Shown here: positions 1 to 64,000 of the stretch, piece after piece | Layout of the letters: the number at the start of each line of letters is the position of its first letter | How positions within the stretch are numbered: the first letter of the stretch is position 1 | Assembly (NCBI GenBank): GCA_907165135.1 | Contig: OU015568.1 | Coordinates: 12,276,001-12,340,000, forward strand | Origin: Oikopleura dioica | Taxonomy: Eukaryota; Animalia; Chordata | Length of the DNA: 64,000 bases | Direction of reading: 5' to 3' | Program-made: the position numbers and the translations under genes | The notes under the pieces: model-generated | What the model was told of the DNA's origin: nothing | Seen by the model: only the letters and a program-made list of their open reading frames with translations | Database searches by the model: none

Positions 1-3000
1 TTCCCTGCGCAGGAGTCGGGATCTGCGTCCAGAACTAGCTGTAGATCAAATGCTGGTATGATGTTATCAACGCGTGGCCTCGCCACGTCAGCTGAAAATT
101 ATCGTTAATTTAGAGTCTGTTAAATCGTATTTAAATATGCATCTCTGAAAACACCTCCAAAGGGCGAAATATTCCGTTCAAGAAAAGACTTTTGAACTTT
201 TTAAATAATTGTAATTGATTCAGTCGTGAATGAAAAAGATACGAATACGAAAAATAATGGTCTGTCTGAGAGTAACCGTGGCGGTGAAATTCAATCCCCG
301 CAAAGCGCGACCCTATTCATAATCGTATTTTGGCTCTCATGATCAGCCTCCTCAAGTCGAGCTGATAAAATTAATGTCCCAGGGGATGTAGGAGAGAACA
401 CGGGGGGACTCACGAATTTTCAATTAATTTTGTGATCTACATGCCCTGTGAGGAGCCGACCAATAATTCATTTTCGAGTGTATCTGTTTCATTTTGCCGG
501 AGTCGCTCTTTCGTAAAATACATGTGTACCTTTGATGAGGATAGTGACAAGCTCGGGCCTGCCACTGTCGCGAGTGAAGAATCGACTGACTTGATTTATT
601 TGGACTGGGCTGAAAGTATAGAACGTAATTTGCATGCGAATTACTTTTGCGTCCTTACCTAAATGGTACAGTAGCGATAAGATGACTTTCAGCACTCTGA
701 CAGTCAGATATACTATCGCCAGATTTTGGTCCTTTACAACAGGACCATTGAAGGGCTTCGCGGTAAGTAGGATTTTGGATTTTAAACGCGGCTGATTTCT
801 ATAATCATTTTATTAAAGGATTTCAAGGCCCCTTGTTTCGAGCTCTTAAAATTCCTTGCTCGGCAATTATGCGTCATTTTCGATCACACAATTAGAAAAT
901 ACTATCGTGTTTTTCGGCGACTTACTTTATCTACAGTTAGCCGGGAAGTTTGTTTTTGATAATATTTGAAAAGAGAATCTTCTTCTTCAGAATTGCGACC
1001 AATAGGCTTAATTAAAAAATTGCTAGAATAAGTGCTCGCCCGTTGAGAAAAATACCTTGACAAGATCGCAGGGGCCTCTGTACATGAAGCTTGCACGCGA
1101 TTCATCTCCATCCAGGAGAATTGTATCGCCTCTACCGACTGAAAGCTTGTTAGCAAAAGTCGAGACGAAGGAAAGTGTTCTTACTTTTCAGAAGAATAAA
1201 AAGGAAGGGGAGCATATTACTGTGGTTGCGATGAATTCATTCGGAATTATGAGTAAGTTGAGTCTGAGTTTGGGGATTTTCGGGAGCGGCATTTCGGATA
1301 ATTGAATAAATTATTTTGTTTACGCCTGTTCTAAACAAAGCAGTGCTCTCCTCGCTGAGCCGATGTCACTGGTGACATTCGTAAGTAGCTCAGCGCCCGT
1401 CCTCATCCCTCTTTAACAGTCCAAATTTCACCAGGTATACTTGCCAGCCAAGTAAGTAGATACCGAGGGCAAAAAAGGACGTCCCGCCGGGTCTCACAAA
1501 GCGTCGAGTAAAATGCTCCGCGGATACATTTTAGTTGACCCTTTTGAGATAATAGATAGATTAAATACGCCGGCGAGGCTTAGCTCCAATTATTGTACAG
1601 AAAAAAAAACGAAAAACGCTGATACCGGCATAATGACTAAATTATGAGTTGCGTCTTATTCTAGTCAACCCACTTGCTTGTGCCGCGTGTATGAATAAAG
1701 AATATCAAAGGAGAATTTCTCCTAGACGACGATGAAAACATAAATATTCTGAAGCCAAGGTCTGACCATATTTTACGATGATTTTATGAAGTTTGGAAGT
1801 GATTAAAGAATAAATTTGATAGAAAGCTTATTTTGGCGCTCGAAAAAACATGGTTTTCTGGGAGAAAATTTCTACTGAAAAATTGGCGAGGCTATTTTTA
1901 TAAAATTTCGCTGATGAAGGCCGATATGACATCTGCGAGAATGATATTTAAACTGCTAGCGGCAAGATGTCTGTTGACCCAATAGTTCAATATTTTTATG
2001 AGCAGAGTAACGTTTGCCCTCGACCTTCCACAGCGAAACGAGCGAAAATGCCCCCGCCGAGTCTGTATTTGGCCAGGTAAATATGTTCTAATCATTGACG
2101 CTAAAATTGGCACGTTTATTTGACGAAAATGAATTAAAAAGATTACGCCTCTCAAACAGCAGAACACAAACACACACAAGGCCTGATTTTTGTGCTGATC
2201 CATGCACGAGTAATAGCATTTCTAGCGTCTGGCGGTGCGAAGAACCGCTATCAAAGCAAAAAAAAAAGGCAAGAAGATTTAAGCGCCGACGGGAAAGGCA
2301 TGGCGCGTCTGGTCCCGTCTGTGAAGGAAAGAAAAACGAAAGCGCGGCGCTGATTTTCCACTCTGCTTCCAACTCGTTTGTTATCAGCACTTGAACCGTG
2401 CCTGTAAAATGTACATAACATTAGCGAGTAAATTGTAAAAATCGATCGAGAAGAAAAAACGAAAGGGTTTTTTTTTCTCTTTCTGGACGCGATCGATCTT
2501 CGCGATCATGGCCGCTGCACCGGCAACGTGCAGTGTAAATACTGTATTTATCTTATCTCCACATTCAATTCGAGTGTGGATGAGAAATCCCCCGTGCCTT
2601 GGAACTGATGGAGTACTTCGTAAAGGGAACTTTTTCTGGGCGTTCGGTGATGCGTGGTTTACTCCACACGGAGCTATTTTTGGGATTTATTCACTCTCCG
2701 CTTGCTTAGATTTAATTAAACACGAGTGTTACTCAAGCATCCATCCCAAAATTATCCAGAACAGATGCTCCGACGAACAAATATACACATTTTGTCCCCT
2801 TTGTCCCGCGGTTTTTATGAGTATCGTAATCATAAACTTCAGAAAGTCAGAAACTTGAAGTAGATTTATTGCTGGATTCTAACATTACCGGGCGAAGGTT
2901 GAGGCCGTTATTTATTATTGTCACAGGTCTAAAGTACAGTCTTGTGCACTGCCCCGTGCACTGTAAAACGTGTGTAAACTCGCAGGAGGTAATAAACCCG

Positions 3001-6000
3001 TTCCTTGTGCATGGCAATCTGCCGCTTCTCTGAGCGTCGACGAAGATCTCTCTCTTTCTCTTGTCGTCGTCTCGATTACCGATTTCTAAAACAAAACATT
3101 TTCAGCCTTGTTTTAACGCACACGCCCGCCATTAGTATTTTCAAAGCTGGGCCAGAACTGGAGACAGAAAACAACAGCAACAGCAGATATCTACTGCTTC
3201 TGCTGTCGAGCCTTCTGTTGATGTTTAGATCTGTTTCTTTCACACAGACGATCTCTCTCTGACTCTCTTTCTTTCTCGTGGTTTTTTCGATTTTCCTTTT
3301 TCAATATTTTTCTTTGGTAGCAGTCTCTTTTGGTTCGTGAACCGGCGAGCCAAGCGCGCCATCGTTGAAAGCCAGGTTCGCTTAAAAAGCAGCACGTCCG
3401 CGCGCGCTTCGCCCCGCGCCTTCGATCTCGCTTTTGGTTCGAAAGTGCGGGCCGAATGTTCCCGTGCGGGCCACTGCGGACCACGGCGACTTCGGTGCGG
3501 GTCGGGTCCGCTGGCGGCGCGGGCGAGGCAACGCGCCATAAGGACATTGAACCGGGAGGCTCGCTTTGGAAGTCACTCTCAAAGGCGCGGTTAAGAAGCG
3601 AGAAGAGCTTCGAGGCGTAGGCGGACGGGAGCAGTCGGGCGATGACGGGAGAGACTGCGCCGTTGCACGCGCCGAGGAGCTCACGTCCGCGCTGGAGATG
3701 ATCCTCGGCGACCAATCGCGCCTGAGCAGGGGCGGCACTTGATCTTCTGAAACTTCAAGTGCAACGCTCTGAGCACACGCCAGACCTTACCTATTCAACC
3801 ATTTACCAGGCTAGTAGATGAACATTATCGATGGCTCACATAAGAGCGAGCCCACCACACCAGATTTGGACCCATGCTCAAGTTCACGGCTCTTGGGGTC
3901 GTCCAGATTTCACAACGACGGTTGTTGAATTATCCTCACGTGTGCCTCGACCTCCAGAACAATTAAGACCTGTGTTTTCACCCCGAGCGGACGGAAAGTT
4001 TTTCTTTCGAGGGTTAGTTGGGGTTCATTATTTCGACACTAGTAAATAATCTGACTTCCTTATTTTGAATACAAATAGCTTATGCAAAATAATTTGTTCT
4101 TGTGGGTTTAACCCGGAATATCAAAATAAACAGATAAGAAATTGTAAATTCTAGGTAAAAATCTCAATCTCTTATCAGAAGAATTGCAGGAAAATTCGAC
4201 ATTTACCTTATTTTTTGACGCTACTGTAATTAAACTCGCTTCAATCAATTTGAAAGTATCTTTCTTTTCAAATCAATTATGAGCTGCTGAAGGGGTCGGC
4301 GGTTGTTTTTGATCTCTAAATTTCAACACAATTTCGAATTCAAGACTTTCGATTTCTTCACCAATCCGCAATAGAACTGGTGTGGTATGTGTTGATTTAC
4401 ATTGATGAACTCCTGAAAACGCCGGTACTAACGCGCGGATACGCCTGGTGCGCTGAATAATTTGATCGAAATCCTCATTGAATTAAGAATAAATCGACGT
4501 TTCTTTCAATAGCTACGGTTTCTCTTGAGAATAAGACGCAAATTCAAAGTTCAAAAAAACGTGTTTTCTCATTTCGTCTATTTTTTAATAAATGTATTTT
4601 TTGTGTTTCCGCCGGAAATATGTATATTTTAAGAAACAGTCTGATTACTGTATTTATCTACCCGAAAATTGTTGAAATATTTCTTCAAAGAAGAGGCTAA
4701 ATTTCATGCACAACGGCAATTGTTTAATATGCCATCAAGGTAGGGTAGTTAAACGAAGGAAATAGACTAAAGCTGACTTTATGTATAGGTTTAAGGTAAT
4801 TCTGATGGAGACCTTTCAAGAGGCTCCTTATCGGCGGGAGCGCAACTCAGCAATCGAGCGCGGAGCTGACGTGGATACGACTTGAGGAGACTTTCCCGGA
4901 TCCAATTTTAGAAAAAATATATTACTGATTTATTTCTAATAACTTTTGATTGACGCGCTGGCTAAATTAACTAGTGCATATTTATAATAAGAAATCAATG
5001 AAGATGGATCTTGGATCCTCGTCGACCTTCTTTTTTGCCGGCACAGACGCGAGCTGTGGTCAGCTTCTTCTTCAGACTTAATTAGTTGAAATAAAAAATT
5101 ATTTGCCCTTGCGAGGAGCCAGCGGTTTCGGGGAGCGCACCTTCTCGATAAGCCACCTCGTAAATCATTAATTTATTAGTAATGAACTTCGACAAGAGTC
5201 AGCAGAATTCGCCTTTGACCTGGCGCGCTGATAATCGCTGAAATTTCACTCTTCAAAGGAAATTCAACGAAGGCGGAACTTCCTCGCCGGATGCGCGTAG
5301 TCAACTGTTCATCTCTGGCTTCCGTTACGAGCCGTTTTGAAGTCTGGCCGTCCTTTTTTGTTGACAAAGTAGCTAAATAATTTAGACGGTCGTTTTTACA
5401 TTCTCAGAAGCTACAATCGACAGGCAGTCTGCTTCCGTGACCGCAATTATTCTGATATTATTCCGTCACATTTCAGCGGGTTCAATCGTCTTCCTGTCCA
5501 GGTTGAGTTCAGCGGGCGTCTGTTAATCGCGAAATTTATTGAAGCCTATAAACACGTTACGTGTTCGCCTTCTCATTTTCAAGGTTCAATATTGAAGAAG
5601 AAAAGGGAAAATTTCACCTTCATCGTAATTGCTTCATTTATCAATGGAATAGTGTATAATCAAAATGGAACTCTTAGTAGCATTTGAAAATTCCCGCATG
5701 AGCCATTTATTTCCTGTAAAACCGGGGCTCTTTGAAGCACGAGTGTCTAAAACACACCTCGTTTATTCTGAGAACTCACAGATTCGCCAAGTTCAAGAGC
5801 CAGAAATCCTTGAGACAAAGCTCTTCTCTTTGCTGAGAGGCTTTTGTTTTCGCAGACTCTCTCATTGTGAAGTAGTGAGTTTACCAGTCTACGAAGGAAC
5901 TTACTGACCCCAGTCGGTATGGTATAATTTTTGGTTGGAACAATAAAACCTCAAGCTGGTCTAGCTCGACCGCGCTAGAGTTTAAGCCTATTGTTGACTG

Positions 6001-6125
6001 CAGTTGCTCGTTTTTGACAATGAAACTTAGTGATGATGCTTTCATTGCGCATCAGCACTAATTCGAAGGTATAAAAAATCACTTTATTCAGCGAGTATGG
6101 ATATAACAGCTTGCAAAGGATACAC

Positions 6126-6971
6126 TTAGTTTAGCAGGCAAGACTCATAAGTAGGCACCATGTACTTGATATTGATGAATGCATCTGGACCACCGTGCTT
6201 CTCGAACGCCTCGAGGGTCTCTTGGATCAATTCTCTAGAATACAGTCAGTCACTTGTTTACTGGCTTGTTACTGGCTTACCCGATGTTCTCCCGCTTTTG
6301 CTGCGAGTAGTCGATTCCGTCGCCGCTGTTGAGGTTCATGTTTTTGAAAATGTTCAGGATGGGGAGAATCTGGCGGTAGTAGGGAACCAAAGCTTCGCCA
6401 ACGATATCGGCAGAGATGACGAGGTGCTGGAGGACCTTCAGTGTCGTGCAGATGGTCGGTCGGCATCGCGTGTTCAGAGCGTTTTTAATCGGAATGATCA
6501 GCTGGGGAATAACTAAAGAATAGTACTCAATATTCTATTGCTGAAAAGGAAAGTCTTACCTGGAAGAATTTTCGATCCACCATGCTCGAGCATATCATGA
6601 ACTCCTTGTCTAGCAAAGAATTCATATGGGTGCGTTGTTTCGCTATTGAAAACAGTAACATAACGTGTCAAGCAAAAGTTTCTTACCATAAGCCATCGAA
6701 AAAGAGTGGCAAATAATGGTGATAGTCAAGCTTCTCGATCTCTACTTTCCATGCGATTCGATTTCCTTTTGTATCGTGCTCAAGGGCGATGGGGAAATCT
6801 CCTCGCTCATAAAATTTTCGGAAAGAGGTGGGACCTAGATTAAATTCTTATTTGTGACTTCCGAAAGGAGATCTTACCGCTCTGTCGTTTTTTGAAGGCG
6901 CCAGCGGTAGGTGGGCCGATGATCTGCGCTTTGGGGCTCCTTGATTTGATAGTGAATCCTTCGGTCTCCAT
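6126..6971 (-). CDS. PACRG: Parkin co-regulated gene protein (axonemal inner-junction protein), multi-exon
   Basis: Spliced translation gives METEGFTIK...[53 protein letters not shown] and [17 protein letters not shown], nearly identical to PACRG as I recall it. GT-AG introns; ATG at 6971, TAA at 6126-6128. Confidence 0.95.
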
Positions 6972-7162
6972 CCCACCTGCTAGATACTGTCAAATGTTGA
7001 AAAAAATCTCCCGCGAAAGAAGGGAAAAAACGAAAAAAGATCTTACCTTTTCCGGTTTTTTATTTAAACTGATTTCAAAAACCGAGATTTGGCAACAACA
7101 AGGACCCTGTTCTAGAAAATCGACGAATAAGTTGAGTTTATTATGCAGTTTTTTTATTGTGG

Positions 7163-9966
7163 TTAAATTGATGATACGGATCCGTTGGCGATTTTTGAGT
7201 GCGCAATCGCCACTTTTTTCTGCCTCTTCATTTCTTCTTTCATCGATCTTCGTATTGAAATTTGCTTTGGCGCGTTTTTCGAAAGATTTGTTACGTTTTT
7301 CCACACTTGATCAATTTATCAATGGTTTTAAGATTAAATTGCTGTACCTTTTAGTATGTCGACGTACCACTGCTCTTGCTCGAAGCCCATTTCGAAAGAG
7401 AAAGTGATGTCCCGCGAATGAGTTTTAATAAGAATCGCCTCAGTGTCTTTTGGCTTGATCTTTTCCACCGAGATGATCTCGTCGATGGGAATGACGATCT
7501 GCTCGGCCGGTATCTCGAGCCGATTCGGAAAGAGAAAAATCTCTCTTTTGGACCACGTTGGGTTGAACCTTTTTTGGGGGTCAATTATCTGGAATTATTG
7601 AATCGCAAAGAAGATACCTGGAATCGGCGGCTTTTGAGCAAACTCCTCGGATTAAAATGTCTTGAAATTCGGTTTCTTGAAGCTGATCGCCGCTGTTATC
7701 TTCGTTTTGACTCTTTTCAATCGCATTTTGAGTGGACAAGTCAAAGACAGTGTCTATTTAGGTTTCTATGATGCTATACTAACGTGAGAGATAAGAAACA
7801 TAAGAAACCATAGCTAGAATTTCTTTTCGCCATTTAGTCTTGCTTATAAACTCGTATTTTGCTGAACTATTTCCGATGCATTTTGAGTCTTGTTCCAAAC
7901 AAGCAATTCTGTCCACTATTTCTTCCTCTAGCAACCATTGATGATTTGAAAGGATATTGTCAAACCTGTTCTTGTTGAGACGATAATTGGTGCATCAATT
8001 GTTTTAAGCTCCATTTGTGACCAGTTTGTCTGATGGAAGATCTTCTCCGTTCGGATTTGATCGACTTTCAGGCGCGCACCTGGGTCGCTGCTTCTTTTGG
8101 ATTCGTTTTGTGCAACAATAGTTACCCAAATCAATATTTGACGTACTTATATCAAAAAAGGTGGCTCGACAATGTTTTGTAAAAATCCAAGCTTAGCATT
8201 TTTGCGAGCAAAATTTGCAAACCAAGTGGCGAGACTTGATTCAATCTGTCAAGCAATTTATACGATATTTGCTCCGTGATAGGGTCCGTCACTGAATGAA
8301 ACAGGTTAGGTTTGTCTTCTGCTGCTGTGTCTTACCTATTGGCGACTCTCCATAAAACAAGTAATAAATTGTGCAGCCAAGAGAGAAGATATCACACGAT
8401 TTGCTGTAGCTGTCGGAGATAACTTCCGGTGCTTTGAACTGAGGGGAACCGACGTCGCCAGTGATTTCATTGTTGTTAGAGCAGATGACAGCGTCGAAGA
8501 AGTTACTGATCATGCAATGTCCGGTGCCTGAGAGTCGGAATGAAAAATCAATTTTCTAAAGCTCAATTTGATTTTGGCTTTTTGTCCGTTCCTGAGATGA
8601 GAATCGACCTCGGACAAATGTTTCTGTGGCAGATATTATGCTGGTGTATGAACTCCAGGCCAATGACCATCTCGCACGTGTAGAAGAGCACCTCCTCCAA
8701 GGTGAATCCACCGCGCTGATTATGCAGCTTCAGCAAATCGCCCCCGTCGCCAAAGTCATGGACTACAATCGCAATTATCCATCATTCTGCTACACTACTT
8801 AAGACTTACTGAATAAGATGGTCGAGCAATCCTGGAATATGTAGCTGACTTGGTCGATAAAAGCACCTTTCGTGCAAGATACGCTCATTAGAAACTCGTT
8901 TATTTTCTATGACCAACAAATCATCAACGATCATTAACAACTGAGTTATGTTCCAGACATAAGCGAGCCACGTCCCTGAGAAGAGTCAAAATGTCAAAAT
9001 AGTTTTCTAGCTGATCGAAGTCTGGCATTTTGTCTTTTGCCATAATTCGAAGCGCGTATGTTGCATTCGTATCCGTTTTCGTTACTTTGTAAACGTCACC
9101 TTTTAGAATTGGTCATTAAAAGATCAAGACTAATCGTCTTGAGTTCGCTTTCGCCTGGGTTTTTAATTGAGTTAGCACGAGTTCAATCGGTGTTGATTTA
9201 GTTAGAGTAATGACCATGACGAAATGGCCAGATTCGATCTTGGAATAATTGCTAAATGTGTCCAAATTTACTCGCAAATCAAGCTCTAGGCATTTCCACT
9301 GAAGGTAGACTGTCGATGAATATGAATCTTGGAAGACGTCCCAGCCGAGATAGCTCAATAACGAGTACAGTAGATGATAGTCTGAGGGGATATACTTAAG
9401 AACCTTCTCCGCGCTCCATTTAAATAGCTTATCCCATTCCTGATGAAAATACAATTTCTTCATTTAGCTCCAGTTTTCTTATAAAAACCTCAATCTGTTG
9501 AGAGTCCAGCTCAAATCCTCAAAAAAGCTCTTACTAAATACTCTTCAGACTTGACAAGAAACCTTTAAGCTCGGTAGATTTATACACATTTCGGAGCACA
9601 TAAACTAACTCGTTGAGGTATCGTGTGATTCCAATCGGTCGTATTTTATGCTGAAATTGCACTTGAACGAAATGAGCTAAAAGCAAAACTTGCTTGTTTC
9701 TTGCTGAGCTCAAAAATCTCCATAAGTCCTCTGGTAGTACGATCTTCTTGAAGAGCTCTTTTGATGAGTTTGGTTCCGATTGCATCTTCCCACACATCGT
9801 CGAAGTTCCACAGATGATTTTGTTCAAGAAATCTCTATATCAAAGAAATAAAGTTACAATAGTTGCTGGTGCATCTTACCAGAACAACAGATCTTACAGA
9901 AGTCGGAGGTAAGTCCAGTGATTTAGCTCTTTTGCCACGTTTCGATACACGTCTCAAAATATCCAT
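7163..9966 (-). CDS. GRK2/GRK3 (beta-ARK)-like protein with RH, kinase-fold and PH domains; probable pseudokinase
   Basis: Hand-spliced segments align colinearly with GRK2: LPPTSVRSVV (N-term); QWKCLELDLRVNLDTF; GDVYKVTKTDTNATYALRIM; YIFQDCSTILFIHDFGDGGDL; FYTCEMVIGLEFIH; DIFSLGCTIYYLFYGESP; YEFISKTKWRKEIL; and PH-domain IFLFPNRLE. Some exon joins are unresolved. Confidence 0.85.
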
Positions 9967-11575
9967 CTTCGGAGAAAAAAAAAACTATTCTATCTAGTAG
10001 CCATAAAGCACGTGATAAATGTTCATTATGCACAGTTAAGTCCCGCTATGTCCATTTGAGGGAGGAGAATGGCCCTCTGTTGCCTCCGTCTCATTAAAAC
10101 ACGGGAAATGAAAACCGAAGCACTTAATGCTCGCCCGATAAATATATCTACTCAAAGAGGAGCTATATATTTGGATTGAAAGCATTTACTTTACGTCAAT
10201 TTTGTAATGTCTGCTACAAATTGATGTGTACCGTTCCTGATTTCAAGCTCAGCTCGCGATTGTCTTCTGCTGAGCTTTTTCTTTGGAGCTCTGATGTTGA
10301 AAGCCTAGAAAAAAAAATAGAATGAATTTTCACAGTAATTACTATCTCCTTGGAATTACCTTGAAAGCCATAGCAGCAAGGCGAACACATTTTCTTATAT
10401 AGGCTCAGCGCGTCAATTTTACTACCAGTGGCAAGTATTGGCAATTTTAAAACGATACGCAGCCGAAATGAATTATTCCACGGCCCAGTAATTTTCTTCT
10501 GAGCCCGAATGCCTAAATCGTTCCCTCGCTCGCTTCCTTTTTTGCAGATTTTCTGCTTTATGTAAGTTCAATTACTGTTAGCAAAAGTATTTTGACAGGA
10601 GTTGTGACCCGACTGGAATGGCTAATCTTTAGATTTTGACACTGTATATAACCTCATTTGGCTTTGTAACTATATAAATATGTTGCTAAGAAAATAGGAT
10701 GTCAGGGTTAATATTCTCATCTGAAACGCTAAACCATAACCCTAACCCTAAGTTCTATTGATTTTACTTCTAAAAACATAGCTTTTACGAGAAAAAATTT
10801 AAGGCAGTTTCTTCTCGAGCAATTTCGAACTCTTCTTCAACGAAGCTAGGCTTTCTCGACCCGTCCTGCATTAGTGACAGTTGCCTCGTAGAGCGTTTTT
10901 CATTACTGGCAGTGGAACACAAAGGGAATTTGCTCATTTTAATCTTCTCTTGCAAGGGTTTCAAATTGTTATCGCCCAGTTTATAAATTTGATTAAAATC
11001 GAGCAGCTCTCGCTTGAAACGAGTCACTCTTTCCAGCTCAAATACTTGCAGTTATTTTCAGGCTCTGTGTTTGTGTTATGCTATAATTACCTGCGAAGAG
11101 GATAAAGCTCATGAGGTCTGTGAAGCGTATGGGGCTTTACTGACTTATTTATATCTTCGCTTATAGCTGCGTTAATGGAATACGAAAGCTGCTGGGAATC
11201 GAACTGAACCGTCTGAATTCTTACTGTTTCTGTGGGGCGCTTCTTGGAAACCCTTCTTTTGCCTCTCTTTATTTAAAATAGGGCCTTTGGTCGTGGCATA
11301 AGTGTCTTAAATCTGGTGACTTCTAATGAGCAAATAAAAAAATACAAAACAAATCGGAAAATCGGACATGACAAGAATGACGTGCCGTCGATAGACTTAT
11401 CTACTGACAGATGATCGAATTAACTTCCATTTTTGAACGAGTTCATAGCCCATTCAATAGAATCATCTTTAATAAACTCGTGCTTACTGAGTGATCGTCC
11501 GAGATAATGCGACTATTTCTTGAAATACTGTATCTTCCGCTACTGAGAAACGATAAGAAATATTTTGAGTGTTAA

Positions 11576-12329
11576 GGATATAGCCGTTCTCAAGGCACTT
11601 TCGTAGCGCCAAAAGGGGACGATAAAATTTTTTCATTTCAAAAGGAACCCTACCTAAAATTGCCTTAGAAACCCGATTCTAGTGTTCTTTTTAATTTTTT
11701 AATGGAAAAATTTCTCTCTAGAGCAATTTTAAATCTTCCGATCACTTTTTCTCGAAAATTTTCCATTAAATCGGTCGAGTTTTTTCGATAAATTAAAAAT
11801 TTGGACCTTTCTCTAAATTCCTAGGGCCAAAAATTTAAAAGATTCTAAATATTTATGATTCTACAGCCATTTTTATGAGGCTTACTTGAGTGAGCCGAAG
11901 CGTCAGACAGCGCTCTGGTTTGCTGCGCTGGGCGCTCTCCTCCATCGCGCGGTGAGGCGGGCATGTGAAAGAGCGCGCTGATTGGTCGAGCGCCCTGAAC
12001 GCAGTATTTTTGAAAAAGAACAGACAAAAAGAAGAAGACGCTAGAATTTAAATTTGCTCGGGTTTTGAGATTTTGAGGCCCTAGGAAGATAGATTGGCAG
12101 TTATTAATAATAATACACGGTTTAGTTTTAGCGATTTAATTGAAAGATTTCGAGAAAAAGTGATCGTAAGATTTCAAATCGCTCCAGAGAGAAATTTTCT
12201 TTGAAAAAAATTTAAAAAAACATCAAAATCGAATTCTAGACATAATTTTAGGTAGGACCTGTCTTAGAATGAAAAAATTTTATCGCCCCATTTCGGCGCT
12301 ACGAAAGTGCCTTGAGAACGGCTATATCC
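11576..12329. mobile_element. Non-autonomous TIR element (MITE) with TTAA TSD and GG...CC termini, Kolobok-like
   Basis: TTAA (11572-11575) GGATATAGCCGTTCTCAAGGCACTTTCGTAGCGCC ... GGCGCTACGAAAGTGCCTTGAGAACGGCTATATCC TTAA (12330-12333). Imperfect inverted arms extend about 270 bp; no transposase ORF. Confidence 0.85.
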
Positions 12330-12654
12330 TTAATTTCGAAGTACCAATATTTGCAAATAGCATTCAAATAATGCAATGTGTTGAAAAGAGTTGAAAAGGG
12401 AAACCATTACAGTAGTCAAGAATACGCCCTGGCAGAATAATGGTGGGAACAAGCGCGCTGGGTACGCCCAATCAGGAGCGCGAAATATTTGGAGAGACTC
12501 CTTATTTTTTACTTTCCGCGAGAGAAAAGAAGGGATGAATTCGACATGATCAGAGGGCTTCTGACGGGCGCTAATAAAGGTTGTTTTTCTAGACAAATAT
12601 AGACAAGATTCTTGTCGCATAAATCAAACAATTCGTTCAAATAAAAATTTTGAA

Positions 12655-15084
12655 ATGCTCACTTCAATAAATATGGTATTTACGAAGATTCTAGCGTTCG
12701 CTGATGTGAAACGACTGAACAGACAAGACTGGATTCGCTATCTCAAATCTCCGCGTTGCATTTTCGCTCTCATCCTCACTTTCTGCATCCTTTCCATCAC
12801 ATTCACGCATGTTCCAGGACAATCGTTCTTCTGGACTAGGTAAAAACCCTTCAAGGAAAAATGTTCTTATTTGATGTCATTCTAGCGAAACAACAAAATG
12901 CTCGAGCAAATTCGTCGAAAAATACACTTCTTTGGAGCAAATTGGCGCGATAAAAATCTTCAAAGATTTTGAATCTCCTGATGTTGAGAAAAACTCGGAT
13001 GTGATCCTCGGTAATGGACATGTGATGCTGTCAGCGTTCGATCCTACGGATGTCTCTATTACATACCAGGCTTGGATTCGAAAATATTCGAAAATAATAA
13101 TAATTTAAAATCGTCAATTTTGAATTCAATAAAGGACAACCGCCACGTGATACCCTTCGATATGAGCTGGGACATCGAAATTGAAAATAGCAAAGAAAGG
13201 CTGGGAAACGCTTACATCGACTACAGAACTGGAGTTTTGACGAAGTCAACTTGCCACGGCGTTTTCGACAACTGCTTACATGTGTCTCATAAAATGCTGG
13301 TCCACAGATCGCAGCCGAATTTATTTCTTCAGGAAAGTGTTGAATTCTAAAGATGAATTTAAAAAACTTTTTGCAGGCAAAATTCTGACTTTGCCTTTTT
13401 CATAAAAAATTTTTAAACCCATAAAAACCTTAGTAGAGTCTTTAATAAGCTTTCATCTGAGCTATAGAACACTCCGTAATTCTTTCGGAAAGGCTATTAA
13501 AAATAGACTCAAAGTTTTGCCTTTTTGGGACCTTCTGACGTCATTTGTGACGTCATTCTCTAGAAAATTTCGAAAACGATTTGGTCGAATCGACTCAAAA
13601 TTTTACGGGCTTTCATGAGGGCAGAAAATCCGGCCAGGTCAGAAATTTGCCTGCAAAAAGTTTTTAAATTCATCAAAGATATATATTTTTCCGAAAAAAT
13701 TAAAATACCCCAAAAAAGACGATGCGTTTCACCTGGACTGGCTTCCATCTACACGAAGTCGAAATTCTCATCAATCCTCCAACTCCAAAGTCGACAATTA
13801 AAAATGTCAAAACAACGGAGAAAACTGAAGAATACACCTACAGAATAGCATCAGGATTGTACGCTGCTATCATCACCGAGATTCTGCCGGAATCATTTTT
13901 GCTGAAGGGAGACGAGAAAACGAAGCTATTGAGCCAGAAGATTGTGTTTGGAATGGCGAAAACGAGCGAATCTGCGTTGGAAGTGGCGAGAAAGAATATG
14001 AAGGCGGCGCAAGAACAGTCTGATTTGAAGCTGATAGAAGATCACGAACAAGCATGGAAGGATCTTCTTCATACAGGCATTCACTTAGACCCCGATGACC
14101 CGGATCCACATCATATCATTCCTCGGGCGCAGCTCGTCAATTCTACGGTTCATTCTATCATGGCCGTCACGCCTAGCAAAACGCAATCGCAAGCTCTCGG
14201 AGAAGACTATCAGCTGATTCCAAACGCTCCAATTATGACCCCAGATTACTGCTACAACGGAGTAGCAACGCTTCACTCAAACTCGCTGTGGAAGGACGTT
14301 TTGACCATTGATGAAGCTTTTGCCCTGCGAGATTCTTGGCAATTGACGCTCAAGAATCACGGCTGCAGCGGCCTTGTTTATGTAAGCACTTATTTCACTC
14401 ACATAATTTCATTTTTCATATAGGCTGGAGCAGAAGGCCTTCTACAAGCAATGGTCCTGAGCTTCGCGGGACTTCAATTTACATCAGAACACCTAGCGCT
14501 TGGAACTGACCCTGAAGTTCTTCACAACGAAATCGGCCTCTCTAATATTCGCTACAAAAACTCTTCCATCGACATTTATCTCATCAAAGAAGACGGAATA
14601 GAACTGCCGGAAATTCACGTCACTGCCAGAAAATTGTCTAAATTTGCCGAGAAAATCTACGCTTGCGAGGTAGCCAGAACTCTTTTGTAACTCTTATGAA
14701 TTTATCATTTTAGGCTGGTTGTATGCTACAGATAGAGCCAATATCAGCTGAAGACATGAAGTTTCCAATTTTTGTTACGAAGCCCGCAACGCCAATTTTG
14801 TATATTTCTCACTCGAGGGAACATCTCGATCTTCTTCAACACACTCTTCATGTAGAAAGCAAAATCTCCCACGCTGAACACTATTCTTCCCATTCTTCTG
14901 GCATTTCTGTTTATTTCTGGTAAGCAGATCATTTATAGTCTAATTTATGAATCGATTTAGGTACTTCTTCGGTGCATTTTTCTTCCTGTTCCATTTTTGT
15001 CTCATTCGCCTGGTGCTGAAAGAATACTGGAGTTGGGGGAGCACGCCGCAGCAATATTCATATCGTTTCAGACTTCAACCTTAG
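12655..15084 (+). CDS. KIAA2013: KIAA2013 homolog (membrane-anchored protein), multi-exon
   Basis: Motifs VHRSQPNLFLQ, LIEDHEQAWKDLLHTG, YCYNGVATLHSNSLW, WQLTLKNHGCSGLV, MVLSFAGLQFTSEHL...DPEVLHN, TPILYISH and a C-terminal TM (FLFHFCLIRLVLKEY) match KIAA2013. The start could be 12655 or 12673. Confidence 0.92.
13352..13674. mobile_element. Intronic MITE with ~38-bp TIRs carrying two TGACGTCA sites
   Basis: GATGAATTTAAAAAACTTTTTGCAGGCAAAATTCTGAC at 13352 is inverted at about 13638-13674; AAA flanks both ends; lies in a KIAA2013 intron. Confidence 0.7.
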
Positions 15085-15306
15085 TTCAATACTGACCATT
15101 TTAATATTTATTACTTTCTGTCGCTGCTTCATACCAATAAAATTTCCATTCAATATTCACAAGCCAAATTGCAGTGTCTACATTTGCAATTTGATCGGCC
15201 AATGTTAGTAGCTCAAGATTAGTACTAATCTTCTTTTTGTGTCCTCAAGGCGTTTACCGGTACGGCCGCGCGCGACGATGTTTCATCCTTCTTTCATTCA
15301 ATCAAA

Positions 15307-16116
15307 ATGAGAGCAGTTTGTCTTCTCAATTTATTGAGCCTGTCTTTCGCTAATGAAGATAAGCCGCAATTTGGAAAGATCTACGAATCCGTCTGGCTCG
15401 AGATCGAAGTCGACGGATACCCAAGAGGAAAGTTCCATGTCGGGCTATTTAGAGACATCGTTCCAAGAACCACGAAGAATTTCAAGAAGCTAGCATTGAG
15501 TGATGCTTATCCTTCGTACAAAGGCACCATTTTTCATCGTGTTTCGAACTGGATGATACAGGGCGGAGATGTCGAATACAAAGACGGGGTTGGCGGCGTT
15601 TCAATTTATGGAAAGACATTTGATGATGAAAATTTCGACATCGGTCATTATCGAAAAGGTTTGAAAAGCATCAGTTCTTCTTTATCTCTATTCAAAAGGA
15701 TACGTCGCTATGAGCAATTCGGGGCCGAACACGAACGCGAGCCAATTCTATATCATTACGAAAAGATGCTCTCATCTGGATGGAGAATTTGTCGTTTTTG
15801 GCAAAATCATTGAGGGCTGGGAAGTTATCAAGCAGCTACAGGAAGAGCCAGTTAATGACGAGGATGACTATCCCGATAGAAAGATAAAGGTCGTCGCAGC
15901 TGGAGTCAAGGAAAGTTTCGGACAAATCTCGAGACTCTTGTCTTTTTGAAAGTATTTCTACGGTCTCTAAAACTCTGAAAGCGCTTGTTAAACCCTTTGA
16001 TCGTGAACTTTCAAGAGGATTTCATGGAATCAATGCAGGAAGACAAACCCGAAAAGAAAGAAGAGCTCCCAGATGGTGTTGTGACTGAAGATGAGCTTCG
16101 AAAATTAGAACTTTAA
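15307..16116 (+). CDS. Secretory-pathway cyclophilin (PPIB/PPIC-like)
   Basis: Signal peptide, then [60 protein letters not shown]. The last-exon frame is ambiguous (ends at 16087 or 16116). Confidence 0.9.
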
Positions 16117-16139
16117 AACAGATAAATAGAAAAAATTAT

Positions 16140-16595
16140 TCAATTCATGCACGGACAATCTTTCGTACAGACAAAGTTTTCGATGTTGCATTTGTAGTGA
16201 CAGTCCAGCCGCGGTTCTTTGCAGCCGTCCAAGCAATTGGCCATAGAATTAACGCAAGAGCTGTGGCAAGTTTTCGCTTCTTCATCGTCGCAGGCAGCTG
16301 GACAGAATTCGTGCTCAGGGCATTGCGAGCATCCGTCAAAGCAAAAGTCGTAGCAAGGACAGTGATCGATGCAGTCTAAGTTCGCATAATAACACTCGAA
16401 AATCTCATCAGTGTTCTCTATGGTGTCCAATCCGTCGACGCACTGGTCGAAAACATCGTTGCAATTGGTGACGCAGACGACGCCTTCAGCTGCGCTATCG
16501 CAGTTGAAGTTGTATCTGAACTCCAGTGCTGGCCAGCTGATAGGTTTCTCTGACAGCGAAAGGGCAAATTCAAGATAACAAATAATAAGCTTCAT
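16140..16595 (-). CDS. Small secreted cysteine-rich protein with two CxxxC...CPC repeats
   Basis: 151-aa single ORF with a hydrophobic N-terminus and >20 Cys in two repeated blocks, each ending CPC. Confidence 0.75.
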   Translation of the reverse strand: MKLIICYLEFALSLSEKPISWPALEFRYNFNCDSAAEGVVCVTNCNDVFDQCVDGLDTIENTDEIFECYYANLDCIDHCPCYDFCFDGCSQCPEHEFCPAACDDEEAKTCHSSCVNSMANCLDGCKEPRLDCHYKCNIENFVCTKDCPCMN

Positions 16596-16833
16596 TTTAC
16601 GAATTTCTAGCTAATCAGGTGAGACAAACTAAAGAATTCTTAGTCAGATGCTTCTGCTCTCATAGAATTACAACGCCAGTTTCAGTATATTATATTCTGC
16701 TTGAAGATGGGAGGGGGTCGAAACTATTCTTTTTGACAATATCAGAAAGGTCAATGCAGAAAGCAAAACACGGTCATCATTTGATCATATAATTTATAAA
16801 ATACAAAAGAGAATATGCAGAAATTATATAAAT

Positions 16834-18343
16834 CTAGTGCTTGTATCGACGATTTCCAGCTGGTATTTCTTGGTTGATTGCGATAACTTCGTTTGGTTTT
16901 GCATCGTGAGAGAACTCTGAGTAAGGATGCCCCACGAGAAAAACTGGATGCTCTTGAAGATGTATTCTAGTGACGCCTTTGTAATTTGCTCGTGAATCTA
17001 AGTCCCAAATGTTTAGACACCAGCACAGACGAAGATAGTCGTCGAGGTCATTTTTTGAATCTATAAGTGTTTAAAATGCAGAAGAATTTAATCAATTACC
17101 TTGCTTGAAATAAATTTTGAATGAAGTGCTCCTGTTTGATTTCGATAACCTTTCAAAATATGGAACTTTCTTCGTTCCAGGCGCGCATTTGAGCTCTGAC
17201 GGGGGTAGAACTTCACTAGAATCTATCATCGCTCGAAGAATTTCTTCATTTTTATCGACGGAGAGATTTTCTAAAGGAGTGTATTCGATTCTTCCAACCT
17301 TTTCAGCTTCTTTGAAAATCGCATGATTCCTAAAGTAGAGCCCCTGCATTTTCGAATTGACATTCAATCCATCTTCCCCAAAGTGAAATGTCCTTGAAAT
17401 GTCTGGAATGAGACATTGTCGGCCTCTTCGCTGAGCAGGCTGTCGCATCCAAATGTCCCAATCAGTGAATCGTTCTTTCGGTAGCCACTTCGGAAGGAGC
17501 TCGTTGATGATCTTTCTACTCGTCGCCCAGCCAAGACCTGGCATTCCTTCGATTCTATAAACATTTTCTGGCGAGAAGACAGCGTGCTCCATTCCATGAT
17601 CATTCCACGCGGAAATGCAATACAGATCTTCGTCATTTTCCAACAATGGCATGAGATGCTCAAAGTAATAGAAAAAGTCTGGCGCAACTTGGAGGTCATC
17701 TTCAAGAATGATAATATTTGGAGCTTCGGGATAGAGAACATTCATGACGTGTTCTAGCGCACGGCGATAATGTCGCGAAACACGGGCGGACTTGGTGCCC
17801 TCGGACTTGGACTGAAACGAGCGGATTCCAAACAAAGTTGCAACAGCTTCTGTTTCTGAGTACGATCCATCAATGGAGACGACGATGTTTTCTTCGTTCA
17901 CTCCGTGCGCTGAAAAATAGCGATGTGTATTTTAGCAAGGGCTTACCAAGAAGAAGATGGTAAATACAACGAAGGAGGTATTTCGGACGATCAGCAGCGA
18001 TGATAAGAATAGGAGTATTTACAAGACCTTGGAGGGGCTCCACGGGGTTTTCGTACGTAATCGCCATCGGGTTTTTACAAGCGCAGACATTCCGAAAGAG
18101 TTCTTTGAATCGAGGGTAAGTAACTATTGATCATTTTTGATTGTAATTCTTACCCGATAGATGTTCGCTTTTGCAGAACTGAGCTCGCCGCAGGGCATCT
18201 TCGCCGGTCCAGGAACATTTCTCTGGCCCAGAATTTCTCTCGAGAGTCCCTAATTTGCGTGAAAGAAGCCAAACGACGAATAGATAAAACCCTGCTGCCG
18301 CCGGAATTACCAACAAAAGTTTAGGGACTGTTCGCAGCGCCAT
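16834..18343 (-). CDS. POMGNT1: POMGNT1-like GT13 glycosyltransferase lacking the lectin stem
   Basis: Type II TM, RRAQFC...VCACKNP, then PILIIAADRPKYL, ARVSRHY, LEDD, LYCISAWNDHG, MPGLGW, DWDIWMR, PDISRTFHFG..GLN and IWDLDSRANYKG. These diagnostics fit POMGNT1 better than MGAT1. Confidence 0.85.
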
Positions 18344-18527
18344 TCATGCTTATTACGTTGTACTTTTTGACATTTATATTTTTCCGAGGAATCTCGCGTA
18401 AACGATTCTAGGCGGTAAAACGGTCGTTAGGGTTAATGACAGGCGTGGGCGTGGGCGTTATCACTAGCGGTTCGGAGCTCGGCGTGACGCCTACGATCAC
18501 TAGTATTTTATCACTACTCGTCGTCAC

Positions 18528-18609
18528 GGCAAAGTGGCCGAGTGGTCTAAGGCGCTGGATTTAGGCTCCAGTCTCTCCGGGGGCGTGGGTTCGAATCCCA
18601 CCTTTGTCA
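18528..18609 (+). tRNA. tRNA-Leu (anticodon UAG)
   Basis: GGCAAAG/CTTTGTC acceptor stem, A box TGGCCGAGTGG, anticodon arm CTGGA-TTTAGGC-TCCAG, long variable arm, GTTCGAATC B box. Confidence 0.97.
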
Positions 18610-18871
18610 AGCATTTTGTTAAGTAAGTACTGTGTAGGTACTGTCTCTATTTGCGGTAATCAACAGATATGACATTTTTAGTTTATATTTTATGTAATTT
18701 TGCTGGTAAAAAGCTCTTTTCATTCAATATGAGAAGAGAAAACAGTCAGATTGAAGAATTGAGATGGCGGGACAGGCGAAAAAGAGCGCAAAAAGGTTGA
18801 AATTGTTGAAGAATTGAAGGTGGCAGTTTACTGACATTTCAGAAAATTAACAGAGCTGTCGGAGTAGCTAA

Positions 18872-19486
18872 TTAGACCTGCTCAATGTGGTCGAAAACTC
18901 CCATGATGTCTTCCAAAGGATTCTCCATCTTTGTCGGCTGGTTGAAGTTGTTGGAGAGCTCGAAGTAGTTCTCAAAGTTGGCAGCGGCATCGCTGGCGTC
19001 TTCGTTCATCAGAATATCTGAGAAGTTGAACTCGACACTGAGCTCATTTGTTCTACGGGCGGGCGAGTTGAAGTCATTGTTCGAGTCGTCCGAGTGGAAG
19101 AAGGAGTCCGGGCTGAACTGGACGCTCTCGGAGAGTGGCGGTGTGAGCGGCACTTGCATGTCGACATGCTCTTGTGGCATTTGAAGACAGTTTTCAAAGC
19201 CATTTTCCATTTGAGCATGTTGCTGCGGTGGGGAAGGGGTCGCGGTCTGGTACATGTCAGATTGACCGTTCAGCTGGCGGTAGAGATTTTCCAAGTATTG
19301 AATCCGTTGAAGGGCCACCATCAGCACTTTCGCCTTTGTTGGTGCCTTAGTCTCCGGCATGATCATCAGTCGTAGGTCCTCGATGCAATTGTTGAGCTTT
19401 TCCATCCGGCGCTTTTCTCTGGCGGTTGCCATCTTTCGCTTGGCTTGCTGGCGGTCTTTCATTTCAACTCGCTCGTAGTGATCCAT
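18872..19486 (-). CDS. bHLH transcription factor, MyoD/MRF-like, intronless
   Basis: RKMATAREKRRMEKLNNCIEDLRLMI...TKAKVLMVALQRIQYLE is a bHLH domain with the AT..K myogenic-code residues. ATG at 19486 chosen over the longer TTG/GTG-type track ORF. Confidence 0.8.
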   Translation of the reverse strand: MDHYERVEMKDRQQAKRKMATAREKRRMEKLNNCIEDLRLMIMPETKAPTKAKVLMVALQRIQYLENLYRQLNGQSDMYQTATPSPPQQHAQMENGFENCLQMPQEHVDMQVPLTPPLSESVQFSPDSFFHSDDSNNDFNSPARRTNELSVEFNFSDILMNEDASDAAANFENYFELSNNFNQPTKMENPLEDIMGVFDHIEQV

Positions 19487-20247
19487 TTTGTAGTTGTTGT
19501 TGTTTTGTTGATTGTAGAAGAGAATGTTGTGATGGTAGCGAGCCTCTGCCAGAATATATGGAGAGCAACAGAAGCGCCATCTCGCGACTGAGTCTCCAGA
19601 GGTGCAGGCGCGATCACCTGCAGGAAGCACCGGTGGGTTCAGATCACGCCGATAAATTCTCGGTAAAGATTAGAGCGCGTTGCAAGAGATACCCAGTCAG
19701 CTGCGCGCTTTCATATTCGTACTTTTTTCAGAAATGCTTTCTTAGAAATTCAATCAACGACGGAGCTCAACATAAATTTATTTGGATGAAAGAAGAATAA
19801 AGTGTTTAACAAGATAAAGCTTAGGCATCAAGGACTTCCGGAATCAGGAATCGCAAATTCAAGAAGTTCGAGCTGAGGTGGCTCTGATTCGTAGTTGCCA
19901 ATTATTTCTTGCATTTTTGAAATCAGGTACGCTTGTTGCTGCTTCTTTTGTTTCATCAATCTGATGTTCGCTACCTTGGATTTAAAACGTTTTTCCGCAA
20001 ATAAGATTTTTTAAAAATACAGTTTTGTTTTGAATCCATTTTTTGTTGATCATATTGTAATCGCTGCTTATCGAACTCCAAAGTTGGTCTGCTACTCGAT
20101 TGAGGTCTTGATACCCGAGAGAGCCTGTTTGCTAAACCACCTCTTCCTGGTCGATAGGGAGGTGCTCGCATGCTGCCGTACTTCGTAGTGATTTCGTTTA
20201 TGTCCGCTAACCTGTTCTTTGTTCAAGAGAAATTTTTAAGACGTTTG

Positions 20248-20521
20248 TTAAATAAATGAACAATTCCTTTTTTCGATAATCTCTCGCTGCTTCTCGTAAA
20301 AATCGACGATTGTTGATAGTTGCTGCAATAACTTATGAATTCTGTGGATTCTCTGAACCTTTACCTCATACACTTTGATGTGGTCTTTCAATCCGATGTA
20401 GTTCTGCAACTCGTAAAGCTCAATTTTCTGGAAAACCTCGCGGGCGTCCTTGTCTTGCTGCTTTTCCGAGATACAAATGTGGCTAACATCTGTATGACTG
20501 AGCATGACTTCAATTGCGTTC
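20248..20521 (-). CDS. Small hypothetical helical protein
   Basis: Open ORF with protein-like amphipathic composition (MNAIEVMLSH...EKQREIIEK); no motif recognised. Confidence 0.35.
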
Positions 20522-21056
20522 ATTTTTTGAAAATAGTGTCTCTTTGATGGCATTTTCTGGCGAGAACTGCCCCCAACAAAACCCATCTAGAACTAAACTG
20601 CAAGATGCATCTTTCAAGGCATGCTTTGTTATGAAAGTCTACCAGACACTTTGCCAAACTGAACGAGAACGACAGCTGCCAACGCAAAAACGGAGCTTGA
20701 AGAATCAAGGACAAAGATGGCATTTGCGCTGCTTAGACCAAGAGATTACTCCTCGTAAAACTCAAGTCCAAACAAATTTTTGCTCTAAAATTCCTACGAA
20801 GAGAAATGAGGCTGATACGAAATCTTCCAAAGAACTGGGTCATTCATTTGTCGCTTTTTATTATTCTCACGTGGAACATGTGGATGAAATATCAAGACGG
20901 AAGACTTCATCCTCAGTTTATTCTTTTCGGAGGAATCATTATTGCTAGAAAACTTCAGCTTTTGCTTCAATAAAACAAAAATAAACTTGACAAATATCTT
21001 TAAATGATATGTTTCACATTTATTTAACCAAAAGAGTCTGATCAGGAATGAAAGTT

Positions 21057-21427
21057 TCAGCGATTCCAAGATGGAGGATCATCTGAAGAAATGATGTGGA
21101 GTTTATTGTTATTATTCGGCTATAAATATGAAATAACAAACCATCTCTTTTGGCGGGATCAGCTCGCTCAAGCTCTTGAAGAAAGAACGGTTCTGGGGAT
21201 CGTCCTAGTAACTCACATCTCGGACACTTTTTGTAATTTTGTCGGTAACATCGGCGTTTTCTAAACATGTAGTACAACTCTTCTACAGATCCAGCTTTGA
21301 ATGGTGCCACCTCCTTGAGTTTACCAATGCACAACTTGCATAAATTATGTTCACATTCTAATTCGAAGACCGGATTTTCATCAGTATCTGCGACCAAGCA
21401 TGTTTGACAGCAGATCTCGCCGGTCAT
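21057..21427 (-). CDS. RING-finger (C3HC4-like) protein
   Basis: CQTC...CEHNLCKLC...CPRC zinc-ligand pattern; one GT-AG intron leads to DDPPSWNR*. The 5' end is uncertain. Confidence 0.65.
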
Positions 21428-21558
21428 CTTTTTGCTCACAGATAGTGTCTATGAGCTCAAAATCAATCTTTTCGATTTCCTTGTCGAGTTCTAATTTTGA
21501 TTAGAAATTAGTGATCATTTTGTTATCGTCAATTTAGACTAAAACTTAATTTTGTTAA

Positions 21559-22244
21559 GGGGGTAGAAACAGCTTTTGCCAAAGATGGAATTTTAAAAAT
21601 TTTTTAAAGATTATGATAACCCAATGCATGAAAAATATAATTTTTATTAAAAACTATATTCTTACTATGTTGGAAAGCCTTTAAAATTGCCTTAAAAGTT
21701 GAAGTTTTGGCGCAAATTCGAGTTTTTCGAAATTTAGCGACAGTAAAAATCGTTTAATAAGGGGATAAACGCGAAAAGGGTAGATTTGCTTGGATCACAT
21801 GATCATCTTGAATAATTTTGGTAAGACGATAACTTAAGGGTATCACGAAAAAATGGTCTTTAAAACTCAAAATTTTGAAAATTTGAGACACAAGTTTCAA
21901 TCGGCCTCGCAACATTATCATTTTTCATGATTACGCAATTTCAATCATAGATGCTCCTAGAAAAAGGATTGAACTTTCTAAAAATGAGATTAGAAATTCT
22001 CGGTTAATCACATGACTCGAGATAATCGTGCTTGAAAATGGGCAAAAATCGGCATTTTCGACGAGATGGGTTGATGTTTCGCTCTCTACCGCTAAACTGG
22101 GTAAACAAAAATAATTTTAGAAACAGATGTTCTTAGATCTAAGATAAATCTAACGAAAGTCGAAGAGACAATTAAAAAATCTAATATTGGCTGAGCTTGG
22201 GCGCCGTTTAAAAATCGGCTTTTTCAAAAGCTGTTTCTACCACC
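21559..22244. mobile_element. Non-autonomous TIR element with TTAA TSD and GG...CC termini, Kolobok-like
   Basis: TTAA GGGGGTAGAAACAGCTTTTG ... CAAAAGCTGTTTCTACCACC TTAA; 19/20 match between the TIRs. Confidence 0.8.
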
Positions 22245-22650
22245 TTAATCACAGTCCCTTTGATCTTAATTTGAAGATCACATTTGTGCGCAGTTTTCCA
22301 TTTAGCTAGATTTTCGATCTCTTCTTCAATCGTCATCTTTTTCTGCATTATTTCGGACCTCTTGATCTCTTTCTTCTATATTTTAAGGTCACTTGTTTTC
22401 TTAATAATAGCTTCCAACCTTAGCGTTATCGATATTCCGTTCAATTTGGTCATACGCTTTCTCTGTAGCATCTAAATATGCTCCTCGTATTGTCGCGATG
22501 TCCAACATGTTCTTTCGACTTTACGATGGGACAATAAGTAAAAATAAAAAGAAAAGCGAATTGTTCTAGAGATTTTTGATACCTTCGCTCCACTAAAAAT
22601 TGCCGAAAAGATTCTTTATTTTCTCGAAATAGAAAACAGAAAAAGGGGTT

Positions 22651-23602
22651 CTCCACTTTGTATTGGCGCCTGAAATTTTGCAGGCAGAGATACGGGCAAG
22701 GTGTCAAGCTGTGCAAATAGGATGCAAGGGGCCCACCGACGAGCGCATCCTGCTGCGAACTCCTGCCGAAGCAGCTCCTAGCAGCAATTCTCGGCGTGAG
22801 CTGACTTGAGCCTGAGTAAACATAAACCAGGGCACATTGAGCTGCAAAATCGGATCAACCTCAGCCGTGGATGAGCTCCAAAGTTGCAGATATAGAGAAC
22901 AAAAATTTAAAATTCAATGAAAACTTGCCTCCTAGGGTAATTTTGGGCGTTGATTACGATTCTTGAGCCAGAAAATGCTCATATAATAGGTGGTATTTTT
23001 CAGATCCTAGAGGGCTAAAAGGGCAGTTACTATGAAAGCTCCTTTACATCCCTGTAAAAATATATTACTTTAAAACAAAATTTGATTTTCTCTCTCTTTT
23101 TTATCAGAATCATACGGCGGGCAGTATATTTAGCGAAAAATTCTGCCCGCATAACCCTTCAGGATCTGAGAAATACTTTTGAATATATGGGCAGTAATTT
23201 TCGCTCAATTTACTGCCCTTATAGCCCTCCAGGATCTGAAAAATACCACCTATTATATGAGCAGGATTTTTCGCTGAGTTTACTGCCCGTGTCTTATTTG
23301 TCATTAAAAGTCATTTCTGACTCAAGAATCGTAATCTACGATTTTAAATTTTTTTCTCTATATCTGCAACTTTGGTGCTCATCCACGGCTGAGGTTGATC
23401 CGATTTCGCAGCTCAATGTCCCCCGGTTTATGTTTACTCAGGCTCAAGTCAGTTCACGCCGAGAATTGCTGCTAGTAGCTGCTTCGGCAGGAGTTCGCAG
23501 CAGGATGCGCTCGTCGGTGGGCCTCTTGTATCCTATTTGCACAGCTTGACACCTTGCCCGTATCTCTGCCTGCAAAATTTCAGGCGCCAATACAAAGTGG
23601 AG
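22651..23602. mobile_element. Foldback element / long inverted repeat
   Basis: 22651-~22915 is the near-exact reverse complement of ~23340-23602. Further inverted segments and ~70-bp tandem subunits (GGATCTGA...TTTACTGCCC) lie inside. No clear TSD. Confidence 0.85.
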
Positions 23603-23695
23603 CCACCCACAGAAAAATAGTTTACTAATTTTTACAGTAGAATCTACAGGGTATCACATCGAGCAAGTGTTCGTTCGTACTTGTCCATGCAGTAA

Positions 23696-23733
23696 TCTGT
23701 CCAAGTTTCTGTCCAAGATCTGTCCAAGTTTCT
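23696..23733. repeat. Short tandem repeat, ~12-bp unit (TCTGTCCAAG(T/A)T) x3
   Basis: atctgtccaagtttctgtccaagatctgtccaagtttct read directly. Confidence 0.7.
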
Positions 23734-24452
23734 CCATTACTCCTCGGTAATCACCGTCGACTTTTTACGGACAGCGATAGGGAGAGATAGAGAAAAGTCC
23801 TAGAAAACTGAATATCAAACCAATCTTCATATGAAAGAAAGCAACAGAACTCTTATCATCGATTATCCGAATATGAAGTGTTAGAAAAGAGGGGATTTCG
23901 AAACGGATGCCAGCTCCGGTCACTTTCCCCCACTTTCTCCACTCGACTCATGAAAAATGCTAACTCTGCTGAAATTTTGCTTTCTTTACAGTTTCGCAGC
24001 CGCTGCTCTCATTGATGCCGGTTTTTGTCAATTCGAAGAGAAGAGCGGCGTAGAACTGAGTCTAGGAACTTCCAGGAATGAGATTTTGAAATCAACGAAG
24101 AGAATCGATGATTTTCAAACTCCAAACTAAAAGAATCGAAGCTCACCCGGGAGAACACGTGGCTTCCGAAGAGGAGTGCTACAGTTACTGCTGTACTTAT
24201 TTCGACAAATCAGTAGACGCGGCATTTTACAGAGAAACTGAATCAAATCTGGTGAATTGCTTTTGGCAAGGCAGGAGATAATAAACTCTCAAATGAATTA
24301 AAGAATTAAAATTTGTTTATTTTCGAGCAAAGTTTATCATGTGACAACGACGATTGTGATACAATTCCGTCGACAAAATCTTCCAGTAAAATTTTCTTTT
24401 GAGAAAAGTACCAGAATTTTGGCTGATAAAAGTTATGAGCTCTTAGGTCAAC

Positions 24453-25579
24453 TTGCCCCTTGGAAAAACTTTCACTTCGAGAGTTACGCAACCGATTCCG
24501 CTGACAAGAAGCTTTCCGAGTATCCCAACAATGCCGACTTTTGAGCACCTAGAAGACAAAGACGCCGGATATTGCTCCTTCACCGAGCGCCGCGGTCAGA
24601 TCCTGGTAATAATCTCTCTCGCTTTTCCTATTTCTTTTTACTTCTCGAGAAAACAAGGTCAAAAGAATGTAAGTACTTCTTTAGCAAAACTCGATAATGA
24701 GCATCGTGGGAGGGCCAAACGAACATGTCTTGAACGGGACATACTGCCATGCGTACTGTTGCGCTGTTTTTGAAAGTAGATTCCAAGTCGCAAAGTTTTT
24801 CGCTTCTGATACAACAGTCATTAACTGCTTTTGTCAAGTTTGTCAAGGCGGAATTTGTCATTTTGAAGACGCAGGGGACGAGAGGTACAATATAATTTGC
24901 AAAAATAGAGTTCTTCGCTGATTTTTCTTTTCAGATACACAAGCTATCTATTGAAAAATATTCTTTATCCAACAAAGATGACGACAAAAGGACCAAGTTC
25001 AACAATTTTTTCGAATTCAACAACAATTCCTGCGAATGTCAACTCAACTTCCTCATCGACCGAGTCGATTATGACATCGATGTTATCAAGCAACACCACA
25101 GCTTCAGATTCTACAACTCAAACGAGCCATATTTTCACAGAAGGAATCGTTACTATCGATACATTTTCCGTTCGCAAAGAAATAATGCGATTCTAAGAAA
25201 GAAAACTCAAATCAAACAAGTCCAAAATCAACTACAAAGCCAGCATTGACAACGACATCATCAATCCCAGCGCCATTGACGTCCCCAACAACAACATCAA
25301 CAACAACGAAGCACGAAGACGAAACAACAGTTCCAATTCAAAAAACAGAGACAGAAGCCCCCGGCCTTGATTACACGGTTGAACATCATCATGTTGCGAA
25401 GATACTGGGAATTATTGTCGCAACAGTAGTTATTTACAAATTGATAAAGGTTCTTTTGACTCTCAAATCAACATCGTAAAGTTTTATTTCAGAAGTTCTT
25501 CCGAAGACGAACAATCAAATATCGCTCCCACTTTGACGATCAATCCGAAGATGAAGTTTACCAAACCCGAGCGCATTAG
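24453..25579 (+). CDS. Type I membrane protein: Cys-rich (WSC-like) domain, Ser/Thr mucin stalk, TM, short tail
   Basis: Exons encode YCHAYCC...NCFCQVCQGGIC, long S/T-rich tracts, ILGIIVATVVIY and a tail ending EDEVYQTRAH*. The 5' end is unresolved. Confidence 0.6.
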
Positions 25580-26391
25580 AAATCTCTTTTATAAAAATTA
25601 TGACTAAAAATAAAGTCAACAAAAAAGGAACTTGAAATTCTCCCGCTTTGAAAACGAAGAAGTAATTCGCGAGGCGTGATAATCGGACAAAGGATGATCC
25701 GGTTAACTGATTCCGAGATCAGATAGCGAGCCTTGCCAGGAATAGCGAAATTGGAGCGCTAAATTATTCCTGCCATATTATTATTATTGACACTTATCCA
25801 TTTATGCTAGTCAAAATGTTCCTTTGATTAATAAGTCAGTTTTGAACAAATTCTGCCAGAAGAATTTGCAAAGAAGATGTGATCCGGCCGATCAAGTCTT
25901 CGATTTTTGGAATCAAAAATCTAGCGCAAATAATCCAAAAGAAGGCACTTGGTCGAGCACTTGATGAACTGCTTCCGTTAGCGGGAAATTCAAACCGCGT
26001 GAAAAGTCGCTGAAAAAAGAAGAGTGGGGCAAAGAGTCGAATTCGAAAAGTGAAAAGTGGAACCTGTGTAAAACTGTCATCAGTAATTTCACGCCCCGAT
26101 TTAGGCCTAGCTTATTTAGAAGAGAATCAGTTATAAAGTAATCAAATTGATGAGTTGTGTGATCCTAAGCGAGAGGAGTTTGTTTGGCCAGTTGACATAT
26201 AAATTTATGCTTCTGTTTTGATATCAATTTGGCATGTGGCGGAGCCTTGTACACTCCGCTGTTGCCAAATTCTTGTACAAACAATTTTCCCGAACCTGGA
26301 AACCGCTTTTTCTTCCGAAAAAATTTTTGAAGAACCTTTTAGAACTTAGAAATTTATATTTTGTTCTTTATTTGAAATATTTGAAAAAAAG

Positions 26392-26779
26392 CTAGACAGT
26401 AGCTTCGTAAGGCATTTTGAGCGATTTCAGAATGCATCCTCGAGCTCTTCGTTCTCCAGCCCAAAGATCGAGATTCTTCCCAACTCGGGAACCGATTGCT
26501 TTGGCAGAAGTCTAAATAAGTTTTATTTCGACCACTAAGAATTAAAATTACCGCTGGTACATTCGGATTTCTCTCTGGAGCTGTTTTAGTTTCTCCTTTC
26601 GCTTTTTTCTTCAAATTTTTTTTTCAAAATTTAGTGATCAAAAAACCTACCAGAGATTCTTCACTCAGCATAAAATCAAAAGCCCTGACCCACTGGGTCA
26701 CCGACTCTTTTTCTCTCTTCACATAATCCTTGAAAATCTGATCTTGAGCGACAGCATCAACCACCTTCTCTTCTGGCAT
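26392..26779 (-). CDS. C20orf85/CIMIP1 (LLC1)-like ciliary protein
   Basis: MPEEKVVDAVAQDQIFKDYVKRE...W at the N-terminus and VPA-TSAKAIG...ARGCILKSLKMP at the C-terminus resemble C20orf85-family motifs. The middle splice is unresolved. Confidence 0.55.
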
Positions 26780-27380
26780 TATTTTTGTATTTTGATAGTT
26801 CAGAAGGAAGCACTTATTAGTCTGACGAGTAAGCTAATTGCTATTGTTTCCACAGTTACCAAACACAAAGCGGCTCTTCTGTCAAAAAACTGCCAAAACT
26901 TGCGATTACAGATGTGACCCACTTGTAAGATTCTTGATTCTCAGGGTTCGAAAATAGCTCGGTTTTACTCTAACCCTAACCAACTAAATGAAATTCTATT
27001 CTTTATTAAAGAATCTTTAAAAGCTTATTCATATTATACTAGGGATAAACTCAAAGCATTTAACATCTTTTATTTCTCAAAGAAACAAAGCTCATATCAG
27101 AACGAAAATTTCAGAAATCTTGGCGGAGCTGGGAGCTGAGAGGAAAAGGGCGCCGTAGACAGGAATACCGCCGCGCGTGCGCCCCAAATAACGCCTAGGC
27201 GCGTCCTCCCTTTTCACGTCTTCGAGGCCCATATCTCACTACTCGGCTAATTCCGTTCGACATGCGAAGTTGTTTTACATTTTTCCAATTACTTTTGATA
27301 AATTCAGAGATTTACAGGAAACGGCTCTTGAATTTTCATATCTAAAATAATATTTATTCAAATTTTCGTATAATTTTCTG

Positions 27381-30270
27381 AGCCGAAGACAGAAAGACAG
27401 TTTCAGCGAGTTTCTCAGGAATAAGTGGCCTGAGAAGATATCACCAAAAGAGAAGCTCGTTTGGGTTTATTGAGAGAAGAGATGAAGGAATAAAATGCAT
27501 CGGGGAGCACAAGTTTATTCTCAAGCGTCAGATCTGCGACGGGCGCCCAGACTGCAAAGATGGAAGCGACGAAATAACTTGCAGTAAGTCCAAATGAGTG
27601 CTCATTATTGAAAAATAGAAGGTTTTTTAAGGATTACTGATTGGAAGTTTACATTTTCTGTTTGAGTTTTCCCAGAATTGTGGATTTATCTTCTTAATTT
27701 CGGCCTATGATTGTCGATTATCAGACTATCTTGCCAAAAAATAGTCGACAATTTTCGGATCAAGAAAGAGACTAGTAAGAAAGGATTCTAGTTTTGCCTT
27801 AGAAAGCCCTGAATCAGGTCAGGAGTTGAAAATAGACGCCCAAAACTAAGTGGGGCTTAAGAATATCGGGTTAGGAGGACACTTGACCTCTGATTTTCTA
27901 ATCCGGAGTCCTGTTTGTCCAAGGCTAAGCACAGGGTTTAACTGGGGATGGACGTGTTTGACATGATTTTTTATGGTTTTCCGAAATCACAAAATTCGAT
28001 TTTACGCCTCGATATGTTCCTCTTGGGTGGTCCCGAATTAATACTGCCTATAAAACACAGCAAAAACGTATCTCTCTTTCCTAATCGGATATGCCCATCA
28101 AAACTACTAAAAATAGCGATAAAGGACAGTTGGAAAATAACTGATATCAGCAGCAGCCGCTATTGAATATTCATTTCCCAAAACACAAGGAGCACTTTTT
28201 TGATAACAATCGGAACCGACGGGATAAGCCGCCAAAGAATGCGCCAAGCCCTCATGGCCAAGGCTGAAATTACCGAATTCCCCGGAAGTGGAAAAACTTC
28301 AATTGAAATTTTTGAAGAACATAAATTGCCTGAGAAATTGAGGCATTCATCGCGAAAATAATCATTTTTCTTTATAAAAACACGAGAAAAAAGCCGCCCG
28401 CGGCTTCATTTATTTTGACCATCTTTAGTCCAAAAGGATAGTAGGGAGGATTGAGTATTTTAAAAGCACTATAAGGTGCACTGATCGAAATACTTAGAAT
28501 GAAGAATAAATAATTCTAAAAATGTGACAGCAGACAATTAATCGATTAATTGATGAGACATTGAGGTGCTAAATCGTTTTGAATGATCCTTCTTCAAATA
28601 CAGTAAGAATGTTAAACCAACTGTAATCGAATCGATTGTGATCACTGGAAGGCGGCCAACGCGTGCCTAACTATACCTAGGCCTCGGACGTAAAAAATCA
28701 TCACCACCAGCCGGTCGTCGTACGGTAACAAGAATAGGCTCATTCGAAAGCTATTGAACAGGGCTTTCTGTTGGGCTTATAAAAAAACTGGGCCCTGTCC
28801 TCCTTTTTCGAGATATTTGACTTTGAAGGTAAGCTTCGAAAAATATTTTTCAAAATAACTCGTAACAGAAAGGGAGGGCCCAGTTTTTTTATCGGTCAAA
28901 TAGAAAGCCCTTATCAAGACCTTTCGAATGAGCCCTCTCATGTTCCCGTACGATGACCGGATGGTGAAAATCGTCTTTTTTACGTCCGAGGCCTAACTAT
29001 ACCTGTACTCTGAAACTACAGGGTGTCTTCGCTTAAAATCTCCCAGGCTCGGAAATTTATTCACGGGAGAAGGTCAAGATTACCCCTTATAAATTTTCGC
29101 TTTTATTGATTTTGAGCCCAATATTTTAGCTTCGATAAAATGGACGTCAATTCATCTGCCAGAGTCATGTAAATCAAGTGTCGATTGTGACTACAAGTAT
29201 CAATACCAGTACGACCAGAATGAAGGTAAAATAACTTTATTTGAAACCCCATATACCATGGAGTTGAGCTCTAAGGGGAGATCTTCATGGTATTTGAATT
29301 AACCCTAATTCTCCTTTCAGGAAAATGCGAAAAATGCCTAGACTGTGGACCTTGCTCAACAACTGCTCGTTTTTGGACCCTTGAAGACTGTCAAAATGAC
29401 TGTGAGTTTCCTGATCGAATGAGAATCTTCCAGCAGGAGACTTTCTCCGTACTATATTCAGAAGTCTACCCTGGGCTTTATCCTTTCAAGCGAAATTTAC
29501 TCGAGGTAGAGCATTATTTCTTACTTTTTGGAATGAAACTTTTTTTAGCTTTGGCTCTCTGGAAATATTCGTCAGCCCGACTCGACATCGAAGAAGAATA
29601 ACTTCGGTATGTATTTAAACAATCACTGATTGTCAATCAGTCATCTTTCAATACCCGATTCTAGCTCTCAGAGGAGTCATACTCGAAGCAAGACGCAACC
29701 AAAACGATCCTTCAGAATACTCGATCATGATGACAATCAACGAGGACTACAACCAAAACTGGGTTGCTGGATACAGCGCGAGATTGAACGTCACTCTTCG
29801 TAAAAAGAAGCGTTTTCCTCTAGGTAAGAGCTAATCAAATATCAATTAGATGGCCTGAAATAACCACTTACATTCTAATTAAGGAAAGGAAGTGATCATC
29901 ACTGGAAAGACCAATGGAAAATTAGACAACCACGACCGGCTCGAAGTGACAGACGCCATTCTCAGATCTGTAAGACGCCTTTCTTAAGTTTACCACCTTT
30001 ATCCCCTTTTTTAGTCGAGAAGCAGAAGCTTACGGCGGAACATCCGCTCGCGTTTCAGCGTACCGCAGCACTAGAATCATCGCCCGTAACTTATTCAATT
30101 TCCAGACAAGAAACACACTGAACCTCATTTTCAACCCTCAAAAGCATGCAACTCCATCTTCTGTATCAAAAACTTCTGCTAAAGATAAATCCACATCTAC
30201 CTCACTTTTATGTTCATTTTTTTATATCAAGCTTCGATCGTGTTATTTTCTATTGTTTTTACTGTGAGAA
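27381..30270 (+). CDS. Probable secreted/GPI-type protein with an LDLa module and a divergent Kunitz-like module
   Basis: LDLa exon CIGEHKFILKRQICDGRPDCKDGSDEITC (to 27582); SCKSSVDCDYKYQYQYDQNE-GKCEKCLDCGPC...FWTLEDCQNDC (~29140-29403); further open exons to ~30270. Membership of all exons in one gene is inferred. Confidence 0.5.
28678..28995. mobile_element. hAT-family MITE, 318 bp
   Basis: Perfect 8-bp TSD ACTATACC (28670-28677 and 28996-29003) flanks TAGGCCTCGGACGTAAAAAA...TTTTTTACGTCCGAGGCCTA; the element is almost wholly palindromic. Confidence 0.92.
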
Positions 30271-31222
30271 GGGACACTTGGCTGACAGGGGAAACAATTG
30301 CAAGGGTGGTTCCTGGCAACGCTAAACAGCAAAATCGCGCAATATCGTACGCAAATATCAAATAGAAAGTCTGTTTCATTATTTTTGTTCAAGAGAAAAA
30401 AATTGAAAGGAGAAAATGTTCAACGGACAGTGGAAAAGAACGCACGCTGACACGTAATGCTTTTTATTTCCAAAAAAGCGGATTAGAATATTCTTCATTT
30501 TTTTTCAGTCTTGAGCAACTGTGCTTTGTGCTTGAAATAAAAGAAAACGATAAAATTGCAGAGTTGGAAATGCTTCTCAATGCAAATCTTAGCACAATAA
30601 TTGACGAGGAGGATGACCAAATAACTGTTTTTCACCGATTTGTTTTCGATTGTAAGCTTGGAAACCACGTATGATTTAAATAAAACTTTCCCAGTGGATA
30701 ATGAAACAGAAGATTCGAGGGTCATCAAATTTAATCAATTGGATACTTGTACGGTAACTCTTACAAATCTGTACCATTTTTAATTGATCTTGAAGGCAAT
30801 GAACGGAGAAAAAGTTCAAAGCTCGTATCATAGAAGCGGAATCGCATCAATAGAAGGCCATGAAGGCGACTTTTCCATCACTTACAGGTTCGAATACTCA
30901 AATAATAATACCACTTACGGAGCGCTAGAATTGATGGAAGTAGACTGATTCAAACAATCAAACGAGGTCATCATCAATTTCGGCAAATCTCCGAAGAAAT
31001 ATTTTACTGACAATCCCGTCTTTCAATAAACTGAAACTTCTTTATTCAAAGAGTTTTCGGAACATTCTGATTTCGCAGAAGCGTCTTATCTGACATGATA
31101 AGGTTCTTGTAATTGAATATAATTTCGATTTTCCACTTTCGCAACAGACAAACCCGCACCACTAGCGACACCCTTACAAGCTCGGGTTGAATCATCTTTT
31201 CAAGGACCGGTCAGTTGAAAGA

Positions 31223-34200
31223 ATGAGACTCTCAGCGGCGTTACCTTGGATTGTTAGAGAAAGTTAGAGATTGAAAGAGATATAATAAAAATTTAGGCTG
31301 CATCAGAGGGATCTTCATCAGACCAAGAATATGATGTACCTCAACACGGCGGAGACAATCATCATGGCCAAGGACCGTACGGAGATCTTATGGTTGCTCC
31401 GTGGCAAGTTCCCATTTTTGAAAAATTTGGGATGGATCCTAGCAAAATGCGCTTAGACCCTTATGCTGATAATGAGCCTCCAACTGAGATGGAAGGTCGA
31501 GGTCTTTCAGACGGCGCTTATGCGAAAAAGTGGAATTATGTTGATCCAGACGGAAGAATTCGAGTTCCCTACTTTATCGATTCGACGGTTCCAGAAGAAT
31601 ATCATCAGGGAATCCACGATGCGCTGGCTGTCTTCACCGAAGCAGTAGGCTGTCTGGATGTGTTTTACGACCCAGAACTTCACCATTGGCATGGAGTTCA
31701 TATTTTCGGAGAGAATGACGTCGACGGTGATGGCTGCTGGTCATATGTTGGACTCTGCAGGAATTGCGGTGCGAGCAGAGGCGAAGGCAAAACAGGCTAC
31801 GCTGAACAAGGAATGCGCCACGGCTGGCAAGCGATGAGACTTCCAAACTGGTGCACAGGGCCTGGCGGTGTCCACCACGAGTTTCTCCACGCTCTCGGTT
31901 TCATGCACGAGCAGGATCGACCGGACGTCTGGAATTATTTCGAGAAAAAAGATGCGCCTCCAAAAATTAACAATTTCTATGATACCGGCCATCCGTTCGA
32001 ACGGTAGTATGATCTCAAAATTCGGCCAAATGCCGAATTTTCATATACTCATATTTTGAATGAATAATTCGGCCAGAGTGGCCGAATTTTTCGACCGAAA
32101 TTGAAGGATTTTTTGGATGAAAAATTCGGCCCCCAAGAGTAAAGGCCGCGCCCCTATAAAGCCACTCGTTTATTAAGAGTCTCCATTTTATCAGTAAAAA
32201 AGTATCCAATCTAATGGTTCCTAACCTCGGGGCTCCGCCCCTTCGGTCCTAAGATGCCGGGGTCTAGTCTAGGGTTAGTTAGGGTTACCTCGGGTAATTT
32301 GTTCCGTCATTTTTGCAGGTGCCCCCTAACCCTAACCTTTATTTTAGCGAATACTACGATCTTAATTTTCATCGGTAAGACCGGAATTCTTGTGGTAATG
32401 ATAAGTCCGGTTATTGTCCTAAAAAATCAAATTATCAGAATTGATAACAAGCATTCATAGCGATTGCGAAAGCCCTCAAAAAAGAAAAATGACTGTCCAC
32501 GGAGAATTTCACTGGCCGAATTTTTCACCAAAATACTTTGTAGAATCCGCCCAATAATTCGGTCAATTTGGCCGAATTTTTCATTCAGAATTATTGAAAA
32601 TATTGACGAATAATTCGGCTATAGGTGGCCGAATTTTGAGATAATACTACGCTTCGAACCTTCGTCGGCCGTTATGTATAGTGGTTTTAAACTTCTTAAT
32701 GGGGGGAGGTACAAGTCGGCGGAGTATTTGACTACAACTGACGCTTTGCAGCTTGATGCGCTATTTTGCAAAGACCCGTGGGTCTCGCACCATCCTATGC
32801 CTCCAATGTCTCAGTGTCTTGGCCCTGATGTACTTGGCTACATGCGCCCGATTTTGCAGAGTAAAATTTGTGACAATGTTCAAGATTGCTACGACGGATC
32901 TGATGAGGATGGAAGTCTCGCGATCTGCACTAACCAATTAGAAGCTGAAAAAACCGATCTTGGGTGCTGCAAAACCCTTCACATGAACTGGAAGGACCAT
33001 GTCTGTACCGCAAATGGAACAGAAAATGGTAGGGATGTTTACTGGTGCGATGGGCCCACTGCAGAACGATTGGCATTTGGTGATCGTGGATGGACTGCTT
33101 ATTCGAGTAGCGGATCGAAGCTGGCATGGAGCTACACAGGTGACAGTCAATTGCCTTGTGTTGGTGATAATGGAGAATTCGATCGAGTTTTTAATTGGGG
33201 AGCTACTCCCTTAGAACTTTCTTGCCCACATGGAGGTTCTATTGTGAAACTTCAGCCATGCGCCAGTCACGATTGCGCGGACGATGAGCTTTGCGTGAAC
33301 AATGAAGATGAAACTACATTTTCTTGCATTCCTCGGCCCACAACAACACCAGCAATAACTACAACGATCTCATCAGAAGGAACTGTATGGTTTGTCGGAT
33401 ATAACGACACAGTCAACTACGATCAAGCAGTTGAAAATTGCTCAGCGCTTGCTCAAGAATTTGCAGATACTGTCGGCTACCCACCATTCTTTAGAAATGA
33501 AAGAGAATATGATATTTATCGTCGGCAAGTAGAAGTTCGAAAAGAATGGCTAGGCTACGAGCAGCAAAATGGTGACACAACCCAGTGGCTTAATGCCGAC
33601 GGGTCAAATACAAGTTTTACGGATTGGGACGACGATTGGGATCCAAATCAACCTAACTATGACCACCAGCCTTGTGTAATAACTGGCTACGAGAATCAAC
33701 TTGAGTGGCATGACGTGTCTTGCGGGGGACAAATCCTTTTTCTTGCCGCTTCGAATCATCTTCAATTACGACGACAACCAGTACCACAACAACAACCACC
33801 ACGACTACGACAACAACAACGACTACAACTACAACAACCACGACAACATCAACAGTCACCTCGGAAGGTGCAGTTTGGTTTGTCGAACAAACCGATGGGC
33901 CAGTTTCATATGCGACGGCCAAAGCGAATTGCGCGGCAAAAGCTCTAGAATTCGAAAACACTGTTGGATATCCATCATTTTTCAGAAATCCACGAGAATG
34001 GGAGATTTACAGTAATTATGTGACGGAACGACTGGAATGGCTCGGCTACGAGCAGCAAGAAAATCATACGATGTGGCTCAATGCCGATGGCTCAGAAGTG
34101 ACATTTACTTTTGGGATTCGCCTTGGCAGCCAAACAGAGATGATCAACCTTGCGTTATTACCGGCTGGTCTGGAATCAGAAAATGGCATGATATTCACTG

Positions 34201-35472
34201 CACCTATGGAAACACCAATTATTCCTGCCGATTTAAGTCTTCTACGCTGGTAACCTCAACGACAACGACAACCACTACAACCACAACAACTGCAACTTCG
34301 GAAGGAAGCGTTTGGTTCGTAAAGATGGGCGAACAGAAGCTCAACTACACAATCGCAAAAGAAAATTGCGCCGAGTTGGCGCTAAACTACACAAATACAG
34401 TTGGCTACCCCTCCTTCTTTAGAAATCAACTAGAATGGGACCAATATCACGAAGAAGTTCAACATCGACGAGAATGGCTTGGATATGAGCAGCAGAATGG
34501 TGACAATGATCAGTGGCTGAACGCGGATGGGTCTGAAGTAACTTTCAGATTTTGGGATGATGGTCAGCCAAACTACGATCACCAGGATTGCGCAATCACC
34601 GGTTATGATTATAATCGAGAATGGCATGATGTCACGTGTTCGCAGGAGGAAAAATACTCTTGTCGGCTCGAGCAAATAACAACCACGACCACGACCACGA
34701 CAACGACAACGACGACTACAACTACAACTACAACTACAACTACAACAGGTACAAGTTCTCGTGATATATGTTTCCGAAAAATTAAGATCCCTGCCCATGC
34801 ACTCAGGGAGTTGCCAACGCGATGAACAGAAACGAAAAAGCTTTATGGAAATGGAATCGAATGAAGCCTTATTTCCGGGTATCTATCTGTCTCCTCTTAT
34901 TTATAAATTTGACTCTTATTTAGACCAACACCGCTTCTTCATTCCAAATCGCTTCAAAGACTGCTGGTAACTTGACCGCATATCAAGGCTATTTGCTTTT
35001 CTCCCGCAAAACATGCAAACAATTGGTGCTGAACATGTTCAAAGATGACCCTGCATTTTCATATGACATCATTGATCGCCGCCAGAAAAAATCAACATAT
35101 CCAATGCCAAATTATGACGCTTTCAATACAGTTTATTATCGAGATCGAGAGGGTGAACACAAGAACCATCGATCAATTACTCTTGGATTCAAGTAATATC
35201 TTCCGTTATTTTCATCACTAAAATTAATTTCAAGTGCTTTGAAGATTCAGCCAGACATCACCGGCAATAGCAAAAAAGATATCTACATTCTCCACCTCAG
35301 TTATCCAAATGGTCTACCGGATACAATCACCTGGGAGGACCTCTATGAATGTATGAACTATGCCAAACCAGTAACAATACCAATGAAACAGAGCAATATT
35401 GATCTGTTTGGCCTGAATCCTGCTTGCGACTATACTAGCTGTGTCGGAGAGGAAGTCATTGTTGGATGGTAA
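31223..35472 (+). CDS. Multidomain astacin-family metalloprotease (astacin, LDLa, Cys-rich/EGF-like, 3x C-type lectin, poly-Thr linkers, C-terminal DPCPC domain); interrupted by a MITE and two frameshifts
   Basis: HHEFLHALGFMHEQDRPD zinc signature, Met-turn SAVMY, LDLa ICDNVQDCYDGSDE, three CTLDs (WLGY...W...QPN...C...WHD...C). Stop TAA ends at 35472. Confidence 0.85.
32004..32650. mobile_element. MITE inserted in the astacin catalytic exon
   Basis: TIR GTAGTATGATCTCAAAATTCGGCCA / TGGCCGAATTTTGAGATAATACTAC; repeated subterminal AATTCGGCC/GGCCGAATT motifs; TTCGAAC duplicated on both flanks. Confidence 0.88.
33775..33855 (+). repeat. ACN trinucleotide tract encoding a poly-Thr linker
   Basis: (ACA/ACC/ACG/ACT)n run between CTLD1 and CTLD2. 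Confidence 0.9.
34678..34747 (+). repeat. ACN trinucleotide tract encoding a poly-Thr linker
   Basis: Run of about 23 Thr codons after CTLD3. Confidence 0.9.
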
Positions 35473-35562
35473 AGCCAGTTATCTTGACGAAAGTAGAATT
35501 TGACAAGAAATAAATTTTTTTCTGAATGCTATTTACATTTTAATACTGAATAAATGAGATCA

Positions 35563-37140
35563 TTATACTGTACAAGGATCAAAGACCTCTCTCAGATAAG
35601 ATAAAGGTACCATCCCAACATCATTGTGTTCATCTCTCACCATCATCCAACCATCGTCCGTTCCATCGCTAGGCTCTTCTGTCAGTTTATCGTTTTCGTG
35701 TATTGCTAGGGCGTTGTCAACTTCAAAGCCTTCCGCGTCCTGGCCATTATAGTTATACAACGCTATTATTTGAGATTTCATAGTGACGTTTTAAATAATA
35801 ACCGATTTTATTGTGAATTCCCGTTCCTACAAATTTTCGCAAACATCGATTTGGAGGAGGCGGGGGAGGTGGTTGAGAAGCCGTGAGTTTTACGGAATTT
35901 CCTCGCGTCAAAAATGATGGACGAGGAGAAGTGTCGATTAGTTCGTACGTAGAAAGACCGAAATCTAATGAGCTCGAGGAAATCTTCTTCGGTTCAGCAT
36001 AAGTTTCATCTCCAAGAGTCATTCTTCTTCCGGGTATTGCAGTTCCGTTTTGTTCCCCAGAGCCAAATCCAGAATCGGGGACTTCTGATTTACTTCCTAT
36101 GAATTTTTTATCAAAAAAAAACAAAGCTTTTAAACAAACAAACCTGAGCTATTCGTTTCAGCAGGCAATTCTAGCTCCGGAAAATCAGAATTGGAAGCGA
36201 CAGAGGAGAAGGTCCGAAAGATTCTTTGTAAATCTTCTTCGGCATCTGCCGCAGGCGTTTTTTCCATACTTGTGAATTGAAAAGTCTGATTTGTAGCACA
36301 CCTGCATTCTTCGATCGCAATTATCTACTCAAATACGACTTTCTATAAATAAAGAATGACAAACCTGTTTCCTATACACTTCCTCGGCCTTTTCGCAAAG
36401 CTTCGGTAGAAAATCGCCGAAGATGTGTTTCCTGTTGTCGTTGTAAATGTACACTTGCTTGGTGTATTCTTCACGGCAGATGAGTTCTTTAGCTCGAGCT
36501 TTTTGGCGATCGTGGGTCGAGCTTTTGAAGAATGAGCTTTTTCTGGCTTTTAAATTAAATAGGGCTTTTTTGAAATCAAGGAAGAGATTAAAAAGTTAAC
36601 AGCCATTTTCCTTTTCTTTTTCGCATTCTGAAGGTCAGTTATTCTTTTCTTCTCCGCAACTGCTTCATCTAAATTTTTCTCCAGTTTTCTCGCTTCTTTC
36701 AATTTCAGCTTCAAATCGCTCGTTTTGTCTTCATAACCAACTTTCAATTTCCGAATATCATCCGCGTTCATGGCTTGTTTCCCTTTCAGCGCTCCAATCG
36801 CGGAATTCATCATTTCAAACGAGTTCTTTGCCGCGGTACTTTCAGATTTTAGAATGGCGAAAATGCTGTTAAAACTTTTGTGGGGCTGGAGATTTGCGTT
36901 CGCTTCGGCTTCGCTTTCCTTTATTGACCTGAAATCTCAATGATTTTCAGGAGGGAAAAATTTCTACCCAAAGTATTTCTTTTCATGCTGCTCTGCAACA
37001 CCTTGTAATCGTACTGAATACGCCTGTTGTGTCTGTGCCACGGCCAACCAAGTATCAATCATCGCCTGGGACCGTTTCTGATTCGTTTCCAAGTGTTCCA
37101 AAAGCTTCGTAAAACTCTCACCAAGGACGTTCCAACTCAT
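35563..37140 (-). CDS. F-BAR (FCH) + SH3 protein, FNBP1/CIP4/Toca-like
   Basis: MSWNVLGESFTKLLEHL...AYSVRLQGVAEQH (FCH start); EEYTKQVYIYNDNRKHIFGDFLPKL (F-BAR end); poly-Pro; SH3 ALYNYNG...DGWMMV...GMVPLSYL. Confidence 0.75.
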
Positions 37141-38280
37141 CTCGTAGTAATTATTTCTCTTTCGAACCTTCCGTGGCTTCGGAAAAAGCGAAGGTCGACG
37201 GCGTAAACTTCAAAAAGTTATTATTTAAAGTGCGACAATTTTTCAAAAAGAGAGAGATCTTGAATTTGTGGTAAAGGGGAGGTCATTTGTTTGAGTTTTT
37301 TACGACTATTGTTTACATGCAGCGAGTTGGGGGTCAGTTAGGCCCGGTAAGAGCGGGTTTTTTTACTGATAGGAAAGATATTTCGGGTGTGTTTATTGTG
37401 CATGGTGTACCGTGCACGCTACAGAAGATTTCTAAGTAATCAAATATAACGACGATTTAGATTCATTTTCCTACAAATCATATCACAGCGGCCAATTTAG
37501 GAAGAATTCTCCTAACCTGGTACTCATGCTTCAAAAATTTCTCTTGAAGTAAGAAAAAAACTTCTTGTCTGACCGCTCACGCGACAAATATCCAATTACC
37601 AAAAAAGAGCGAAAAGAGAAAGGAATTTTGTATGAAAAGATGCCTCAACAAAAAATAAGGAATCCAGCGCATCTCCTGTTAAATAAAAATTCTCAACTTT
37701 TTGTGCGGCTAAAATAATAATGGGATAATCCAGGCGAAACTTCCGTTCACGAGTTATTTCAGTAGAAGCTCACCTGTTTTCTTGTGGTTTATGATTTCTT
37801 TAAAATATGTCTCTCAAAATTTCTTGGGGAAAATTTTGATCGTTATTTTACGCGGCCAGAAATTCTGCGAAGATTAAATATTTGGTGCGAAGACTGCGCC
37901 TTTAATTGCTTTAGAATTCGGACACTCGTATTTTATTATTCTCGTGGTTCGTTTCATTCATACTCATATGATACATTTTCAATAGAAAACAGGATTTCTG
38001 CATCGAGGTGGGAGCAAAATCGACTTTTAAAAAAATTTATTGATAATTTACTCGATTTCTCAATTTTTTTTCGTAAATAAGAATAAAATCAGAATGACGG
38101 GGCAGCAGACAAAATGAACGTCAGATAATGATCCCAATTGCCATTCAATTTCGTCGAGTCAATCATTACTGCAAATTGCATTATGTGCTTTAATCAAGTC
38201 GGCATCTAAAAAAACAAAAAGATGTGACATCTTAGATGTCACATCTCGTGATATCAACTTACCAGAAAACTGCGTTCTCT

Positions 38281-40457
38281 CTAGTGAAGAGTTAAAGAAT
38301 ATGCTTGGGGAAGAAGATGCCACTTTTCTGTTTCCATATTGAATTGCTCATTTGCTAAAGTAATAAACTCGTTGTTGTCACCATAATAGACATAATTGTT
38401 GTAACAGTTGTAGCATTCATTCATCATTGAGCAAGAAGCGTAGTAAGGTCGGTCGAGAGGAATTCTGATTTGCGAGCCAGAATGGTCGATGAGGGTGTTT
38501 TGGAGGATGAATTCGCAGTTTACGACTCGGTCGAGCACCATTTGATGGAAAATTATTGATCCGTCTGGATTTTGGTAGGCGCCTGTCACGGTCAGAGGTC
38601 GGGTGAAAGTGAAGTTTTGGTGGAGTAGTACTTAAATTGTTAACAAAAAGGATTATGAAATGATAAGGGTACCCCCTTTCGTCACACCTTTTACGAAATT
38701 GAAATCGCCATGAACCACGTCAGACATGTTCATGATAGATTCCCAACCACTTTCACTCAAATAAGTTTCAAATTTTAGTCTTTTGAGAAGCAACTCAATT
38801 TCGTTTTCTTGAAATTCCTGCTCTTCGAATTTCGGATTAAGATTAAATCCAGCCAAACTCCGCGGATAAATAACCATTGTCAAAATAATGAAAATTTTTT
38901 CAAGAGTAAAACATCTTTCCATTTCTAATTCATCAGCTTTCAAATCATTCTTGATGGCCCATCTCAAAAGAACTGCGACTGAGATGGGGACACAGAGATT
39001 GGTTTCTTTTTGGTTTAAAACATTTTTCGTCAGATTTTTAAAATCGACATTGATTTGTCTTGTGAGTATTTGTTTAAGATTAGCCATTGCTGAAGATTTA
39101 GTCAGATTTGGATCGTCAAAGGAAAGCTGACGAGACGTGTTTTTTAAGGAAATAACTTTTGACATGTTGCGAATTTCGTAGACTGATGGAGAGTAGTATG
39201 AAAGCCACTCAGCACAACAAGCCTACCAGACATTTTTCTTATTGAGGGCTTGAAAATAGACTCACCTCCAATTCCTTTTTGACTATTTCTTTTTCGTGCT
39301 TTTCTATAGGATTGAATAGAAGAGCCCACGCTGTTTTCCATTCGCAAAGTACGAAAACATGTGTTGGTGATCCGGACGGAAGGGCGTTGTTAATAAGTTG
39401 AAGGTTTCCCGAAAAAGCAGCAGTTCCTGCGTCTTATCAGCACAGTGTTATAATTTCAACAAATCTTGAAAACTTACATAAAAATTGATAATCTCTATAT
39501 TTGCTCCCTCTCCTTGCATAACCCATTTCACGATAGCTCCTTCTTCCTGTTTTCTCTTCAATAATACCAAAGTCAATCACTTTGGCTACTCCTTTGTCTA
39601 ATAAAATATTTTCCGGCTTCTGATCGTGATGTAAGATTCCAATTTTCTCCAGATATTGTTGTCCTCTTATAACTCCTATCGCTATGTTCTTCCTTTCTTC
39701 CAAATTTAAATTTTCTTTTGCCAATTTTCTTCTCAAGTCGGAGTCACAACTTTCCATAATTGTTATCCATCCTATGCAGTCTTCTCTCTCCTTGTCATTT
39801 TTTAAGAAGATCTCGATGTTGACGAAATTTTTAATTACATTTCGATGAAATGGAATAACGTCTGCGTCGTCGGTTGTCATGTCTTTTGCAATTTTATAAT
39901 CTAAAAATCAGCCTCTACCGAATCATAAAGATATTACCTTTCGAAAGATGAATATCGAATTCAACCTCTTCGTCCTTCGTAAACAGCGCCGAATCGAAAG
40001 CTTGCACCCGAACAGCAACTTCCAAGCCTCCATCTGAGTTTCTCCATTTTTCCATTTGAAATTTTTCTTTAAGAACAATTGCCTCTCCTCCAGCAGAGAT
40101 AATATTCTGTTGCAGAGATTTATCGAGGATCCATTCTCCAGTTTCTTCTTTTAATTCTGATCGTTGAATTCTGCGTCCTTTCAACTGTGGATTTTTCTCT
40201 AAGATACAATTTTGAAAAAATGTAGTTTTCCATTCTTCTTTGTGCCATCCATTATCAATTTTTCCTGTATTTTCTCCAAAACTAACCTCCTTCCATTCAG
40301 CACAACCATCATCTTTAAATTCGCTTCTCTCCACCGACAAAATTAATCGGTCCAAATCATCTCTGCTCGTCGTTCTTTTTAATTTCTTTTCAAAATCTTG
40401 TAGCCATTTCTCAACAGCTTCTTTTGTCAAGTCTCTTGGATACGCTGTCACTTGCAT
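38281..40457 (-). CDS. Protein kinase-like domain fused to a C-terminal papain-like cysteine peptidase domain
   Basis: Five open segments are joined in frame by four short GT-AG introns. Kinase motifs: SAGGEAIV, VAVRV, HHDQKPENILL, DFG, YAGTAAF. Then NQKETNLCVPIS, FHQMVL and FILQNT. Upstream exons are possible. Confidence 0.8.
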
Positions 40458-40922
40458 TTCATGAGATAAATACTTTGCTGAGTGACAGTATTTCTAATCT
40501 TTGCACAACGAACTTGTTTCTATTGTAAAACGCACCTCAATTGCAATCATTCGTTTGTTTTCTGACGTCATATGGCTGGTTATGCCCGTTTTCTCAAACA
40601 ATTCTCCCGTTCTCATTTCCAAGCCCAGGTAATTTTTTTGAAAATAGGTGTACGCGTACGTATCTTTCTATTACAAAAAATTATTCTATCAAAGCTAAGA
40701 TGACTCCTCATTGATTTCATCTTTGTTAGCCGCAACAAAATTAAACTGCTATAAATATTTTGCTCTTTTATGAAATTATCAACTGCCAGTATTGCAGAAT
40801 TGGCAACTCTTAGTGATTCTCTAGAATAAAAAGTAGCGTACGAATCAATATTAAAATAAAGCTCATGTTTGAGTTTTGTCAGAGACCGAAACAGAGCTTT
40901 TTTCTGAATCCAGATGAGAATA

Positions 40923-41580
40923 CCTTTTGGGATATGGACATGGAAAGACCTGTCTATCTTCCACTCCTTCTTTTTCAAGTTGGGATCGGGCTTGTTCATG
41001 TAATATTCTTCATTTGGTTCTGGTATACGCACATTTACAAGGTATTTTGAGGAAAATCTACGTTCATTATATGTAAATTTTAGAAAAATACAGAGAAGAA
41101 AGTCCTTGGCGAGTCTCTCGGAGCAGTACCGCCAAAAAAATCGTCAAAACTAGGACAAAAAGAAGCCGAAAAATCGCGAACGTCGAAAGAAGATGTCCGA
41201 ATAAAAATTGATACAGACTCTGAAGAGCTTTCAGGGATTCCGCCAGCGCCATCAGCTGCTCAAATTCGTCAGCGGATTTTGAAGAAACAAGCGAAGAAAA
41301 TGGTTAGCAAAAATCTTAAAGCAAACATTATCAATAATTTAGCGGAGAGCGATGCGAGAGGCAAGAAAAAGGGCGAAGTACGAAAAACTGAAAGAAGCTC
41401 AAGATCAATATGGCACTTTCTCTGACACGTAACAATAAATTTATTATCTGCTTCTCTTTTTCAAGTTTTCTTGCTTTATTTTTCAATAAAAATTGCTTTT
41501 TTACCAGCCCGAGGATATTTATCATATTTTGAGCAGCAGACAGCAAAGAAAGAAGGTAGGATAATGATCCCAATTATGAT
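40923..41580 (+). CDS. Hypothetical single-pass membrane protein with a Lys-rich tail
   Basis: PVYLPLLLFQVGIGLVHVIFFIWFWY TM exon joins in frame via GT-AG to KNTEKKVLGE... and to further charged exons; the ends are uncertain. Confidence 0.5.
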
Positions 41581-41715
41581 TCAATTTTCGTCAAGTCGAT
41601 GGCGATTGAATTATTCGGCGAATAATTTTCTCTTGTCCTTGGAGCCTCTCCTGTCCTCGTCCTTTTTTTTCTTCCCGAGTTGATGAGAGATCCACCGCCG
41701 TGAAGAAGTTGGGAA

Positions 41716-44700
41716 ATGGATAAGATTAGCGTTGATCTGAGCGGATTATCCGCCGAGGAAATACTCAAGATCAACTCGGTCCTGGAGAGGAATGAGAAAG
41801 TCCGGCGACAGGAGAGCCAAAGATGCAGACAGATTAAATTTGCGACTTTTGCAAATAAGAGGGACTTTCAAAGGATTAGCAGGTTTTCTTCATGATTGCA
41901 TAAGAGGATTTTTTTGAGCTTCAAACGATAATTAATTTTAAAATACAACTTTTGGGAATGGAAATAACTCTATTTCGAATCAGAAATACCGTTATTTTTT
42001 CATTACAGTTGGATTTTAAGGGCGACTGGAGACTGGTTCAGCACGTTGAAAAAATCACGTGAAAGCGACAATTCCATCGGCGGCTCTAAATCGAGTTTGT
42101 GGAGCGGCGGTCTGGCCTCATCGATTCCGAATCCCTTGTATCACAATTCGCTGAACAAAGCCAACTCGACAGTCCCAGATAATTATCCAGTTCCAACGCC
42201 GAGAGCGAGTCCCCGGCAAAATCCACCTTCAGCGGAGTTGAATTCTCCTGGCGCCTCTATTATCGGAAGAATTCGGGAACTGGAGGTCAAGAGAAAGGGT
42301 AATTTCAAAAAAGAAGATCAGAAGAGAAATCAACGAACAAACCTAGCGTCAGAGAGGCCAAAATCTGAGCCGTACAAGGAATGATTTCAATAATATCAGA
42401 ATTTTTTTTCTGAAAGACGGAAAAACCGGGACTTTCGATTGCAACCCAGGATAAATAAAAATTTGTGAGTTCTAATGAATATTGAAATCGAACAAGCTGA
42501 ATGGTTATTCAAAGGCTGAGTTAGTAATAAATTGATTAAATAAATAATTCTTGCCACGATTAACTGTAACGTTGCCCAAAGCTTTCGATTAAAAATCATC
42601 ATCAACTCTCGTCACAGTTGAGCTCTTCTGAATCAACAAGGCCGTCTTCAAACAACACAAAAATCGTCAGTGACAATTCTGATCAGGAGAGGGGTTTCTA
42701 CCTTCAGATAAATAAATCTGCGGAATACAGAAATAGATAGCCCGATTTTAAGCGGCGACGATCTGTACACTTCAACTCGGACGACAGCGGAATGCCGCAA
42801 GAGTACACCGATACGCCCCTGGAGACCCCCTCTGGTAAGCTAGAGATTATTTTTCTTATTTAAAATGAATGCTGCTACCCGCAGGAGTAAACATTTTTAA
42901 GACAGAGGACTGCTCCAGGCTCAATCAGATCTCGGCGAAATCATTACAGGATAACGGTGATTTTTCCATTTTGGAAGTTAATTTCGACAAAAAGTGAAGT
43001 TAATTGCCGATTTTGGTGATCCTTATTGATTATATTACGCGCTTTTCTTCTGCAATAGAGTTTTTGGCAGTTATTGAACAAGTAAATCAACCGTGATTAA
43101 AGAACTCGACGAAAAATTATCACAAGGTAAGCCTTAAATTGTAGCTAAAAATAATTAAAAACTTTGAGATGTCGCGAAAAAATAATTAGTTTCGACTTAT
43201 TGTATATAGAAAATTTGAAATACCTTAAAAAATGTTCTTTCGAGACTTTTTTGTTGACCGTTATTTTTTAGGTCGCCCACTTCCTCCTCCTCGGCCAAGT
43301 TTGGAGCGCAGAACTCCTGAAAATTCGAAATCTCGTCGACCCTCCTCCTCCGTTAAAAGTAGAAAAGCGTCAAGGACGCCGCAGATTGAAGCGTCTCTGA
43401 TCGAAGAAGACCACAGAACTAAACGGCAAACACCACTAGTGAAGGAAAATGACACTCGAGAGGGCAGTTCATCACAATTCGATGAAGGGGAACAACGGCG
43501 TACAGAAGAAGCGACATCAGCAGAACCTGCTTTTGCTCAGTCATGCGTAAGGAACAGTTCTAAGAGAGAGAAGTTTTGGGGGGATTCTTCCTTGATTTCA
43601 GTGCATTCATTAAACCAGTTAAGAATTTTTTGTATAAATATCGCACCTACATGCTCTGTCGAAATAGAGGTTTCTAAGCCTTTATTTCGTAATGGCCCAA
43701 AAGCAGTAAATAATAAATACCGAAGGAATTAAAAACCACCTCACGCACATTTATGGCTCCAAAAGAGAGACATGGAAAGAATAACCCTTCAAAATGATAA
43801 TACTCGAGAACTCGAAATTCAGCAGCGAGAGTCAAAATCAGAATCAGAATTCACAAGACATGGAAATTTACAAAAATGGAACATTGGCGCACTCAGAAAG
43901 TATTTGTTCATTTGGATCTGCGAAAAGTGGGGATGAAGAAGCGCTGGGGCAGATTGCATTTTCGCTGAAATTTGACTTTGAAGATGGAAACAAACTCATT
44001 TTCAATGTTGTCGACTGTGTTGATATTCCTCCAGTTCCGCTCGCTAACCATCCTTATATAAAAGGTATGAACGGTTCAGGTGGCAGATTTTATCCTCTTT
44101 TAGTGTATTTGATGCCAGATAAAGTAAAGAAAAAGACAAAAGTTGCTAGTAATCGTCATCGGGAAGGATCTGAAATTTTCAATTTCTAAAGCTGTTTTGT
44201 ACTCTTCCTTGATTTCAAAGCCAAATCCGTAAAAGCCACCGCTCGCCCGTCTTCAACGCGATGCTAAACTTCCAAGTAGACGTGATGAAAATGTCCTCCA
44301 AATATCTTCAAATTCAATTATGGGACCTCAACCCTCTCGGCCGCAATCAGCTCCTGAGCGGCTTAAACATCGAATTAGAACAATTGGAAAACTACACGCA
44401 GCTCAATTATCACAATCTTCTCAGGCCCGACCTGATTCTGCCAAAGTCAGGGCTCAGAGTTTATTTATTTATGAGAGAAGTGAATTTTAATTAGCAGCCC
44501 ATTTAAGTCAAGCGCCCTGACATTGTCGTACCGAGGGACTATTCGATTCGCGCTCAGATACAATCCAGATGAAAAGACACTCGAAGCCGTAGCAGTCAGG
44601 TACGCTTATTTACCTTAGCCACTGCGCTTGAAAGACTCCTAGTGGTGAAAATCTGGCTGTTTCCGCGACCTGGCCGTATGTAAAAGTCCACATATTCCCC

Positions 44701-45121
44701 GGCATCCGAGGCAAACAAAAAGGCCCCGCCCAGAATAAACCGTCAGCGCTGAACCCAGAATTCAATCATTTATTCACCTTTAACTCAATGCGAAAGTCAA
44801 TAATGGCCGAGTCTGGCATACACATTAGGTATTATTATTCACGACTGAAAGTTGTCGAGATGAATATTTAAGTTGCTTCAACTCTGAAAGTATACGTGGC
44901 GACCGGCTGATAGGAAACTGTAGGATAGGGCCTCACTGTTGTTTGCCTTTGGAAGAATTGCCGACGGGCCCAAGGCCGGAGAATCTTATTTGGACGCAGA
45001 TTCAAGAAGGTGAGACTCACCCACGTGACTTCTTTGGCCATTTCTAGGTCCGAATAAATGGCATTATATCAACTTGGAAATGAACCTCAACAAATACACC
45101 GATGTTATCCCCAATGGATAA
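41716..45121 (+). CDS. Synaptotagmin-like protein (Slp/SYTL): Rab27-binding SHD plus tandem C2A/C2B
   Basis: VDLSGLSAEEILKINSVLERNEKVRRQE and TGDWF (SHD); GQIAFSLKF...HPYIKVYLMPDK...LQIQLWD (C2A); WPYVKVHIFP...LNPEFNHLFTF...DRLIGNCRIG...W (C2B). Confidence 0.85.
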
Positions 45122-45522
45122 CGCAAGCTTAGAATATTGATATCAAATACTGTATATTGCTTTTTCTCGTTCAAGCTCGATATTTCTGCCCATATTTCAT
45201 TCCGACAAAAATACAACACGATGCCTCTCAAATACAGAAATACTTTTTTGAGCATTCTCGCATTTGGGAAATTTCACGGATAATATACGGCTGATGGAAC
45301 GGTACTTAGGGATGCTCCGGTTGGCATTTGCTCGATTTCAAATCGTCCATCGGTCGCTAGAATAGAATTAGTTCGCTCACGTTTTCGGTAGGCGCGGTAG
45401 ATGAAGATGCAGAATGTTTCTGTTCTATTCATGCTTTGATCAAATATTGAATCTGCTTGATTAAAAACTGCTTCACTCTCATGACTTCATATTCATAATA
45501 GTGAGAAAATTTATTGAAAGTC

Positions 45523-46098
45523 ATGTCAAGCGACAGAGAATCCATTATTGAAAATCCTGAGTTCGAGTTCACTGAAACCAGTAGAAAGACGGTGACCAAT
45601 CTTCAGCTCGAAAATCAGTCGAAGAACGAAAATTCTGAAACCGATCTTTCTGCGAATAATGACATTCAGTTGTTCTTAAAAGGCATAGAATCTGGATGTG
45701 GTACATATAAGTTTGAGTATCTTTATCCAGAACCAAATGAAGAGCATTATTTCGAAAGAAAGAATGCTGCCGGGGCGACAATTTTTTTGCCAAAAGAATT
45801 TCACAAAGAAAGCCATAAGAGGGTCGTTTTCGGAAATTGTTATTTTAAAACATTTATCAAAATCAATAACAATGAAAAGCTCGATGTTGTCCTGGAGATA
45901 CTAACTCCATATAACTTGAAATTAAAGCTCGATGCTACATTTAACGGCTCGTTTAAAATGCGAAATAAAAAAAGAACTGAACGTTACGATGGTAAATCAC
46001 TCAATGTGTTTCACAAGATTATTGAAATACCGGCCGAGTCCGATTTTGGACCTGAAGGATTCTCTGTTACTTGGACTGCGACTACCACGTCTAGATGA
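45523..46098 (+). CDS. Hypothetical protein, ~190 aa, beta-rich C-terminal half
   Basis: Long intronless ORF in AT-rich DNA with protein-like composition; no family recognised. Confidence 0.55.
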   Translation: MSSDRESIIENPEFEFTETSRKTVTNLQLENQSKNENSETDLSANNDIQLFLKGIESGCGTYKFEYLYPEPNEEHYFERKNAAGATIFLPKEFHKESHKRVVFGNCYFKTFIKINNNEKLDVVLEILTPYNLKLKLDATFNGSFKMRNKKRTERYDGKSLNVFHKIIEIPAESDFGPEGFSVTWTATTTSR

Positions 46099-46546
46099 GC
46101 CTGAAATTACGCCTGTTTCCTTTTATTATCAAAGTTCTGTCAATAAACTCCATCTTACAAAAGTTTTCAGAAGCATTATAAAGTATAAAAATCCAGAGGC
46201 AGTTGATTAACTCACGGGGGATTAAAATGTATAATCCATGATGCATTCTGACCGAGTCTATTGATCCTTGAGGGCGATCGATTTTGTCCCATTCAGTCCG
46301 AATCAAGGCTCTCTGTTGCTTTCACAGGGCTCCAGAAAGAGAGTTCTGCCCCTCAATTTGTCCGATACAAAAATGGAAGAGAAAATTGAAGTAAGTTAGA
46401 AACCAGAAATAGCAGTAAATAAAGGGCAAATATAAAAGAGAAATAGAAATTTGCAAAACAAGAAACGTGTTTTAAAATATTGCTAAGGGGATGTACTCGT
46501 CTTTCCTGAACCAAGTTCGGAGTTTTGAAAACAGGATGGGAGAAAT

Positions 46547-47200
46547 TATGGCAGGTTTTACATCGATGTTTGACTCTCCCACTCTCGACCCGTAAGTTCC
46601 AGCAAAAGTGTTAATGTTTTTCCCGTTGTAAGATGAAAATAGTCGGATTAAAAATTAAGTGGTTTCTTCCCGGCTCCTCCAAAAGTTTACATCGACAACG
46701 ACCTTGGACGGCAAACATTTCGTAAGTTGCGATTCCCAGTTTCAACAAATCGCCCGTTTTGTTCCTTTCTCGCCTAATAAAGTGCCAATAATGCCGAGCG
46801 CCGAATTACAAAGTAATCCCTTTTTCAAGTTATCCGCACACAGAAGCCCTTGGTGAGCGAGCCTGTTGAATCTGATTGGATCGATGGAAGGGTAAGCTGT
46901 TTACGATGATAATTGAAAAATAATTATAATGATGATTGAATTAGATTATTTCGTGGATTCCCGGAGATCAGGCGGTATGTTGCTTTATAAGTTGTTATCG
47001 CTCTAACCCTAACCCATAAATTCTGGCAGGTTTTGGGCTGTTCATAAATCAAAAGTTTATTTTTATCCTCATAATTGTCAAAGCTCCGTCTTGAGTTAAA
47101 TGAGTTTCTAGCGGATCAATGGATTTGCACGATTCAACCCAAATTTCATCGATGAATCTGGAACACCCAAATTTGTCTCGATTCCTGAAACGGCTCAGGA
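46547..47200 (+). CDS. Hypothetical multi-exon gene (fragmentary model)
   Basis: A series of short exons bounded by GTAAG/GTATG donors and AG acceptors reads in frame: MAGFTSMFDSPTLDP-GFFPAPPKVYIDNDLGRQTF-KPLVSEPVESDWIDGR-IISWIPGDQA. Confidence 0.4.
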
Positions 47201-48716
47201 GCGGTTTTAATTCAACAAATTAAATATATCTTCCTTGACAACCTGCCAAATTGCTTGTTAGGGGAACACAGTCCCCCATTTGCTAAAAATGTGTATTTGT
47301 CTGTAATCACAAAAGGCAAAACAGAAAAGAAAACCTTGCTCGAAGAAAAGTGTATTATGCGGACCCGATGATGCGTTCAGGCCGGTTGCAATTGAAATAT
47401 TTACTCAAAACAGCTCAATCTCCCGCAATTTCAATTTCATTTCGATATTTTTTCTATTTTCAATCGGAAAAATAAGTTGGTATCAGCTTCCTCTCATTGT
47501 GTACTCCTTCATTGGCATCATTTTCTTGATGATGACCTTTGTGTTGACAGGTGGGATGGGATTTTGTTGATGTAGAAATAGAATGGGGGAATCTTCACGA
47601 TGCGATTCTAGCGCTGCTCGTCCGGCGGAGGAAACTGAAAAGGTTGAGACGCGAACTTGGACCAGGAAAGGTTCTCAAAAAGATATTCAGGGGCTCAGTC
47701 ATGTTTACGTTTTAAAAATAAAACTTATCATACGGGGGTCCCTTAATCCTATCTAAATCTTAACCCAAGCGCTCCAAAATCAAGCCACATTTTCCCCAGT
47801 CACTGCCGAATCAATTTCCGTAACGGTCGAGAACAAAGGTAATCAACGATTGAAGCAAACGTCCATCGCTTTCCTCAAAAATTTAAATCTCAAGTTTGTC
47901 ACTGTAACACAAAATTCTAGCCGCGTTTGATGATGCCGACGCTCCACCTGACTACAGCATGGTGATGGATGCCAAAGGTTTGCCGCCTCATTCGCCGCCG
48001 GCTTACTCGAAAAATGAAGAAAAACGCGAAGAATTTAGGCGCGAGTTTAATTTTTGTTTTCATAAGAATTTGTAATTTATTTCCTAAGTTCACGGAAATG
48101 CCGTATTCACGAAAACATATTATCAAACTCGAAGCTGAGCAGGGGCGAAAAGCCGCCGAATTCGCCGTGCGATTGATTAAATTATTTGTATTTCCAACAA
48201 CGATCTGTTCAAACGTGTTTGAGTTGTGTTGTTATCAGTATCGCCCCTCTTGAGAATTATCCCTTTCCGAAGGAAAAAGCAACATTGTAGTCTTGACTGG
48301 TTAAAAATACATATTTATTGTCAGCTCAATCAATTATGAGAATGATAGTCAACGGCTATTTTAAGATGGCGGACTTATTATCGTGTGTTTTCGATATAAA
48401 TATATTCTGATTTGTGATAGGTTAAAAATGAACAAAATCAAGTATCTTAAAAATATTTATTCGTGAATATAATTGTTAATCTTGTGTACAGCATTCAGGC
48501 GTTTTTTGTCGCCTGAAAAACAATCAGTACAGTTATGGCTTATGTGGGGGCTTGCAATGTGGGGGATTGCAAGTGTTGTCTTGCCCTGTATTGAAAACGG
48601 TAGTCAAAATGAAACCAATTATAAAAAAGGACATAACGCTGGAAACATAGATTGTTATGGCTATGTCAAGACAACATTTCCATCGTTCTAAAAACAAAAA
48701 ACTTGATTAATTAAAG

Positions 48717-49396
48717 ACATTCAATTTTTACGTTTTCGTTGAACGATCTTAAGGGCATCGTAAAGCTGTTCTTGCGTCCAATTGGTCTAAATAAAAACTG
48801 TTGATAGTAAAAATTCAAAATCTTACCACTTCCATTATCATTCGATCTTCTTCTGAAATAGGCATCCTCTCATTCCAAACAGGTTTAAAACAGAGTCTGA
48901 GGATAGGCTTCAGTGGGAATTTATAAAGTCGCATGTCATAACCATGGTAGAGCCAGCATTGCCGTCTCCAATCTATTTAAAAAATATTATTATTTCATTT
49001 CTTACAATTCTTCTTACAAGGAAGAATATTATAAATAAGATACGCAATCTCTTTTGGCTCTAGTTGCGAAATATCAACCCCAATATAACTGACATCTAGA
49101 TACTCTTCTCTGTATCCATCTTCAGTAGAATAGCTTCTATACAGACGGTGATTTTGAATCTCTCGGAAGAATCGCCGTAACATCTTTTTTCGCACTTCTA
49201 TATCTGCGCCTTTAGGAGCCCTTATTAGTGGTTTCACGATTTGTATTTAAACTATGACATAAAAACTATGAGTTAAAAAGCAAAGTGAGCCATGGAAAAC
49301 CAAAGGTCCTGAACTCCTTTTGAAGTTCGTTGAGATCTCCTCCGGAGTAACCGGACACTTCTGGAACATCAAGAACAGTTTGCTGTTCACTCATCT
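48717..49396 (-). CDS. Hypothetical multi-exon gene
   Basis: Open exons KPLIRAPKG...LIYNILPC, WRRQCWLYHGYDMRLYKFPLKP...MEV and TNWTQEQLYDALKIVQRKRKN*; no family recognised. Confidence 0.4.
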
Positions 49397-51868
49397 TCGA
49401 TTTTTAAACTGATTTGGTGTAGGTAGCAGCAAAAACACTAAGAACATGTTCTAGAGACATGAAGACAAATAACTTTAATTCTAGCTTCGAAAAGCTGCTG
49501 ATCTTCGTAAAATAATTTTTTCGAGTTCACAAAACTCAGTCACCGCAAGTTGCGGTTTCTGAATTGAGAATAAATGCTACTCTTCGGCGTTGATTATGTT
49601 TTTAGAAAAACTGGCGTAATTCAGATGCGAGTAGCGTAAACGCTCATTATCAAGGATTTATTGGTGAAATATACCAAGTGCCGGGTGTATGTGTGCTACT
49701 CCGCGAACTTCGCAGTTAGATCCTCACCTAAGCACCATCATAATAATCAAAAAGCTGCTAATTGTTTAATAAAACGCAAAGATAGGTGTTACCACACGTT
49801 TTATTAAACATGTAATGATGCTTTAATTAATCGAATTTGCTAAAGAAATCGCTTTATTGACAAAAAAAAAAGTGAGCAAGCCCTCTTTCAATAGAGAATC
49901 TTGCAAGAAGCTCTGTTCGTAAATTATCTTTTCTAGTTCTTTTATCAGCAATAGTTTGAAAATTTTCCGTTCCCAGATGAGCAAACTTGGCAGCAGTGGC
50001 AATTTTGCGGTGCTAGAATGTTAACAACTTTTCTGCAACATAACTTGGCTAATAGGAAGCACTGGAATTTTATCGCCAAAACCACTTCAAGCTCAAAAAG
50101 GTGTGATTCAAGAAAGATCCATTCTACGGCCGGGGAAGGCTATTTTAGGGTGGAAAGTTTCTCTCGTCTTTATTTTCTTTTGCAAAATGAAAGTTGAAAG
50201 ATCTCAAAAAGAAAGACTTCTGAGTTGTTAATTCGAATTCCACGTGGTGCAAAACAAGCAATAAATGGAAGGAATGAGGAGACTACGGGAAATGCATCTA
50301 AGATGTTTATTGTACCCACAGTCGTTCAAATAAGAGTGCCTTTGATAAGGAAATCCGAAAGCGCTAGCCGACCGCTAAGTAGCGATAACGACGATCGCGT
50401 TTTTTCCCTTTTTATTCAAAGTGAACAACCACCACCTCCGTTTTCGTGTTCTACCGTAGTCTCGGCGCCAAATTGAATTTACTTTTAGCGCGAAAACAAA
50501 ATCAGTTCTCAGTCTCTTTCTTTGTCGTTTTATTGAAATATTTGTAGGCAAGCAAGAAAGGGGTTTATTTTAAGTGATCTTCATTGTTTCGCGAAAAAAC
50601 AAAGAGAAACCAGGGATTTTTGCAAAAATGGGAATTATGGCAAAACAGGGATGCTCAAAAATCTGCTGTTGTTGGCGTAAACACTGATTTGGAATGAAAC
50701 AAGTGAAAAATGAAAATTGGAGAAGAATAATTGATGTAACGAACAAGCGGCAAAACAGCTAGAAAGGGATGGATTGAACAATGTTTTATGAAACAGCAGG
50801 TATAAAGCCACTAATTGACGTCGCAGAAAGGGGAATTCGGAGAAAGGAAAACTGTTACGAGATACAAGGGGATACATGTTGGTGGAACAAAAGCTGGAAA
50901 CTTGCCATTCGAACAAGCAATTATGATCGTTTTACTTAAAAGATAGTTGAATACTCCGATGAAGGCAAAGCAAAAGCTGTGGACTTGTATTTTCAAGGGC
51001 TGTTTCGTATTTCTTCATTCCCAGCAAGGCTCGAAAGACAAAGAAGCCTGTAATTGTATCTGTTTTTCTGAAACCATAAGATCATCTTGAATAATTATAT
51101 TTAGTGACCATAATTCTCTCTCTTTTTATTTTTAATAATAACGGTAAAAAAGAGCCGCCAATTTTGAATTAATTTTTGTCAGATAATTATCGAGGCTAAA
51201 TGAATTGAGGCTGAATAGAGAGTGAGACGACAGTCTGTCAATTCGCCCCGTTCAGCGGACCGATAACGTTACGTGTCCGACATTGGCGCCTGTTCTGCTC
51301 CGACAGCCGATAGCATCGCCCTGGTTGCGAGTTTGTTCACTTACTGTCACTTGCTGCCAATACTAGAAGAAAGGGCCATGCATTTTGCATCGAAAAGTGG
51401 AAGTACCTTATGTGGCGAATTTAAGCACCCACTTGGCTTTTCCTAGTGCACCTCTCTTCAAAACTAAGCGACTCTCTTCATAAAGCCTTAACAAATCCGA
51501 TAGTTTCTTATGCATTTATATTTGATAAATCGCCAATTTTCTATTTTGAAAAGAGTTGCTTGCTCACCTTTTATTTTTGCTAAAAAATAAAATTAAATTC
51601 AGTCTGATAAAACCACATTTGCGGTGTCAAAAATATCTTCCACTAATAATTATTTGCAAAATGGACGACAGAAAGTCAATTTGATGACACTTTCTCCAAT
51701 TTTCTCCTGTTTCGGGTCAATGAAAAAATGCTGATGAAAGAAATATTTGATGATTTTTGAATTTATTCATTTTTGAAGTAGATTTTCCCATGAGTTTTGC
51801 TAAATTCTTTCGAACTTGAGGAAGAATAGTGTTTGTTGTCAGTTACAGTATGTACAGGAATATATTAT

Positions 51869-54800
51869 TTACACGATATTAATCTTCGTTGGTGTTGGGC
51901 ATTCTTTTACAGTGAGACTGTCGTTGGCTCTAGAAGTGCCTTGGACGTTGATAACGCAGCCATCTTTGGTCGAAATGACCAAGGAGTCGCTGCCGGAAGA
52001 CATGGAAGGCGTGTTTTTTGGCGACTTCTTGGGCGTCGATTGAAGCACTCGCCGGAGGTGTTTGTCGCGGGAAGACTCTTCAGAAATGTAGCCGGAAGAG
52101 TTTGCCTCTAGAAAGCGACCGGGAGTGGTGAGAACTCCGTTTCCGCGATTGTCGTAGACGAGGGAGATTGAAGAAATGTTGATTTCGTTGTTGAGATTGT
52201 CCATGTCGATCCAGCAGGCGTCGGAGTGGCCGAATTTGAGACATTGTCGAGAGCATTTGGGACCGAGCTTGTTTTTCTGGCCAAATTCTTGGTCGGAATC
52301 GCCTCGACCGGAATCAGCATGGTCTGAATCGCTGTCGGTGTAGCCAGGGATGTTGTTGGAGTTTCGATGCTTGGAGCAAATTATATTCTTTGACGTGGCG
52401 TTTGGGTTGATCGAGTGAAGTTGAGCAGGGACAATCGACGATCTTGGGGTAAGAATGGAGTCGTAGAGGATCGAGACATCATCGTGAAGCCGCTGGGATC
52501 CGTCAGAACCATGTTTCGATCCGTCGGAGCCGCCATTGCCATTACACGACATAATTACTGAGCCTTGCGTGTACTCGCTCGAGAGCTAAAAGAAAAGAAA
52601 GTTAATGGATTTGAGATTTGGTTGATTTTGAGAGTACTTAATCCCGCAATTAGTTATTTATACAAAATGGACCAAGAGCTGGGCACGCGCTCCAGCACAC
52701 AGAGCAAAGCACACTGTACTTATTAATCATTCAGAGCGTGTTTTGAAACGAGGCCAAAAGAGGAACTCGTAATCTACCTGGCTTCATTGCCAAAATACCA
52801 CTTTGATGAAGTAAAAAATGACATGCTCCTTTACGTTCCAGTGCATTAATCAGAAATTTGTTAATATTTTAATTCGAAAACGTAGCCATGACAATCACTT
52901 GTCATGAAGGTCAACGAAAGATAAAACCTTTGAGAATCTAAGGACTAGGCTAATCGGGTTTTGAGTTTTCCTAATTAGTAATAGAGAACTTTTCTTACCT
53001 TTTTATGTCTGCAGACAAAGACGACAGCCAAAAAGACCAGGACAAAGATGAAAATCGTCGAGACGAGAATGGCGATCAGCGCAATCGTAGCCCCACCCTT
53101 GAGCAGGCTCTTGTCGATGAGGAGACCAGTTTCGACGCCTGGGCGGATGGAGACTTGGATCTGGATGGACGATGACAGCCGAGGGAGGCCGGAATCGCTC
53201 GCCTGAAAATTTATCATTATTTAAACTGCTAAGATCAAAAGGGATCAAATTTTACGAGCCGGTGATTGCGAAAAATGTTAATTGAAGAAAGGGTTTAAAC
53301 AAAGCCGAGGGTCCAGAAAATCAATTAAGGGCGCTTGATTAAATTATGACTGTAAATACGATGATAAGATAGAAATTCTGAGACGTTTAAAAGCAAGAAA
53401 AACAAGCTGTAATGAGAAAAAGAGCCGATTCACGTTGCGTAAGATGTACACGCGGGCTTATCAAAGAGGACTTGTTTGTGCACTGATTTGATTTTATTGA
53501 GAATCGAGGCCGTCTTTACTCGGTACATCCGATGTCGAACATGTCGGCGCCTCCGGTTTGAAGTCATCGTACATTTAGAAACATTTAAAAGACATTTTCG
53601 ATAACACGACGCTGCGCAGAGATTTTTTTCTTTCAAAACAGACAAACTCCCGATAACCAGATACACATGTCCGGGGCCCATGCTTTATCCCTTTCTAAAT
53701 TATTCATTCTAATCCCGCGGCCCAGAGCACTAAACAAAAGATCAGAGCGAAAATGCTCGCGCTAAATTTGATTTGTACTCATTCGAAATTGATTTGTATG
53801 AAAATATATCCAAAAGAAAGTTCAAAATTGACGAAACTATCAAATTTGAACCTTTCTCGAAAAATAAAATTGAAAAAATCCCATTCACTTTGATGCTCAA
53901 ATTTGAAATTTTCTTAAACAAATGTCCCCCTTCCTGTTTTAAAAAGAAGAACCCGCCGGGTTTGTCCGATTTCCGCCGGGATCATCCCCGTTGATGGAAT
54001 TTGCCCGCTGCCACGGTCGACTGCCTCCCAATTTAAAGGGTCAATTGTGCGCACGTGCACCAAGAAATTTTGAATTTGAAAATTTAACAATTGAAATTTT
54101 ATAATTTGACAAAAATTTAACCTTAATCTCGCGTGATGTGAGAAAGCGTTGCCAATTTCATTTAACGAGTTCTTACCGTGACAATGATGCGGAAAGTTTT
54201 CTGATCTTCCTGAAGACCAGCAATGGATTTGTTGAGTGTAACTTGTCCAGAAATCTCGTCGATTTTCAGTAGTTCCTGAGCTCCGTCGATTTTGTAGGTC
54301 ATTTTTGGCCCCTGGGACGCGAGAGGGTTATAATCCGGGTCGATGGCGTTGACGGAGAAGATCTCCGCGTTTTCCATTTCCTTGTCGTTGATCAAAAGCT
54401 CCAAATCGTCGCTCGTGGGGTGTTGGAAAACCGGCGCAGCTTCGTTCGCATCTTCGACTAGAACGATAAACTTGCATCGGGTAACCTTGTCGCCTCCGTC
54501 AGTGGCGACGATGACCAACTGCCACTCGGCCTTGTTCTCGTAATCCAACTGCTGCGCAAGGGAAATGACCCCGGTGTCACTTTCAATGGCGAACTTTCCT
54601 TCCGGTTCGAGGCCAAATGACAATCGCCCAAAGAGCTCCGCCGAGTCCTTATCGCTAATTGGAGCGGTCGCGATGAAAGTTCCTAAATTTCTTCGATTAG
54701 TTTCCAGCTCTTGAATTTCAGGAATTTCTTCCAGGAAAAGTTTTGAGGTGATTAAGGGTATCTAAGATAACAAAACTTCAAAATAAAGGAAATGCCATTT

Positions 54801-57800
54801 TTGAGCTATCTGATTGGCTCAGATTACTTTCATAAGAATCTGATTGGATAAAAATATCATTTCAGCCAATCAAATCTCTTTATTTATTCTTTTGACCAAT
54901 CAAATTTGCTTAAAACTCAAAATCATTGAAATCAATTTCCGAGTATGAAAATAATTAATGAATTTTTAATGAACTCACCGATATCCGCCGATTCGGAGAC
55001 GAGAACACGTGGCACACTTGCGGGACACTGCGGTGCATTGTCGTTAATATCATCGAGCTTTACGTGAATGGTTTCGGAAGCACACCTAAAACGCCGTTTG
55101 TTATTTCAGTGAACACTTTTCTTGGTGCTATTTAGAAGTCGAATACACTTTCGAGTATTTAGAGCAGCTCTCACTCTCTCTCTCTCTCCAGCGGGTTAGG
55201 GTCACTGGCCCAAAAATAAACAACCCCGCCATTACGGAAATCTTACTACCAAGTACAGTGCTAAAGCAAAATAAGCACAACGCCGAAAATAGAAAAACTT
55301 GCGAAACTTATGAAACCTCTTTTTTTTTGAAAAAGATTTCGAAAATTGAGAGTTACCGTAATCTTTTTGGCCGGAAATTCAATCAACGATTATCAGAGGT
55401 AAACGTGACTTAGTTCTAGCTGAGTGATAAGGTCGCCAGCTGAATGTACAGCCACACAACTAGACATAAACTAATTTTAAAAACCCGCGCTTTAGAAGCG
55501 CAAAAAGGGGTGATGCGCTTCTACCCGCAAAAGGTCTCATCTATCTGGCCAAGGAGCTAACCCTTATCGCCGTCTACTTCGCCACGAAGATACTATATAC
55601 TTGGCCATATGGCTGCTTCATAAAGTGACACCTGTAAACTCCCGTAGCTGCTTCTTTTATGAGGGAAAGAAAAAAAGACACGAAAAAGAGTTGAAAAACT
55701 AACCTCGCGTCGGCTCCTTGATCGCACGCCTCGATGGTCATCTTGAAGGTGCTTTGGATTTCCCTGTCGAGCTTTCTAGTTGTTGTGAGTTTCCCATCCC
55801 CGTCGAGGTTAAAGGATCTCGAGCTGTCGAGAAGACGAAGGTGGACTTTGCCGTTGTTCCCATGGTCCGCGTCCTGGGCGTTGATGTACGCGACTAAGGT
55901 GCCTTCGGGTTGTTCCTCTTCGATTCTGCCTTGAAAATCAAGGTTAAAAAAAGATTCAATGATGACAAAAGTCGGTGCAGAATAGTTTCAAGTATTCAAC
56001 TTTTCAGTAGCATAAATTCTCGCTGAATTGAGGGACCACAAGGCTGCTTAGCGTGTACCAAGTGGTTCGTATCTCGACCGCAAATCACTCCGCTCAAGAA
56101 ATAATTCTTTCCAAACTGGAATAACACAAGACTAGCTGCGCTTTAGAGCTTCCTGTCACTCAAAACCGCCGGGAAAAAACATTCATGAGAATATTTTTGT
56201 TGAGAAGCTCACTCGTTAGATACTGGGAAAATTCGGAGCTTGGAAAAAAGTCGAGTGCTACACCCTTAATCCTTTCGTATTCAAATTTGAATGGTAAATA
56301 TATAAAGTTACCTTTTTAAAGTTAATTTTCTCAAAAAAATTTTAAGGACAGATACCCTTAAGAAATTGAGACGAGTCATTTTAGAGTAGGGTGTCTACCA
56401 TTTTACGCGCATTTAAAAAAAATGAAATCGAAGCGTTAAAATTGGTCGAATAGACACAATCGCGGTGCAGAATGAATAAGAAATAATGAAAGTATTCCGG
56501 GCATTTAATAAGCTCAGCTGTAAATTATTAACTGGGTAAAAGAGAAAGAGGAACAAAATGGCCGATTTAACCATCGCTCACGTGTTGTTGCGGCTTCTCG
56601 AGGGTCCCTAGGGTGCGATTTTTCCACTTTTTGCGACCGCTCGTAAATAAGGACGAGTTACATTAGTTTTAATACTGCATCAGTGGACCATTGTACAAGC
56701 ACTACTGTATTTTATATGAACGGGGGACTAATATTCAGTGATCACATTTATCGGATAATTTTTTACCAGAAAAGGGTAGTATTTACCTGTATTTGGCGCA
56801 TCAGTGTCCGGCGCGATGAAAATAACGGAGATAGAAGGCGCATTATCGTTCAAATCCTTTAAGTTGACGATCACGTGGCCACTGGTCGAGTACGTTCCAT
56901 CGGACGCAACGAGCCAAAAGTCAAACCTAAACAACAAAGTCATCACAAATCACAAAATCAGCATATTCCTAGCGATGCGCCTATAAACAAGTGGCCTATA
57001 AATTCCCGGACATGCGTGCTCAATTTGCCGGATACTCAGAAATACCGGACTAACGGGCGTGAAAATGCTCCAAGTGGGTACATTTCTAGCCCACTTGCGT
57101 TTTCCATTGACAAATTGACCAAATTTTAGCATCAGAAACGCCAATTACAGAAGCAGTTACTTACGTATTGAGGCTTTCGAAGTCGAGTTTTTTGTTCGTC
57201 ACAAGCTCTCCATTATTTCGAATGGTAAAGAATTCTTTCGCTGATTGGTCTCGAATGCTAATCGTCACTGATTCCAGTCCATCTCCATCAACGATTCCGA
57301 CTTTTCCGACGATTGTTCCTGGCGGGACAAGTTCGTCAAGATCGAAAACGTATTCCTGAAGTTGGAAATGAAAAACGATCAAGAAGGTGATTTTTGTTAC
57401 CTTTTGGAGAAACTCGGGTTTGTGCTCATTCTGATCGCTGATCTGGACGGTGATCTTGATCCTGTTAGAGTCATTTCCTTTGGGATTCTGCGCGATGAGC
57501 TCGAGCTGGACAGTCTTAACCTTTTCCCGGTCGATGTCAGCGCTGGGGACGAGCTCCAGGTGTCCTCCTGACTGGTCACTGTAATGCTCCAACCGAAAGT
57601 AGTCGTTCGGGCTCAAAGTGTAGACGATTTCTGCGTTTTCTCCTGAAAGAACAAAGTTAGATCTAGCTCTGTTGCCACCAAAATAAATAATAATTTGGTT
57701 TGAAAGCACTTTGGGCAGGCTTGAAATTTGAAATTTTTGAAATTTCGTCTATTTTGAAATTAGGTGCCTAAATCAGCTGGAAACACGATGTAAACGCTCG

Positions 57801-60800
57801 CTTGGTAAACACATTTTGTTTACAAGTGGAAACGCGCCCGGGCTCTACTCTAATTCTAGCGCCACGCGATTCTTGTACCTAGAAAATTTCAAGCTTGTAT
57901 ATATTGTAGGACTATGCAAATCGGTGACGTCACATGATTGAACCATGAACCGAGTGTTGGCGAAACAAATGTTTTCGAAAGAGGTTTGACTCATTAGCAC
58001 GCGATTTCCTGTAGTTTTGTCCAAACAACCGGTTCTTGTCGATTGTTTTTGATTGTTTTCGCAAAAACTTGATTGAGAGTTGATCTGATGATCAGCCGAT
58101 AATTATTTCTCGCTTGAGCTGGGGCCTTCTTTCCGGGCAACCTCTTTTCAAGTTTGCCACAGTTTTAACATATTTGAAATATACTTTCGGGGAAGAAAAA
58201 GCTGAGATGGAACGTGGGAGCGCGTGTCGAATCGCAGCCAAAAGTGGAGCTAGCTCAAGTGTCATTATCTGGCTTGGGACTAATTGAATTTTCCACTTTT
58301 GGAAAATTTATTCCCGCCACCCCCCTTAGTTTGAATGCAAAACGATTGGATCCGACAGGAACCGGTTCAGCGTCCGACCACAAACGACAACTGTGGTGGT
58401 CGATGACGGCGGAAACCGAGGCGTCTTAGGCGCGATATCACTTTTTTATCGGTACCCCGCTGTTTTGTTTAGAAAAAGGGACTTATCGGGAAGGGAAATA
58501 AACGTGAAAACTTTTGGGGTTAACCATTTCAAGAAAATTATAAAAAAGCTCTTTTGAAAAACGAAAATCGAGTTTACGGTAGTTACTCCCTTAATTAGAG
58601 TTCTTCAAAAAGCTGATTCTTCAAGTTGATGGTTCCTCCTTTTGAAAGCCAAGATTAATGAAGACTTTTTATTTGACGGAAGACATGATCAGTTTTTTGG
58701 AAGAAACAGGAATTTCGCAAAAAAAAAACTGAAAATTAGAAATTGTTCATTGCAATATTTCGTTTATCTTCGGCGCCGCTTCAAGGGCGGTCAGTTGAGT
58801 GGACAGTTTCCGTTTGGGTCGACCATAAGTGGCACCACCCGGTCAGCCATTAATTACGCGACCAGTTTGACAATCGATATTGTCAGTTTCTCCTGGAAGC
58901 AGTTGCCTACCATTGATCCTGATAAGTGAGAATTCTAGCTCCCAAATCAAAACCGATCGAACTACCGTATAATCATAAAAAAACTACGTGTTGTCGGTTT
59001 AAAATTGCTCATACCAGTGATGCATAGTGGGGTTGCTTTAACGCTGGTCCAGATGAGCGCTCATCTGGCGAGCTAGGTAGCTCTATGGAATGTTGTGTTG
59101 TTGGCCACGCCCGAGCTCCTTTAAAAATCCCCCGATGTCTGAGACACTCTCTGACGGATCGCCCGGCAGATTGGCTCTTTGATGGAGCAGCTGCTGTTGC
59201 ACATGCAATTCGCCTCCAATTTGCGACTCCTCCACCAAACAATTTAACGCGGCGCGTAGTCTTTCATGTTCCATTTGTTTCATGCCTCGGTAATTCTTTC
59301 CCCCAATAAAAACACTTTTCCTTTTGAAGAAAAACGGAAAAGTGACACCTGTGAAAAGCGATTACTTATGAAGTCCTGTTTTTATTGACCCCAAATGACC
59401 TGAAAACTAGCAAATGGCAGAATTCTTCTTTAGCTTCTTCTTGTTGCGACAGAGCAAAGAATACCGTTTTGCGGAAATTTTCGACAGTAAATGTTTTAAG
59501 TGGGAGTCATTACAGACACTAGAAATCATCACGTTTTCTATTCTAAAAAGTGTCAGCCGCCAAAAATACGATTACCGCTGAAGATAGGTGTTTACGACGA
59601 CCGCTTTAATAACAAATGATAGGCCGCGTTTTGGCAACATTTCTGTTTTATTTTGTGTTTTGTTTGATGCAGGACCTGGAAGGAGATAGAAAGGAGAAAA
59701 TATCCTGAAATGAACATGTCTGCGATATGCGCTTTTACGACACCCGAAACTTCACGCATATTCAGTAAACTGACAAGTCTTTTCCTAGGAGATTCCCGCT
59801 AAAATGATCTAATCACCCAGATGAGTCCGAAGGCAGAGGAAGAAACTGCTGTCAAACCAGTTCCGTAACTCATAATTCTGCTGAATATTGAGCAAAATAA
59901 CGTGAAGAAAAGAACACCTTTTCTTTAGAAAAAGGGATGAAGAAAAGATCCTCACGCCCTGCTTGAGCAATTTTGAAACCCGCTTGACGGAAGCTGCCAA
60001 TTTTTATCGACAGGGCGCTCAGCCGGATTAGGGACTTTATATTTAGCAGCTTATATCAGAGAGAATTTAAAAATCACCTGCTCCGATTCTCAATTTCCAA
60101 TTTTGGAGCATCGCCTTAGTCCCTTGATAAGAAACAAAAAATTGCAGAATTATAGAGTTTAAATAATGGAGTTTTTGTTTTCATATCCGAGTGATTAGAG
60201 TCTATCATCTCCCTTGGTCGGTGAATAATTCAGCGAAAACACACGCTCGGGAACATTGGATCCCGAAAACAGTGTTTGTCCTTACTCGGATCTGGCTCCG
60301 GCTTTCAGATGTCGCCGGTAATAAATTGGATTTCGACTGTTGACAGCTACAGCCAGAAGCTTTTTTTTTCCCTTCGCAGTCACATGACCGCGCCCTCGAT
60401 TTCGAGAACCGAGCGGTATCGAGCTGCCGATTTTCCGCCAGTTTTTTTCCGAGAAAAGTGTTTTCCGGTTCATTAGGGGGCGAGATCGGGCCTCGATAAA
60501 AAAAACCCCGAGCTCGAGCGTTAATCAATCAAATTTTAAAGCAGCCTAAATTTGACATAATCCGGGGTTCATCCCTCCCTCATCCCCTTGAATACGCACC
60601 CACGCGTTTTACAATATCCTCTGAATCAATTTTTGCTTCTCGGAAAACGTGAAAAATGAAGTAAGCAAACTGGGACAGGCGGGAGAAAATTCACTTTATT
60701 AGTGCCACAATGGACCAGCTTGGACTTGCGGTACGGACCGGACTACCGCAAAACGTCTTCTATCGCAACTTTAACTTCTCCGCTCTTACCTAAATCAACG

Positions 60801-62375
60801 TCGAAGGCCATGAATGAATCGAGCGAAATCGGGCTCCGGGAGTTTTCTTCAAAATCGAATACCAAATCGCCTTGGGGAAATTTGGGCACATTGTCGTTGA
60901 CATCATTGACTTCAACTTCGATATTTAGGTATTGGTAGTATTGCTCGGGAAGGACAAGCACCTAAAGATAGAAATTTATAAATAAAGAAGGGATGAAAAT
61001 AGAAAATTGAATTTTTGTGTGAAAAAAATTTCGATCTGCCAGGATTTCTTAACAAGATAATTTTTCAATAAGACTCTTTTAAGAAATAAATTTTCAATTG
61101 AAAGTATTTAGTAGAAATGAAAAAAATGAGACCAAAAGAAATGTAGTCCAATTAATTTGTATTTATTGGCTCAACAAATGCTCCTGAATACCGGCAAGGC
61201 TTCAATTAGTATTAGTATCGAATTTATACGTAAGCAACTCCTGGCGATGAGAACGAGCAGGGGACCGGAAGATCTCGAGTCAGGGAGAGAATAGCAGCGA
61301 GCTGCTCAAATCCGAATTCGAGTGGCACTCCGGCTGTCATGTGATACAGACGGGATCAGCCAGCGATTCCACACTGTCGCCCGTGTAATGTAGCCAAGAA
61401 AAAGAAAGCCCAGTTGATCGGGGTGAAAAATTGAATAGGCCAGCTATGAAGGTCCCTTTTTGGTAAGGAAAATTTAGACTTATTGCGCAAGAGTCGAATT
61501 AGCCGCTAAAAAGTCTAAAAAGGGACTAAAAAACGAAAACAGCTTAAAATCGATCTTATTTTTTTTGGTCCATTTACTATTTCGCTCGTGTCATACGTTC
61601 TACGTTTATGTATGTATACGTGAAACAGGCGCATGCTCCAGGCGCGAGAATTATTCATGAACACAGGTAAGGATCTGCTTGGGGGATGAATTATGGATCC
61701 CTGAAGGCTATGTTTTCTGTTATTTAGCTCATTTGGAACCAGGAGTTCTATTTTCCTACTTTCACTCAGTCTACTTTTCAGGTCTTTTTTATTATCTGAC
61801 ATGGCCCGGGGCGAGAGTGGACGGAGCTAATGCGCCCCGAGCCGAGGATTTCCATCTACTTTTAGCTCGATCTCTTTATTTACTGTTGCTTGTGCTGCTA
61901 TTTACTGTTTATCTAAATTATTATTTATATAAATGGATTACCTCGAGATTCAAGACACACTGTTTTCGTCGATTGCAGAGTCTTTCCCTGTCCGGGCTCT
62001 GTTTTAAAATCAACTTTCCGCTGCTTCCGGAGATTTCAAAGAGGTCCAGTCCATTTTGGCGGTCTTGCCGAACAATGCGGAATTCTAGCGGCGCTTCTCG
62101 TGGAACACTATTGTCCACTGAATTCCGTAATTGCTCAATTTCGCTGCCCTTGGGCGTGTTTTCTTGAATGCTGAGCTAAGAGAGGGGATTGTTTGAGAGT
62201 TCGATTTCCGATCTACTTCTGAGAATGTTTATGGAGGAAAGTAGGTGCTAGAATAAATTTTTTGTTTGAGGCCCCTTTCCTTGAGTGTGCCCTTAGGCGA
62301 GCTCCTGGCTTCTGTTTCTCGGGCCACCAGCAGGAGCACCCAAAGCAGGTGTGCCCAAATGCTCTTCGGCAGCAT
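51869..62375 (-). CDS. Delta-protocadherin with six cadherin repeats (delta-2 type)
   Basis: Signal peptide MLPKSIWAHLLWVLLLV; EC1 DRERLC...C; DVNDN, DLNDN, DINDN, LDRE and LDYE cadherin motifs; TM at ~53030-53090; cytoplasmic DSGRGDSD (CM1) and CSRQCLKFGHSDACW (CM2), which are diagnostic of delta-protocadherins. Confidence 0.9.
59049..59068. promoter_or_regulatory. Perfect 20-bp palindrome containing two inverted CAGATG E-boxes
   Basis: CCAGATGAGCGCTCATCTGG read directly, in a protocadherin intron; a regulatory role is inferred. Confidence 0.4.
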
Positions 62376-64000
62376 GCTCTCTTACTTTCCTTTTCTGATC
62401 TCTACTTTTTCTGTTTTTCGTTTCTTTGGTGTATAAAAATGTTTTGTTTTCTTGTTGAAACTGCGTTTGAAAGTTCAGTTTCTCGTCGTACAAAAGTCAC
62501 AGCGTTCAACAATTCAGAGTTGAGCGCGCCGCACTATCGGCCGCGCGATCCCTAATTCTAACTCTCTAGCGCCGCGGCGGAGTAGTAGTACGCGAAAATG
62601 GTGCGCCACCACTTTATCTCCGGCTTCTCGTCTTTGAGGCCATGAACCGGAAACAACTTTACGGTTGAGCTTTACGGTTGTAGGGATACCAGCTGGTGTT
62701 GAGGACATGTGGGTACTGGGAGTAGGAGAAAACGGACTTGGAAGACGTTTTATGACTGGAGGAAAGGTGTTTATAGGGTGCTGAAGTCCTTATAAAAGAA
62801 TTAGGGTTAGGAATATTTATGAACAAGATGATATAAAATAAGTGTTTGCCTCTCTATAGAAGGATTGAAAACTGCTTGTTTTCTACCAAATCGGCCTTGG
62901 CAGGGGGTGGATTCCGTAATCCCTGAAGCAACAAAAAATGAGAAGTGATAAAGGTCAGACCTTCTTTAGGCTTATTGGTAGATTAAATTTGCGAAGTGGC
63001 TAACGATATTGGGCTACGCAAATAAAATCGACTCAACAAATATAATAATGATAATATGATGGCACTTTTAGTAACTCTGAAATTTACTTTCTTCCCTGTT
63101 TGGGGTTATTTATTTAGGGCTATAAAAACGAGCTCTGGGAAATGCAAATTCTGAATGGGACATTCTTAATTATTCCTAAATAAATTCACGTTCTTATGCA
63201 AAACAAAAAAGAACAGGAACTTTGGTATATTCTAGCCACGTAGATAATTACGCAAATGATTGATTTGAAAAAACAAATGCCCATGTAAACTGCAAATTTG
63301 TAAAACACAAGGTATACAAGACCCAAACTTTCCCGGTTTATTTATTGCTCATAAAATACAATTATCTTATCTGAATGTATTTTCGAGGCATTTCTGTTTT
63401 TTGGCAGAAGAAATGATGATTAGGGCCGGTTAATATTTTAAAGAATTGACGCGGGTTTTTGTTCGAACAGAACTTTTGTTATTGAAGAGAATTTTATAGA
63501 CAATTTCTTTTATGAATATTTTAGTGAAGATATACAGTAATGCCCTTGTCTTTTTTCGTATCTTCTGGAAGTTGATTTTTTAATCTTCCAAACGGCTTCT
63601 GTTATTTAGCAAAGTATAATCGACCAATTGCAGTAGTAAAACTGAAAGAAAAAGAAAATCCTCGGGCATAAATTAAAGGTTTTTATTTCCCAAGCTGGCC
63701 AGTTGCTGGCTCGTCGATCGTCTGAAATATTCGCCACCTGCCTTCTTCGCCAGCTCTATTCGTCTTCTTTTTTTACAGCCCCATAAACCAACTTTTCAAT
63801 TATTCACGCTTTCCAATAGACTTCCTGATATTATCTCTTGCTTGCCACTTCCCAAGGTCAACCCGGTAGAGTTTATAGAGCCAAGAATCAGTTGTTTTTA
63901 ACAACCAGAAAAATATTCAACAAAAATCTCTCTTTATCTTCTATTCCCAAAGGTCGAAAAAGATGCTTGATTGTGGCAAAATTAAAATTCTACAGAAAGC

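Follow-up and report, generated by a model that had tools for sequence, protein, structure and literature searches.

Can a gene whose kinase motifs are all degenerate nevertheless be maintained as a working member of the GRK family, and what would its product do? The question is raised by a locus in a 64,000-nucleotide stretch of Oikopleura dioica DNA (hereafter, the window; contig OU015568.1, positions 12,276,001 to 12,340,000), in which a preliminary sequence-only reading had identified a GRK2/3-like gene lacking the catalytic residues.

Gene structure and family assignment

The gene lies on the minus strand (9966-7163) and consists of ~15 exons, with a predicted protein of ~672-682 residues. 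The predicted spliced frame opens with the ATG at 9966, closes with the TAA at 7165-7163 (minus strand) and, as originally proposed, stays open through the RH region, the kinase C-tail and the PH domain; from the junction of RH domain and kinase through to its C-terminal end, the predicted protein is collinear with GRK2. Database searches were performed with individual exons as queries, and the joined model was used only for tblastn against the fetched loci and for dN/dS estimation. The features, all on the minus strand, are as follows.

Exon 1, 9880-9966, minus strand: start codon and short basic N-terminus, last residues LDLPPTSVRSVVL; GT donor
Exon 2, 9694-9834, minus strand: presumed N-terminal part of the RH domain; the next intron is of the GC-AG type (donor GCAAGT)
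Exon 3, 9563-9650, minus strand: presumed RH alpha-5 region (the Gαq-binding site in GRK2); 69% identity with the sister lineages
Exon 4, 9453-9517, minus strand: presumed RH region; lowest conservation of all exons (58-60% identity)
Exon 5, 9220-9406, minus strand: end of the RH domain, beta-1, Gly loop (ESGHF + G)
Exon 6, 8972-9099, minus strand: beta-2/beta-3, contains YALRIM
Exon 7, 8810-8906, minus strand: alpha-C to beta-5 region; 5' end provisional
Exon 8, 8592-8762, minus strand: alpha-D, alpha-E, catalytic loop HRNICPRS (8628-8605); Pfam Pkinase; the next intron is of the GA-AG type
Intron 8, 8591-8528, minus strand: flanked by imperfect direct repeats (8597-8583 and 8533-8518; 8518-8597 with the repeats)
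Exon 9, 8336-8527, minus strand: NFF in place of DFG, activation segment, APE kept; Pfam Pkinase (E 3e-10)
Exon 10, 8171-8291, minus strand: kinase C-lobe; 87-89% identity with the sister lineages
Exon 11, 7966-8093, minus strand: end of the kinase domain and AGC C-tail; weak match to the PKC-theta C-tail
Exon 12, 7784-7927, minus strand: C-tail and RH alpha-10; 3' end provisional
Exon 13, 7618-7753, minus strand: RH alpha-11, linker, start of the PH domain
Exon 14, 7348-7568, minus strand: PH domain core; 89-96% identity in the sister lineages
Exon 15, 7163-7305, minus strand: C-terminal helix and basic tail (WKNV..LSKNAPKQ..RRS), stop codon

Three junctions, those of introns 5, 8 and 12, require non-GT donors or sliding ends. 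The exon join at the Gly loop had rightly been left open in the sequence-only reading: there is no in-phase GT donor, and the 3' end of exon 5 is accommodated either by a GC donor at 9229 or by a sliding GT..AA or TC..AG join. For exon 12, homology prefers an end at 7814 (EIL + D + TVFDLS), the alternative being a canonical GT with an end at 7784 and an intron of 30 nt. The repeats that flank intron 8 are a duplication of the exon 8/9 junction, and in the sister lineages the intron at this site is an ordinary GT-AG one and lacks the repeat. The provisional 5' end of exon 7 adds ~9 residues compared to distant relatives. The GC donor of exon 2 is common to all three close lineages, and the exon 14/15 junction is backed by contiguous ORFs (P0001, P0005 and P0006). 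Models with introns of 22 nt and 24 nt were dropped as too short.

The assignment to the GRK2/3 subfamily, which is based on PDB match scores, agrees with the initial proposal: the PH region matches GRK2/3 only, and GRK2 is the best fit both for the RH-kinase junction and for the kinase core. The family profile of exon 5 aligned with GRK2/3 residues 162-202 (E 3.5e-6), whereas GRK4, GRK6 and GRK1 were matched only with E 0.15-0.8. When the exon 8 profile (five lineages) was compared to the PDB, GRK2 chains took 13 of the 14 best places (35-37 bits), other kinases scoring 35.2 (NDR kinase), 32.6 (PKC) and 29.8 bits (GRK5). No database match was obtained for the kinase N-lobe, and none in the PDB for the beta-3 to beta-5 piece of a relative. 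For exon 14, GRK2/3 were the sole sequence matches among all PDB chains. A related ORF (P0001) matched GRK2/3 alone, aligning to residues 531-671 (E 2e-9), so that the alignment with GRK2/3 takes in the RH alpha-10/11 region from residue 531 on; in its AlphaFold model, the PH core has a pLDDT of ~90, and the 32 best Foldseek matches are all GRK2/3 PH domains (E 2e-8). The Trp at 7555-7553 and the Arg at 7522-7520 correspond to W576 and R587 of GRK2 and are invariant in all aligned lineages, the equivalents of K567 and R578/R579 are also kept, and the exon 15 segment shows the highest conservation across all eight lineages. The counterparts of the GRK2 tail residues K665 and K667 are not conserved as such. 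An exhaustive protein search with exon 14 returned six short metagenome ORF fragments and no annotated full-length protein, in a collection seemingly without Oikopleura proteomes.

The earlier statement that both the RH and the PH domains are retained holds for the PH domain and, within the RH domain, for the C-terminal elements only. Exons 2-4, which would encode the N-terminal RH bundle, gave no Pfam RGS match and no GRK match and are collinear with GRK2 by length only, and the exon 2 profile matched no GRK or RGS domain in the PDB; an alignment of the RH exons 3-4 was misaligned and was set aside. The presumed position of GRK2 D110, placed solely by ungapped collinearity, is occupied by a Val or Tyr with no adjacent acidic residue, and the Asp that binds Gαq is apparently lacking. 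The LDLPP motif is preceded by ~16 residues in the window gene and in lineage A (see below), and by ~10 in the distant relative L011; in GRK2, ~30 residues precede the corresponding motif. With ~16 residues there would be no space for a GRK-type N-terminal helix, and the receptor-docking helix seems to be missing; an upstream exon is conceivable, though the Met is conserved (exon 1 shows 90% identity with lineage A, where the Met start is also present).

Replacement of the catalytic residues

The codons behind the reported degeneration of all kinase motifs were verified on the minus strand, and the residues were placed on GRK2 through gap-free profile alignments. The beta-3 Lys is replaced by Arg (CGA at 9049-9047, within YALRIM), HRD reads HRN (8628-8620), DFG reads NFF (8504-8496, within ISNFFDA), and the Gly loop reads ESGHF (9235-9221). 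The Arg is equivalent to GRK2 K220, given that the exon 5 family profile pairs its last Phe with F202 and the Arg lies 18 residues further on. The exon 8 profile aligns with GRK2 without gaps (position i corresponds to 270 + i), so that the Asn of HRN occupies the position of D317, the Cys that of K319 and the Ser that of N322. Extending the ungapped register over the exon 8/9 junction places the Asn of NFF at GRK2 D335; when the exon 9 sequence is matched by itself to MAPKAP kinase 2, the two Phe of NFF pair with the F-G of xFG. All of these active-kinase residues are therefore replaced (K220 by Arg, D317 by Asn, K319 by Cys, N322 by Ser, D335 by Asn). The position of the alpha-C Glu is uncertain: NEF in exon 7 was considered and dropped because this stretch is absent from distant relatives.

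Conservation and selection in related lineages

Two sister lineages from marine metagenomes, A (L016/L017) and B (L018-L021), contain the gene in a syntenic position with collinear flanking genes. The same substitutions recur there: YALRIM is identical in both lineages, the catalytic loop reads HRNISP(R/G)S, NFF is retained (as it is in P0007-P0009), and there is no stop codon or frameshift. In lineage A, the Gly loop is canonical (GAGNFG). Instead of neutral evolution, dN/dS values of 0.077, 0.066 and 0.056 (Nei-Gojobori; dS of at least 1.4) indicate strong constraint. By domain, dN/dS is 0.04-0.05 for the kinase, 0.08 for the RH domain and 0.03 for the PH domain plus tail; with 0.02-0.03 in exon 8, the kinase-like domain ranks with the parts of the protein under the tightest constraint. 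Exon 11 is kept in every relative compared.

In more distant species, the gene can still be recognised at ~50% identity. Two larvacean-like relatives (L008 and L011) lack both catalytic Asp residues, reading HRL and SRF or SRL at these sites, whereas their Gly loop is intact and the beta-3 Lys is preserved (FALK or FAIK). A word search with the DFG exon of a distant relative returned only the self-match. Because both Asp residues are lost in the distant relatives too, via different residues, the dead state is old, and the two Asp positions have drifted since that loss of catalysis.

Could the locus simply be a duplicate of an active GRK2 in decay? Every catalytic motif is lost and three splice junctions are non-canonical, as would fit a pseudogene, but GA-AG and GC-AG introns are frequent in O. 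dioica (PMC7072748), the 15-exon frame is open in three lineages at near-saturated synonymous divergence with dN/dS of 0.06-0.08, and the similarity persists in the more distant species. Given the shared substitutions, the open frame and the low dN/dS in the sister lineages, we regard decay as extremely improbable. An artefact of the gene model or of assembly errors is hardly more credible and, in our judgement, highly improbable: the exon joins at 5, 7 and 12 are provisional, but the three motif-bearing stretches sit within long exons, away from the joins, and the motifs recur in metagenome assemblies that several projects produced independently. The sequence-only reading had named orthologues with K, D and DFG restored, or a neutral dN/dS, as observations that would count against it; purifying selection in several lineages removes both objections. 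With the kinase fold kept, three motifs lost and purifying selection in force, the gene is, with little doubt, a real conserved pseudokinase gene.

Possible function and comparison with known kinases

The residues of kinase chemistry are lost and the membrane- and G-protein-binding tail is kept; therefore, this intact, spliced, selection-maintained pseudokinase gene derived from GRK2/3 probably acts through binding rather than phosphorylation. Under such a mechanism, the GRK2-type PH domain and the highly conserved basic C-terminal tail would most likely bring the protein to free Gβγ and the membrane, and the rigid kinase-like core would offer other proteins a conserved surface for docking. 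In GRK2, R587Q weakens Gβγ binding and D110A weakens Gαq binding (PMC9699688). The conservation of the PH residues is suggestive, though only that, of Gβγ or lipid binding, and that the protein acts mainly as a Gβγ- or lipid-directed scaffold or scavenger is, in our judgement, a little short of an even chance. Sequestering of Gαq by the RH domain and receptor docking by an N-terminal helix would be less likely, given the seeming lack of the Gαq-binding Asp and an N-terminus too short for such a helix.

Alternatively, the kinase-like core could be the working part, as an allosteric partner or decoy of another protein (for instance a receptor, an AGC kinase such as an active GRK, or a protein of the cytoskeleton or of cilia), with the PH domain serving only for localisation. 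The kinase exons, exon 8 above all, are constrained like the PH domain, as this explanation would predict, and many pseudokinases regulate active paralogues allosterically. The scaffolding partners of GRK2, moreover, are numerous (review PMC6841920). However, no partner is known, the receptor-docking helix of GRKs is seemingly missing, and such a role is compatible with Gβγ binding, so that we consider it rather unlikely as the principal function. Retention of an unconventional catalytic activity, as in a few former pseudokinases, would also agree with how strongly the catalytic-loop exon is constrained; the Gly loop and the beta-3 Lys are intact in the distant relatives, and the former in lineage A, so that some members of the family may still bind nucleotides. 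Against this possibility, which we deem quite improbable, five catalytic residues were lost together in the lineage of the window, and the Asp positions vary by lineage (N or L; N or R), as is typical of sites under relaxed constraint and not of sites put to a new use.

Tentatively, and with the balance against it, this gene could be the sole GRK2/3-type gene of larvacean tunicates, that is, the GRK2 orthologue itself turned pseudokinase early. If so, selection in a whole chordate class has kept the kinase-independent roles of GRK2 (Gβγ and lipid binding, scaffolding), and receptor phosphorylation of the GRK2 type has been abandoned or passed to another kinase. GRK2 is a major drug target, and a large body of work on engineered mutants argues that it dampens G-protein signalling without phosphorylation. 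A natural GRK2-type protein with a long-lost active site, under strong selection in several species of one chordate lineage, amounts to an evolutionary separation-of-function experiment. It points to the PH domain and the basic tail as parts of GRK2 that matter without catalysis and, more surprisingly, to the kinase-like core as well; Oikopleura is a tractable animal in which to study the non-catalytic role in vivo.

The protein resembles GRK2 and GRK3 in length (~680 residues), in the N-terminal LxLPxxSVRSV motif, in the order of its parts (RH-kinase junction, AGC core and C-tail, RH alpha-10/11, PH domain, basic tail), in the best or sole PDB matches for the junction, kinase core and PH region, and in the equivalents of W576 and R587. 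It differs from them in the five replaced catalytic residues, in the Gly loop, which is degenerate in the lineage of the window, in an N-terminus that is ~15 residues shorter, in an unrecognisable N-terminal RH bundle and in the apparent absence of the Gαq-binding Asp. The isolated C-terminus of GRK2, betaARKct, consists of the PH domain and tail, both of which this natural protein retains. The lineage of the window naturally carries the Lys to Arg replacement of the engineered GRK2 K220R, the standard kinase-dead mutant, with which Gq signalling is still desensitised (PMC9699688). Whereas these are laboratory constructs, the present gene is natural, is under selection in several species and has lost its active site far more extensively. 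Our literature search, which did not extend to the principal survey of pseudokinases over the tree of life, identified no natural GRK pseudokinase, in line with the initial expectation, and no paper connecting Oikopleura and GRKs. Described pseudokinases, such as PSKH2, ULK4, STRAD and KSR, likewise combine a preserved kinase fold with loss of the catalytic residues, purifying selection and action through binding or allostery, but none of them is known to be a member of the GRK family, which now joins the kinase families known to have produced pseudokinases.

Catalytic motifs of a GRK2/3-like gene

The gene under study, on the minus strand at positions 9966-7163 of the window, is provisionally modeled with 15 exons and 682 residues (672 residues if intron 12 is joined as homology favours), separated by short introns of 30-121 nt, roughly 45 nt being typical. 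The joins at introns 5 and 12 and the start of exon 7 are provisional as well; neither these nor the unusual donors of introns 2 and 8 touch any of the three catalytic motifs. The codons in which the sequence-only reading had seen a degenerate kinase proved exact:

9049-9047, minus strand: CGA (Arg) in YALRIM
8628-8620, minus strand: HRN, within the catalytic loop HRNICPRS
8504-8496, minus strand: NFF
9235-9221, minus strand: ESGHF

To place these motifs in GRK2 numbering, databases were searched one exon at a time rather than with the joined protein. A five-lineage profile of exon 5 matched residues 162-202 of GRK2/3 in the PDB (E = 3.5e-6; GRK4, GRK6 and GRK1, E = 0.15-0.8), and all 18 matches were GRKs; the last Phe of the exon aligns to F202, so that the Arg 18 residues on occupies the K220 position. 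With the exon 8 profile, GRK2 chains ranked first in the PDB (35-37 bits) in an alignment without gaps, which places N at D317, C at K319 and S at N322. When this register is extended over the exon 8/9 junction, the N of NFF falls at D335, the Asp of the GRK2 DFG motif. Aligned with MAPKAP kinase 2, exon 9 sets both Phe of NFF against F-G of the xFG in that enzyme. Exons 8 and 9 each score above the Pfam Pkinase threshold; the β3 to β5 piece of a relative gave no match in a PDB search.

Relatives, selection and the history of catalytic loss

When the PH exon was searched exhaustively against protein collections, six short ORFs came back, all from marine metagenomes; a word search with exon 9 added three further metagenome ORFs. 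Their contigs split into a close and a distant group. The close group consists of two sister lineages, A (contigs L016/L017) and B (L018-L021), with 75-95% protein identity per exon to the window gene, whereas the distant group comprises at least five lineages (L002-7, L008, L009, L010 and L011-15) that show about 50% identity, are AT-rich, have larger introns at other positions and are probably other larvaceans. The locus is flanked by a cyclophilin-type isomerase gene and a DUF2152 gene upstream and by a ParcG-domain gene downstream, an order kept in metagenome contigs:

Window 12400-15930 and 2600-7000; L016 4087-7123; L018 1475-5650: conserved neighbourhood with shared gene order

Because the same genes flank both sides, A and B are orthologues in Oikopleura dioica-like genomes, and the conserved gene order indicates that these contigs derive from close relatives of the window genome.

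Selection on each sister contig versus the window (Nei-Gojobori)
L016: 576 codons; dN 0.108; dS 1.41; omega 0.077
L020: 481 codons; dN 0.108; dS 1.64; omega 0.066
L018: 363 codons; dN 0.092; dS 1.65; omega 0.056

By domain, omega was 0.04-0.05 in the kinase, 0.08 in the N-terminus and RH region, 0.09-0.11 in the C-tail and linker, and 0.03-0.04 in the PH domain and tail; with synonymous sites near saturation (pS ~0.65), these values are, if anything, overestimates. Neither stops nor frameshifts occur in any exon of any lineage. Decay into a pseudogene was rejected in view of the low omega (0.056-0.077) and the frame that is open in all lineages. Judged by its sequence, the gene encodes a naturally occurring pseudokinase that derives from GRK2/3 and is both old and constrained.

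Lineages A and B retain YALRIM, HRNISP(R/G)S and NFF, and the Gly loop of A reads GAGNFG. In the distant L008 and L011, the Gly loop is canonical (GRGTMG, GKGTMG) and the Lys is present (FALK, FAIK), the catalytic loop reads HRL, with Ala or Ser at the Lys position and Ser at the Asn position, and SRF or SRL stands where DFG is expected. Both catalytic aspartates are thus missing in the window, A, B, L008 and L011, and were therefore lost before these lineages split. The two positions drifted afterwards, and decay of the Lys and of the Gly loop followed at a later time in the O. dioica branch.

Splice junctions and the upstream region

The introns of about 45 nt and the GC and GA donors are consistent with O. 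dioica, where GA-AG introns are documented in high numbers (PMC7072748).

9651-9693, minus strand (L016 ~8840-8887; L020 ~39-77): intron 2, GC-AG, donor GCAAGT, in 3 of 3 close lineages
8518-8597, minus strand: intron 8 region, GA donor, imperfect 15-16-nt direct repeat on both sides
9100-9229 and 7754-7814, minus strand (matching places in L016, L020 and L018): introns 5 and 12, non-standard ends

The GC donor of intron 2 is kept in the three close lineages though the remaining intron sequence is unalignable. Intron 8 is GA-AG in the window but GT-AG, at the same codon, in A and B. The repeat around it (8597-8583 and 8533-8518), a copy of the exon 8/exon 9 junction (TCTCAGGAAC-GGACA and TCTCAGGCACCGGACA), is absent from both sister lineages; the pattern looks like loss of the old intron and creation of a new one through an insertion with target duplication. 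For introns 5 and 12, placing GT-AG or G*-AG ends in any of the three close lineages would cost residues that relatives lacking the intron conserve (GxGxxG; EML-D-TVF). A single G common to both ends may be counted on either side; the resulting types are GT..AA, GT..CA, GC..TA or GA..CA, the mature sequence is identical, and the two introns possibly exemplify unusual use of splice sites.

Intron positions in the distant relatives are quite unlike those of the window. In the L002 type (gene at 461-1033 of L002), exons 12-15 are fused into one ORF; in L008 and L011 an intron interrupts the HR|L codon pair, with a GA donor in the former and a GT donor in the latter, and none lies in the Gly loop. 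L008 introns span hundreds of bases full of short repeats.

The start codon placement is supported by a Met conserved in lineage A and L011, and conservation upstream of it is unlike that of a coding exon. A block of ~60 nt lying 100-160 nt upstream (window 10062-10125; L016 8423-8486), conserved amid diverged non-coding sequence, is a candidate promoter or 5'UTR element.

Non-catalytic domains and comparison with known GRKs

Against all PDB chains, the PH exon matched GRK2/3 only, apart from one chance match. The metagenome ORF P0001, which carries exons 13-15 without interruption, matched only residues 531-671 of GRK2/3 (E = 2e-9); its AlphaFold model has a confident PH core of seven strands and a helix (pLDDT ~90), for which the best 32 Foldseek matches were GRK2/3 PH domains (E = 2e-8, rmsd 2-3 Å), followed by other PH domains. 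The Trp, Lys and Arg of WSKR in the window align at W576, R578 and R579, PNRLE aligns to P585-E589 such that R587 is kept, and the basic residue K567 is retained as Lys or Arg. Across 8 of 8 lineages, conservation along the whole protein peaks in the segment that follows the PH domain (WKNV..LSKNAPKQ..RRS..K.E.K).

Exons 2-4, whose length would suit an N-terminal RH bundle, gave no RGS or GRK match, singly or as a profile, and the position of the Gαq-binding D110 would be Val or Tyr by ungapped collinearity with GRK2; Gαq scavenging through the RH domain, as the sequence-only reading had proposed, is therefore doubtful. Only ~16 residues precede the LDLPP motif at the N-terminus; GRK2 has ~30 at the corresponding place, forming the receptor-docking helix. 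Docking through a canonical helix of this kind is doubtful. Non-catalytic binding is the mechanism best supported by these comparisons: membrane lipid and Gβγ would be the ligands of the PH domain and basic tail, and the kinase-like core would be retained as a structural or docking module.

The exhaustive protein search returned no annotated full-length relative, in collections that appear to be without Oikopleura proteomes. The literature search turned up neither a paper that connects Oikopleura with GRKs nor a description of a natural GRK pseudokinase, though one may be listed at database level, as in a cross-kingdom pseudokinase survey. With exon 8 as a single sequence, the best PDB matches were GRK5 chains (9ckq, 8uap and 9mx2) whose own catalytic loop is YRN, an Asp-to-Asn change shared with the natural window protein; these are presumably engineered inactive mutants. 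The standard GRK2 mutants are R587Q for Gβγ binding and K220R for kinase death, and K220R GRK2 still desensitises Gq signalling (PMC9699688). The kinase-independent functions of this well-studied family are already known from engineered mutants; the window gene is a pseudokinase offshoot of it.

What the first reader, a model, noticed from the sequence alone, without database searches (positions are those of the whole stretch)
38281..40457. Kinase fused to a papain-fold cysteine peptidase with papain-exact catalytic spacing
Seen: four canonical short introns join five open segments into one ORF of roughly 690 aa; the kinase-peptidase join is a 43-nt phase-0 GT-AG intron (KELE|ACCAEW). The C-terminal half has Q-x5-C (NQKETNLC; Cys codon 38992-38994) and H-x15-N (FHQMVL...FILQNT; His 38545-38547, Asn 38497-38499). 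Known: papain has Q19/C25 and H159/N175, the same two spacings. The kinase keeps the catalytic Asp/Asn (HHDQKPEN) and DFG, but has Arg where the VAIK Lys should be (VAVR) and a RIO/Bud32-like GGEAIV loop. Inference: a kinase-protease hybrid, possibly a defence or signalling switch. I know of no characterised animal protein with this architecture, but I could not search for one.
Basis: partly seen in the sequence, partly recalled or inferred. Interest (0 to 1): 0.85.

Follow-up and report, generated by a model that had tools for sequence, protein, structure and literature searches.

The report
Kinase plus papain-fold peptidase gene
This is an intact copy of a large, unstudied gene family of the tunicate Oikopleura dioica, in which one protein joins an unusual protein kinase to a cysteine peptidase of the papain type that no domain database recognises. 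What the protein does is not known.

Summary
On the minus strand, five exons (40457-38281) joined by four GT-AG introns of 37, 45, 43 and 57 nt give one 664-aa ORF, not about 690.

- **Kinase half (residues 1-370):** it has a eukaryotic protein kinase fold, shown by a Pfam Pkinase match and a Foldseek probability of 1.0. The nearest structures are IRAK-like. Arg replaces the VAIK Lys in every paralog, while the HxDxKxxN and DFG residues never vary.
- **Peptidase half (residues 371-664):** it matches no sequence profile. An AlphaFold model of the closest full-length paralog matched only papain-like peptidases: all 50 top hits, including C1 and C39 families, with Z up to 9.6.
- **Catalytic residues:** Gln, Cys, His and Asn are nearly invariant across the family (44/45, 45/45, 35/35, 31/34).
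- **Gene model:** the intron positions match an annotated paralog. A Tara metagenome scaffold carries the kinase-peptidase join as one uninterrupted ORF.
- **Selection:** dN/dS on the peptidase exon is about 0.14-0.22.

No RNA read matched this copy, though a paralog is transcribed. Activity, substrates and role are untested. The Bud32/RIO idea is not supported. The scan found this family before, elsewhere in this genome. Plant EDR1/CTR1 is a known precedent for a papain-like domain joined to a kinase.

The parts
39938..40457 (-). Exon 1 (aa 1-173 plus one base). It holds the N-terminal helical extension and the start of the kinase N-lobe. The Gly loop SAGGEA is at 40080-40097. VAVR is at 40008-40019, with Arg150 at 40008-40010.
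   Evidence: aligns with paralogs
39901..39937 (-). Intron 1, 37 nt, GT..AG, phase 1.
   Evidence: same position as intron 1 of the annotated paralog P0080
39478..39900 (-). Exon 2: kinase core. The catalytic loop HHDQKPEN is at 39608-39631 (Asp266 at 39623-39625, Lys268, Asn271). DFG is at 39566-39574. It also holds a basic insert in the activation segment.
   Evidence: Pfam Pkinase E 2e-12, 47.5 bits against a cut-off of 31.7
39433..39477 (-). Intron 2, 45 nt, GTAAGT..AAG. The acceptor is at 39433; the AG five bases further downstream would create a stop codon.
   Evidence: same position as in P0080
39266..39432 (-). Exon 3: end of the kinase C-lobe (GTAAF at 39413-39427, CEWKTAW).
39223..39265 (-). 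Intron 3, 43 nt, GTGAGT..TAG, phase 0. This is the kinase-peptidase join. If it were retained, the frame would stop after 8 codons.
   Evidence: same position as a 45-nt intron in P0080; absent from Tara scaffold L004, where the ORF runs straight through
38688..39222 (-). Exon 4: linker and the helical lobe of the papain-fold domain. Gln441 is at 39010-39012, Cys447 at 38992-38994 and YPRS at 38857-38868.
   Evidence: dN/dS 0.14-0.22
38631..38687 (-). Intron 4, 57 nt, GT..AG, phase 1.
   Evidence: same position as in P0080 and L003
38281..38630 (-). Exon 5: the beta-sheet lobe of the papain-fold domain. His577 is at 38545-38547 and Asn593 at 38497-38499. The stop TAG is at 38281-38283.

Best explanation
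This locus is an intact, singleton copy of a large gene family seen so far only in Oikopleura dioica and in unnamed marine metagenome fragments. It encodes one 664-aa protein with no signal peptide, so it is presumably intracellular. The protein has two enzyme-type domains.

Residues 1-370 are an N-terminal extension plus a divergent eukaryotic protein kinase domain. This domain keeps the catalytic Asp, Lys and Asn and the DFG motif. It carries a family-fixed Arg at the VAIK Lys position and has no long alphaC helix in the model.

Residues 371-664 are a papain-fold (clan CA-like) domain. Cys447 sits at the start of the central helix, Gln441 lies six residues before it, and His577 and Asn593 lie on successive strands of a hairpin, as in papain and C39 peptidases.

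Shown: the gene structure, the two folds (on a paralog 46-48% identical), conservation of both catalytic sets, and purifying selection.

Inferred: the C-terminal domain is an active cysteine peptidase or isopeptidase. The kinase domain binds nucleotide and either phosphorylates substrates or regulates the peptidase allosterically. The two activities are coupled on a shared target or on the protein itself. The high copy number, fast divergence and frequent dead copies fit a signalling or conflict (defence) role, but nothing here tests that.
For: - **Gene model:** one 1995-nt ORF across four GT-AG introns.
- **Collinearity:** the protein aligns end to end with annotated O. dioica proteins, for example P0080 at residues 3-663 against 28-704.
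- **Introns:** all four positions are shared with the P0080 gene.
- **Join without splicing:** Tara metagenome scaffold L004 and contig L005 carry the kinase-peptidase join in one uninterrupted ORF.
- **Kinase:** Pfam Pkinase E 2e-12. A family profile hits DAPK1, BRAF, TTK and CDK9 at about 1e-7. The model has pLDDT 82 and pTM 0.84. Foldseek gives probability 1.0 to eukaryotic kinases. IRAK1 scores Z 13.1. Arg is 33/33, and the catalytic D, K, N and the DFG Asp are each 34/34.
- **Peptidase:** the model has pLDDT 82.5 and pTM 0.78, with Cys as the first residue of helix 47-63. All 50 top VIA hits are papain-like peptidases: xylellain and Der f 1 at Z 9.6, cathepsin B at 9.2, PCAT1, LahT and ComA (C39) at 8.8-9.1. 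The alignments start at model residue 40 against residue 18 of caricain, 22 of cathepsin B and 10 of ComA. That places Gln41 and Cys47 of the model on those enzymes' Gln and Cys; the enzymes' residue numbers are from my own knowledge. ESM Atlas hits are C39-like clusters. Conservation is Q 44/45, C 45/45, H 35/35, N 31/34.
- **Selection:** dN/dS is 0.14-0.22 on exon 4 against the two nearest relatives.
- **Family size and range:** 251 clusters at E <= 0.01. Among the 120 listed, every named one is O. dioica.
- **Expression of the family:** a paralog is transcribed in oligo-dT RNA runs.
Against: - No enzymatic activity has been tested.
- No RNA read at 90% identity or more lies on this copy in about 1.5 Gb from each of three oligo-dT runs and 1.3 Gb of one single-cell run. 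Whether those runs come from the same lineage as the window is unknown.
- The structures were predicted for paralog P0080, not for the window protein.
- The fold Z-scores (9-10) are only modestly above the tool's usual background best of 7-8. Foldseek against the PDB found nothing significant.
- No sequence profile links the C-terminal domain to any peptidase family.
- A Lys-to-Arg change at the VAIK position usually cripples kinases (my own knowledge).
- Asn is replaced in a few divergent members.
Confidence: 0.7

Rival explanations
1. The kinase half is a pseudokinase. It would bind ATP or a partner and act as a regulatory or scaffold module for the peptidase, without transferring phosphate. 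Mammalian KSR works this way and also has Arg at the VAIK Lys position.
For: Arg at the beta3 position is invariant, 33/33. The model shows no long alphaC helix between beta3 and beta4, and the usual alphaC Glu column is variable. KSR1 is among the profile hits. That KSR has Arg for Lys is my own knowledge.
Against: The catalytic Asp, Lys and Asn and the DFG Asp are each 34/34 invariant. That is more than a pure scaffold would need. In the window copy all of them are intact.
Confidence: 0.35
2. The papain-fold domain is not a protease of ordinary proteins. It could be a deconjugating enzyme for ubiquitin or a ubiquitin-like modifier, or another Cys-His acyl-transfer enzyme such as a transglutaminase, deamidase or acyltransferase.
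For: The protein has no signal peptide. ATG4, UfSP, ZUFSP, Josephin and coronavirus papain-like proteases also appear among the fold hits at Z 6-7.7. The papain fold is known to host such activities (PMC10318531).
Against: The best matches are C1 and C39 endopeptidases. The Gln-x5-Cys and His-x15-Asn spacings are those of papain and C39 (papain and C39 spacings from my own knowledge). The Z differences of 1-2 are too small to decide.
Confidence: 0.3
3. This particular copy is silent, a young pseudogene-to-be, even though the family is functional.
For: No reads lie on it while a paralog is read in the same runs. Many family copies are dead: L001 has an in-frame stop and GFG for DFG, and earlier scan notes report copies hit by transposons.
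Against: It has 664 codons without a stop, all four splice sites intact and every catalytic residue of both domains present. dN/dS is about 0.14-0.22 against its nearest relatives. The lineage and tissue coverage of the RNA runs are unknown.
Confidence: 0.2
4. These are two adjacent genes, a kinase and a peptidase, wrongly joined by assuming a 43-nt intron.
For: If intron 3 is retained, the kinase frame stops after 8 codons, and a Met (MSKVISLK) lies 23 codons into exon 4. No transcript of this copy was seen.
Against: The intron position and phase are the same in the annotated fused paralog. Dozens of annotated O. dioica proteins carry both halves. L004 and L005 have the join in one continuous ORF in assembled DNA. 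Sequence is conserved across the join.
Confidence: 0.05

Closest known systems
Papain family (MEROPS C1, clan CA): papain, cathepsin B, Der p 1/Der f 1, xylellain
   Same: These are the best fold matches, at Z 9.2-9.6 over 152-163 residues. The Cys sits at the N-terminus of the central helix with Gln six residues before it, and His and Asn are 16 apart on a beta hairpin (papain numbering from my own knowledge).
   Different: There is no Pfam PF00112 match. Sequence identity is about 10%. There is no signal peptide or recognisable C1 prodomain, and no Trp two residues after the Asn. The domain is fused behind a kinase and is presumably cytosolic.
C39 double-glycine peptidase domains of bacteriocin ABC transporters (PCAT1, ComA, LahT)
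   Same: It shares the compact papain fold, matched at Z 8.8-9.1 and rmsd about 3.1 A, covering nearly the whole C39 domain. The ESM Atlas neighbours are C39-like clusters. The Gln-x5-Cys spacing and the 16-residue gap from His to the third residue are the same (my own knowledge).
   Different: C39 uses Asp as the third residue, is bacterial and sits in front of an ABC transporter. There is no PF03412 or PF13529 match. The Oikopleura domain is about twice as long, with extra helices and strands.
EDR1 domain (Pfam PF14381) fused to a kinase domain; known to me as the plant Raf-like kinases EDR1 and CTR1
   Same: It is a known case of a papain-like domain and a protein kinase domain in one polypeptide (PMC10318531). 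The kinase there is of the TKL group, and the nearest structures to this kinase are also TKL.
   Different: The domain order is reversed, with EDR1 in front of the kinase there (my own knowledge). No PF14381 match was found for any of 50 members. The paper places the EDR1 domain near C71 and C93. There is no evidence of common descent.
KSR (kinase suppressor of Ras) pseudokinase
   Same: It has Arg in place of the VAIK Lys while the rest of the catalytic loop and DFG are kept (my own knowledge). KSR1 appears among the profile hits.
   Different: KSR has no peptidase domain and has a normal alphaC helix. The similarity is confined to the generic kinase core.
IRAK/Pelle, RIPK and plant receptor-like kinases (TKL group)
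   Same: These are the top structural neighbours of the kinase model: IRAK1 at Z 13.1, IRAK3 at 12.5, SOBIR1 and IRAK4 at 12.4.
   Different: They are effectively tied with many other kinase groups, down to Z about 11. There is no death domain or other IRAK hallmark. The N-lobe is atypical.

Membership tests
Eukaryotic protein kinase superfamily (Pfam PF00069) | Profile match above the curated threshold | tested here: met
   Exon 2 scores 47.5 bits against a cut-off of 31.7, E 2e-12.
Eukaryotic protein kinase superfamily (Pfam PF00069) | Bilobal kinase fold | tested here: met
   A model of paralog P0080:1-445 gives Foldseek probability 1.0 to many kinases and VIA Z up to 13.1. The window protein itself was not modelled.
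Eukaryotic protein kinase superfamily (Pfam PF00069) | Catalytic loop Asp, Lys and Asn, and DFG Asp | tested here: met
   HHDQKPEN and DFG are present. Each residue is 34/34 in the family.
Eukaryotic protein kinase superfamily (Pfam PF00069) | VAIK Lys on beta3 paired with an alphaC Glu | tested here: not met
   Arg150 replaces the Lys, and Arg is 33/33 in the family. The model has no long alphaC helix.
RIO / Bud32 atypical kinases | Profile match to RIO1 (PF01163) or Bud32 (TIGR03724) | tested here: not met
   RIO1 scores 12.9 bits against a cut-off of 22. arch_bud32 scores 13.4 bits against 125. Both matches cover only the catalytic loop.
Papain-like cysteine peptidases (clan CA fold) | Papain fold: a helical lobe with Cys at the helix N-terminus plus a beta-sheet lobe carrying His | tested here: met
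   In the model of P0080:430-707 (pLDDT 82.5), Cys47 starts helix 47-63 and His189 lies in strand 185-197. All 50 top VIA hits are papain-like.
Papain-like cysteine peptidases (clan CA fold) | Conserved Gln, Cys, His and Asn/Asp | tested here: met
   Q 44/45, C 45/45, H 35/35, N 31/34. All four are present in the window copy.
Papain-like cysteine peptidases (clan CA fold) | Cys, His and Asn side chains adjacent in three dimensions | not testable with these tools
Only secondary-structure positions could be compared.
Papain-like cysteine peptidases (clan CA fold) | Peptidase activity | not testable with these tools
   This needs a bench assay.
MEROPS C1 (Pfam PF00112) | Profile match | tested here: not met
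   No PF00112 hit for the window exons or for 50 members. One member hits Peptidase_C1_2 at E 0.0036.
MEROPS C39 (Pfam PF03412 / PF13529) | Profile match; Asp as the third residue; ABC-transporter context | tested here: not met
   No profile hit. The third residue is Asn. The domain is fused to a kinase.
EDR1/CTR1-type papain-like domain plus kinase | PF14381 domain N-terminal to a Raf-like kinase | tested here: not met
   No PF14381 hit. The domain order is reversed.
Oikopleura kinase-peptidase family (unnamed) | End-to-end alignment with both halves and shared intron positions | tested here: met
   The window protein aligns with P0080 over 3-663 against 28-704 at 46% identity. Four intron positions are shared.

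The most novel reading that the evidence does not exclude
The family is a chordate-lineage invention: a two-enzyme effector in which a kinase with a non-canonical ATP site and a new kind of papain-fold peptidase act together. For example, phosphorylation could gate cleavage or deconjugation, or self-cleavage could release an active kinase. On this reading it has been amplified to dozens of fast-evolving copies because it takes part in immunity against marine viruses or in a genomic or reproductive conflict, in an animal that has lost much of the standard immune toolkit (that loss is from my own knowledge).
Probability: 0.2. Interest if true: 0.8.

Novelty: new variant of a known kind. Interest (0 to 1): 0.55.

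Why it matters
The public records call these proteins only 'protein kinase domain-containing' or 'uncharacterized'. Nothing on the family turned up in the paper library. The C-terminal half would define a new sequence family within the papain-like clan, invisible to Pfam, NCBIfam and PDB sequence searches.

Both catalytic sets are conserved across a large, fast-diverging family. That argues for two working enzymes, and it gives a natural test case for kinases that use Arg where Lys is thought to be indispensable. Oikopleura dioica is a laboratory animal, so the function can be tested.

This locus is useful as an intact copy, uninterrupted by transposons, with every catalytic residue present.

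Tried and rejected
- **Sequence profiles on the C-terminal half:** nothing from Pfam, NCBIfam, PADLOC, or PDB sequences with a single exon or the family profile.
- **Foldseek against the PDB:** no significant hit, only weak papain-like rows such as staphopain and a tegument-like DUB.
- **Foldseek against viral structures:** nothing significant, so no support for a viral origin.
- **Language-model atlas:** only weak leads to Peptidase_C1, scores 0.87-0.92 with low feature sharing.
- **RNA evidence:** one call on four runs found no reads from this copy. I could not lay a control gene to learn whether the runs are of the same lineage.
- **Transcript contigs:** the Logan contigs I checked were genomic, not transcripts.
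- **The window's own protein:** I looked for it in the databases so it could be folded by reference. The nearest entry is only 72% identical, so a paralog was folded instead.
- **Mobile-element cargo:** no flanking terminal or long repeats, and no second copy in the window.
- **Bud32/RIO origin of the kinase:** rejected.
- **Neighbouring ORFs:** no informative domains.

Full report
**Observation.** Reading the minus strand of 37900-40900 and splicing by script gives five exons: 40457-39938, 39900-39478, 39432-39266, 39222-38688 and 38630-38281. Four GT-AG introns of 37, 45, 43 and 57 nt join them. The CDS is 1995 nt and encodes 664 aa with one terminal stop. The 43-nt phase-0 intron at KELE|ACCAEW is also as described. 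The length estimate of about 690 aa is a little high. Intron 2 must use the acceptor at 39433, because the next AG would create a TGA. The two spacing motifs alone are weak evidence: 3.2% of shuffles of the C-terminal 294 aa show both in the right order.

**Organism and family.** A search with exon 4 against 1.84 billion representative proteins gave 66 hits, one of them a false repeat match. A search with a full-length hit gave 44 proteins. A profile of the C-terminal domain gave 251 clusters at E <= 0.01. Every named protein among those listed is an 'unnamed protein product' of Oikopleura dioica, from both the Bergen (CBY...) and Okinawa (OKI2018_I69) annotations. The rest are unnamed ENA, JGI and Logan contigs, including Tara Oceans metagenome scaffolds. 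Public annotation sees only the kinase domain. Earlier notes of this scan had already reported this family at other places in the same genome. I treated them as leads and re-tested the claims here. The window holds only this one copy, with no flanking terminal repeats. The nearest database protein is 72% identical over a fragment, so the window's own product is not among the proteins these searches returned.

**Gene model.** The 664-aa product aligns end to end with annotated paralogs, for example P0080 at residues 3-663 against 28-704 with 46% identity. Mapping P0080 onto its own locus (L002) shows that the window's four introns lie at the same codon positions and phases as P0080's introns 1-4, including the kinase-peptidase join. 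P0080 has a fifth intron that the window lacks. Independently of any splicing assumption, Tara metagenome scaffold L004 carries the join in one continuous ORF with no extra residues. Contig L005 carries the kinase C-lobe, the join and the whole peptidase domain in one 449-aa ORF. The two-gene reading is therefore unlikely.

**Kinase half.**
- Exon 2 matches Pfam Pkinase at E 2e-12, above threshold.
- A family profile hits canonical kinases (DAPK1, BRAF, TTK, CDK9, KSR1) at about 1e-7, but only from alphaE to DFG.
- An AlphaFold model of P0080:1-445 with a 39-row family alignment that included the window's exons has pLDDT 82 and pTM 0.84.
- Foldseek gives probability 1.0 to many kinases. The VIA search puts IRAK1 (Z 13.1), IRAK3, SOBIR1, IRAK4, ACVR2 and a RIPK on top, effectively tied with other groups near Z 11.
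- Across the family the beta3 Arg is 33/33. The catalytic-loop Asp, Lys and Asn and the DFG Asp are each 34/34.
- The Arg is therefore a fixed family trait, not decay of this copy.
- The model shows Arg in the middle of beta3 and no long alphaC helix.
- RIO1 and Bud32 profiles score far below threshold and not on the Gly loop, so that idea is not supported.
- The window copy differs from the consensus by a 9-residue insert between beta2 and beta3, and by SAGGEA and GTAAF in place of SEGGEA and GTPGF.

**Peptidase half.** No sequence method recognises this half. An AlphaFold model of P0080:430-707, built on a 50-row alignment that included the window's exons 4 and 5, has pLDDT 82.5 and pTM 0.78. 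Foldseek against the PDB found nothing significant. The exhaustive VIA search returned 50 of 50 top hits from papain-like peptidases:
- xylellain and Der f 1 at Z 9.6;
- cathepsin B at 9.2;
- PCAT1, LahT and ComA (C39 domains) at 8.8-9.1;
- the pseudomurein endoisopeptidase PeiR at 8.9;
- staphopain at 8.6;
- ATG4 and UfSP at 7.7.

The Z values are only modestly above the tool's stated background of 7-8. The uniformity of the list is the stronger argument. The ESM Atlas search gave C39-like clusters and Josephin.

In the model the Cys is the first residue of the long helix 47-63. The His lies in strand 185-197, and the Asn ends the next strand, 200-205, after a two-residue turn. From memory, this is the same layout as papain's HAVAAVGYGPNYILIKN. 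The alignments begin at model residue 40 against caricain 18, cathepsin B 22, Der f 1 28 and ComA 10. By my knowledge of those enzymes' numbering, that puts the model's Gln41 and Cys47 on their oxyanion Gln and catalytic Cys.

Conservation is Q 44/45, C 45/45, H 35/35 and N 31/34. Further near-invariant motifs (YPRS, NLNP, GW) are specific to this family.

**Selection and expression.**
- Codon comparison of exon 4 with the two nearest relatives (metagenome contigs L003 and L001, 68-70% amino-acid identity) gives dN/dS of 0.14-0.22. dS is near saturation at 0.9-1.7, so the ratio is approximate.
- L001 is itself a dead copy, with an in-frame stop and GFG for DFG.
- One Okinawa member (P0123) has lost the kinase catalytic loop and the peptidase His.
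- Laying three oligo-dT RNA runs and one single-cell run carrying the same species label on 37900-40900 found no read that matches this copy.
- Those runs gave 3 to 15 partial hits each. The most frequent (9, 9 and 2 reads in the three oligo-dT runs) share 33 nt at 39671-39703 with the window and then run on unlike it.
- Their consensus translates to RTKLKEQKLSLEERKNIAIGVRRGIDYLTEI, a family member.
- So the family is transcribed, but expression of this copy is not shown. I could not check whether the runs are of the same lineage.

**Mechanism.** Shown: one ORF with two folds, two conserved catalytic sets and purifying selection. Inferred: the C-terminal domain is a working Cys peptidase or isopeptidase. 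The kinase domain binds nucleotide, and it either phosphorylates or, like KSR, regulates allosterically. The two act on a common target or on the protein itself. The absence of a signal peptide points to an intracellular role. The many divergent and dead copies fit a signalling or conflict role, but nothing here tests that.

**Comparison and novelty.** The fold places the C-terminal half in the papain-like clan, nearest C1 and C39, but it fails the profile test for both. A papain-like domain joined to a kinase is already known: the EDR1 domain (PF14381) is often fused to a PF07714 kinase domain, according to PMC10318531. From my own knowledge these are the plant kinases EDR1 and CTR1, and there the papain-like domain comes first, the reverse of this gene. 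No sequence link to that domain was found here. I therefore rate this as a new variant of a known kind: a new papain-fold sequence family fused behind an atypical kinase, restricted as far as seen to Oikopleura. No paper on it was found.

Noticed in passing
window 38206-38263 (minus strand), just after the stop codon: About 18 nt after the TAG there is a GTAAGT...TTTTTTTAG stretch of about 57 nt that looks like an intron in the 3' untranslated region. Inside it is a perfect 11-nt inverted repeat (38245-38235 and 38231-38221, with a 3-nt loop) followed by a run of T.
   Followed up: no
window 38113-38151 and 41549-41587: A 39-nt direct repeat, 82% identical, brackets the gene about 130 nt past its stop and about 1.1 kb before its start. 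It may be chance, or a remnant of a small repeat or of a duplication boundary.
   Followed up: no
L001 (ENA metagenome contig, 1266 nt): This is the nearest relative of the window copy, 71.5% identical at the DNA level. It is a dead copy, with an in-frame stop in the peptidase exon and GFG in place of DFG.
   Followed up: partly
P0123 (OKI2018_I69 chr1.g3529) and P0112 (CBY24129.1): These divergent family members have lost the kinase catalytic loop and DFG. In P0123 the peptidase His is also gone, while Gln and Cys are kept. They may be pseudoenzyme offshoots or faulty gene models.
   Followed up: no
L002 (O. dioica FN654551.1), 3001-5363 and 5894-7766: Two family members (P0080 and P0088) lie in tandem on the same strand, unlike the singleton in this window. 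The fifth intron in the P0080 annotation has no clear GT..AG ends in my rough mapping.
   Followed up: partly
L004 (Tara scaffold), around ORF residues 140-160: The ORF reads straight through what looks like an in-frame retained intron 2 (SLCKSLSKNSSIIFL). It has no intron at the kinase-peptidase join. So intron content differs between copies or species.
   Followed up: partly
L006 (Logan contig SRR5819968_83234), 295-642: A glycoside hydrolase family 9 (cellulase-type) gene fragment lies next to a family member on a genomic contig.
   Followed up: no
window 39671-39703: RNA reads from a paralog share 33 nt here with two fixed differences (39683 T>G, 39686 G>T). They show that at least one family member is polyadenylated and expressed in the bulk RNA runs.
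   Followed up: yes
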